From sequence record SRR22947727_843: a stretch of 45,062 nt of DNA; one strand, 5' to 3'. Below are positions 1 through 45,062 of the stretch, in pieces. The number at the start of each line of letters is the position of its first letter. The first letter of the stretch is position 1. A model generated the notes under the pieces. The model was not told the origin of the DNA, did not search any database, and saw only the letters and a program-made list of their open reading frames with translations. The position numbers and the translations under genes were made by a program.

Positions 1-33
1 GATTTCAGAAAATCTGCAAGGCTGGATTTAATC

Positions 34-66
34 AAAAAAGGGCCACTGAAACAGCGGCCCTTTTTT
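34..66 (-). terminator. Rho-independent terminator after the small secreted protein gene (possibly bidirectional)
   Basis: Minus strand reads GGGCCGCTG-TTT-CAGTGGCCC-TTTTTT: 9-bp stem with one G-U pair, then a U-tract. A-tracts/T-tracts flank both sides. Confidence 0.85.
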
Positions 67-90
67 AAATTGATACTTGCAAGCAAGTGA

Positions 91-276
91 TTATTTAGTT
101 GCCAATGCCACGATTGCGATCAACGCCAGTGGGATCAACAGCGAACTTGCAGAACCAGCTGCTTCGTCCATTGTGGACGCAACAACAGGTGCTTCCATGA
201 CCGGTTCGCTCATACCGCCTGCGAAAGCGGTCGTTGTCGCTGCTGCAAAGACAGTCGCCAAAATTAGTTTTTTCAT
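91..276 (-). CDS. Small secreted, C-terminally membrane-anchored protein (61 aa), function unknown
   Basis: MKKLILATVFAAATTTAFA is a typical SPI signal peptide (AxA). It is followed by the acidic linker GGMSEPVMEAPVV and the hydrophobic tail LLIPLALIAIVALA. SD GGAGAA lies just upstream of the ATG at 276, and a terminator follows. Confidence 0.8.
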   Translation of the reverse strand: MKKLILATVFAAATTTAFAGGMSEPVMEAPVVASTMDEAAGSASSLLIPLALIAIVALATK

Positions 277-421
277 TTTATTCTCCATTCGTTTTGGTTC
301 TCACGCATCATGTGCTGAACCGAAAAGTTAACCCATCCAGATGGCGCTCCGGATAAAGCAAATTAAATTTGTTTTTGCAAATGCGGATTCGGCGTATCTT
401 CGCCCAAACCCGCGACACTCG

Positions 422-1021
422 TCAAATTAGCAACACCTGTGTGCCAACCTTGGTGAGTTCATATAATTCGGCAATTTGCTCGTTGTAAAGTCCGATGCAG
501 CCATTCGAGGATCTGCGGCCAATCTTTCGCGTGTCATGGGTGCCGTGAATACGGTAATAGGTCCAAGAAAGATATAGCGCGTGGCTTCCCAATGGATTGT
601 CCGGCCCTGGCCCTACGAATTCAGGCCATTCCGGGTTGCGTTTGCGCATCTCTGGGGTTGGTCGCCAGGATGGGCCCACAACTTTGCGCACAACTTTCGT
701 CCGGCCTTTGCGTGTTAAATCGGCGGTCATCGGAACAGATGTTGGGTATAACTTGTAGATCGACTCGTCTTCAGACCAGTAATGCAGCGCGCGCGAGTCA
801 ATGTCGGACAAAATCGCCCCATTCTTAAGCGTGTCAAAATAGGGGCGCCAATCCAACATTCTAAAACTGCTGATATTGCGCAGAGCCGTCTCGCTGGACT
901 CTGTTTCTGCCTCCACAGCATCAAACACGCCTGTCTCCTGCGACAGGGCAAGCGTCCCCGACAAGGATGCCGCCCCCGTCAAAAATGCCCGTCTTGGCAA
1001 ATGGTTTTCTGCTCTGCCCAT
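422..1021 (-). CDS. L,D-transpeptidase (YkuD/ErfK family), probable Tat substrate
   Basis: PxWRPT, GPxNPLGxxAL and the catalytic IHGT...SNGCIGL motifs are present. N-terminal PRRAFL is twin-arginine-like. Start moved to ATG 1021 (GGAG upstream). Confidence 0.88.
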   Translation of the reverse strand: MGRAENHLPRRAFLTGAASLSGTLALSQETGVFDAVEAETESSETALRNISSFRMLDWRPYFDTLKNGAILSDIDSRALHYWSEDESIYKLYPTSVPMTADLTRKGRTKVVRKVVGPSWRPTPEMRKRNPEWPEFVGPGPDNPLGSHALYLSWTYYRIHGTHDTRKIGRRSSNGCIGLYNEQIAELYELTKVGTQVLLI

Positions 1022-1171
1022 GGTATTCACTCCACATATGTTGAGGATGCTTACAAAGAAAATCGACAACACACAAATCAAACACGCCTGATGTACAGCA
1101 TTTGTCTTAATATTGGGTTTGATTGGCAACGCTTTGCCGCTATGTACGCTGCACAGAATTGAGGGTTCAAG

Positions 1172-1693
1172 ATGATTTATCGGGTCGTTCTAGCGTTTGG
1201 CTTGCTCCTATTGATGGGATGCACACAAAATACCGGCTCCAACCTAGAGCCGGGAGATCGCCCGTTGCGTCCAGTATATGTCATCAAAGCATCTGACGGC
1301 GCGCGCATTCAATACAGCATCTTAGATGGCATAAACAGCCTTCGGCGCGCAGCTGGCCTGCAAACATTGATCTTTAATGCCAAGCTCAACGCCGCAGCCG
1401 CCACGCATGCGCGCGATATGTCGGTGCAAAACCGCGCCTGGCATTTCGGCTCTGACGGATCTTCTCCGCTCGACCGTATGGAACGCGTCGGATATGAGGG
1501 CACGCTTCTTGGAGAAAATATTTCCGAGACCTTTGAGTCAGAGCTTGAAACCCTCGCGGCCTGGATGGAGACCCCAGCCACGCGCACAATCATCCTCGCC
1601 CCAGAGGCGCAAGAAATGGGTTTCAGCTGGTATCAAGAACCGGGCGGCAAAATTTGGTGGACTTTGGTCACCGGCATCGAGGCGCAACAGTAA
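1172..1693 (+). CDS. CAP/SCP domain lipoprotein
   Basis: Lipobox LMGC; CAP motifs INxLR, LNAAAxxHARDM, HxGSDGS, GENI and W-M. Confidence 0.88.
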   Translation: MIYRVVLAFGLLLLMGCTQNTGSNLEPGDRPLRPVYVIKASDGARIQYSILDGINSLRRAAGLQTLIFNAKLNAAAATHARDMSVQNRAWHFGSDGSSPLDRMERVGYEGTLLGENISETFESELETLAAWMETPATRTIILAPEAQEMGFSWYQEPGGKIWWTLVTGIEAQQ

Positions 1694-1719
1694 GACCGCT
1701 AAAGCCCCCAGAACAGGCT

Positions 1720-2214
1720 CTAGGGGTAAATCCAAATCGGCGTGCCGATGTCAACCATCGCATAAATCTCTTCAATTTCACGATTGCTCACCGCAATACA
1801 GCCCCAGGTCCAATCTTTGAAAAAGAAGCGATAGGGCCGGGGCGTTCCATGTATGAAAATGTCACCTCCCGGACTTCGCGTCCCAGCGGCCCGTCGATCC
1901 GCCGCATTGGGGTATGATATGCCGACAGATAGGTGAAATTGGCTGTTGGGGTTTTTGCGATCAATGAAATACTGCCCCTCTGGGGTTTTGCCATCGCCTT
2001 CAAATTTCTTATGTCCAATGGGTGCGAAACCCAATTTAAAGTCGTATTCTTTGATAACCGTGTTACCTTGAAACAAGTACATGCGGCGTTCAGCCTTGTA
2101 TAAAACCAAGGCTGTTGCTTTCGGAAGATCGGTCCGCAAAATAGGCTTGGGATCGGAACAAGCGGCCAAGACCAAAGCGATGCAAAACATCGTGACGATA
2201 TTAAAAACTCTCAT
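1720..2214 (-). CDS. L,D-transpeptidase-family lipoprotein (YkuD, YafK/DpaA-like subgroup)
   Basis: Lipobox LAAC; KxxEGDGKTPEG, SYPN and GGDIFIHG...WTWGCIAV motifs. ATG 2214 is preceded by GAGG. Confidence 0.85.
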   Translation of the reverse strand: MRVFNIVTMFCIALVLAACSDPKPILRTDLPKATALVLYKAERRMYLFQGNTVIKEYDFKLGFAPIGHKKFEGDGKTPEGQYFIDRKNPNSQFHLSVGISYPNAADRRAAGTRSPGGDIFIHGTPRPYRFFFKDWTWGCIAVSNREIEEIYAMVDIGTPIWIYP

Positions 2215-2273
2215 TGTCCTCACCCTAAGTCACCTAGCCCATCTCTACCTCAGGATGATTAAAATACAACTCA

Positions 2274-3035
2274 TCAATCTTGGATTAAACGCTCCTCAAT
2301 GGCTTTAAGTCGCGCCAATACCTCGTCACGATAGGTATCGGTTTTTTGATCTGCTTCTTCAGAATGCGCATCCTGCATGGAGTTTACAATCAAACCCACC
2401 AGCAGGTTCACCACAGCAAAGGTGGTGACCATGATAAAGGGTACAAAAAACACCCAAGCATAGGGATATACTTCCATCACTGGGCGCACGATCCCCATCG
2501 ACCAGCTTTCCAATGTCATGATCTGGAATAGAGAATAAGCCGACTGCCCGAGTGACCCAAACCATTGCGGAAAATCAGCGCCAAAGAGTTTTGTTGAGAT
2601 TACCGATCCAATATAAAAAATGATCCCCATCAACAAAAAGACGGACGCCATACCCGGCAAGGCGGTGATGAACCCCTCCACCACCCGGCGCAGGCGCGGC
2701 GCCACAGACACCACGCGCAATATACGCAAAATGCGCAAAGACCGCAGGACTGACAAGCTCTGAGCCGCAGGAACAAGTGACACTGCAACAATTGCAAAAT
2801 CAAAAATATTCCAACCATCGCGGAAAAACCTAAAGCGATAGGCCAACAGCTTCAGCGCCAGTTCCACCACAAATATTGCCAGACAAATGCGATCCAAAAT
2901 TCCAATAAACGTACCGACGCGCGCCATGACCATCGCGGACGTCTCTAACCCAAGAATAACCGCATTAAATAAAATCACCGCGGTGATGAATTTACGAACT
3001 CCGGCGGACTCAAGAGTTGTTTGAAGATATGTCAT
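2274..3035 (-). CDS. Bacterial voltage-gated sodium channel (BacNav, NaChBac family)
   Basis: Six hydrophobic segments, WNIFDF in S3, S4 with an Arg every third residue (LRSLRILRILRVV), pore signature FQIMTLESWSMG, and a short C-terminal coiled-coil-like segment. Confidence 0.92.
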   Translation of the reverse strand: MTYLQTTLESAGVRKFITAVILFNAVILGLETSAMVMARVGTFIGILDRICLAIFVVELALKLLAYRFRFFRDGWNIFDFAIVAVSLVPAAQSLSVLRSLRILRILRVVSVAPRLRRVVEGFITALPGMASVFLLMGIIFYIGSVISTKLFGADFPQWFGSLGQSAYSLFQIMTLESWSMGIVRPVMEVYPYAWVFFVPFIMVTTFAVVNLLVGLIVNSMQDAHSEEADQKTDTYRDEVLARLKAIEERLIQD

Positions 3036-3041
3036 CGATTT

Positions 3042-4256
3042 TTAAACCTTGCTTAAATGGGCAACGATCTCGATATGCGGCGACCATCTAAATTGATCAA
3101 CCACTTCAATCCATTTTAGCAAATAACCGCCGTTACAAAGCAAGGCCGCATCACGCGCGAAACTGACAGGATTGCATGACACCATAGCAATATCGCGCAA
3201 ATCGCTTTGCGCCAATTGCCCCACTTGCTGCTCTGCGCCGGCGCGAGGTGGGTCGATGATGGCGGCGTTGAACGGTTTCAAGTCCGTATGGTCAACAGGA
3301 TTGCGAAACAAATCACGGGTGGAGGTTGTGACACTCTTGATCCCCTGCGTGTGACGCACGCCATGGGCCAAAGCCTCAAGCAAACCGGCATCGTTCTCAA
3401 AACAATGCAGCGTCGCCCTATCCGCCAGCGGCAATCCCAATGTGCCAGCGCCAGAGAACAAATCAACCACCCGATCCGCTCCCGCCAATGCACGCGCCAC
3501 CGCCGCTTGGAGCGCGCGCTCGCCCGCAGAGGTGGCTTGGGTGAATGCCCTGGGTGGCGGAGAGACTTTTACCCTGCCAAAGGTCATTTGCGGCGCCTGA
3601 TGCTGGCAAATGATTTCATTTCCCACGGACAGCCGCGCAATTCCATTGGATCCAGCCCATTGGGCAAATGGGCCAAAATCTGTATCTGCGAGATGATCCA
3701 ATCCCTCAACAGAGACATCAATCCCCCGATCTGTTGCCAGGACCCAAAAGCCCAGCTGCCCCTTGCGAGATCCAAATTGGACCGTGAATTGTTCAAGCGC
3801 CGGTATGATACGCATGATCTCAGGCACCAGAACCTTGCAGGGCTCAATCGGCTGAATTGTGTCGCTGGCCTTGCCAAAGAAACCCACCGTTGCACCCTTC
3901 TTTGTGCGTCGGCCTGTGAGTTTGGCGCGGCGACGGGAATTTTCTGGCGATGTGTGAAGCGCTTGAATTTCAGCTGTGATTCCCTGCGCCGCCAAGGCCC
4001 GCACCACAACCTCTTGTTTCCACTGATCCACAAAATCAGGATGTGCATGATGTAACGCGCAGCCCCCACAGCGCTTAAATGCGCTGCACAGAGGGGTGAT
4101 ACGATGCTTGGAGGGCGTGACAATTCGTGTATTTTGCAACCGATCGCCCAGCAAATCCCCAGAGAACACCTCTCCAGGCAGGGCGCGATCAACAAAAATT
4201 GGCCCCGCGGCCAAACCATCGCCCAGGTGCCCTAAACGTTCGATTGTGAGTTCCAT
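3042..4256 (-). CDS. rlmD: RNA m5U methyltransferase, RlmD/TrmA family
   Basis: TRAM-like N-terminus, Fe-S motif CxxxxxCGGC, FxQ, DLFSGAG, DPPRAG, catalytic SCNP and DQFxWSxHIE. Start 4256 overlaps the ABC gene stop (TGATG). Confidence 0.85.
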   Translation of the reverse strand: MELTIERLGHLGDGLAAGPIFVDRALPGEVFSGDLLGDRLQNTRIVTPSKHRITPLCSAFKRCGGCALHHAHPDFVDQWKQEVVVRALAAQGITAEIQALHTSPENSRRRAKLTGRRTKKGATVGFFGKASDTIQPIEPCKVLVPEIMRIIPALEQFTVQFGSRKGQLGFWVLATDRGIDVSVEGLDHLADTDFGPFAQWAGSNGIARLSVGNEIICQHQAPQMTFGRVKVSPPPRAFTQATSAGERALQAAVARALAGADRVVDLFSGAGTLGLPLADRATLHCFENDAGLLEALAHGVRHTQGIKSVTTSTRDLFRNPVDHTDLKPFNAAIIDPPRAGAEQQVGQLAQSDLRDIAMVSCNPVSFARDAALLCNGGYLLKWIEVVDQFRWSPHIEIVAHLSKV

Positions 4257-6094
4257 CAGGTCTCTTCCATTGCCAAAAAGCCACCAGATTGGTGCGTCCA
4301 AAATCCAGCATAGGCCCCATTGGCTTCTAACAGGCTGGCATGGGTTCCCTCTTCTACAATGCGTCCCTCGTCAAGCACCACAATGCGATCCATACGCGCA
4401 ATGGTTGACAGACGATGCGCAATTGCAATCACGGTTTTGCCGCGCGTGACACGGTACAGCGTCTCCAGAATGTCTGCCTCTACCGCACTGTCCAGTGCCG
4501 AGGTGGCCTCATCCAGCACTAAAATCGGCGCATCTTTTAAGATCACCCGGGCCAAAGCCACCCTTTGTCTCTGACCGCCTGAAAGTTTCACACCCCGTTC
4601 ACCGACCTGTGCATCATAGCCTGTGCGCCCCTCCGGATCTTCGAGCTGCAAGATAAAATCATGCGCTTCGGCCTTTTTCGCCGCCTCGATCATGTCTTCC
4701 TCAGTCGCTCCGGGTTTGCCGTAAAGAATATTGTCGCGCACAGAACGGTGCAGCAGCGCGCTGTCTTGCTGCACCACACCAATTTGCGCCCGCAAACTGT
4801 CCTGTGTGACGTGAGAAATATTTTGCCCATCAAAATAAATCGCCCCAGATTCCACATCATAAAACCGAAGTAATAGCTTTATGAGGGTTGATTTCCCCGC
4901 GCCGCTCGCCCCAACCAACCCCAGGCTCTCACCAGGCTTAATCTCAAGCGAGATATTCTCAAGCCCAACAAACTCCTTGCCATAGCGATGCGTCAGACCG
5001 GCAATTGAGATATGCGCTGCCTTCATCTGCAACTCCTGAGCACCTGGCGCATCAACCAGCTCAATGGGAGCAGAAATGGTCTCCATCCCCTCGCGAATAA
5101 CCCCCATTTCTCTGAAAAGCGTGGTCAGTGCCCACATGATCCAATGGGACATGCCACTCATCCGCAGGGTAAGGGCTGCACCAGCGGCCACCACGCCCAC
5201 ATCCGCGCTGCCGATGCTCCACAGGTAGGTGGCCCAACCCACAACACTGACGACCAAACAGCCATCCAACAAAATAAGACCAAATTCCATGGTCGTATAA
5301 AGCCGCATTTCCTTTTGAAAGGTCACACGCGCCTCTTCGATCGCCACTACCCCATAGTTCAACTCTTGATCGTTCTGGGAAAACATTTTGACCGCATGAA
5401 TATTGGTGTAGCTGTCCACCACCCGCCCGGTCACGGCACTGCGCGCATTCGACGCCGCCGCCGATGCCGGGCTAACGCGCCGCACAGTCCAAACGACCAA
5501 AGCGAAATAGAGCCCCGTCCACATCGCAAGGGGGATCATTAACCGAGGATCAGACTCGCCCAATAGGAAAAATGCCCCGATCAAATAAACAAACGAAAAG
5601 GTGACCGCATCAATCAGCTGATAGACAAATTCACCCGTCGCAGGCGGGGTTTGCATGATCCGATTGGCAATGCGCCCAGCAAAATCATTTTCAAACCAAC
5701 CCACAGATTGCCGCAACACATGGCGATGCGCCCGATAGCGCACCAAAGTGCCCACATTCGGCAAAATCGTATTGTTGAGCAAAAGGGTCGAAACCGTATC
5801 AATCAGCGGTCGAATCACAAGAATAAACCCGGTGACCAAAGCCAATTCCACCCAATGATTGCCCCAAAACTCAGACGGCGTTGCCTCTGTCATCAACACA
5901 ATCAGTCGCCCGAAATACCAGATCAGAAAAATCTGGACCGCGGCAACAAGCGTTTGAAAAAAGGCAGAAAAGCAAAATATCGTTTTGAACGGGCGCAGAT
6001 AGTCACGCAAAAAGGCCAAAAGCGCGCGCGGTGGACGATTGCTGACTGGGTAGGGTTGATAGGGATCAACCAATCTTTCAAAAAATCTAAACAT
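4256..6094 (-). CDS. ABC exporter, fused permease/ATP-binding protein
   Basis: N-terminal transmembrane domain, Walker A GASGAGKS, signature LSGGQ, Walker B LVLDEATSALD and H-loop IAHRLST. Start placed at MFRFFE (6094). Confidence 0.92.
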   Translation of the reverse strand: MFRFFERLVDPYQPYPVSNRPPRALLAFLRDYLRPFKTIFCFSAFFQTLVAAVQIFLIWYFGRLIVLMTEATPSEFWGNHWVELALVTGFILVIRPLIDTVSTLLLNNTILPNVGTLVRYRAHRHVLRQSVGWFENDFAGRIANRIMQTPPATGEFVYQLIDAVTFSFVYLIGAFFLLGESDPRLMIPLAMWTGLYFALVVWTVRRVSPASAAASNARSAVTGRVVDSYTNIHAVKMFSQNDQELNYGVVAIEEARVTFQKEMRLYTTMEFGLILLDGCLVVSVVGWATYLWSIGSADVGVVAAGAALTLRMSGMSHWIMWALTTLFREMGVIREGMETISAPIELVDAPGAQELQMKAAHISIAGLTHRYGKEFVGLENISLEIKPGESLGLVGASGAGKSTLIKLLLRFYDVESGAIYFDGQNISHVTQDSLRAQIGVVQQDSALLHRSVRDNILYGKPGATEEDMIEAAKKAEAHDFILQLEDPEGRTGYDAQVGERGVKLSGGQRQRVALARVILKDAPILVLDEATSALDSAVEADILETLYRVTRGKTVIAIAHRLSTIARMDRIVVLDEGRIVEEGTHASLLEANGAYAGFWTHQSGGFLAMEET

Positions 6095-6175
6095 AGCCGA
6101 ACAGAATACTGCGGCTATGCTTTTTTGCAAACAAAATAATGTGGTTAAACAAACAAACCCTTGAGACAGGGCAGG

Positions 6176-7336
6176 TCACCCAAGGCCGTCCAAATGCACC
6201 AATATTTCATCTTTGGTGATCTGCATATCCCGTGCAATCCAAATGTCTTGTGCACGCTTCAAAGCCTCCCCAAGCGCTGGGCCCTGGTGCTTTGGCATTA
6301 GATCAGCCGCCGAAACGGGGCAAATAGACTGGGCGCCGCGGCGCACCGCCTCTTGCTCTGTCTCTGTGACCCTGTTCTCCATCCAGGCCGCGCGCAGCAG
6401 CCAAGACGACCAGCCCTGCGCCGCGCCCAGCGCATATCCATGCGCCAAGGCTTTTGATGTGTTTTGCCCGTGATACCGCAGCGCTTCAACCTGGCGCGCC
6501 TGCACATTTGACAACCGCAAGCGCTCTTGCACCGCCTCACCACCAAGACAGGCCAGACGGCGTAGCGCATCGGGCGGATGCTCCCGCTCTAGGTCCACCA
6601 AAAGCGAAACCGAGCGCGCCGAAGCCCCTGGCAGCACGCGCCCCAAGATGCCAGCTGCCTCCATTGCGGCCAGCGCTGGGGCTGGGTCGGCGGCGGCCAA
6701 TAGTTTGAGCAGCTCAGCGCCGATCCGTTCTTTAGAAATTCGCTCCAAACCCGATTGCAAAGCCGCACAGGCCGCGAGCGCCTGCGCATCAACACCTTCG
6801 AGGGGATCGCCATACCAAGCCCAAAACCGAAAAAACCGCAAGATACGCAGATAATCTTCCGCGATACGAGCTTGCGGCTCACCGATAAAACGCAACCGCC
6901 GCGCTTGCGCATCGGCCAGCCCGTCCAATGGGTCGATCACCTGGCCCGACGCCTCTGCATAGAGCGCATTCATGGTAAAATCGCGGCGCGCGGCATCTTG
7001 TTCAAGCGATGTGCCAAAAACAACTTCAGCATGCCGACCGTCGGTCGTCACATCTTGGCGAAATGTGGTGATTTCATAAGATTTGCCACCGAGCAAAAAC
7101 GTCAGTGTTCCATGATCTGCGCCGGTGTCGACAACCCGCACCCCATGGGCTTGCGCAATCCGCCGCATCTGATCTGGCACGGCGTCACTGGTCAAATCAA
7201 TATCCGTTGCCGCACCCCCCATCACCGCATTACGAATACAACCGCCCACATATAAAAGCCGCGCGCCGGCCTCCTCGAAGGCCGTGAAAAGCGGTGCTAG
7301 GGTCTGGATATCAAGCGCGGTGGGATCAATCTTCAT
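6176..7336 (-). CDS. cca: CCA tRNA nucleotidyltransferase (class II)
   Basis: VGGCIR...DID, EITTFR, DAARRDFTMNAL and EDYLRILRFFRF motifs. Start 7336 overlaps the upstream stop (ATGA). Confidence 0.9.
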   Translation of the reverse strand: MKIDPTALDIQTLAPLFTAFEEAGARLLYVGGCIRNAVMGGAATDIDLTSDAVPDQMRRIAQAHGVRVVDTGADHGTLTFLLGGKSYEITTFRQDVTTDGRHAEVVFGTSLEQDAARRDFTMNALYAEASGQVIDPLDGLADAQARRLRFIGEPQARIAEDYLRILRFFRFWAWYGDPLEGVDAQALAACAALQSGLERISKERIGAELLKLLAAADPAPALAAMEAAGILGRVLPGASARSVSLLVDLEREHPPDALRRLACLGGEAVQERLRLSNVQARQVEALRYHGQNTSKALAHGYALGAAQGWSSWLLRAAWMENRVTETEQEAVRRGAQSICPVSAADLMPKHQGPALGEALKRAQDIWIARDMQITKDEILVHLDGLG

Positions 7337-7929
7337 AGCGGACCCATCTGATCGGCCAAGCCGCGCAATATCCGCGCGGTCGCGCCCCAAATGTAATAGG
7401 GCCCGTAAGGGACGCAATAGTAAGAGCGTCTCTGTCCGCGCCAGATCCGCGACTGAACTTGAAAATTTTGCGCCGTCACCACATGAGACAAAGGCACTTC
7501 GAACACCTCCGCCACCTCGCCAGGATCTGCCTTAACCTCCCAGGGCGTGCTGATCCAACCGATGGTTGGAATAACGTTGAACCCCGTCACGGTTTCATGT
7601 GCCGGCAATTGCCCTAAGATTTCTACCAGGGATGGATCAAGCCCGGTTTCCTCATGCGCTTCACGCAGCGCTGTTGCAGAAATATCCGCGTCACCGGCAT
7701 CCCGCTTGCCGCCGGGAAACGCAATCTGCCCAGGGTGGGATGACAAATGCGCCGCGCGTTTGGTCAAGACCACATGAACGCCTGAAGAGCGCTCAATCAA
7801 GGGCACCAAAACACCGGCATCTTTCTTCGCAGGCCCAGACCCAGACGTCCCCGGATTAAGATCAAAATCCGACGAGGCGCCGCCCGGCCGCGCCAATGCG
7901 CGGAGAATATCAGCGTGATGCGGAATCAT
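7333..7929 (-). CDS. CoA pyrophosphatase (NudL-type Nudix hydrolase)
   Basis: NuCoA motif LTKRAxHLSSHPGQIAFPGG, Nudix box ALREAHEETGL and IWGATA. Start codon uncertain. Confidence 0.88.
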   Translation of the reverse strand: MIPHHADILRALARPGGASSDFDLNPGTSGSGPAKKDAGVLVPLIERSSGVHVVLTKRAAHLSSHPGQIAFPGGKRDAGDADISATALREAHEETGLDPSLVEILGQLPAHETVTGFNVIPTIGWISTPWEVKADPGEVAEVFEVPLSHVVTAQNFQVQSRIWRGQRRSYYCVPYGPYYIWGATARILRGLADQMGPL

Positions 7930-8920
7930 TTTCAATGGGGGGGTTGGCCTCAAACCCAAGCGTATCTGGATCAAAGCTGTAATGGGCGCCACAAAACTGG
8001 CAATCGGCGGTGACCTCATTGTCGTCTGTGGTCATATGCGCAATGTCTTTGGCCGAATAAATCGACAGGCTTTGGCGCACACGATCAGGCGAGCAGGTAC
8101 AGCCGAAAGTCACCGGCTGAGTGTCGTAGACCCGCGGTTGCTCTTCATGAAACAAACGAAGCAGCAGTTGCGTCGGCGCAATGGATGGTCCGACCAGCTC
8201 AAGCTGATCGACGGTATCGAGCAAAATATTCGCCCGGTTCCAATTTTCATTCCCATCTGAATCCAATAGATCCGCTGCCGAGAGCAAACCATCTTCGCCC
8301 TGTGGCTCTTCAGAGGTCACATGCGAACCTGCCGCAGGCATATGTTGCAGCATCACGCCGCCCGCACGCCAACCATCTGAGCCATCCGCCTCCTGCGAGT
8401 AACCAAATGCCAGGGAAAAGCGGGTCGGTATTTGTTCAGACTGCGCAAAATAGGCCTCTGCACAGGCCGAAAGAGAGGTGCCGGCAATCGGGGTGATCCC
8501 TTGATAGGGCTGCATATCTTGACCTTGATCAATCAATATGGCGAAATACCCATTGCCAATTTGATCAAAGCCCGGTGCCTCGGTGTCCAGAGTCTCAGCA
8601 TCATAGCTTGCATAGGCCCGGATGCGCCCGGGCGCTCCATCTTCTGTCGGGCCATAGTAGTCAGTTGCGATCAAACGCACCGCACCGCTGCCGCGCACTT
8701 GAAGCGAGAGCTTCCAGCGCAGCTTCATGGTTTGACCAATTAACGCAGTGAGCAAAGTCATCTCTGCCACAAGCGCCTCAACAACAGACGGATAATCATG
8801 CTGCGCAAGCACCTGATCCAACACACCATCGAGCCGCGCCACACGGCCACGGATATCGGATGCGTCCAATTGAAACGGCAAAACCGTATCATCCCAACTC
8901 ATTTTTACAGTTTGCGTCAT
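7910..8920 (-). CDS. hslO: Hsp33 redox-regulated chaperone
   Basis: YFAQSEQIPT, AGGVMLQ and C-terminal zinc motif CxC...CxxC (CTC...CQFC). Confidence 0.93.
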   Translation of the reverse strand: MTQTVKMSWDDTVLPFQLDASDIRGRVARLDGVLDQVLAQHDYPSVVEALVAEMTLLTALIGQTMKLRWKLSLQVRGSGAVRLIATDYYGPTEDGAPGRIRAYASYDAETLDTEAPGFDQIGNGYFAILIDQGQDMQPYQGITPIAGTSLSACAEAYFAQSEQIPTRFSLAFGYSQEADGSDGWRAGGVMLQHMPAAGSHVTSEEPQGEDGLLSAADLLDSDGNENWNRANILLDTVDQLELVGPSIAPTQLLLRLFHEEQPRVYDTQPVTFGCTCSPDRVRQSLSIYSAKDIAHMTTDDNEVTADCQFCGAHYSFDPDTLGFEANPPIENDSASR

Positions 8921-8958
8921 GATAACTTTCCATAGATTGGCCTTGCCTTAAACTGTCC

Positions 8959-8986
8959 ATATAAGCGCGTCTAGGCTGACACCAAG
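8959..8986 (-). promoter_or_regulatory. RpoH (sigma32)-type promoter for hslO
   Basis: CTTG-N17-CTTATAT on the minus strand matches the alphaproteobacterial RpoH consensus CTTG-N17/18-CYTATNT, upstream of a heat-shock gene. Confidence 0.7.
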
Positions 8987-9000
8987 TTTTGGAGAGACGA

Positions 9001-9441
9001 TTGCTACGTTTTGGCACCACACCAGATCCCAATCGCCGCTACACGCGGCGCCCCGGCGCCTATGCAATTTTGCCCCATAAAGGAGGGCTTTTGGCCACCT
9101 ATCAAGGGGGACGAAATCAGGAATATCAATTGCCTGGCGGCGGTATAGATCCGGGCGAATCACCTCTCCAAGCGTTGCATCGTGAAGTATTTGAGGAAAC
9201 CGGTTGGCGCATCACACAGCCTCGGGTGTTTTTTCGTTTTAAAGTTTTCAGCTTTATGCCGGACTACGATCTTTGGGCGGAAAAGATTTGCACCATCTAT
9301 GTCGCGCACCCCGTGTATCAAAAATCGGCTCCCTCCGAACCAGACCATCATCCCGTGATTTTGCCCGCTGACGCGGCCCTAAACCATCTGGCCAGCCCGG
9401 GCGATCGTCAGGCCGTGGCACAGTTTTTCGGCAAGAGATAA
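9001..9441 (+). CDS. Nudix hydrolase
   Basis: Nudix box LPGGGIDPGESPLQALHREVFEETG. TTG start at 9001 follows GGAG; 8989 is an alternative start. Confidence 0.85.
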   Translation: MLRFGTTPDPNRRYTRRPGAYAILPHKGGLLATYQGGRNQEYQLPGGGIDPGESPLQALHREVFEETGWRITQPRVFFRFKVFSFMPDYDLWAEKICTIYVAHPVYQKSAPSEPDHHPVILPADAALNHLASPGDRQAVAQFFGKR

Positions 9442-9449
9442 CCCAAGCC

Positions 9450-10685
9450 TTAGATAATCAAATCCACCATCGCCTCATCTCCAGTGATGTCCCGAATTGA
9501 CATTCCAGCCGCTTCAAGCCGCTCCGATAAGAGCGCAAAATTCTCTGGCTTTGAGGTTTCAATTCCAAGCAAGACAGTTCCGAAGTTGCGCGCTGATTTC
9601 TTGAGATATTCAAAGCGCGCAATATCATCATCCGGTCCCAAAAGACCCAAGAAATCCTTAAGCGCCCCAGGTCGTTGAGGCAGACGCAAGATAAAATATT
9701 TCTTCACACCGGCGTAGCGCTGGGCGCGCTCTTTCACCTCTGGCAATCGTTCAAAATCAAAATTGCCTCCCGATGACACACAGACCACGGTTTTGCCTTT
9801 GATCTTGTCTTTTAGATCCTTCAGGGCGTCCAAAGCCAAAGCCCCCGCGGGCTCCAAAACAATTCCTTCTGTATTCAGCATATCCAAAATTGTGGTGCAA
9901 ATTCGATCTTCGGGGATATCCAAAACATGATCCGCATCAATACCTTTTAACGCAGCAAAGGTATTCACGCCCATCTTGGCCACCGCCGCCCCATCAACAA
10001 ACGTATCCACCTGCTCCAGCGCAATAGGGGCGCCGGCCTGAACCGCAGCGGCCAGGCTTTTGCCCCCACTCGGCTCAACATAAAAGATTTCAGTCTCAGG
10101 AGCGCGCTCTGACAGCAAACGCCGCGCAGAAGAAGACAGACCTCCGCCGCCCACAGGCACCACAAAAACATCTGGAGAGCGGCCCAATTGTTCGAGCATC
10201 TCATAGGTGACTGTCGCCTGCCCCTCAATCACATCGGGATCATCAAATGGCGACAGAAAATGCCCGCCAACTTCCGCGCAATAGGCTTGGCTGGCGCGAA
10301 GCGTGTCGTCAAAATAGTCACCCACCAATTGCACCTGCACCCACGCGCCCCCAAACAGTCGTGTCTTGCGAATTTTTTGTTCCGGTGTGGTCACTGGCAT
10401 AAAAATTACGCCTTTTTTCTGCAAATGCCTGCAAACATAGGCGACGCCCTGCGCATGATTTCCGGCGCTGGCACAGACGAACACGTCTTTATCCGCCTGT
10501 TTGCCCATGGCATTAAATGCGCCGCGCAGTTTATAGGAGCGCACAGGCGATAGATCTTCTCGCTTCAGCCAAATATCCGCATCATAGACATTCGAAAGAT
10601 GATCATTGCGCTGGAGCGGTGTTGCAGGAAACAACTGGCGCATGCGCTCGGTGGCCTCAGCGGCTTGGTTGCTAAAATCTGTCAT
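9450..10685 (-). CDS. ilvA: Threonine ammonia-lyase (biosynthetic, short regulatory domain)
   Basis: KREDLSPVRSYKLRGA (PLP Lys), ASAGNHAQG, VGGGGL, EPAGAL, SGGN and C-terminal LPQRPGAL. Confidence 0.95.
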   Translation of the reverse strand: MTDFSNQAAEATERMRQLFPATPLQRNDHLSNVYDADIWLKREDLSPVRSYKLRGAFNAMGKQADKDVFVCASAGNHAQGVAYVCRHLQKKGVIFMPVTTPEQKIRKTRLFGGAWVQVQLVGDYFDDTLRASQAYCAEVGGHFLSPFDDPDVIEGQATVTYEMLEQLGRSPDVFVVPVGGGGLSSSARRLLSERAPETEIFYVEPSGGKSLAAAVQAGAPIALEQVDTFVDGAAVAKMGVNTFAALKGIDADHVLDIPEDRICTTILDMLNTEGIVLEPAGALALDALKDLKDKIKGKTVVCVSSGGNFDFERLPEVKERAQRYAGVKKYFILRLPQRPGALKDFLGLLGPDDDIARFEYLKKSARNFGTVLLGIETSKPENFALLSERLEAAGMSIRDITGDEAMVDLII

Positions 10686-10846
10686 GACAGATTAGTGGCT
10701 CAAACTGCGAAATTGCGCAAGTTATCTGGCCTGCGGCGGATTATGCAACTGGCTTTATAAAATTGCTCTGCACCAACTTGCCGTGCAAACAAAAACCATA
10801 TACCTCCGCGCCGACCACACTTTGCCACATTTGGATTGGAAAACGC

Positions 10847-12064
10847 ATGTCAGCCCCTAAGAAAGTTGTCCTGGCCTATTCGGGCGGACTAGACACCTCG
10901 ATCATCCTCAAATGGTTGCAGACCGAATATGGCTGCGAAGTGGTGACATTCACGGCAGATTTGGGTCAGGGTGAAGAGCTCGAACCCGCCCGCGCCAAAG
11001 CCGAACTGATGGGCGCCTCCTCAATCTATATCGAGGATGTGCGTGAAGAATTTGTCCGCGATTTTGTGTTCCCTATGTTCCGAGCCAATGCGCTTTATGA
11101 AGGTCTGTACCTGCTGGGTACCTCCATTGCGCGCCCATTGATCTCCAAACGCCTGGTTGAGATTGCACAGCTCGAAGGGGCAGATGCTGTTGCCCATGGC
11201 GCGACCGGCAAAGGCAATGACCAAGTGCGGTTTGAGCTGGCCGCCTACGCATTGAACCCCGATATCAAAGTCATCGCCCCCTGGCGTGAATGGGATCTTT
11301 CAAGCCGTACCAAGCTGATCGATTTTGCCGAGAAAAACCAAATCCCAATCGCCAAAGACAAGCGCGGCGAAGCGCCGTTTAGTGTTGATGCCAACCTGCT
11401 GCACACCTCTTCGGAAGGTAAGGTCTTGGAAGACCCGGCCATTGAGGCACCCGATTACGTCTATCAACGCACCGTCAATCCCGAGGATGCACCCGACACG
11501 CCAGAATATGTTGAGATTGGCTTTCAAGCCGGGGATGCTGTCTCAATCAACGGCGTTGATATGTCCCCCGCAACGATTTTGACCGAGTTAAACCGGCTTG
11601 GCGGTCAACATGGCATCGGGCGGCTTGACCTGGTCGAGGGTCGCTTTGTGGGCATGAAATCCCGTGGCATTTACGAAACCCCTGGCGGCACATTGCTGCT
11701 GGAGGCCCATCGCGCCATTGAATCCATCACCTTGGACCGCGGCGCGGCCCATCTCAAAGACGAATTAATGCCAAAATATGCCGAGCTGATTTACAATGGC
11801 TTTTGGTTTAGCCCTGAGCGCGAAATGCTTCAGGCTTTGATTGATAAGTCCCAAGAGCATGTCACCGGAACTGTGCGTCTGAAGCTCTATAAAGGCTCCG
11901 CCCGCACGGTGGGCCGCTGGTCAGATTACAGCCTGTATTCTGAAGCGCATGTGACGTTTGAAGATGATGCGGGCGCCTACGATCAAAAAGATGCTGCTGG
12001 CTTTATCCAGCTCAATGCCCTGCGCCTCAAGCTCTTGGCTGCGCGTAAAAATCGGATCCGTTGA
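10847..12064 (+). CDS. argG: Argininosuccinate synthase
   Basis: [31 protein letters not shown] and [12 protein letters not shown] motifs. Start at MSAPKK. Confidence 0.97.
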
Positions 12065-12081
12065 TCCGCGGGAGCAGGCGG

Positions 12082-12792
12082 TTATTTGGCAGCCTGCAGC
12101 TGCTCATAGATCGCCTGCGCTTGGTGCCATAGCGCGTCATAATCGGCATCAACTCTTGGCGCGGGACCTGGTGCCGGTCCAAATCCAGTTGAGCGATGCA
12201 CGGCGTCATACCAATGGGCCGCCCAAATACCATCCTGCGCCCGCGGCCCAGCAGGCCAGTGTAACATCGCAGGGTCAAAGGCAATTTCCAGCCGCAGGCA
12301 GAGCTCCATAAGCGCAGATTTTGGATCGGCTAAAATATCATCGCTGTCGATCACAACCGGGACCTGACCCAGCGCCACGCAATGATCAAAAATTTTCTTT
12401 TGTTGCACAAACCCGAGGTCGTATAGAGTCACATCCGCGCGCTTGCGGGCATAGCTGGCGATCACCCTCGCGGGATCACGAATGAGAAACACATTGCGCA
12501 GCTGCGCCAGCAGATCCATCGGGAAATGGTCCAGCATATGATGGGTCATGTGTTTTTGATACCAAATCGCCGCACCACCTGGCACAGGGCCGGACAGCTC
12601 GGCACTCACCTGCACAGGATCACAAGCCATACTTGCCATGATTTCAGCACGCATCGGATGGTCCGCATTGGAATGATGAAGATAGGCGCCATAAAACGGC
12701 TCATCTACAACCCGCGTATCCGCCCGATTGCCAAAGGCATACATCATCGCCGTCGACAGGTTGCGCGGACCTGACCACATGGCGATCTTCAT
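12082..12792 (-). CDS. Sulfotransferase-like P-loop protein associated with a class IV aminotransferase
   Basis: WSGPRNLST resembles a 5'-phosphosulfate-binding loop and LIRDPxxVxxS a 3'-phosphate motif; DEPFY and YQKHM are also present. ATGA overlap with the upstream gene. Confidence 0.75.
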   Translation of the reverse strand: MKIAMWSGPRNLSTAMMYAFGNRADTRVVDEPFYGAYLHHSNADHPMRAEIMASMACDPVQVSAELSGPVPGGAAIWYQKHMTHHMLDHFPMDLLAQLRNVFLIRDPARVIASYARKRADVTLYDLGFVQQKKIFDHCVALGQVPVVIDSDDILADPKSALMELCLRLEIAFDPAMLHWPAGPRAQDGIWAAHWYDAVHRSTGFGPAPGPAPRVDADYDALWHQAQAIYEQLQAAK

Positions 12793-13697
12793 GCGCAGAC
12801 CTGGGCGATGAGGTCCTGATACAACCCCCGAATACGGCAGGTGATTGGCCCCATATCGCCGTCACCGATGGGGCGGCCATCAATCTCGATCACAGGGGTT
12901 TGCGCACCGAAGGTTCCGGTCAGGAAGGCCTCCTGCGCGCCATAGGTGTCCACCAAGCTGAAGTTGCGCTCAAAAACGGGGATGTCATGGGCGCGGCACA
13001 GATCAATGACCTTTTGCCGGGTGATGCCGTTCATGCAGTAATCTCCCGTACTGGTCCAAACCGCACCATCGCGCACAATAAAAAAGTTGCAGGCATTGGT
13101 GGTATTCACAAACCCATGCACGTCTAACATCAAAGCCTCATCCGCTCCGGCCTTTTGTGCCGCGATACAGGCCAAAATGCAGTTGAGTTTAGAATGCGAA
13201 TTTAATTTTGGATCCTGCGTCATGGGCAGGCCCCGCATATGCGGTACAGTGGCGAGACGAATGCCACGGGGAAGGCTGGGCTTTGAATGTTCCATTATTA
13301 TGGTAAATGTGGGGCCAGATTGTGACAGGTCTGGATGCTGAAACGGGCGGATCTTCACCCCGCGCGTGACCATAAGCCGAGCGTGCGCATCGCTCTGCAT
13401 CCCATTGGCCGCTTGCGTATCGCGCAAGGCCCGCTCCACCCCATTGCGATCCATACCAATATCAATATCCACGGCCTTTGCCGCCTCAAACAAACGGTTC
13501 AGATGTTCATCCATGAAGGCCCATGTGCCGTTATAAAGACGCAACCCCTCCCAAACCCCGTCCCCAAGCATAAACCCGCTGTCATATACGCTGACCAAGG
13601 CACGCTCTTTGGGCAGCAATTGCCCATTGAGGTAAATCAAAATGTCTTCATTGCGGGCATCTTCCGCAGCTTGGTGGGTTGTTACATGATCTGTCAT
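12789..13697 (-). CDS. PLP fold-type IV (D-amino-acid/branched-chain aminotransferase-like) protein
   Basis: YLNGQ, DSGFMLGDGVWEGLR, HLNRL, RLMVTRG, DEALMLD, GITR and EAFLTGT motifs. The catalytic region is atypical (see findings). Confidence 0.85.
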   Translation of the reverse strand: MTDHVTTHQAAEDARNEDILIYLNGQLLPKERALVSVYDSGFMLGDGVWEGLRLYNGTWAFMDEHLNRLFEAAKAVDIDIGMDRNGVERALRDTQAANGMQSDAHARLMVTRGVKIRPFQHPDLSQSGPTFTIIMEHSKPSLPRGIRLATVPHMRGLPMTQDPKLNSHSKLNCILACIAAQKAGADEALMLDVHGFVNTTNACNFFIVRDGAVWTSTGDYCMNGITRQKVIDLCRAHDIPVFERNFSLVDTYGAQEAFLTGTFGAQTPVIEIDGRPIGDGDMGPITCRIRGLYQDLIAQVCA

Positions 13698-13703
13698 ATC
13701 TCA

Positions 13704-13732
13704 AGCCTAGGCTGAGAGGCATTTCGAGCCAA
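13704..13732 (-). promoter_or_regulatory. Candidate sigma70-family promoter giving a leaderless transcript of the aminotransferase-like gene
   Basis: TTGGCT-N17-TAGGCT, then 6 nt, then the ATG at 13697. No clear SD sequence. Confidence 0.5.
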
Positions 13733-13786
13733 GAGGGAAAACTCACAAGGACGGGTGAAACACAGCAAGAGGCTCAAGCCCATCAC

Positions 13787-14662
13787 TCAGGGGGCGAATT
13801 CCATCACCTCTTGCAGGTTTGGAATAGCATCCGCTGTGCCGGATCGTGTAACCTTGAGGGCTGCGGCGCGGTTGGCACAGGTTAAGGCTGTTTGGGGGTC
13901 GTCTCCCAATGACAAACGCCCTATGAAATAACCACAGAAAGTGTCGCCTGCTCCGGTGGTGTCCACGGGAATGACAGGGATTCCAGCAACCTCAAACACC
14001 TGATCTGCTGAAAAATCATGATAGGCGGCACCTTTTGCGCCATAGGTAATGAGCATTCCATCGAGCCCAAGGCTGGCTAAACTGGAGATGCGCAGATCCT
14101 GTTGGAGCGCTTTCACCTCATGTTCATTCGCGCATAGGATATTCACAAATGGCAAAACCTCTGCCACAGCCTTCGCCTCGAAGGGTGCCGCTGAATAGAC
14201 CACGCGCGCAGCTTGAGCGCGCGCCATTCGGGCGGCATAGACTTGATGCGCAGTTTCATTTTGCATCACCAGCCAATCCCCCGCACCGATCGGGGCCAAC
14301 CATTGGGTGAGCTGCGCTTCACTCATCGCCGTATTGGCTCCAGAAAATAGGGTGATGGCGTTTTCACCATCAGCGGCCACCGTGATGATGGCGTGGCCGG
14401 AAGCGCAGGACAGGCGGGCAATTGAATCGCGCGCGACACCCAAAGCAACAAGCCGCTCGAGCAGCCAATCCCCATCGCGGCCCACGGCTCCCAAATGCAC
14501 CACATCCGCACCGGCTTGAACCATAGCCACAGATTGATTGGCCCCCTTGCCGCCCAGGCCTTGATCCAAATCAGTCGCCGCAAGGGTTTCACCAGGCGCC
14601 GGAATATGACGCACCTGGTAGAAGTAATCGGCGTTGATGGAGCCGAAATTGTAGACCGTCAT
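13787..14662 (-). CDS. rbsK: Ribokinase / PfkB family sugar kinase
   Basis: GSINAD, GGKGANQ, ANEHE and DTTGAGDTF motifs. ATGA overlap with maeB. Confidence 0.85.
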   Translation of the reverse strand: MTVYNFGSINADYFYQVRHIPAPGETLAATDLDQGLGGKGANQSVAMVQAGADVVHLGAVGRDGDWLLERLVALGVARDSIARLSCASGHAIITVAADGENAITLFSGANTAMSEAQLTQWLAPIGAGDWLVMQNETAHQVYAARMARAQAARVVYSAAPFEAKAVAEVLPFVNILCANEHEVKALQQDLRISSLASLGLDGMLITYGAKGAAYHDFSADQVFEVAGIPVIPVDTTGAGDTFCGYFIGRLSLGDDPQTALTCANRAAALKVTRSGTADAIPNLQEVMEFAP

Positions 14663-16914
14663 CTGATATTGCAGGCGGCAATGGCCGCCATATTGAGGAT
14701 GTCATTCACCGAAGACACGGTCGAGCAAATTTGAATTGGCTTATCGATGCCTGTCAAAATTGGACCGATGACAGTGGCACCACCCATTTCCTGCATCAAT
14801 TTCACTGAGATTGATGCCGAATGCCGCGCTGGAACCACCAAAACATTGGCCGGGCCAGTGAGGCGGCTGAACGGGTATTTCTTCATCTCATTGACGTTGA
14901 GCGCCACATCCACAGCCATCTCGCCCTCAAATTCAAAATCAACCCCACGCTTTAACAAGACATCCGGAGCAATGCGCATTTTTTCAGCGCGCTCTGAAAT
15001 CGGATAACCGAAGGTCGAAAAGCTTACAAAAGCCACCCGCGGATCCAAGCCCAAGGCACGCGCCACGCCAGCACCACGTTCGGCAATATCGGCAAGGTCG
15101 TTTTCATCAGGCCATTCATGAACCAATGTGTCAGCGATCAAAATGATTTTGCCTTTTGACAAAATAGCCGTCACCCCAACCGCGCCATCATGTGGGCCCA
15201 CGTCATAAACATGGTTGATCAATTCCAAAACATGCGCTGACTTGCGTGTAACACCCGTCACCAAACCGTCGCCATGTCCATGCGCAAGCATCAAAGATCC
15301 AAAAACGTGACGATCCCGGGCAGCAAGGCGATGCACATCGGTTGTATCAAAACCTTTGCGTTGCAGGCGCTGGTAGAGGTAGTTTTTGTAATCTTCCAAA
15401 TGTTCTGTGTTGGCGGCATTCACCACTTCCAGCTCACCGGCCGCATCACCCAGCCCCGCTGCGTCTAATCTTTGACGCACATCGCTTTCCCGACCCACGA
15501 CAATTGATTTTCCAAAACCCTGGCGTTGATACAAGACAGCAGCGCGCAAGACCCGCTCATCATCACCTTCGGCAAAGATAATCCGAGCCTGCGACGACCG
15601 TGCGCGCGCATTGATGCCGCGCAAAATGCTCGCGGTGGGATCCATGCGGGTTTTCAGGGACAGCTCATAGCCATCCATATCCACAATCGGCCGGCGGGCA
15701 GCGCCTGTGTCCATACCTGCGCGCGCAACTGCGGGAGGAATGCGGTAGATTAAACGTGGATCAAAGGGGGTTGGGATAATGTAATCGCGGCCAAAACTCA
15801 ACTTCGTGCCATAGGCCAAAGCCACCTCATCTGGCACCTCTTCACGCGCTAAATCCGCAAGCGCACGCGCACAAGCAATCTTCATTTCGTCATTAATCGC
15901 TCTGGCGTGAATATCTAATGCACCACGGAACAAATACGGGAAACCCAATACATTGTTGACCTGATTGGGATAATCCGACCGCCCCGTGGCCACGATCGCA
16001 TCTGGACGCACGGCATGCGCCTCTTCGGGTGTGATCTCAGGGTCTGGATTTGCCATAGCAAAAATCACTGGATCGGGGGCCATGCTTTCCACCATTGCTG
16101 GGGTCACGGCGCCTTTGACGGAAACACCCAAAAACACATCTGCGCCCGCCATAGCGTCATCCAAACTGCGCAACTCTGTTGAAATAGCATGGGCCGATTT
16201 CCATTGGTTCATACCCTCAGTACGTCCCTGATAAATCACGCCCTTAGTGTCGCACACAATGCAGTTGTTATGTTTGGCACCCATAGATTTTAAAAGTTCA
16301 ATACAGGCAATGCCAGCAGCACCGGCACCATTCAAAACAATTTTCACGTCCTGAATTTTCTTGCCAGACAGGTGCAAGGCATTGATCAGGCCTGCCGCGC
16401 AGATCACGGCCGTGCCGTGTTGGTCATCATGAAACACCGGAATATCCATGACCTCTTTCAAGGCTTGCTCGATGATAAAACACTCCGGTGCCTTAATGTC
16501 TTCGAGGTTGATGCCGCCAAAGGTCGGACCCATGAGCTTCACAGCATTGATAAATTCTTCGGGGTTTTCGGTGTCCAGCTCAATATCGATGGAGTTCACA
16601 TCTGCGAAGCGCTTAAACAAAACCGCCTTGCCCTCCATGACCGGCTTGGAGCCCAAAGCCCCAAGATTACCAAGACCCAATACCGCTGTTCCGTTCGAAA
16701 TCACCGCTACAAGGTTGCCTTTGTTGGTATAGTCATAGGCCAATTCAGGATTATCTGCGATGGCCAAACAGGGCACCGCAACACCTGGCGAATAGGCCAA
16801 GGAAAGATCACGCTGTGTTGTCATTGGCACAGAGGCGGTTATCTCAAACTTACCAGGCGTTGGCTCCAGGTGGTAGGCCAGCGCATCAGCGTCTGTGACT
16901 TTGTTATTGGGCAT
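14659..16914 (-). CDS. maeB: NADP-dependent malic enzyme with C-terminal PTA-like domain
   Basis: LSLAYSPGVA, KPVMEGKAVLFK, FHDDQHGTA, GAGAAG and ATGRSDYPNQVNN motifs; PTA-like half with FAEG and GPILTG. Confidence 0.96.
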   Translation of the reverse strand: MPNNKVTDADALAYHLEPTPGKFEITASVPMTTQRDLSLAYSPGVAVPCLAIADNPELAYDYTNKGNLVAVISNGTAVLGLGNLGALGSKPVMEGKAVLFKRFADVNSIDIELDTENPEEFINAVKLMGPTFGGINLEDIKAPECFIIEQALKEVMDIPVFHDDQHGTAVICAAGLINALHLSGKKIQDVKIVLNGAGAAGIACIELLKSMGAKHNNCIVCDTKGVIYQGRTEGMNQWKSAHAISTELRSLDDAMAGADVFLGVSVKGAVTPAMVESMAPDPVIFAMANPDPEITPEEAHAVRPDAIVATGRSDYPNQVNNVLGFPYLFRGALDIHARAINDEMKIACARALADLAREEVPDEVALAYGTKLSFGRDYIIPTPFDPRLIYRIPPAVARAGMDTGAARRPIVDMDGYELSLKTRMDPTASILRGINARARSSQARIIFAEGDDERVLRAAVLYQRQGFGKSIVVGRESDVRQRLDAAGLGDAAGELEVVNAANTEHLEDYKNYLYQRLQRKGFDTTDVHRLAARDRHVFGSLMLAHGHGDGLVTGVTRKSAHVLELINHVYDVGPHDGAVGVTAILSKGKIILIADTLVHEWPDENDLADIAERGAGVARALGLDPRVAFVSFSTFGYPISERAEKMRIAPDVLLKRGVDFEFEGEMAVDVALNVNEMKKYPFSRLTGPANVLVVPARHSASISVKLMQEMGGATVIGPILTGIDKPIQICSTVSSVNDILNMAAIAACNIR

Positions 16915-16934
16915 TGCAACACTCCGTTTAGAAT

Positions 16935-16952
16935 TAGTTTAATATTAAACTA
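16935..16952. promoter_or_regulatory. Perfect 18-bp palindrome, candidate operator
   Basis: TAGTTTAATATTAAACTA equals its own reverse complement and covers the maeB -10 element. Confidence 0.6.
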
Positions 16953-16970
16953 TCTGTTTCGCTGGTGCAA
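16942..16970 (-). promoter_or_regulatory. Sigma70-type promoter for maeB-rbsK
   Basis: TTGCAC-N17-TAATAT on the minus strand; SD GGAG at about 16922-16925. Confidence 0.65.
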
Positions 16971-17167
16971 TTCAATTTTAGCAGAGCCCCTATATAGAGG
17001 ATCTGCGCCGTCTAGGCCTTGAGCCATTGCCCATCGACCCTGCGCCACCTTCGCGCCAGAATGAACCACCGCCAACCAGAGGTCAAACCAATTCAAAATC
17101 CATCCCGATGATCGCTTTCTTTCGTCGCAAGTTTTGCCTAATACTTGCCACAAATGGAGATCAATCT

Positions 17168-19813
17168 GTGAGCAAGCCCGACCAGTCCGTAACGCCCATG
17201 ATGGCACAGTTTCTTGCGATCAAGGAGGAATACCCCTCCGCCCTATTGTTCTACCGCATGGGAGATTTTTACGAGCTGTTTTTCGACGATGCCGTCGCGG
17301 CAGCGCAGGCGCTGGATATTACCCTGACGAAACGCGGCAAACATCAGGGCGCGGATATTCCCATGTGCGGTGTGCCGGTGCACGCGGCAGAGGGTTACTT
17401 GCTCAATCTCATTCGCAAAGGGTTTCGCGTTGCGGTCTGCGAACAGCTGGAAAATCCAAAAGAGGCAAAGAAACGCGGGGCTAAATCCGTTGTGAAACGG
17501 GGCGTGGTTCGGTTGGTCACCCCAGGGACCTTGACCGAAGACACGCTACTGCAGCCGCGACAAAGTAATTTTCTGGCCACGTTTGTTCAGGTGCGCAACC
17601 AAAGCTGTCTTGCTTGGGTGGATATTTCGACCGGAGATATGCGCTATAGTCCCTGCCCGCCCGTGCGATTGGGGCCAGAGCTGGCCCGGCTTGCCCCAGC
17701 TGAGGTGCTTGTGGCTGAGGGGGCGCTGGATGAAACTCTGGAAATCATAAATGAGGCCGGTGCGGCCGCGACCGAATTGCCACAGGAGGTTTTTGACAGC
17801 ACCGCCGGCGTGGAGAAAATTTGCAAAGCCTATGGTGTTGGAGACCTGAGCGGTCTTGGAGAGTTCAGCCGTGCCGATGTCGCCGCCGTTTCTGGGCTTA
17901 TTGAATATCTCTCCACCACCCAAAAAGGCCAACTCCCACTTCTACGCCGACCCGTTTGTGAAGCGCGGGATGATTTTGTTGCAATTGATGCCGCAACCCG
18001 AAAAAATCTTGAACTGACCCAAACGCTGGCACGGGAAAGATCTGGCTCTTTGCTGTCGGTTGTGGATCGCTCTGTGACCGCTGCCGGAGCGCGGCTTTTG
18101 TCTCGCCGCATTACGACACCCTCTCAACGCCTGGCAACCATCGAAGAGCGCGCATCGGCGGTGGAGTTTTTCTGTGGCCAAAGCGGTTTGCGCGGCGCGG
18201 TGCGCACCGCTTTGAAGCAATTGCCCGATGTTGAACGCGCCTTGGGGCGTGTGGCGCTTGAGCGCAGTGGTCCAAGAGATTTGCTGGCGCTTGGGAATGG
18301 CATCGCCCAAGCCGCGCAAGTGCATGCCCTTTTGGCAGAGCAAGAGTTACCGCCACTCCTGAAGAATGCGGCAGATGATCTGAAAGGGTTTGAGACCCTG
18401 TCCGATGAATTGGATCGCGCCCTGGTCGCCGAACCGCCCCTTCTGGCGCGAGATGGTGGGTTTGTCGCCACTGGCTATTCGGCAGAGCTGGATGAGATGA
18501 CGGCCCTGCGCGACGAAGCGCGGTCTGTGATTGCTAGGATGCAAGCCGATTATGCCGGCCAGTCTGAGATTTCCTCCCTGAAAATTAAGCACAATAATGT
18601 GCTGGGATATTTCATTGAAACCACCGCCACCCATTCCCAGCGGATGATGACGGCACCTTTGAGTGATGTTTTCATTCACCGACAAACCACCGCCAATGCG
18701 GTCCGCTTTACGACGGTCGAACTGGGTGAGCTGGAAACCAAAATCCTAAATGCTGCCGGCCGCGCCACAGGGTTAGAGCTTGAAGTTTTTGCCGGTCTCT
18801 GCGCTCAGGTGTTAGATCATGCCGCCGCACTACAGGCTTTGGCGGTCTCGATTGCAGAGATTGACGTCGCTGCCGCTCTTTCCGAGTTGGCCATGGCAGA
18901 GGGTTGGGTCCGCCCGGTGCTGAATGACAGCCGCGACTTTATAATTGAGCAAGGCCGCCATCCAGTGGTCGAAGCGGCAATCAAAGCGCAGGCGGAAACT
19001 GTTTTTGTCGCCAATGATTGCCAATTGACCAGCACAAACGACATGATTTGGCTGCTCACCGGGCCAAATATGGCCGGTAAATCAACGTTTTTACGTCAGA
19101 ATGCTTTGATTGCCCTTTTGGCACAGGCCGGATCTTTTGTGCCGGCGGCTCGGGCTGAAATTGGCATTGTTTCACAGATTTTTAGCCGGGTTGGTGCGGC
19201 CGATGATTTGGCCCGCGGGCGATCGACTTTTATGGTGGAGATGGTTGAGACCGCCGCAATTTTGAACCAAGCAGATGATCGTGCTTTGGTTATTCTGGAT
19301 GAAATTGGCCGCGGAACCTCGACCTATGACGGGCTATCCATCGCTTGGGCCACTCTGGAGCATTTGCATGATGTCAACCGATGCCGCGCATTATTTGCCA
19401 CTCATTACCATGAGCTCACCCAGCTCACCGCAAAACTGACCCATGTGGACAATGCCACCGTCACTGTGCGGGAGTATCAGGGAGATGTGGTGTTCTTACA
19501 TGAGGTGAAGAAAGGCGCAGCAGATCGGTCCTATGGGGTGCAAGTGGCCAAACTGGCCGGCCTGCCGCAATCGGTTTTGGAGCGGGCAAAGGTGGTTCTT
19601 GAGGCTTTGGAGCGGGGCGAGCGCGAGGGGCATAGCAAGCAAAAAGCCCTCATCGACGATTTGCCGCTGTTTTCCGCGGTGGCGATGTCGGCACCTGCGC
19701 CCTCAGCCCAGTCGGAGCTTGAAGAGGTCTTGAATGGGGTCCAGCCAGATAGTTTGAGCCCCAAAGAGGCGCTGGATCTCATTTATGAGCTGAAGTCGAA
19801 ACTCAAGACATAA
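17168..19813 (+). CDS. mutS: DNA mismatch repair protein MutS
   Basis: TPMMAQF, GDFYELF, MCGVP, TPGT, TGPNMAGKST, RGRSTFMVEM, DEIGRGT and FATHYHEL motifs. GTG start after GGAGA. Confidence 0.97.
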   Translation: MSKPDQSVTPMMAQFLAIKEEYPSALLFYRMGDFYELFFDDAVAAAQALDITLTKRGKHQGADIPMCGVPVHAAEGYLLNLIRKGFRVAVCEQLENPKEAKKRGAKSVVKRGVVRLVTPGTLTEDTLLQPRQSNFLATFVQVRNQSCLAWVDISTGDMRYSPCPPVRLGPELARLAPAEVLVAEGALDETLEIINEAGAAATELPQEVFDSTAGVEKICKAYGVGDLSGLGEFSRADVAAVSGLIEYLSTTQKGQLPLLRRPVCEARDDFVAIDAATRKNLELTQTLARERSGSLLSVVDRSVTAAGARLLSRRITTPSQRLATIEERASAVEFFCGQSGLRGAVRTALKQLPDVERALGRVALERSGPRDLLALGNGIAQAAQVHALLAEQELPPLLKNAADDLKGFETLSDELDRALVAEPPLLARDGGFVATGYSAELDEMTALRDEARSVIARMQADYAGQSEISSLKIKHNNVLGYFIETTATHSQRMMTAPLSDVFIHRQTTANAVRFTTVELGELETKILNAAGRATGLELEVFAGLCAQVLDHAAALQALAVSIAEIDVAAALSELAMAEGWVRPVLNDSRDFIIEQGRHPVVEAAIKAQAETVFVANDCQLTSTNDMIWLLTGPNMAGKSTFLRQNALIALLAQAGSFVPAARAEIGIVSQIFSRVGAADDLARGRSTFMVEMVETAAILNQADDRALVILDEIGRGTSTYDGLSIAWATLEHLHDVNRCRALFATHYHELTQLTAKLTHVDNATVTVREYQGDVVFLHEVKKGAADRSYGVQVAKLAGLPQSVLERAKVVLEALERGEREGHSKQKALIDDLPLFSAVAMSAPAPSAQSELEEVLNGVQPDSLSPKEALDLIYELKSKLKT

Positions 19814-19836
19814 AAGGCGGCCCTTGAGCCGCCCTT
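19812..19836 (-). terminator. Intrinsic terminator between convergent mutS and grpE
   Basis: Minus strand reads AGGGCGGC-TCAAGG-GCCGCCTT followed by TTAT. Confidence 0.65.
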
Positions 19837-19859
19837 GTCGCAGATATCGCTTTTTAGCC

Positions 19860-20414
19860 TCAGCCTGGAGTTGAAGAAACGCCCACTTGCGCAGGGCGCA
19901 AAAGGCGATCATGCAACATGAATCCTTCGGTCATCACCTGAATGATGTCCCCTGCTTTTGTGCCAGGAACAGGCGCTTCAAACATGGCTTCATGGTTTTG
20001 TGGGTCAAAACGTTCGCCAATTTCTGGCGAAATGGGTTCGATGCCATGTTTTTTGAAAACATTGACCACTTCGCGCATGGTGAGCTCAACGCCCTCGATC
20101 AAAGCAGCTGAGACTTCGCGCTGGTCATCCGTCGCGGCCTCCAGGCCACGCTTGAGGTTGTCATAGACCGGCAGTAGATCACGGGCGAGCTTCGAGCCGC
20201 CATAATTTTCAGCCTCTCTACGATCACGATCACCGCGTTTCCGAGCGTTTTCCGCATCCGCGAGGGCGCGCATCCACTTGTCTTTGAGATCATCGCGTTC
20301 GGCGCGCAGAGCATCAAGCTCTAGCTCTTCTTCGGTGTATTCTTCCTCACCATATTCTTCTTCTTCGGCAAGACTGACGTCCTGGAGAAACTCGTCTTCA
20401 TGTTCTTTTGCCAT
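19860..20414 (-). CDS. grpE: Nucleotide exchange factor GrpE
   Basis: RALADAENARKR, LLPVYDNL, FDPQNHEAM and G..LHDRLLRPAQVGV motifs. Confidence 0.95.
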   Translation of the reverse strand: MAKEHEDEFLQDVSLAEEEEYGEEEYTEEELELDALRAERDDLKDKWMRALADAENARKRGDRDRREAENYGGSKLARDLLPVYDNLKRGLEAATDDQREVSAALIEGVELTMREVVNVFKKHGIEPISPEIGERFDPQNHEAMFEAPVPGTKAGDIIQVMTEGFMLHDRLLRPAQVGVSSTPG

Positions 20415-20420
20415 CTGGAC

Positions 20421-21482
20421 CTAACCTCGATCAGATAAAACCCGCCCGACCATTTGAGCGGTATAATTCACGATTGGCACGATCCTACCATAATTCAGAC
20501 GCGTGGGTCCGATTACGCCAATAGCGCCAACCACCTTTTGGTCAGCGTTCATATAGGGAGAAACCACCAAAGAGGAACCCGAAAGTGAAAATAGTTTGTT
20601 CTCAGAGCCAATAAAAATGCGAACACCCTCACCTTCATCGGTTAATTGCAAGAATTCCGCTATATCTCGCTTGCGTTCAAGGTCATCAAAGAGCACTCGA
20701 ACCCGCTCTAAGTCCTCAGCTGTTCCAGCATTCTCAAGGAGATTCGATCTGCCGCGGACAATTAATCGCTCATTGTCACCGCCAGCATCCTGCATGACGG
20801 CCACGCCAGCCTCAACCAAGCCGGTTGTCAAAACATCCAATTCCGAGCGGTGTCTTTTGATCTCTGTGACAATGGTGGATTTTAACTCTTGCAATGTCCG
20901 GCCCTGACCGATGACATTTAGAAAGTTTACGGCCTCTCGCATTTGACTCGGGGTTTGACCCAAAGGCGGTCGAAATACCCGGTTTTCAACCTCGCCATTG
21001 GCAAAAACCAAAACCACAAGCGCCCGGTCGGTCGCCAAGGAAACAAATTCAATATGTTTTATGGGCGATGACTTTTTGGGCGCCAGAACCAAAGATGCTC
21101 CGCGGGTAAGTCCGGAAAGGGTGCTGGACATACGGTCAAGCATGCCTGTGATGCTGTCGTTTTCATCCATTGTTGCGGAAATTTTACGCTGGGCGGCCTC
21201 ATCGGGCTCCCCAACCTCCAAAATACCATCGACAAACATTCGCAGACCAAGCTCCGTGGGCTGTCGGCCGGCAGAGGTGTGCGGGCTGTCAAGCAGGCCA
21301 AGAAGCTCTAAGTCTTTCATGACATTGCGAATGGTGGCGGCGCTCACGGGTTGTGTCATGTGTTGGGTTAACGTGTTGCTGCCCATCGGTTCCCCGGAAG
21401 ACAGGTAGCTTTCCACAACCCGTTGAAACACTTCACGGCTCCGGGCATCCATTTCTGAAAATAACTCTGTAGACGAATCCAT
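20421..21482 (-). CDS. hrcA: Heat-inducible transcription repressor HrcA
   Basis: SAATIRNVM, PHTSAGRQPT..GLR.FVD, V.IFIGSEN and GVIGPTRLNY motifs. Confidence 0.95.
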   Translation of the reverse strand: MDSSTELFSEMDARSREVFQRVVESYLSSGEPMGSNTLTQHMTQPVSAATIRNVMKDLELLGLLDSPHTSAGRQPTELGLRMFVDGILEVGEPDEAAQRKISATMDENDSITGMLDRMSSTLSGLTRGASLVLAPKKSSPIKHIEFVSLATDRALVVLVFANGEVENRVFRPPLGQTPSQMREAVNFLNVIGQGRTLQELKSTIVTEIKRHRSELDVLTTGLVEAGVAVMQDAGGDNERLIVRGRSNLLENAGTAEDLERVRVLFDDLERKRDIAEFLQLTDEGEGVRIFIGSENKLFSLSGSSLVVSPYMNADQKVVGAIGVIGPTRLNYGRIVPIVNYTAQMVGRVLSDRG

Positions 21483-21492
21483 TCACCTAAGC

Positions 21493-21520
21493 CTTGCTAT
21501 TTGGGGTCCGCTTCGCATAT
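21493..21520 (+). promoter_or_regulatory. Candidate promoter for rph-rdgB-hemW
   Basis: CTTG-N17-CGCATAT (RpoH/RpoD-like) upstream of SD GAGG and ATG 21549. Confidence 0.45.
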
Positions 21521-21548
21521 TCGCGCATGAACACAGAGAGGACAAGCG

Positions 21549-22259
21549 ATGCGACCATCCAATCGAGAATTAAATCAAATGCGTGACATTGTGATTGAAA
21601 CAGATGTCACCCGTCATGCCGAGGGATCTTGTTTGATCAAGATTGGCGATACGCATGTGCTTTGCACAGCCAGTTTGGAAGAGCGCGTGCCTCCTTTTCT
21701 GCGGAACTCAGGATTGGGTTGGGTAACAGCAGAATATGGGATGCTGCCCCGCGCCACCCATACGCGCATGCGCCGGGAGGCCAAAAACGGTCAATCGGGG
21801 CGCACTCAAGAGATTCAACGTCTCATCGGGCGGAGTTTGCGCGCCGGTGTGGATCGGGTGGCTCTGGGTGAGCGGCAAATCAGTATCGATTGCGATGTGA
21901 TCCAAGCAGATGGCGGGACGCGTTGCGCCGCAATCACAGGCGGTTGGGTGGCGCTTAAGCTCGCTGTGCAAAAGCTCATGAAAGCTGGAGATATTATCAG
22001 CGATCCGCTTGTGGATCCCGTGGCTGCGGTGAGCTGTGGAATCTATGCGGGCCAAGCGGTTTTGGATCTGGACTACCCGGAGGACAGTGAGGCTGGGGTT
22101 GATGGCAATTTCGTGATGTTGGGATCGGGCAAATTGGTTGAAGTCCAGATGTCGGCAGAGGGCTCAACATTCTCTCGTGATCAAATGGGACAGCTGATTG
22201 ATCTGGCCGAGGCAGGCGTGTCGCAACTGGTGGCTGCGCAATTGGCGGCCGTTGGCTGA
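21549..22259 (+). CDS. rph: Ribonuclease PH
   Basis: [43 protein letters not shown] and DLDYPEDS motifs. Confidence 0.97.
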
Positions 22260-22867
22260 TGCGCGTGCTCACCGCACCTAAGATCGTTCTTGCCAGTCAC
22301 AATAAGGGCAAGTTGCGCGAAATTCAGGCTCTTTTGGCTCCGTTTGGCATCGCATGTGTGAGTGCCGGGGAGCTGGGCCTGGAAGAACCGGTGGAAACTG
22401 AGACAAGTTTTGCTGGGAATGCGCGCCTGAAAGCACATTTTGCAGCGCAGGCGGCCGGTCTGCCCGCTCTGTCTGACGATAGTGGAATTTGTGTCGATGG
22501 GTTGGATGGCGCACCCGGGGTGTATACGGCCGATTGGGCGGAAACCCCCAGTGGTCGCGATTTCACAATGGCGATGACGCGGGTTTGGGATGAGCTGGAA
22601 GCAGCAAATGCACCCTTTCCGCGCCATGCGCAGTTTAATTGTACATTATGTTTAGCATGGCCAGATGGTCACGATGAGATTTTCACCGGCATTGCGCCCG
22701 GTCAAGTGGTTTGGCCAATGCGCGGTATGCATGGATTTGGCTTTGATCCTATGTTTCAACCCGATGGGTTTGATCAAACATTTGCTGAAATGCTCCCCGA
22801 GGAGAAGCACCCCCTAAGCCATCGGGCCGGTGCCTTTAACAAGTTGGTGTCTGGCTGTCTAACGTGA
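22259..22867 (+). CDS. rdgB: dITP/XTP pyrophosphatase (HAM1 family)
   Basis: ASHNKGK, DDSG, GAPGVY, GFGFDP and SHR motifs. TGATG overlap with rph. Confidence 0.95.
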   Translation: MRVLTAPKIVLASHNKGKLREIQALLAPFGIACVSAGELGLEEPVETETSFAGNARLKAHFAAQAAGLPALSDDSGICVDGLDGAPGVYTADWAETPSGRDFTMAMTRVWDELEAANAPFPRHAQFNCTLCLAWPDGHDEIFTGIAPGQVVWPMRGMHGFGFDPMFQPDGFDQTFAEMLPEEKHPLSHRAGAFNKLVSGCLT

Positions 22868-24015
22868 TGGAAGATTGGCGCCACGGCGGGTTTGGCCTTT
22901 ATATCCATTGGCCATTTTGTGAAGCGAAGTGTCCTTATTGTGACTTCAATTCCTATGTCAGCGCCACGGTCGACACTGACCTGTGGGAACAAGCCCTATT
23001 AAGCGAATTGGATCGCCACGCGGCCCTCACCCAAGACCGCGTATTAAATTCAATTTTTTTCGGGGGCGGTACCCCTAGTTTAATGCCACCTAATATGGTG
23101 GGGCGTTTAATTGATCGCGCGCGGGGGCATTGGCCCTTCGCGAATGATATTGAAATCACGCTTGAGGCCAATCCATCCTCTGTTGAATCATCACGCTTCG
23201 CGGATTTCCGTAAGGCTGGAGTGAACCGGATTTCCATGGGAATTCAGGCGTTGAACGATCCAGACCTAAAGCGCCTTGGCCGTTTGCATTCAGTGGCGGA
23301 GGCGCGGTCCGCCCTCACGGTTGCGAAGACTTATTTTGAACGGGTCAGCTTTGATTTGATCTATGCAAGGCAGGACCAAACGCTTGAAGCTTGGCAAAGA
23401 GAGCTGACCGAAGCCATTGGAATGAGCGCGGGGCACCTGTCCTTATATCAACTCACGATCGAACCGGGGACGGCCTTTGGTTTTCGAGCAAAAGCGGGCA
23501 AATTGGCGGGATTGCCCGATGAAGATTTGAGCGCGGATATGTTCGATGCAACCAATGAGATCTGCGCTGCGGCAGGCTTACACGCCTATGAGGTATCCAA
23601 TTATTCACACAAGTTGTTGGAATCCAAACATAATATTATATATTGGCGCGGGGGTGACTATATCGGAATTGGGCCCGGAGCCCATGGGCGCCTAACCTTG
23701 TCAGGAAGGCGTCACGCCACGCAAACAGCATTGGCGCCGCAGGCATGGTTGGAGCGGGTGGCAAAACTGAACAGTGGGACCAGTCGTCAGGAGGTTTTAA
23801 CCCCACAAGATCATGCAAATGAATTAATCATGATGGGATTGCGGGTGTCAGATGGGATTTCGCGCACGCGCATTGAGGGCATCGCCGACACTCAGCTGAA
23901 AATCCCAGATCACTTGCTTGATTTGGGTCTACTGGAGCTTTCAAACGATAGGCTGCGCGCCACAAAAACCGGCCGCCCGCTGCTCAATCAGCTGGTCCAG
24001 GCTTTGATGTACTAA
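22867..24015 (+). CDS. hemW: Radical SAM heme chaperone HemW
   Basis: LYIHWPFCxxKCxYCDFN, FGGGTPS, EANP, YEVSN and HNxxYW motifs; standard rph-rdgB-hemW context. Confidence 0.92.
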   Translation: MEDWRHGGFGLYIHWPFCEAKCPYCDFNSYVSATVDTDLWEQALLSELDRHAALTQDRVLNSIFFGGGTPSLMPPNMVGRLIDRARGHWPFANDIEITLEANPSSVESSRFADFRKAGVNRISMGIQALNDPDLKRLGRLHSVAEARSALTVAKTYFERVSFDLIYARQDQTLEAWQRELTEAIGMSAGHLSLYQLTIEPGTAFGFRAKAGKLAGLPDEDLSADMFDATNEICAAAGLHAYEVSNYSHKLLESKHNIIYWRGGDYIGIGPGAHGRLTLSGRRHATQTALAPQAWLERVAKLNSGTSRQEVLTPQDHANELIMMGLRVSDGISRTRIEGIADTQLKIPDHLLDLGLLELSNDRLRATKTGRPLLNQLVQALMY

Positions 24016-24902
24016 AGCCCAGCTAAGTGACGACAAAGCTCATCAAGCTGCTCTAGGTTTTTGTAACGAACAGTGATCGAGCCGCCCTCTTGTCCGGGAT
24101 TATGTGTAATCGAAACCGCCATTTTAAGCGCTGCGGAAAGGTCGCCCTCAAGCGCACGTGTGTCTGCGTCTTTGACGGATTTTGACACGCGCTCTTTGCC
24201 GGAGGTTTTGGGCTCTTTCACCAGTTTCTCGGTCTGTCGAACAGACAACCCGCGCGCCACAACAACACGCGCCAGATCAGAGGCGTTGGGCGCCGTAATC
24301 AGGGCACGGGCGTGACCACTTGAAAGGCTACCATTGACGACAAGGGATTGAACATCTTCCGGTAGTGCCAGAAGGCGAAGTACATTTGCAATATGCGGGC
24401 GCGATTTTCCAAGCGCCTCGGCCATCTGCTCTTGCGTATGGCCAAACTTATCCATGAGCTGTCGATAACCGATTGCCTCTTCAATTGGATTTAGATCTGC
24501 GCGTTGGATATTCTCGATGATGGCGATTTCAAGCACATCCTGGTCAGAAAATTCCCGCACCACAACAGGCAATTCATGCAGCTGGGCAAGTTGAGAAGCG
24601 CGCCAGCGTCGTTCACCCGCGACAATTTCATACTCTCCAGTTTTGCCTGGATGGGCGCGCACGACCAGGGGCTGAATAATGCCCTTAGAACGAATGGACC
24701 CTGCTAAGTCATTTAGATCGTCAACGTCGAAATGCCGTCGCGGTTGATCCGGGTTGGGATGTATATTTTCGATTGGCACAAGCATATCATTGCGCCGATC
24801 AGACCCTATTGGACCCGAGTCACCAACGGCGGGTTCAATATCTGCCATAAGAGCGGATAGGCCTCGGCCGAGACCTCTTTGGCGTTTGGGTGTATTGGCC
24901 AT
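24012..24902 (-). CDS. parB: Chromosome partitioning protein ParB
   Basis: GLGRGLSAL, PNPDQPR, AGERRWRA, ENIQRADL and HTH GKSRPHIAN motifs. Start at MANT (24902). Confidence 0.96.
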   Translation of the reverse strand: MANTPKRQRGLGRGLSALMADIEPAVGDSGPIGSDRRNDMLVPIENIHPNPDQPRRHFDVDDLNDLAGSIRSKGIIQPLVVRAHPGKTGEYEIVAGERRWRASQLAQLHELPVVVREFSDQDVLEIAIIENIQRADLNPIEEAIGYRQLMDKFGHTQEQMAEALGKSRPHIANVLRLLALPEDVQSLVVNGSLSSGHARALITAPNASDLARVVVARGLSVRQTEKLVKEPKTSGKERVSKSVKDADTRALEGDLSAALKMAVSITHNPGQEGGSITVRYKNLEQLDELCRHLAGL

Positions 24903-24921
24903 GGTGTGTCCTAACTCTTTA

Positions 24922-25698
24922 TCATCTTCGTGCCAAAATCTCTTGAGCGAGGGCGCGATAGGCCTCCGCCCCTTTGGAACGGCTATCATAACTTAAAACA
25001 GGCATCGCAAAAGACGGCGCCTCGCTTATTCGTACATTGCGGGGAATGACTGTTTTAAAGACCAGTTCGCCCAGATTTTCCCGCGCGTCCTCTTCGACCT
25101 GCAGGGACAAGCGATTGCGCGCGTCATACATTGTGAGCACCACGCCCTCGATTCTGAGGTCGGGATTGCCTAGATCTCGAACCTCTCGCACGGACATCAG
25201 TAGCTGTGACAGCCCCTCCAGTGCAAAAAATTCACTTTGCAAAGGAATAATGAGCGCATGAGCCGCTATCAGCGCGTTCACAGTTAGAACATTGAGCGAT
25301 GGGGGGCAGTCCAACAATACATAATCATATTTTGAAAGGTCTGAGTTGCCGAAAACCTTACGCAGCTTTTCACTTCGGTTCTTTGCACTGGCCAGCTCAA
25401 TATCTGCAGAGCTGAGATCCGTTGTTGATGGGACAAGATCGATATTTTCCATATCTGTTTTTTGTATAAATCGGGGCTCAACGTGAGTGCCGATCAGAAC
25501 ATCATAAGTGGTAAATTCGCGCGCATCAGCGTGGGAGCCAAGCCCCGTTGACGCGTTTCCCTGAGGATCAAGATCCATAACCAGCACTTTAAAGCCGGCT
25601 TCTGCGATTGCAGCTGCCAAATTTAGGGTTGTAGTTGTCTTCCCGACCCCACCCTTTTGGTTCGCGATGGCGAAAATTTTTGGTTTAATCTGCAACAC
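24922..25698 (-). CDS. parA: Chromosome partitioning ATPase ParA
   Basis: NQKGGVGKTTT, DLDPQGNAS, DCPPSL and IPRNVRISEAPS motifs. Confidence 0.96.
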   Translation of the reverse strand: MLQIKPKIFAIANQKGGVGKTTTTLNLAAAIAEAGFKVLVMDLDPQGNASTGLGSHADAREFTTYDVLIGTHVEPRFIQKTDMENIDLVPSTTDLSSADIELASAKNRSEKLRKVFGNSDLSKYDYVLLDCPPSLNVLTVNALIAAHALIIPLQSEFFALEGLSQLLMSVREVRDLGNPDLRIEGVVLTMYDARNRLSLQVEEDARENLGELVFKTVIPRNVRISEAPSFAMPVLSYDSRSKGAEAYRALAQEILARR

Positions 25699-26308
25699 GT
25701 CGAATATTCCTGATTTTCAACACCGCGGCATTGCTGTCTGTCTGGCTCTGTACGATGTCATATTCAAATGACCATGATTTTTGCGCCGCCGCAAGTTCAT
25801 CCTGATAGGTTTGTCCCTTCATGAACAAACACACACCGTCCTTTTCCACGAGAGCTTCGGCATATTCTAGCAAACTAGGCAGAGGTGCGAGCGCCCGCGC
25901 CGAGAGGGTGGCCGCCGGAACTATCGTTAAGGATTCAATTCTTGAGCTGTGGATTTCACAGTTAAGCTCTAGAAGCGCGGCTGCTTGACGGAGGAATGTG
26001 GCTTTTCTCATATCGCTTTCGACCAAGGCGACACAAGTGGATGGGGAGATCTCTTTCAAGCAAATCGCCACAACGATACCGGGAAAACCCCCGCCGCTGC
26101 CAATATCAATCCAATAGTCTGACAGCTTTGCCAATGCGATAATTTGTGCCGAATCTTCAATGTGACGGCTCCAGATGTTCGGAATGCTCCCCTTAGCGAT
26201 CAGATTGATCACCGGATTCCACTTTTCAACCAACGCAACAAAATCGTTGAGCTGCGCCTCTGTTTCACGTGAAACATTCAGACTGGCGAGTGTTTCTTGC
26301 TGCTTCAT
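25685..26308 (-). CDS. rsmG: 16S rRNA m7G527 methyltransferase
   Basis: WN..INL, RHIEDS, DIGSGGGFPG, ESxxRK and ARALA motifs. Confidence 0.93.
   Translation of the reverse strand: MKQQETLASLNVSRETEAQLNDFVALVEKWNPVINLIAKGSIPNIWSRHIEDSAQIIALAKLSDYWIDIGSGGGFPGIVVAICLKEISPSTCVALVESDMRKATFLRQAAALLELNCEIHSSRIESLTIVPAATLSARALAPLPSLLEYAEALVEKDGVCLFMKGQTYQDELAAAQKSWSFEYDIVQSQTDSNAAVLKIRNIRRVAD
26261..26276. other. parS centromere site (inside rsmG)
   Basis: TGTTTCACGTGAAACA is a perfect match to the universal parS consensus. Confidence 0.93.
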
Positions 26309-28164
26309 CCGCTATTTTTCAGACTTTGGGATTTAATACTCAATAATACGGCGGTCAAAGCCGCCGGCGTTACCCCTTCAATATTTTTAGCGGCGCCAAG
26401 TGACGCCGGACGCGCTGCACTTAATTTTGCAATCATCTCAGAAGACAAACCAGCAACGCCCGCATAATGAAAACCATTTGGAATCTTAACGCTTAGGTCC
26501 CGAGCCAATGCCTCGATATCGCGGCCCTGGCGTTCAATATAAGTAACATAGAGCGCTTCTCGCGCAGCCTGATCCAGGGACTCTGTGTCAAACTCGGCTA
26601 GCTGTGGGGTCAAATCAGCGAGATTGGCAATGGTGACACCGGGGATAGAGAGCAGCTCATGTCCATTGCGACGACGCCCATCTAAACCAAGGTCAATTCT
26701 CGCCTGTCGCGCCTGGTTGGGTGACACGGACATTGATGACAGCAGCGAGCGACATTGATCTAGACGCTTCATCTTCTCTTGATACACGCCGTACCTGTGA
26801 CCAGATACCAGCCCAGAGGTGTGTCCTTGCTCGGTCAACCGCTGATCAGCATTATCCGCACGGAGTTTCAATCGAAATTCAGCCCTTGAAGTAAACATTC
26901 TATACGGCTCGGTTGCTCCCCGTGTTGTCAAATCATCGATCATAACCCCAATATAGCTGGTGCTACGATCAAATGTGATGGGACACGCGCCCTTAAGCCG
27001 TTTCGCAACGCCGATTGCCGCAACCAGTCCCTGAGCTGCAGCCTCCTCATACCCTGTCGTGCCGTTAATTTGCCCAGCCAAGAACAAGCCGCCCATCAAG
27101 TTTGATTCCAAATCACTTGATAAACCCTGAGGATTAAGAAAATCATATTCAATGGCATATCCTGGCTGTTGAATTTCTACATTCTCCAAGCCCTGGATCG
27201 ACCGAACATAGGCCTCTTGCACGTCCTCGGGCAATGATGTCGAAATACCATTTGGATAGACGCAGTTTGTCGTTAACCCCTCTGGCTCCAAAAACACCTG
27301 GTGGCTAGATTTATCAGCAAAACGGGTTATTTTGTCTTCGATTGAAGGGCAATACCGCGGCCCAACGCCTTCGATGTGCCCCCCATACATTGCCGACTTT
27401 CCAATGTTCTCCCGAATAATGTCGTGAGTATGGCCATTGGTGTGAGTAATGCCGCAGCTGACCTGCTGAACAGCAGGTCCTTTTGATAAGAATGACAACA
27501 TCACCGGATCACAATCGGCCGGCTGAAGCTCGAGCTGGCTCCAATCAATGGTGTCACCGTTCAACCGGGGCGGCGTGCCAGTTTTCAACCGGCCAAATAC
27601 AGCGCCCAAAGATTCCATCTGCAATGAAAGCTCGTCTGCAGCCTTCTCTCCCATGCGACCCGCGGAAACCCTTTTATCGCCAATATGGATTGTCCCCCGC
27701 ATGAAGGTTCCAGCGGTCAGGATAACCGAGCGGGCGCGAACTTCCGAGCCATCCGCCAAACGAACACCCGTGACAGAACCGGCACTTGACATCAAGGCCG
27801 CCGCTTCCCCCTCGATCAATGTGTAATCTTGCTGAGCAAGCAGCGCCTGAATTGCCTTTAAATACAGCTGCCGATCCGACTGTGTCCGCGGTCCCTGCAC
27901 CGCGGGCCCCTTGCTTCGGTTCAGAAGGCGGAATTGAATGCCCGAAAGATCGGCTGCCCTGCCCATAATTCCATCCAGAGCATCAATCTCACGCACCAAA
28001 TGGCCCTTACCCAAGCCACCAATCGCTGGGTTGCATGACATCACGCCAACCTTGTTTTTGTCCAAAGTTACAAGAGCGGCATTCAATCCATACCGGCAGG
28101 CCGCATGAAGCGCCTCGCATCCGGCATGTCCGCCGCCTACAACCACAACATCAAAATGTTTCAC
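26305..28164 (-). CDS. mnmG: tRNA U34 modification enzyme MnmG (GidA)
   Basis: GGGHAG, MSCNPAIGG, SKGPAV, GPRYCPSIEDK, AGQINGTTGYEEAAAQG and EPYRMFTSRAE motifs. Probable GTG start at 28164 (TTG 28173 is an alternative). Confidence 0.97.
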   Translation of the reverse strand: MKHFDVVVVGGGHAGCEALHAACRYGLNAALVTLDKNKVGVMSCNPAIGGLGKGHLVREIDALDGIMGRAADLSGIQFRLLNRSKGPAVQGPRTQSDRQLYLKAIQALLAQQDYTLIEGEAAALMSSAGSVTGVRLADGSEVRARSVILTAGTFMRGTIHIGDKRVSAGRMGEKAADELSLQMESLGAVFGRLKTGTPPRLNGDTIDWSQLELQPADCDPVMLSFLSKGPAVQQVSCGITHTNGHTHDIIRENIGKSAMYGGHIEGVGPRYCPSIEDKITRFADKSSHQVFLEPEGLTTNCVYPNGISTSLPEDVQEAYVRSIQGLENVEIQQPGYAIEYDFLNPQGLSSDLESNLMGGLFLAGQINGTTGYEEAAAQGLVAAIGVAKRLKGACPITFDRSTSYIGVMIDDLTTRGATEPYRMFTSRAEFRLKLRADNADQRLTEQGHTSGLVSGHRYGVYQEKMKRLDQCRSLLSSMSVSPNQARQARIDLGLDGRRRNGHELLSIPGVTIANLADLTPQLAEFDTESLDQAAREALYVTYIERQGRDIEALARDLSVKIPNGFHYAGVAGLSSEMIAKLSAARPASLGAAKNIEGVTPAALTAVLLSIKSQSLKNSG

Positions 28165-28172
28165 GTGAAACA
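28157..28172. other. parS centromere site (over the mnmG start)
   Basis: Second perfect TGTTTCACGTGAAACA. Confidence 0.93.
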
Positions 28173-28178
28173 AGCCCC

Positions 28179-29465
28179 CTACTTCCCCAAGCAAAAGCTT
28201 GAGAAGATTTCATCCAATACAGATTCTATATCAATCCGACCAAAAACGAAATCCAATTCACTAAGCGCGAAATACAGCTCTTGGCTAGCCAATTCAAAGG
28301 GCAATGGGTCGGCATGAGTCAACTCCAATACCCGCCCAAGAAAGGATTCCGCCGCACGCAAACCCGTGATTTGACGTTCTCGAATAGCCACCACATCTTG
28401 CGGAGTTTTAACCAGTAACCGTTCAGCAATAAGGCTCAGTAATTCTGATACACCTTCCCCGGTTTTTCCCGACACTGTACCAACATCAGAGCTTCGCTCA
28501 TCTCCCTTATTCAGCCGAACAATATCTCCATCACGCAGAGCAGTAGGGAGAGGCTCCCCCACCTCTTCAACCAAGAACACACGAATATCAGCGGCGGCTG
28601 CCATCTCATATGCCTTTGAAATTCCTAAGCTTTCAATCTCATCCTCTGACTCGCGTAAACCCGCTGTATCTAAAAAACTCACAGCCAGCCCTTGCAAATC
28701 AACCCGGCACTCGATCACATCTCGCGTCGTTCCCGCCACATCAGAGGTAATTGCAGCTTGCCGTCCCACAATGGCATTCAACAGAGTGGATTTACCAACA
28801 TTGGGCGCGCCGATTATCGCAACCGTAAAACCGGTACGAATTTTTGACGCCATCATAGACCGCTCCAATATTGCAGCGATCGACGCACGCGTCTCCTCAA
28901 CCAGGCTGATAACCTCGACAGAAAGATCATCCGGAATTTCCTCATCCGAAAAATCAATACTAGCCTCCAGCAGCGCTGCCGCACGCAACAACTTGCCCCG
29001 CCACATCTCCCCGGCGTCCCCGAAACGACCATCCAATACACGAATGGCTTGCTCGCGTTGCGATTCGGTTTCAGCATCAATGAGATCTGACAAGGCCTCG
29101 ACCTGATTAAGATCTAATTGGCCGTTTTCGAGCGCACGGCGGGTAAATTCACCCGGTTCTGCAAGCCGGCATCCCTCTTGTTCCGACAGTTCCGACAGCA
29201 ACTTGGCCACAGTGGCCAGGCCCCCATGGACCTGAAACTCTACAACACGCTCGCCCGTAAAGCTTGCACCTTGCTCGAAACATAGCACAAGTGCCTGATC
29301 AATAAGCGCCCCATCGCGTCCCCGAACCGCCCGCAGGCCGGTCCGACCAACCGCCGGCAATTTGCATAATATTCTTGCTATATCAAATGCTTGAGGTCCA
29401 GATAAACGGATAACAGAGACCCCTGCCCGACCCGTTGCCGTCGCCTGCGCAAAAATACTGTCCAT
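28179..29465 (-). CDS. mnmE: tRNA modification GTPase MnmE (TrmE)
   Basis: SFTGE..VE..HG, PGEFTRRA, GAPNVGKS, AGTTRD, DTAG, NKxD and terminal FCLGK motifs. Confidence 0.96.
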   Translation of the reverse strand: MDSIFAQATATGRAGVSVIRLSGPQAFDIARILCKLPAVGRTGLRAVRGRDGALIDQALVLCFEQGASFTGERVVEFQVHGGLATVAKLLSELSEQEGCRLAEPGEFTRRALENGQLDLNQVEALSDLIDAETESQREQAIRVLDGRFGDAGEMWRGKLLRAAALLEASIDFSDEEIPDDLSVEVISLVEETRASIAAILERSMMASKIRTGFTVAIIGAPNVGKSTLLNAIVGRQAAITSDVAGTTRDVIECRVDLQGLAVSFLDTAGLRESEDEIESLGISKAYEMAAAADIRVFLVEEVGEPLPTALRDGDIVRLNKGDERSSDVGTVSGKTGEGVSELLSLIAERLLVKTPQDVVAIRERQITGLRAAESFLGRVLELTHADPLPFELASQELYFALSELDFVFGRIDIESVLDEIFSSFCLGK

Positions 29466-29474
29466 TCGCTACAC

Positions 29475-30746
29475 TTAGGTGTTCATGGAATCGAAGAATT
29501 CAGAATTGGATTTGGTCTGCTTCAATTTCGAGATCAAGAATTCTATCGCATCAGTCGTCCCCATCGGATTCAAGATCCGGCGCAAGACATAGGTTTTTTG
29601 CAGATCGACTTTATCCACCAGCAGATCTTCCTTACGCGTTCCTGATTTCAAAACGTCCATTGCTGGGAAAACGCGTTTGTCGGCAACTTTCCGGTCCAAG
29701 ACGATTTCCGAGTTACCAGTGCCTTTAAATTCTTCGAAAATAACCTCATCCATGCGGCTGCCTGTATCAATCAAAGCGGTCGCAATAATAGTCAAAGAGC
29801 CGCCTTCTTCAATATTTCGTGCTGCGCCAAAAAAGCGTTTTGGCCGCTGCAAGGCATTCGCATCCACACCACCGGTCAATACCTTACCGGAGGACGGCAC
29901 CACCGTATTAAATGCCCGACCCAATCGAGTGATCGAATCAAGCAAAATGACCACGTCACGTTTGTGCTCAACCAAACGTTTCGCTTTTTCAATCACCATT
30001 TCGGACACAGCAACGTGACGCGTCGCGGGTTCATCAAAGGTCGAGCTCACAACCTCACCCTTCACAGACCGCTGCATATCGGTAACCTCTTCCGGCCGCT
30101 CATCAATCAACAAAACGATCAAATAACATTCCGGATGGTTTCTTTCGATAGAATTGGCAATGTTTTGAAGTAAAACGGTTTTACCCGTCCGTGGCGGTGC
30201 AACGATCAAAGATCTTTGACCCTTACCAATCGGGGCAACCAAATCAATAATCCGCGCCGAGCGATCCTTCGTCGTGGGATCCTCAAGCTCCATTTTCAAC
30301 CGCTCATCTGGATAAAGCGGCGTCAGATTTTCAAATGCCACCTTATGACGTGCGCGCTCTGGGTTCTCAAAATTGATCTTCTCAACCTTGGTCATACCAA
30401 AATAGCGTTCTGTATCCTCTGGCGCCTTAATGATCCCCTCAATGGTATCTCCGGTCCGCAGAGAGAATTGCCGAATCATTTCTGGAGAAACATAAATATC
30501 ATCTGGACCTGGCAAATAATTTGCTTCTGGAGACCGCAAAAACCCAAAGCCGTCTTGAAGCACTTCCAAAACCCCATCTCCAGAGATTTCCGCTCCATCT
30601 TCAGCGCGCTCTTTCAAAATTGAGAACATCATATCGCCCTTACGCATGGTCGACGCGTTCTCAATTTCCAGCTCTTCCGCCATAGAAAGCAGATCTTTTG
30701 GGCTTTTCGCCTTTAATTCGGCCAAAGTCACACGGTTACTTGTCAT
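29475..30746 (-). CDS. rho: Transcription termination factor Rho
   Basis: [33 protein letters not shown] and FEEFKGTGN motifs. Confidence 0.98.
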
Positions 30747-30869
30747 GGAGTCTCTTCCTGCCCAAGATCGCCCCGGGCACCACAGATGTCATTAAGAAAA
30801 AGCAATCCCGAACGGGAGCGCGATCTCATTACTGAAAACCAAGCGACAAGTCAAATATTACAAACTTAT

Positions 30870-31322
30870 TTAAAATGGCCGAACCACAACCATTATAACA
30901 ATTGCCAGTAACAAAACTGTCGGAACTTCATTCATAATTCGGTAGGTTTTTCCAGTCAGATGATTTTCACCATTCTCGAAATCTCTTTGCCTCTTGGCCA
31001 GCCAAACATGAAATACTGTCATTGCCACAATGGATATCAATTTCACCCAGGGCCAAACCTCTGACCAATTCAACACGCCGGGTATGATCGCCAAAGATAA
31101 CCCAAAGCCCCACGTCGCAAGCATGGCTGGTGTCATAATGACCTTCAACAACTTTGATTCCATCATGCAGAATAATCTATCTGTATCAGATGGAACTTTA
31201 ACTTTTTCACTATGATGTACAAAAAGGCGAGGCAGATAAAAAATCCCAGCCATCCAAGAAATGACGGACACGATATGACCAGCTTTTAACCACGGGTACA
31301 TTGCAATTAAGTAATCTATCAT
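30870..31322 (-). CDS. hemJ: Protoporphyrinogen IX oxidase HemJ
   Basis: W.KA.H...VISWMAG.FYLPRLFV.H and R.MNEVPT motifs; four TM helices. Confidence 0.9.
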   Translation of the reverse strand: MIDYLIAMYPWLKAGHIVSVISWMAGIFYLPRLFVHHSEKVKVPSDTDRLFCMMESKLLKVIMTPAMLATWGFGLSLAIIPGVLNWSEVWPWVKLISIVAMTVFHVWLAKRQRDFENGENHLTGKTYRIMNEVPTVLLLAIVIMVVVRPF

Positions 31323-31717
31323 CGGACTGTATTTCTACCCCTCTATATTAATAAAGATAATATATGATTTTAGTAGAGAGATGTAGTGCCGTCAGACTCT
31401 GTGGATCAAATTTTATAAATCCATTTATCCACAGATGGATAAAAACAACCAACGTCTCAAAATAATTAAATTAAACGCCTATAAACAGAAACTTAAAAAC
31501 AGACCTTGTGTGTAACCCTGTTGATAGAATTGTTAAACTACACCATAATAAAAATTATCATCGGCACTAAATTATCCATATCCACAGAAGATAAATCCGT
31601 TGAAAAATCCTGAACCCTGACGAAATCCAGGAAGAATTCTTGTATTTGCATAAATCCGCAATTACCCCCACAGTTCAGTCACAGGTCACACAAAACATAT
31701 CCACAGGTTTATCTCAC
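31323..31717. other. Chromosomal replication origin (oriC)
   Basis: AT-rich gap of about 395 bp between divergent genes. DnaA boxes: TGATCCACA (31400-31408, minus), TTATCCACA (31425-31433), TTACACACA (31507-31515, minus), TTATCCATA/ATATCCACA (31572-31586) and ATATCCACA (31697-31705). parAB, parS and mnmG are nearby. Confidence 0.85.
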
Positions 31718-33133
31718 ATGGATCTCATCCTCGCGTCTCAATCAGCCACGCGCAGTCGCATTTTAAACTCTGCACGAATAAGCGCTCAGTTTATGTCACC
31801 GCAAATTGATGAAGAAAACATTACGAAATCTCTGATTGCAGAACAGGCCCTGCCCCGCGACATTGCCGACACTCTAGCCGAACATAAAGCGCTAAAAATA
31901 TCCCGAAAGAATCCAGATAGTTGGGTGATTGGATGTGATCAAATACTGGTTTTTGAGGGCGAAATTTTCGGAAAGCCCGCCTCACCCGAGGCGCTCAAAA
32001 CCTCTCTATCTCGCCTTTCTGGGAAAACGCATCGTTTGATTACTGCTAATGTCATCTACAAGGACAGCAAACCTCAATGGCGACATATTTCAATCAGCCA
32101 TATGTCTATGCGCTCTATGAGTGCGGCTGAGATAGACGCCTATATAGAAGCTCATTGGCAGGATGTGAAACATTCAGCCGGGGGCTATCACTTTGAAAAA
32201 ACGCCAGATCTGTTTGCTGATGTCCGTGGCAATTGGTTTGATATTATGGGGCTTTCTATCGGGCCAATCATCAGTTTTTTGAACCAGACCAATACAACCG
32301 CTCCGTTTCAAACCCCTAAACTTGCGGCGGTTTTGGGGCATCCGATAGCGCAGAGCAAATCGCCCTTGATGCATGGGCATTGGCTTAAGAAAAATCAAAT
32401 ATCAGGCGATTATTTCGCCATCGACATTCCCCCCGCACGCTTTAGTGAAACGGTGCGCATGCTGTTTAACCTAGGCTTTTCAGGTTTCAATGTCACCATT
32501 CCGCACAAAGAACAAGCATTGGCATTTGCGGATGACGCCACCCCCCGGGCGCAACGCATTGGAGCATCCAACACTTTGATAAAAAAGGACAATGTCAATA
32601 TTAATGCCGATAATACAGACGGTTATGGATTTATGACCAATCTGATCGCTCAAAGCACGACGTGGCAGCCAAGCGCTGGTCCATCTTTGGTGTTGGGCGC
32701 AGGTGGCGCTGCGCGGGCGATTTTGGTTGCTCTTTTGGACGCTGGCGCACCCAAGATTTACCTTTGTAATCGTACCCGTGCACGGGCAGAAGATTTGGCC
32801 GCTGAGATTTCAGATCTCATTGAAGTGATTGGGTGGCAGGACAAAGAGGATATTTTGCCAAAGGTGTTCACCGTGGTGAACAGCACCTCGCTTGGGATGA
32901 TTGGAAAACCTGCCTTAGATTTCGATTTGACCCATGTGAATCCGCGCGCCCTGGTCGCTGATCTCATTTACGCCCCCCTCGAAACCCAGCTTTTGAAGGA
33001 TGCGCGGGCGCGTGGATGTGAGGTGGTGGGCGGTATTGGTATGTTGTTGCACCAAGGTGTCCCAGGGTTTGAGGCTTGGTTTGGCACCCGGCCCGTGGTG
33101 GATCAAGAGCTAGAGGCATTGGTGCTCACATGA
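31718..33133 (+). CDS. aroE: Fused Maf-family nucleotide pyrophosphatase / shikimate dehydrogenase
   Basis: The first ~190 aa carry Maf motifs (LILASQS..R, IDE, GCDQ, GKP, LSGKTH, AGGY, GL). The remainder carries AroE motifs (GHPIAQSKSP, NVTIPHK, NTD, GAGGAAR, NRT, DLIY, GMLLHQG). There is no stop between them. Confidence 0.9.
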   Translation: MDLILASQSATRSRILNSARISAQFMSPQIDEENITKSLIAEQALPRDIADTLAEHKALKISRKNPDSWVIGCDQILVFEGEIFGKPASPEALKTSLSRLSGKTHRLITANVIYKDSKPQWRHISISHMSMRSMSAAEIDAYIEAHWQDVKHSAGGYHFEKTPDLFADVRGNWFDIMGLSIGPIISFLNQTNTTAPFQTPKLAAVLGHPIAQSKSPLMHGHWLKKNQISGDYFAIDIPPARFSETVRMLFNLGFSGFNVTIPHKEQALAFADDATPRAQRIGASNTLIKKDNVNINADNTDGYGFMTNLIAQSTTWQPSAGPSLVLGAGGAARAILVALLDAGAPKIYLCNRTRARAEDLAAEISDLIEVIGWQDKEDILPKVFTVVNSTSLGMIGKPALDFDLTHVNPRALVADLIYAPLETQLLKDARARGCEVVGGIGMLLHQGVPGFEAWFGTRPVVDQELEALVLT

Positions 33134-33723
33134 GTTTTCTTTTGGGATTGACCGGATCTATCGGCATGGGAAAATCAACAACCGCCCAGCTTTTTGCTGA
33201 TCGGGGTTGCAAGGTTTGGGATGCCGATAGGACCGTGCACCGCGCCTATGGTGAAAACGGCGCGGCGGTGGCCAGTATTGCCAAGATTGCTCCGAGCGCC
33301 GTGTCTCAAGGTTTTGTGGATCGAGCAAAGCTTCGAGCACTTATTTCACAAGACGCAAAACTATTACCCAAGCTAGAAGCGATCATTCATCCCCTTGTTA
33401 AAAAAGACCGGGAGGCTTTTATTGCCAGTAACCCGGGGTCCATTTTGGTTTTTGATATTCCACTATTGTTTGAGCTCAATTCCGCAGCTGATTTTGATGC
33501 AGTGGCCTGTGTCTTATCGAGCCCCGAGGTGCAAGAATCTCGTGTTTTGGCACGATCAGGGATGACAGCGGAGCATTTTCAAATGATCCTATCTAAACAA
33601 TGGCCCGCAGAAGAGAAAGCCGCGTGGGCCGATTACATTATTGATACCAATAGCCCCGAAACAGCCGCGCGGGCGGTCGACGTTATTTTGGCAGATATCA
33701 AGAAAAGGCAAAAAGATGCGTGA
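33130..33723 (+). CDS. coaE: Dephospho-CoA kinase
   Basis: [21 protein letters not shown] and DIPLLFE motifs. ATGA overlap with the fusion gene. Confidence 0.95.
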
Positions 33724-34411
33724 AATTGTTTTGGATACAGAAACCACCGGATTCGAGCCAAGCGAAGGGGATCGGATTGTTGAAATTGGCGCGGTTGAAT
33801 TGTTCAACCATTTGCCAACTGGCCGCACGTATCACCAATACATTAATCCAGAACGCAATATGCCGGAGGCTGCGTTTAATGTGCATGGTCTGAGCGAAGA
33901 ATTCCTATCGGATAAGCCTATTTTCAAGAACATTGCCCAAGAATTTATCGATTTCATTGCGGACTCCAAGCTTGTCATACACAATGCATCTTTCGACATG
34001 AAATTTTTGAATGCAGAACTTGGGTGGGTCAATCGGCCGGCTTTGCCAAACGATCAAGCCATTGATACTCTTGCGATTACACGCCGTAAATTCCCTGGCT
34101 CGCCCGCTTCGCTGGATGCTTTATGCCGCAGATTCGGCATTGATAATTCCTCGCGAACACTGCATGGAGCATTGTTGGACTCTGAAATCTTGGCAGAAGT
34201 TTATCTGGAGCTGGTTGGTGGCCGGCAGCCAGATTTGGTTTTGTCCGGCCCAGAGGTCAAAACATCCACCGATGGCTCACAATCCCCCGATTGGCGCCCC
34301 GCGCCTCGACCAAAACCCTTGGCATCCCGGCTGTCAGACAAAGAAAAAGCGGCGCATGAAACATTCATCGCCGCTTTGGGATCTGATGCACTTTGGACAA
34401 AAGAGACTTAG
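33716..34411 (+). CDS. dnaQ: DNA polymerase III epsilon subunit
   Basis: Exo motifs DTETTG, HNASFD and HGALLD; clamp-binding-like QPDL. Confidence 0.96.
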
Positions 34412-34914
34412 TTTGCTTTCACTTTCGCGTTTTCAGCAACACGCCGTTGAATTTCATTGCGATACAATTGAACGAAATCCATTGTGTCGAGGTTGAGTGG
34501 CGGGAAGCCACCATCTCGTGTTACATCGCTGATGATGCGGCGCAGGAAGGGGAAGATCATGCGTGGGCACTCGATCATCAAATAGGGATGAAGTTGATCT
34601 TCTGGCAAGTTTTCAATGTGAAAAATGCCCGCATATTCCAGCTCTAACAAAAACATCGCTTCGCCCTTATCTTTGGTCTTGGACGAAATTTCTGTCTTGA
34701 TGATGACCTCAAACTGGTTTTCGATCGGGCGCTTTTTTGCATCGATATTAACCTGCACAGACACATCGGGCTGTGCTTCACCGCTAATGCCTTTCTGAGC
34801 TAAAATATTCTCGAAAGACATGTCACGAATATACTGGGCCAGAACTTGCATTTTCAAAGGCTTTTGTGCGGCCTCTTCTTCATTTTTGGCATTTTCAACC
34901 GGTTTTTGTGCCAT
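34408..34914 (-). CDS. secB: Protein export chaperone SecB
   Basis: [22 protein letters not shown] and GGFPPL motifs. Start at 34914 after GGAG. Confidence 0.95.
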
Positions 34915-34969
34915 TCTGGTCACTCCTAAAAATATATCCCAAGCCGCATAGCAGGATCTGCGGCAACCC

Positions 34970-35428
34970 TCAATGCTTTGTCGGGCCAGAGGAGGGGCTC
35001 TGCTCTGAAATATCTGTATATTCCGCATCAATGACGGTGTTATCTGGCCCGGTCTCGTGGGGGGAGAATTTCATATCGGCTGATTTAAGCTTTGAGCGGA
35101 TCATTTTCGTAATCAGGTTGCGGAAAGGTGGGAAGAGAAGCAAAAACCCGAAGGCATCGGTGAAAAACCCCGGTGTCAGCAGTAACGCCCCAGCAAATAA
35201 AATCATTGCCCCGTGCGCCAAGGGCTCGGTTGGATCTTTCATTGCCTGAAACGATCCTTGGAGCGCATGTACCACCTGCGTGCCCTGACTGCGCACCAGC
35301 GCGGTTCCAACAATGGCGGTCAATAAAACGATAAGCAACGTTGGCCAAAGACCAATTGCGTCACCGACTTGGATAAAAAGGCCGATTTCAATTAAGGGCA
35401 CCGCTATAAAAGCTATCAACAACCGCAT
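34970..35428 (-). CDS. fxsA: FxsA family membrane protein
   Basis: PLIEI...I.VG..IG, LLLTPGFFTD..G and terminal VIDAEY motifs. Confidence 0.9.
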   Translation of the reverse strand: MRLLIAFIAVPLIEIGLFIQVGDAIGLWPTLLIVLLTAIVGTALVRSQGTQVVHALQGSFQAMKDPTEPLAHGAMILFAGALLLTPGFFTDAFGFLLLFPPFRNLITKMIRSKLKSADMKFSPHETGPDNTVIDAEYTDISEQSPSSGPTKH

Positions 35429-35533
35429 TTTGGCTCTCCGATTCACCTGTGTGCTGGTGGACTTGAACCACCTGCTGTCCTACATAGGTAACAAGTTCGA
35501 ATAATTCTATTCCTCATGGGGCAACAGATCACA

Positions 35534-36190
35534 ATGAATATGCAAATTATCCAATTATTGGCGTTGGCAGGTATCGCCATCTATCTCATTTTGAAGTTGC
35601 GGGGTGTTCTGGGCACAAGAGATGGTCATGAGGGTCCACGCGCGAATATCGTTGCACGCGCCGATGATCGACCCAAGCTTGAGGTGATCGACGGTGGTCC
35701 AGATCAGGATATCACAGATCACGTTGCAGAAGACAGCGACGCAGCTCGGGCACTTTTGGGCATGAAGCAAGCGGAGCCGTCGTTTTCTGTAACAGAATTT
35801 CTGTATGGTTCGAAAAGTGCTTATGAAATGATTTTAATGGCTTTCGAGAATGGTGACTTGGACAGCGTCAAAGCCTTCTTAAATCAAGATGTCTATGATG
35901 CCTTTGCTTCGGTTGTGGAGGCCCGCAAAGCACAGGGCCTGTCGATTGAGGCAGAATTCATTGGCGTGCGGGATACTGGCTTAATGGGCGCGACGTTTGA
36001 CCCCAAAACCAACGCAGCAGAGATTGATGTGCGCTTCATTTGCGAGCTCACCTCAGTGGTGCGCAATTCGGATGGAGATATTATTGAGGGCAATGAGACT
36101 GAGGTTAAACGCCAGCGCGATGTTTGGACTTTTGGCCGCACTATGGGCGCCGACGATCCAAACTGGCAGCTCATTGCCACGGGCGAATGA
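35534..36190 (+). CDS. Tim44/TimA domain membrane protein
   Basis: N-terminal TM helix plus LR.VLG.R.G, F....F..G...AYEMI..AF..GD and DVWTFGR....DPNW.L. Start 35534 or 35516. Confidence 0.9.
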   Translation: MNMQIIQLLALAGIAIYLILKLRGVLGTRDGHEGPRANIVARADDRPKLEVIDGGPDQDITDHVAEDSDAARALLGMKQAEPSFSVTEFLYGSKSAYEMILMAFENGDLDSVKAFLNQDVYDAFASVVEARKAQGLSIEAEFIGVRDTGLMGATFDPKTNAAEIDVRFICELTSVVRNSDGDIIEGNETEVKRQRDVWTFGRTMGADDPNWQLIATGE

Positions 36191-37215
36191 GTCTTAGACC
36201 GCTGCTTTTGGCCGCCACTTTTGCGGCCCTTGGTTTGCCGGTTATCGCAGGCGACACCTATCAGGCCATTCCGTTCTCAGCGCTCAATGGCTGGCAAGAC
36301 GACGATCACGTGGCGGCACTGGAGGCCTTTAAAGTCACCTGTGGCGATATGTCAGGTGAGGAGTGGGAAAGTCTTTGCGCTTTTGCACAGCAAAACCCAA
36401 ACGCGCGACTGTATTTCGAAACTTTTTTCCAACCCGTGATGACCAAGACCACCGAGCCGGCTCTTTTTACGGGGTATTATGAACCGGAACTAGACGGGTC
36501 TCTCACGCGAACTGGGCGATTTCGGTATCCAATCTACGGCGTGCCGAAGGAGGTGCGCGCTGGTGGCCTTTGGAAAACCCGACGAGACATTGAGGAAAAC
36601 CAAGTCTTAAAGGGCAGGGGGCTTGAATTGGCCTGGGTTGAGAATCCTGCTGATATTTTCTTTTTGCAAATTCAGGGTTCGGGCCGCGTGCGGCTGCAAG
36701 ATGGCACGACCATCCGCCTGGGGTTTGGTGGCTCTAATGGCCATCGGTATCAGGCCATTGGTCCCCATTTGGTTGAGTTAGGTGTTTTGCAGGAGCATGA
36801 AGTATCGGCAAACCGAATTAAACAATGGGTACTGGACAACCCCGAGAAAGGACAGGAAATTGTCTGGGAAAATCCGGCTTATGTATTTTTTCGCCGGGTT
36901 GGTGATGTGCCCAGTGACAAAGGTCCACTTGGCGCGATGAACCGATCACTCACAGCGTTGCGCACCCTGGCCGTTGATCCTAGATATGTCACCCTTGGCG
37001 CGCCCGTCTGGCTTGAAAAGGGTGGGTCAAGACCTCTAAACCGTCTTATGATTGCTCAAGATACAGGCTCCGCCATAACAGGGCCGCAGCGCGCTGACGT
37101 GTTCTTTGGAACGGGATCTCAGGCCGGGATCGCGGCGGGTTTGACCAAAGATTCGGGTCGTATGATCCTTTTGCTGCCAATCCAAGAAGCGCGCGCCCGG
37201 ATTTCGGGGCAATAG
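36187..37215 (+). CDS. mltA: Lytic murein transglycosylase MltA
   Basis: TGYYEP, FFLQIQGSG, NPAYVFF, AVDP and 3D-domain AQDTGSAI.G..RAD.F.G motifs. Confidence 0.93.
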   Translation: MSLRPLLLAATFAALGLPVIAGDTYQAIPFSALNGWQDDDHVAALEAFKVTCGDMSGEEWESLCAFAQQNPNARLYFETFFQPVMTKTTEPALFTGYYEPELDGSLTRTGRFRYPIYGVPKEVRAGGLWKTRRDIEENQVLKGRGLELAWVENPADIFFLQIQGSGRVRLQDGTTIRLGFGGSNGHRYQAIGPHLVELGVLQEHEVSANRIKQWVLDNPEKGQEIVWENPAYVFFRRVGDVPSDKGPLGAMNRSLTALRTLAVDPRYVTLGAPVWLEKGGSRPLNRLMIAQDTGSAITGPQRADVFFGTGSQAGIAAGLTKDSGRMILLLPIQEARARISGQ

Positions 37216-37217
37216 GG

Positions 37218-37796
37218 ATGGCTAGAAAACTGCGTCCAGAAGAGCGAGAGCTTTGGAAAAAGGTGGCTGATACAGCAACACCTTTGGCTCCGCCCACAAA
37301 GATGGAAATGCCGCGGGCCCTGTCTGTACCAAAAGCAGAGATAAAGCGCCCCGCATCGGTACAACCCGACCTCAAGGCCTTCAAAATTGGTATGAAATCA
37401 CGATCCATACCGCCAGCGAGCCGGGCACAGGCCGCGGCGAAGCCTGCGCCTGTGATGGATGCAAAATCCTTTGGGAAGTTGACCCGCGGTAAGTTGCGGC
37501 CCGAGGGGCGCATCGACCTTCATGGGATGACAATGGCGCAAGCCCATCCAGCCTTGCAGGATTTCATTTTGGGATCCGCGCAATTGCAGCGCCGATTGGT
37601 TCTTGTGATTACCGGCAAGGGCAAATTCAAGCCAGATCATGGGCCTATTCCTGAGCGCCATGGGGTATTGAGGCACAATGTTCCGATTTGGTTGCGACAG
37701 TCTCCGCTGTCTTTGGTCATTTTAGAGGTGACACAAGCACATCAGCGCCACGGCGGGGAGGGCGCGCTTTATGTCTATCTGCGCAGGGGTCGCTAA
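37218..37796 (+). CDS. Smr domain protein (small MutS-related endonuclease)
   Basis: IDLHGMT, VITGKG, GVLR..V..WL and HGGEGALYV motifs. Confidence 0.92.
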   Translation: MARKLRPEERELWKKVADTATPLAPPTKMEMPRALSVPKAEIKRPASVQPDLKAFKIGMKSRSIPPASRAQAAAKPAPVMDAKSFGKLTRGKLRPEGRIDLHGMTMAQAHPALQDFILGSAQLQRRLVLVITGKGKFKPDHGPIPERHGVLRHNVPIWLRQSPLSLVILEVTQAHQRHGGEGALYVYLRRGR

Positions 37797-39004
37797 GCCA
37801 GCAAGCTGGCGCGCACGCGCCTGACACCCGCCCACATCATCACAGACGAGAAGCCAAAAAATACGGAAACTGCAACATATTGTGCATCAAGAGCGAGGTT
37901 GTAATCCAGCAAGATCCCCGTCACCGCCGGACCAATCGCTGAGCCCAAAACCATGACGGCCGCCGCCGCCGCTTTGATTGAGCCAAGGTGTTTTGTGCCA
38001 TAAAATTCGGCCCAAAAAGCATTTGGCAGTGTCGCGTTCGCGCCTGCGGACAGGCCCAGGAAAATAAATCCCACCAATGCCGCAACAGGCGATTGACCAT
38101 AGGCAAAGATCAAAAAGGCAAAAATCATTGGCAATTGAAAATAGGGGATCAAGCGGGCGGTGTCTAATTTGTCGAGCAAGATCCCAGATAAAATCATCGC
38201 CCCTATAGAAACAGCGGTGTAAACTGGAAACATGGCCACCAATTGCAAATGCTCCCAGCCTTTAATTTCGGCAAAATGTACCTGGAGGAAGAAAAAAGCG
38301 GTGTTAAATGCTGATTGTCCCAACAGTGCAGGGATCATGAACCAAAACAATGGATGGCCAAGCGCTTGATTGCGGCTCCAATGGCGCCCGCCCATTCCAA
38401 GGGATTGCCCCTCTGTGGCGTTCGATTGAGGGCTACGTTCTTCTGCGAGCAACCAAAGCAGCGCGGGAATGGCCAAAACTGCGACGCCGGCGGCCAAGAC
38501 CCAAACGCTTTGCCAGGTAAAAAATACCAAAAGGCTAACCACCAAAATCGGATAACAGGCCTCACCAATTGAAAATCCAAGGCTGGCCACGGAAAGCGCC
38601 TTGCCGCGGTTGGCCACAAACCAGCGGGACATCGCCACCGCTGCGATATGGGTCGACATGCCCTGACCCGTAAAGCGCAAACAAAAAATGACAACGGGCA
38701 GTAGGGCGACCCAGGGATTGAACGCCATGAATAAACAAGAGGCCGCAAGCGCCGCCAAGACAATCGGCCCGAGGTGACGCGCGCGCATGACATCGGTCAA
38801 ACCACCGGACCAAACCATCACAATTGCCGATGCAAATGTGCCAAACCCGTAGATTGCCCCCCAATCTCCATGGGATAGGTTGAAGGCTGCGCGAATTTCA
38901 CCTGCAAATATTGAGATGAAATATGTCTGCCCAAAGCTCGAGATTAAAGTGAGCAGGGCCCCGGCTGTGAGCCACCGGCTGTTTTGCAAAATGAAACGTA
39001 TCAT
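37793..39004 (-). CDS. MFS transporter
   Basis: About 12 hydrophobic segments; SSFGQT, RWF...RGKA and G.LLDK motifs. Confidence 0.88.
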   Translation of the reverse strand: MIRFILQNSRWLTAGALLTLISSFGQTYFISIFAGEIRAAFNLSHGDWGAIYGFGTFASAIVMVWSGGLTDVMRARHLGPIVLAALAASCLFMAFNPWVALLPVVIFCLRFTGQGMSTHIAAVAMSRWFVANRGKALSVASLGFSIGEACYPILVVSLLVFFTWQSVWVLAAGVAVLAIPALLWLLAEERSPQSNATEGQSLGMGGRHWSRNQALGHPLFWFMIPALLGQSAFNTAFFFLQVHFAEIKGWEHLQLVAMFPVYTAVSIGAMILSGILLDKLDTARLIPYFQLPMIFAFLIFAYGQSPVAALVGFIFLGLSAGANATLPNAFWAEFYGTKHLGSIKAAAAAVMVLGSAIGPAVTGILLDYNLALDAQYVAVSVFFGFSSVMMWAGVRRVRASLLA

Positions 39005-39041
39005 GCGCTGTTGTCAGACGAAATGTGACCGCTGACAAGAG

Positions 39042-40349
39042 CTATAATACGTAGCGAGACAGATCTGTTGATTGCAATAGGCTGTCGAGATGTTTGTTGA
39101 CATAGGCCTTATCAATAACCACCTCAGACCCCGCCTGATCAGGTGCAGCAAAAGACAATTCCTCAAACACCCGCTCGATGACCGTATAGAGCCGCCGCGC
39201 GCCAATGTTTTCGACGGAGCGATTCACCTCGGCGGCCGCTTGCGCCAAAGCTTTTATACCGTCCTCACTAAAGCTGACGGAGACATCTTCCGTGCTCATA
39301 AGCGCTGAATATTGCAAAGTTAATGCGTTTTCAGTTTCCGACAGAATGCGTATAAAATCCTCTTCGGTAAGATCTCGCAGCTCCACACGGATCGGCAGGC
39401 GGCCCTGAAGCTCAGGTAAGAGGTCAGACGGTTTTGCAACATGAAATGCGCCGGAGGCAATAAACAAAATATGGTCTGTTTTCACTGGCCCATGTTTGGT
39501 GGACACGGTTGTACCTTCAATCAAAGGCAGCAAATCACGCTGGACACCTTCGCGACTGACGTCCGCTCCGCGCGCATCGGCGCGCGCGCAGACCTTATCA
39601 ATTTCATCAAGAAACACGATTCCGCTTTGCTCTACAGCCGTCACGGCGGCTTTGGTGACGATTTCATCGTCGAGCAGCTTATCTGCTTCTTCTCCGAGCA
39701 ACACATCATAGCTGGCAGCTACGGTCATCTTTTTGCGACTGGTCCTGCCGCCCATAGCTTTGCCGAAGATATCTCCAAGGTTCATCATTCCCATCTGACT
39801 GCCCGGCTGACCGGGAAGGTCCAGCATCGACATGGGGTTAGAGGTATCGGCAACCTCAAGTTCGATGATCGTGTCATCCAGCTCTCCACTGCGCAATTTC
39901 TTGCGGAACATTTCGCGGGTTGCATCGCGGGCATCTGCTCCAGCAATGGCCTCAATCACACGCTCTTCGGCGGCTTCTTTCGCGCGCGCGCGGACATCTT
40001 CGCGCATGTGATCGCGGGTCATGGCGATGCTTGAGTCGACCAAATCCCGAATAATTTGCTCAACATCCCGGCCAACATAGCCCACCTCAGTGAATTTTGT
40101 GGCTTCGACCTTAAGGAAGGGTGCGCGGGCCAATTTGGCCAATCGGCGGCTAATTTCGGTTTTACCCACCCCGGTGGGGCCAATCATGAGAATATTTTTC
40201 GGGTAAACTTCATCACGAAGCTCATCGGGCAATTGTTTACGGCGCCACCGGTTGCGCATGGCAACAGCAACAGCGCGTTTGGCGTCATTTTGGCCGACAA
40301 TATGGCGGTCTAGCTCAGATACGATTTCGCGAGGGGTTAGGTCGGTCAT
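39042..40349 (-). CDS. hslU: ATP-dependent protease ATPase subunit HslU
   Basis: [34 protein letters not shown] and terminal RYVL motifs. Confidence 0.98.
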
Positions 40350-40903
40350 TTTGAAATTACCTCAACGGTCAGGTTGCCATTTGTATAAACACAAATATCC
40401 GAGGCAATCGCCATGGCTTTGCGAGCAATCTCCTCTGCATTGAGATCTGTTTCTTGCAGGCCGCGCGCGGCGGCCAGGGCGAAGTTGCCGCCAGAGCCAA
40501 TTGCCGCAATCCCATGTTCTGGCTCCAGCACATCCCCGGCGCCGGTGATGATTAAGAGTTCAGCCCCATCAGTGACAATCAGCATGGCTTCGAGCTTTTG
40601 TAAATATTTGTCTGTGCGCCAATCTTTGGCCAGCTCAACACAGGCGCGTTGTAGCTGTCCGGGAGTGGCTTCGAGTTTCGCCTCTAGCCTTTCCAAAAGG
40701 GTAAAAGCGTCAGCTGTAGAGCCAGCGAAGCCCACCACAACATCATTTCCACCCGGTGATAAGCGCCGCACTTTGCGCGCGGTTCCCTTTATGACCGTTG
40801 GTCCAAGGCTGACTTGGCCGTCGCCGGCAACCACAACTTGAGTGCCTTTACGCACGCCAATAATCGTTGTGCCGTGCCAACCGGGGAAATTTGTATCGCT
40901 CAT
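40346..40903 (-). CDS. hslV: ATP-dependent protease peptidase subunit HslV
   Basis: HG-TTI (catalytic Thr after a short propeptide), [15 protein letters not shown] and IGSGG motifs. Confidence 0.98.
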
Positions 40904-40927
40904 CTGCTTCTCCTCATTACGGACGCT

Positions 40928-40956
40928 ATATGGGAAATGCCACTTCTGGCAACAAG
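40928..40956 (-). promoter_or_regulatory. RpoH (sigma32)-type promoter for hslVU
   Basis: CTTG-N18-CCCATAT on the minus strand, directly after the trxA terminator and upstream of SD GAGGAG. Confidence 0.75.
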
Positions 40957-40962
40957 GGCACG

Positions 40963-40989
40963 AAAAAAGGCGCCCAAAGGAGCGCCCTT
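40963..40989 (-). terminator. Intrinsic terminator of trxA
   Basis: Minus strand reads AAGGGCGCT-CCTTTG-GGCGCCTTT followed by TTT. Confidence 0.8.
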
Positions 40990-41010
40990 CTCAGAAATAG
41001 AGACTTCATC

Positions 41011-41331
41011 TTAAATGGCGTCGTCAATCCAGCTTTTGAGAGCCGCTTTTGGGGCTGCGCCTGTTTTGTTGGAAATGACTTGTCCGTCTTTAAACAAAAA
41101 CAATGCTGGAATACCACGCACACCCAGGGCGGCTGCGGCGGAGGGGTTGCTATCGACATCCACCTTGACCACTTTGATTTTGCCCTCCATTTCGACAGAA
41201 AGCTCTTCGAGTGACGGGCCAATTTGCTTGCACGGTCCGCACCATTCTGCCCAAAAATCCACCACAACAGGCAGATCAGAGTCTTTTACAATACTATCAA
41301 AAGTTGCGTCTGTAGCAGCGACAGTGGCCAT
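41011..41331 (-). CDS. trxA: Thioredoxin
   Basis: [11 protein letters not shown] and GIP.L..FK.G motifs. Confidence 0.98.
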
Positions 41332-41365
41332 GGGGTTACTCCAAATGTTATAAGGCTTTCCTAAG

Positions 41366-41394
41366 AGTTAGAGTTGCAAGCGCCCAGCGTCAAG
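41366..41394 (-). promoter_or_regulatory. Candidate trxA promoter overlapping the addA stop codon
   Basis: CTTGAC-N17-CTAACT on the minus strand, close to the alphaproteobacterial CTTGAC-N17-CTATAT consensus. Confidence 0.55.
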
Positions 41395-44300
41395 CAGGTG
41401 ATGTATTTGCCAAGGATGAAATCACAAGATCTGGCGGTAGCGGCATGAGCTCAAGGGTTTTTGTCCATAAAATTGCGGTTTCGATGTCATGATGGGGATA
41501 GATTTGTGATAAAGCGGCGGCATAGGCCCCCATCTGCCTTAAAAGTCCGCTCGGAACCTGCGCAACCTCGCTTGGCACGATTTGATTGGACTTGAAATCG
41601 ACCGCCAATACCCGCGTTGGTGAAATAAGCAGCCTATCTATGGATCCTTGGATCGGATCACCGTTCAGCTCTGGCAAATGGGCACTTATATCGACTTCAG
41701 CCAGACTTTCGGGGGCAAAAATATAGGCCAGCTGTGGTTGTTGCAGCACCGCGCGGGCCTCTTGGAAAGCAGCGGCTTGGATATCTGCCTCAACCAAACG
41801 TTGTGCGATATGGCCCCATTGATCTTGCGGCGCATTGGGCAAGACCTCCAAGAGCCGATGCACCGCCGTTCCCAGTCGCTTTGCATTTTCAGCGTCCTGC
41901 GGCGTGCCCCCGGGCAAAACCTTATCGCCTCCCAAATCGGATGGTGAGCGGGGGGCTGCAGGGGCTTGGGCTGGTTTGGTATAGGGAATTGCCCAGCATG
42001 GCACGGATTGCTTCATGACCTGAGGCTGTACAGGGTCACTTTGCGGTCCCGCTGACCATTGCATCGGCTCATACCGCAACCCCAAACCGGCGACGGTGTT
42101 CAACGGCGCAGCGCCAAGGGCAGAAATCGCATCCTGTATGGCGTTATGCCAACACTCTTTCCCCTCTTTAATATCTCCTGAGCCCATAACAATGAGCCAG
42201 CTCTCCGCTCGGGTCATGGCCACATAGAGTAGACGGTCACGCTCCTCTTCTTGCTGTCGCTGCTTGTCTCTAAGGCTGGACTGCAGCGCGGCTGGTATAA
42301 GATCTTTGTTTGGAGACCAAACCGCGATCGTGTTATGGGGCACCACTTCTGGCAGTTTGGGGGCTTTGCGTGGCGCTGTGTCGGGCAAAATTACGATAGG
42401 TGCCTCCAGGCCCTTGGCGCCATGGACCGTCATCACACGAATTTTGTCGCCAACACTGTCCATCTGACGTTTGATTTCCAGATCATCGGCATCCAGCCAG
42501 ACGAGAAACCCGGTGAGATTGGGAATATTGCTGCGCTCATAGGCCAGAGATTGGCTGACCAAAGCATCAATCCCTTCGGCGGCTTCTGGTCCCAATTGGC
42601 CCAGTAAGGCTGAGCGACCGCCGTGGATTGTCAATATATGTTCGATCAGCTCAAAGGGGCGCTTGAAATCTGCAAGATCTCGGAGCTCAGTGAGCCGTTG
42701 CACTGTATTTGGGAATTCCTCTTCTCGGTTTTGCAAGCTGCGCCACAAAAAGGGTGAGTCTCGACCCTGCGCGAGATCAAAAAGCTCTTGTTCTGACCAT
42801 CCAAAAAGTGGTGATTTCAACGCTTCGGCCAAAGATAAATTGTCTTCCGGCAGCGCCAAAAAGGCCAGCAAGGAGCGAATATCGCGAACGGCCAGCTCGG
42901 CCGCAACTTTCAAACGATCCGCCCCAGCGATTGGTAGGCCGGCTTCCTTACAGGCTCGGTGAATTTCGCGAAACAGCAATTTTTGACGGCCCTGAACCAG
43001 AATCAAAAAATCACCTGCTGTGATTTTACGCTGAAAGGCGGCACCCGTGTCATCCAGCTGCGTGAGCGTCTCAGTTTCGATCAAATCACAGATATGTCCG
43101 GCCAGAGCATCGGCCACTTGTTTGTCTTGATGATCTGTTGAAACCTCATCCACGGGATCCGTCCAATGGTGCGGCTCTGTCTTGTCGGGGGCTTGAAACA
43201 CAGGCCAAACATCAACGCGGCCTGGAAGGTCCGCTTTAAATGCCAAATGTGCGGACCCAGAGCCAAGTCCGCTGCGATTGGCAAAGACCTGATCCACGAC
43301 ACCCAAGATTGCCGAAGATGAGCGAAAGGAATAATCCAAAGTGGTCGATTGAAAAGGCTGATCGATTTCGTGCAATTTCTGGGAAAATTGGTCACGCATC
43401 CGATCAAAACCATCCGGATCTGCGCCTTGGAAGGAATAAATTGACTGTTTTTTATCGCCCACAACGAAGATTGTTCGGGGCACATCTGCCCGTGCACCTT
43501 CACCTGATGTGAACTCTTGAGCGAGAAGGCGGATCACATCCCATTGCGCTGGGCTTGTGTCTTGGGCCTCATCCACAAGAATATGATCAATGCCACCATC
43601 CAAGCGAAATAAGACCCAAGTGGCGACGCGTTCATCCGACAGCAGATGGCGCGTGCGCATGATGAGATCATTAAAGTCTAAGAATCCCCGCGCCTGTTTT
43701 CTTGCGCGATAGGTGCCGAGAAATTCCGCTGCAAAATTATAGAGCGCCAGGCTCCGTCTGGCGACATTCAGGCTCAGACGGCTTTGCCGCCCAGCCTCAA
43801 CGCGCAACATAAGGGCCTCAACCTGTGCCATGCCCGGCAGCTCAGCGCGCGTGGCCTTCGTGGGAAACGATCCTATTTTTGCCGAGCCCGGAGCTTTGCC
43901 CGTTTTGTTCAAAAATACGGATTCCAATGTTGGCAGGTCGGCCGTGGTGAGCTCTGGGCCGGGGATGGCTTGCAATCGCAGACCGGCCTTAAAGTCGTTG
44001 CTATTCTCGTCTTTGGTCATGAGGAGTGCTTTAAGCTCTTCAATATGTTGGAAGTCGTCCGGTAGGAAACATTCACGGGCCAGAGATGCGTCATCATACC
44101 CAGCCGGCAGGCCCAATGCCTTCCAAATACCATCTGCGCCGGGATGGCTGTCAAAATGATGATCCAGATTTAAAATTGCATGCAGAAATTTTTGTAAGTC
44201 TGGCCCTGTAAAATGTTCTGCGATACCGTCAAAACTGGATTGTCCCTGGCCATCTGCAATGGCTTCAACCACCTCATCAAGAAGAAGATTTTGGGCTCGT

Positions 44301-44746
44301 TCATCGATCTCGACGAATTGTGGATTTACTCTCGCCTCCAGGGGAAATCGCCGTAGGATTGCGGCGCAGAAGGAATGGATGGTTTGAATTTTCAGGCCAC
44401 CGGGTGCCTCTACCGCGCGGGCAAAGAGTGTTCGGGCCCGATCAATGTCGTCGGGCCCGAGGTCGCGCTCGACGCCAAGGGCCGCCAGCTCGTCCAAAAG
44501 CGTGACATCGTCCAACATGGTCCAGCGCCCCAACCGTTTGAACAGCCGGTTTTGCATCTCCGACGCCGCCGCTTTTGTATAGGTCAGGCAAAGAATATTT
44601 TGCGGCATCACCCCATCGAGCAACAACCGCGCCACGCGATCTGTCAGCACGCGCGTTTTTCCAGAGCCGGCATTGGCCGCGAGCCATGTTGAGCGCCCCG
44701 GGTGGGCCGCTTCGATTTGTCGGAGGCTTGCATCGCTCAACTTCAT
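41390..44746 (-). CDS. addA: Double-strand break repair helicase/nuclease AddA
   Basis: ANAGSGKT, TYTKAAA, TIHSFC, DEAQD, GDKKQSIYSF, TVHGAKGLE and LYVAMTRA; C-terminal nuclease IDRL...DFKS. Start 44746 overlaps the addB stop (ATGA). Confidence 0.95.
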   Translation of the reverse strand: MKLSDASLRQIEAAHPGRSTWLAANAGSGKTRVLTDRVARLLLDGVMPQNILCLTYTKAAASEMQNRLFKRLGRWTMLDDVTLLDELAALGVERDLGPDDIDRARTLFARAVEAPGGLKIQTIHSFCAAILRRFPLEARVNPQFVEIDERAQNLLLDEVVEAIADGQGQSSFDGIAEHFTGPDLQKFLHAILNLDHHFDSHPGADGIWKALGLPAGYDDASLARECFLPDDFQHIEELKALLMTKDENSNDFKAGLRLQAIPGPELTTADLPTLESVFLNKTGKAPGSAKIGSFPTKATRAELPGMAQVEALMLRVEAGRQSRLSLNVARRSLALYNFAAEFLGTYRARKQARGFLDFNDLIMRTRHLLSDERVATWVLFRLDGGIDHILVDEAQDTSPAQWDVIRLLAQEFTSGEGARADVPRTIFVVGDKKQSIYSFQGADPDGFDRMRDQFSQKLHEIDQPFQSTTLDYSFRSSSAILGVVDQVFANRSGLGSGSAHLAFKADLPGRVDVWPVFQAPDKTEPHHWTDPVDEVSTDHQDKQVADALAGHICDLIETETLTQLDDTGAAFQRKITAGDFLILVQGRQKLLFREIHRACKEAGLPIAGADRLKVAAELAVRDIRSLLAFLALPEDNLSLAEALKSPLFGWSEQELFDLAQGRDSPFLWRSLQNREEEFPNTVQRLTELRDLADFKRPFELIEHILTIHGGRSALLGQLGPEAAEGIDALVSQSLAYERSNIPNLTGFLVWLDADDLEIKRQMDSVGDKIRVMTVHGAKGLEAPIVILPDTAPRKAPKLPEVVPHNTIAVWSPNKDLIPAALQSSLRDKQRQQEEERDRLLYVAMTRAESWLIVMGSGDIKEGKECWHNAIQDAISALGAAPLNTVAGLGLRYEPMQWSAGPQSDPVQPQVMKQSVPCWAIPYTKPAQAPAAPRSPSDLGGDKVLPGGTPQDAENAKRLGTAVHRLLEVLPNAPQDQWGHIAQRLVEADIQAAAFQEARAVLQQPQLAYIFAPESLAEVDISAHLPELNGDPIQGSIDRLLISPTRVLAVDFKSNQIVPSEVAQVPSGLLRQMGAYAAALSQIYPHHDIETAILWTKTLELMPLPPDLVISSLANTSPA

Positions 44747-45062
44747 TTTGACACCTTGATGACTGTGGCGCGCTGGTTGGTGCTCCATTCACCAAAGCGG
44801 GCCAGGTGGTCATAATCTGACGCATCATCTGCTTTCAGCATCGCGCGCCGCGCGGCATAACCTTGTTCTGGAGATTGATAGGCGCGGATTAATTTGGAAA
44901 AACCCGACCATACATCAGCCTCATCTATAGGTGCAGGCAGTTCACAGGGCGCATTATCAAGGCCGATATAGGTTGCCCCAGCCACTTTGAGCGGTCCTAA
45001 TCCGGGAAATCCACCGCGCCGCAGGATCTCAACTTCCAGTAGGAGCTGTTTGTCGAAATGCA
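44743..45062 (-). CDS. addB: Double-strand break repair protein AddB, 3' end (truncated by the window edge)
   Basis: Open frame from the window end with FDKQLLLE...GGF and terminal YDHLARFGEW, directly upstream of addA. Confidence 0.85.
   Translation of the reverse strand, partial: HFDKQLLLEVEILRRGGFPGLGPLKVAGATYIGLDNAPCELPAPIDEADVWSGFSKLIRAYQSPEQGYAARRAMLKADDASDYDHLARFGEWSTNQRATVIKVSK

Follow-up and report, generated by a model that had tools for sequence, protein, structure and literature searches.

Gene pair at the locus

The window analysed here is a 45,062-nucleotide stretch from sequence record SRR22947727_843. On its minus strand, which carries all of the genes, motifs and residues given with coordinates below, an open reading frame at 12789..13697 encodes a 302-aa aminotransferase-like protein of fold type IV (Aminotran_4, Pfam PF01063, E 3.6e-40). 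A gene for a 236-aa Sulfotransfer_5 protein lies directly downstream (12082..12792; Pfam PF19798, E 8.2e-73) and contains the motifs MWSGPRNLST, which is P-loop-like, and IRDPARVIASY. The two genes overlap by an ATGA at 12789..12792, in which the stop of the aminotransferase-like gene meets the start of the sulfotransferase-like gene, an arrangement that points to translational coupling. This coupled partner is the most informative feature of the locus and was missing from the earlier note, which dealt with the aminotransferase-like gene. Contigs from the RNA libraries of four studies span the junction of both genes, and in three out of four runs the contigs end near the 5′ end of the aminotransferase-like frame (about 13531-13737). 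Since such contigs may contain DNA and show neither strand nor level, they hint only weakly at expression and at a separate promoter.

The fold of the partner was assigned from Pfam and from weak PDB profile matches only. Those PDB matches were confined to the sulfotransferase domains of CurM and OLS (E 1.1e-6 and 8e-6), and these ‘activating’ domains (4GBM, 4GOX) are its closest solved relatives, the match being very distant and covering the C-terminal half and the region of the 3′-phosphate-binding motif. A search of the ESM Atlas with the partner returned Sulfotransfer_5 clusters only. The CurM and OLS sulfotransferases are domains of polyketide synthases, and their substrates are carrier-bound acyl chains. 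Unlike in those systems, no carrier protein or synthase was found in the neighbourhood of the present pair.

Eighteen NCBIfam models matched the 302-aa protein. All scored below their curated cut-offs (the best at 225.3 bits against 363; TIGR01122 at 179 against 246; TIGR01121 at 155 against 277). A routine annotation as a branched-chain (BCAT) or D-amino-acid transaminase had been judged likely wrong from the sequence, and this judgement is upheld by the missed cut-offs, by the replacement of both catalytic residues and by the best solved match, PDB 7Z79, being named only ‘aminotransferase-like’. Wherever a source gives members of this family a name, it is ‘branched-chain amino acid aminotransferase’, ‘D-amino acid aminotransferase’ or ‘aminotransferase class IV’. 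Such labels are almost certainly wrong, and they feed errors into metabolic reconstructions of the abundant marine Rhodobacterales.

Replaced catalytic residues and a new pocket

From a manual alignment, the earlier note had placed Asn166 at the position of the Schiff-base Lys, Thr199 at that of the Glu that binds the pyridine nitrogen, and lysines at 164 and 170, the latter being the usual Tyr position. HMMER alignment to the archaeal BCATs 5CM0 and 5MQZ and inspection of the translation bore out these assignments and their numbering. Within residues 161-176 (QDPKLNSHSKLNCILA, 13170..13217), which also hold His168 and Ser169, Asn166 (13200-13202) falls under the Lys of ‘..niKSlnyLNniLA’ and Lys170 (13188-13190) under the Tyr; Lys164 (13206-13208) is present in the same segment and is not conserved in an alignment of relatives. 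Thr199 (13101-13103), in a segment shared with Asn201 (residues 195-206, GFVNTTNACNFF, 13080..13115), falls under the Glu of ‘GyisEGsgdNiF’, which is the canonical pyridine-N1 position.

Both replacements are widely shared. The motifs K[LYF]NSHSKLN and GFVNTTN[AG]CN[FLV]F are present in the query and in 80/80 related genomic loci. Conservation was scored in an alignment of 25 rows with Asn at the Lys site (N-class, de-duplicated at 75% identity), 21 rows with His (H-class) and 41 canonical Lys rows; position 166 is Asn in 25/25 of the first group and Lys in 41/41 of the last. Across the aligned rows, the residues at the Lys and Glu sites pair as N/T in 202 cases and N/S in 13, against K/E in 39. 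The recurrence of the motifs in every locus and of Asn in every relative means that Asn166 and Thr199 are neither chance substitutions nor sequencing errors, and the loss of Lys and Glu is a trait of the family. A tree placed 39 of the 41 Lys rows across a split from the lysine-less rows and the other two inside the Asn clade, with weak support (SH-aLRT 78). The nearest genome (G001) encodes three further fold-IV paralogues, all of which keep Lys and Glu. There is also a sister class that has His at the Lys site and retains the Glu (28 aligned rows; 10/58 long homologues), and it too occurs fused to Sulfotransfer_5.

The family is already known and has been crystallised, and the 302-aa protein is a new member of it. 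Its best solved match is 7Z79 (HMMER, E 4.6e-85, residues 7-299), released on 2022-04-13 as “aminotransferase-like protein from Variovorax paradoxus”, the PDB titles assigning it no function; 9J32, released on 2025-01-29, is the N174K mutant of the same protein, and the mutated residue corresponds to Asn166 here (offset +8). The two proteins are equal in fold and length, are 49% identical and have in common LNSHSxLN, GFVxS/T, HxxRL, GITR and TGT. A hydroxyl residue occupies the Glu site in both (Thr199 here, Ser in 7Z79), while positions 164 and 170 are Lys in the 302-aa protein and Arg in 7Z79. As judged from these shared residues, the 302-aa protein belongs with the V. paradoxus protein in a lysine-less branch of fold type IV. 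Its depositors are reported to have found that the V. paradoxus protein is able to hold PLP non-covalently, by way of the phosphate. An AF2 model of the 302-aa protein (pLDDT 84) gave Foldseek TM scores of 0.86 to 7Z79 and 9J32 and of 0.79-0.83 to BCATs and D-amino-acid transaminases. Its pLDDT falls below 50 exactly at residues 158-167, so the model describes the overall fold and the geometry of the pocket is not readable from it.

Canonical fold-type IV enzymes were matched more distantly, at E 4e-49 to 1e-14, by BCATs (5CM0, 5MQZ and E. coli IlvE, 1I1K), D-amino-acid transaminase (1DAA) and ADC lyase (2Y4R). The 302-aa protein shares with them the fold, the phosphate cup and R107 of the Tyr/His-x-Arg carboxylate motif, and a dimer-type architecture is to be expected. 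It differs from them in having Asn for Lys, Thr for Glu, Lys for Tyr, Trp49 for Phe and Lys115 for Gly, and in an extra N-terminal DxRN. The cup is intact, as had been noted from the sequence (HxxRL, GITR, TGT): the phosphate-binding Arg68 lies in HLNRL (65-69, 13491..13505), and the two cup loops, GITR (224-227, 13017..13028) and TGT (260-262, 12912..12920), are present and conserved in the alignment. R68 itself is kept in all 25 N-class rows, in all 41 canonical rows and in 20/21 H-class rows.

Besides the retained cup, the branch has a set of conserved residues of its own. Lys115 (13353..13355) lies in the loop that follows TRG and ranks as the family-specific cationic residue with the best conservation. 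The position holds Lys in 24/25 N-class rows, with Arg in the remaining one, and in 16/21 H-class rows, while Gly is found in 24/41 canonical relatives. The N-terminal D13-x-R15-N16 motif (13650..13661) is invariant in the lysine-less branch, each of its three residues being kept in 25/25 N-class rows, and it lies in an N-terminal extension missing from most canonical relatives. S169, W49 and the family-specific N201 are likewise invariant (25/25 each), and H168 is kept in 24/25. The new conserved set of pocket residues comprises N166, H168, S169, K/R170, T/S199, N201, W49, H105, K115 and the N-terminal DxRN. Such a set, nearly invariant from bacteria to algae, is easier to reconcile with a working site than with a relic, and the residue pattern indicates that the fold-IV site has been retooled and has not decayed.

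Co-occurrence with Sulfotransfer_5

In 63 of the 80 related loci the next gene downstream, on the same strand, is a Sulfotransfer_5 gene; four more loci carry one at another place, ten have none, and the remaining three are too short to judge. In a sample of 401 genomes from one phylum, counting strong fold-IV matches (E <= 5e-107; the next best match was 5e-67), the fold-IV protein was found in 35 genomes, PF19798 in 34 and both in 32, a count that includes an unpublished genome (G384). Three genomes held the fold-IV protein only (G354, G396 and G323) and two held PF19798 only. In eight of the 32 genomes with both, the two genes are on separate contigs or far apart. The missing partner in 10/80 loci and 3/35 genomes shows that the fold-IV protein can exist without it. 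An APS kinase domain was detected in 34/34 genomes with PF19798, which is compatible with the use of PAPS. However, the domain occurs in 370/401 genomes overall and so is uninformative on PAPS dependence.

The two domains are also found joined in one protein. Of 58 long homologues, 51 fuse PF19798 with PF01063, and those that are named come from green algae. The green-algal fusions have the same two domains and the xNSHSKLN / GTCN signature, at 40-55% identity to the 302-aa protein. In these eukaryotes the sulfotransferase is N-terminal in a single polypeptide, whereas here the domains are encoded by a pair of overlapping genes whose order is reversed. We take Arabidopsis BCAL1/2 to be of the same Sulfotransfer_5 and fold-IV fusion type. 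A land-plant BCAT-family protein carrying a D-AAT_like domain together with a Sulfotransfer_5 domain (e.g. Zb1G011066, of the type called ‘branched-chain-amino-acid aminotransferase-like’) is reported in PMC13725701. Other fold-IV fusions are rare, namely to a 5′-nucleotidase/metallophosphatase (P0124), an alpha/beta-hydrolase (P0126) and a methyltransferase (P0136); each of these is a single cluster and may be a gene-calling read-through, so they were not used as evidence.

Beyond the pair, gene content varies. The upstream MaeB-PfkB genes are an arrangement local to Rhodobacterales, and no third gene conserved beside the pair was found outside that order among 11 partner-less loci and 16 loci from other families. 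The variable neighbours, hand-picked from two ORF lists that each miss real genes in some loci, include an SDR, a methyltransferase, an alpha/beta-hydrolase, an enolase, a P450, an amidohydrolase, an enoyl-CoA hydratase and ABC and MFS transporters. The lack of a recurring third gene outside Rhodobacterales suggests that the pair is a self-contained module. Of 20 genomes sampled from the window's family, 18 had this module, and members were also found in Bacteroidota, Actinomycetota, green algae and one land plant.

Candidate roles of the module

A full-text literature search found no functional study of the pair, though one may still exist in print, and the literature searched gave no substrate, bound ligand or activity for any family member. 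Searches within PMC12429042, PMC11673721, PMC10671532, PMC12506393, PMC13449962 and bioRxiv 10.1101/2024.03.19.585368 turned up nothing on the lysine-less family. The sulfotransferase link offers a concrete handle on the function of a family that is both widespread and crystallised. Taken together, these data indicate that the 302-aa protein is probably a lysine-less fold-IV protein that is not a BCAT or D-amino-acid transaminase and that makes up, with the Sulfotransfer_5 protein, a conserved module of two proteins. Its most likely role is that of a retooled ligand-binding or catalytic partner of the sulfotransferase. The pocket would still hold a phosphate- or sulfate-bearing ligand non-covalently, with pyridoxal or pyridoxamine phosphate as the first candidate, and the protein would act on, or present, the substrate or product of the sulfotransferase.

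The loss of both canonical catalytic essentials, together with the tight coupling, co-occurrence and fusion with an enzyme-like partner, would also suit a catalytically dead pseudoenzyme. Such a subunit, as a scaffold, a chaperone or an allosteric sensor of ligands, would keep the sulfotransferase stable or regulate it, and it may sense PLP or another phosphorylated metabolite. A precedent is found in Serratia, where Ser4/Ser5 bring an active fold-type I aminotransferase and a lysine-less paralogue together in a heterooligomer, as described in PMC11726168. An equally conserved pocket can, moreover, occur in a non-catalytic ligand sensor. However, the replaced positions are not drifting, and the new pocket set is nearly invariant from bacteria to algae. 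The partner is also no paralogous aminotransferase able to supply the missing residues, and it is absent from some of the genomes and loci that keep the fold-IV protein (3/35 and 10/80). We therefore regard a dead subunit as possible but rather unlikely.

A further alternative is that the cup holds a ligand other than vitamin B6, either the partner's sulfate-ester product or PAPS/PAP, which would make the protein a product-binding, product-processing or donor-handling subunit. The phosphate-binding cup is kept (R68, GITR, TGT), the residues that face the pyridine ring and C4′ (Lys, Glu and Tyr) have all changed, and a sulfate ester could plausibly stand in for a phosphate ester beside a sulfotransferase-like partner. 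Against this stands the phosphate-mediated binding of PLP that the depositors of 7Z79 are reported to have found in the V. paradoxus protein, and we consider a B6-free role doubtful.

The earlier note had also raised a PLP enzyme whose Schiff-base lysine has migrated to K164 or K170, a proposal that did not survive the wider alignment and is highly improbable for a transaminase relying on either residue or on K115. Although the branch keeps K170 (21/25) and K115 (24/25) well and canonical relatives are without K115, position 164 is variable in the 25 de-duplicated relatives (K5 G5 R4 M4 A3 + others), and both K170 and K115 are swapped for Arg in some members. Position 170 is Arg in four of the 25, the crystallised V. 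paradoxus protein being among these rows and having Arg at 164 too. Since an Arg is unable to form a Schiff base, a family-wide catalytic lysine can be placed at neither position. The N1 Glu needed for transamination is likewise missing, and the depositors' choice of an N174K mutant at the Asn position implies that the wild type was treated as having no lysine there.

For the retooled partner, a concrete version of the mechanism that we prefer, and advance tentatively, has three steps. The sulfotransferase would use PAPS to sulfate a hydroxyl of a small carboxylate-bearing metabolite, as the distantly related CurM and OLS domains do. The fold-IV site would then process the sulfate ester by elimination or replacement. 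In the third step His168 or Lys/Arg170 would serve as acid/base in place of the missing Lys, and the neutral Thr199 would de-tune the cofactor away from transamination. Residue patterns and a weak match to CurM/OLS (E 1e-6, C-terminal half only) are the basis of this chemistry. If conserved across marine bacteria, green algae and land plants, it would amount to an undescribed two-step pathway, in which PAPS-dependent activation of a hydroxyl on a small carboxylate metabolite is followed by lysine-less fold-IV elimination or replacement on the sulfate ester, with B6 bound non-covalently or absent and His168 or Lys/Arg170 as acid/base. This wider proposal is unlikely; if true, it would mean that a textbook enzyme fold has found a new catalytic solution and that sulfation plays a new role in core metabolism.

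Two known systems bear comparison with this site. PMP-dependent ColD/E1 are fold-type I enzymes in which His replaces the catalytic Lys, and hence offer an analogy and not a membership; their signature, His with a retained N1 acid, differs from the Asn and Thr of the 302-aa protein. The matches also included engineered Glu177 mutants of D-amino-acid transaminase, 1G2W (E177S) and 5DAA (E177K), whose change at the N1 position is akin to Thr199/Ser. These mutants differ in being laboratory-made and in keeping the Schiff-base Lys; as transaminases they perform poorly, and their side reactions are altered.

Catalytic residues, family and pocket

The ORF at 12789-13697 (minus strand) translates into a protein of 302 residues, which Pfam assigned to Aminotran_4 (E 3.6e-40). 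Alignment with HMMER against the solved archaeal branched-chain transaminases 5CM0 and 5MQZ placed Asn166 under the Schiff-base lysine and Lys170 under the conserved tyrosine (both within residues 161-176, QDPKLNSHSKLNCILA), with Thr199 under the glutamate that binds the pyridine nitrogen (residues 195-206, GFVNTTNACNFF). The manual alignment and numbering of the earlier note were therefore correct. The phosphate cup, which it had described as retained, is indeed present as HLNRL (residues 65-69), GITR (224-227) and TGT (260-262), and the cup residues are kept in the lysine-less relatives, together with Arg107. The motifs K[LYF]NSHSKLN and GFVNTTN[AG]CN[FLV]F were found in all 80 related genomic loci from named genomes, and Asn166 in 25/25 relatives de-duplicated at 75% identity, so the pattern is no accident of one sequence. 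Judged from the alignments, the protein lacks two defining features of canonical transaminases, the Schiff-base lysine and the pyridine-nitrogen glutamate. Moreover, all 18 matching NCBIfam models for BCAT, D-amino-acid transaminase and ADC lyase scored below their curated cut-offs. The usual annotation is wrong, and the doubt already cast on a routine D-amino-acid or BCAT name was well founded.

By far the best solved relative was 7Z79 (E 4.6e-85 across residues 7-299), released in 2022 as 'Crystal structure of aminotransferase-like protein from Variovorax paradoxus'. An AlphaFold2 model of our protein (mean pLDDT 84) superposed on it with a TM of 0.86. The same title with 'mutant N174K' was given to 9J32, released in 2025; position 174 of the 7Z79 chain aligns with residue 166, so the mutation falls on the very asparagine flagged beforehand. 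At the glutamate position the V. paradoxus protein has Ser, whereas ours has Thr199. The depositors reportedly describe its function as hidden and find that it can hold PLP through the phosphate. The oddity is thus real, but it marks a family previously noticed and crystallised. Our protein is a further member of this 7Z79-type lysine-less family, which is known but uncharacterised, and what deserves attention is what a module reaching from bacteria to plants does, rather than the discovery of lysine loss.

The lysine-less proteins were compared with 41 close relatives carrying Lys at the site (39 with Lys and Glu). Nearly invariant among the lysine-less proteins were N166, H168, S169, K/R170, T/S199, N201, K115 and an N-terminal D13-x-R15-N16 motif, as well as W49 and H105, against Phe and Tyr respectively in canonical proteins. 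By sequence, the site appears retooled, not decayed. A second lysine-less class has His at the lysine position and keeps the Glu (28 aligned rows). In a tree of 89 rows, built with the trait columns taken out, one side contained 39 of the 41 Lys-at-site rows, each with Glu as well, and the other side the 50 further rows (the His class, the Asn class and four odd rows), although this split was weakly supported (SH-aLRT 78). The Asn class formed a clade (SH-aLRT 93) adjoining a grade of the His class. Nested within this clade were the remaining two Lys-at-site rows, proteins P0206 and P0274, which have Lys again at the Schiff-base position with the N1 Glu absent (one has Thr there, the other Gly); natural reversion, of the kind made in the laboratory as mutant N174K, may account for them.

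Link to a Sulfotransfer_5 gene

Directly downstream lies a gene for a 236 aa Sulfotransfer_5 protein (12082-12792, minus strand; PF19798, E 8.2e-73), whose start overlaps the stop codon of the aminotransferase-like ORF (ATGA). A P-loop-like MWSGPRNLST and the motif IRDPARVIASY are both kept in 14 homologues. Among solved structures, its profile matched only the polyketide-synthase sulfotransferase domains of CurM and OLS (E 1.1e-6 and 8e-6, over the C-terminal half only). Sulfotransfer_5 was directly downstream on the same strand in 63 of the 80 loci, elsewhere in the locus in four and absent from ten; in the other three the locus end was too near to judge. Across one sample of 401 genomes of the phylum, the lysine-less protein (strong profile match, E <= 5e-107; next best 5e-67) occurred in 35 and PF19798 in 34. 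Both were present in 32, including an unpublished genome (G384), leaving three with the fold-IV protein only and two with PF19798 only. In eight of the 32, all from the window's family, the two genes were on different contigs or far apart. PF19798 and PF01063 were combined in 51/58 homologues of at least 530 residues, the named ones being from green algae, and fusions with Sulfotransfer_5 are known for both the Asn and His classes. A land-plant BCAT-family member with a D-AAT_like domain alongside a Sulfotransfer_5 domain is reported in PMC13725701. Taken together, synteny, co-occurrence and fusion are three independent grounds for a strong link between the two genes. An APS kinase domain, which would fit PAPS as the sulfate donor, was found in 34/34 PF19798 genomes, but is non-discriminating because 370/401 of all those sampled have one.

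RNA-library contigs from four studies bridged the junction of the pair, breaking close to the ORF's 5′ end in 3/4 runs; since DNA may be present in such contigs and neither strand nor level can be read from them, they offer only a weak hint of expression. In two Ruegeria loci (L076 and L080, 6766-9786), lysine-less copies of ~70% identity have no sulfotransferase nearby and lie with an NMT1_3-type binding protein on one side and a pyrroline-5-carboxylate-reductase-like gene on the other, an arrangement common to both genomes. In a single metagenomic protein (P0124, 962 aa), a metallophosphatase/5'-nucleotidase C-terminal module is joined to a fold-IV domain of the lysine-less type; this could be a connection to the hydrolysis of nucleotides (PAP) or a read-through in gene calling.

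Proposed function and alternatives

We infer that the pocket holds a phosphate or sulfate ester non-covalently, PLP or PMP being the first candidate, and that the fold-IV protein probably acts on or with the substrate or product of the sulfotransferase. In the scheme that we tentatively prefer, the partner would activate a hydroxyl by sulfating it, and an elimination or a replacement would then take place within the retooled fold-IV site. The acid/base could be His168 or Lys/Arg170, and Thr199, being neutral, would shift the tuning of the cofactor away from transamination. PLP enzymes exist in which the residue at the pyridine nitrogen is Ser or Thr; this analogy, the resemblance to CurM/OLS and the kept carboxylate-binding Arg107 suggest the scheme.

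The fold-IV protein may possibly be a non-catalytic scaffold or sensor subunit instead. It is rather unlikely that the pocket binds a sulfate ester or PAP(S) with no B6 cofactor. A transaminase with a relocated lysine, which the earlier note had placed at K164 or K170, is very improbable: the family-specific K115 (loop after TRG; K in 24/25, R in one, Gly in most canonical relatives) would favour it as the only further such lysine, but position 164 is not conserved among the 25 relatives (K5, G5, R4, M4, A3 and others), Arg is accepted at 170 (K21, R4) and 115, and at the equivalents of both 164 and 170, where ours has Lys, the V. paradoxus protein carries Arg. Tolerance of Arg points to a cationic binding or acid/base residue, not a Schiff-base lysine. 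The AlphaFold2 model is unreliable precisely at residues 158-167 (pLDDT < 50).

Genomic setting

No recurring third gene was found beside the pair outside Rhodobacterales. Upstream, the MaeB and PfkB genes are a local arrangement: a PfkB-family kinase gene (13787-14662, minus strand; ribokinase-like, 216 vs 300 bits, below the equivalog cut-off) overlaps by four bases the end of an NADP-malic enzyme gene (14659-16914, minus strand; malic and PTA_PTB domains). In many Rhodobacterales these two genes stand ahead of the aminotransferase-like gene, with identities of only 44-53% for the kinase and 74-84% for MaeB. The window is core chromosome, with MutS, MnmG/MnmE, Rho, ArgG and threonine dehydratase. 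The nearest of the genomes examined encodes three more fold-IV paralogues, in which both Lys and Glu are kept, so other proteins cover the ordinary transaminase functions.

One 497-aa ORF (31640-33133, plus strand) joins Maf-like (residues 29-216) and shikimate dehydrogenase (231-485) domains, and is either a natural fusion of usually separate neighbours or an extension through an upstream in-frame gene. GC falls to 0.435 at 30001-32000, against about 0.52-0.55 elsewhere; the dip takes in the region between rho, a HemJ-like gene (UPF0093) and the ORF for maf/aroE, near mnmG/mnmE, and could be an origin-proximal AT-rich zone.
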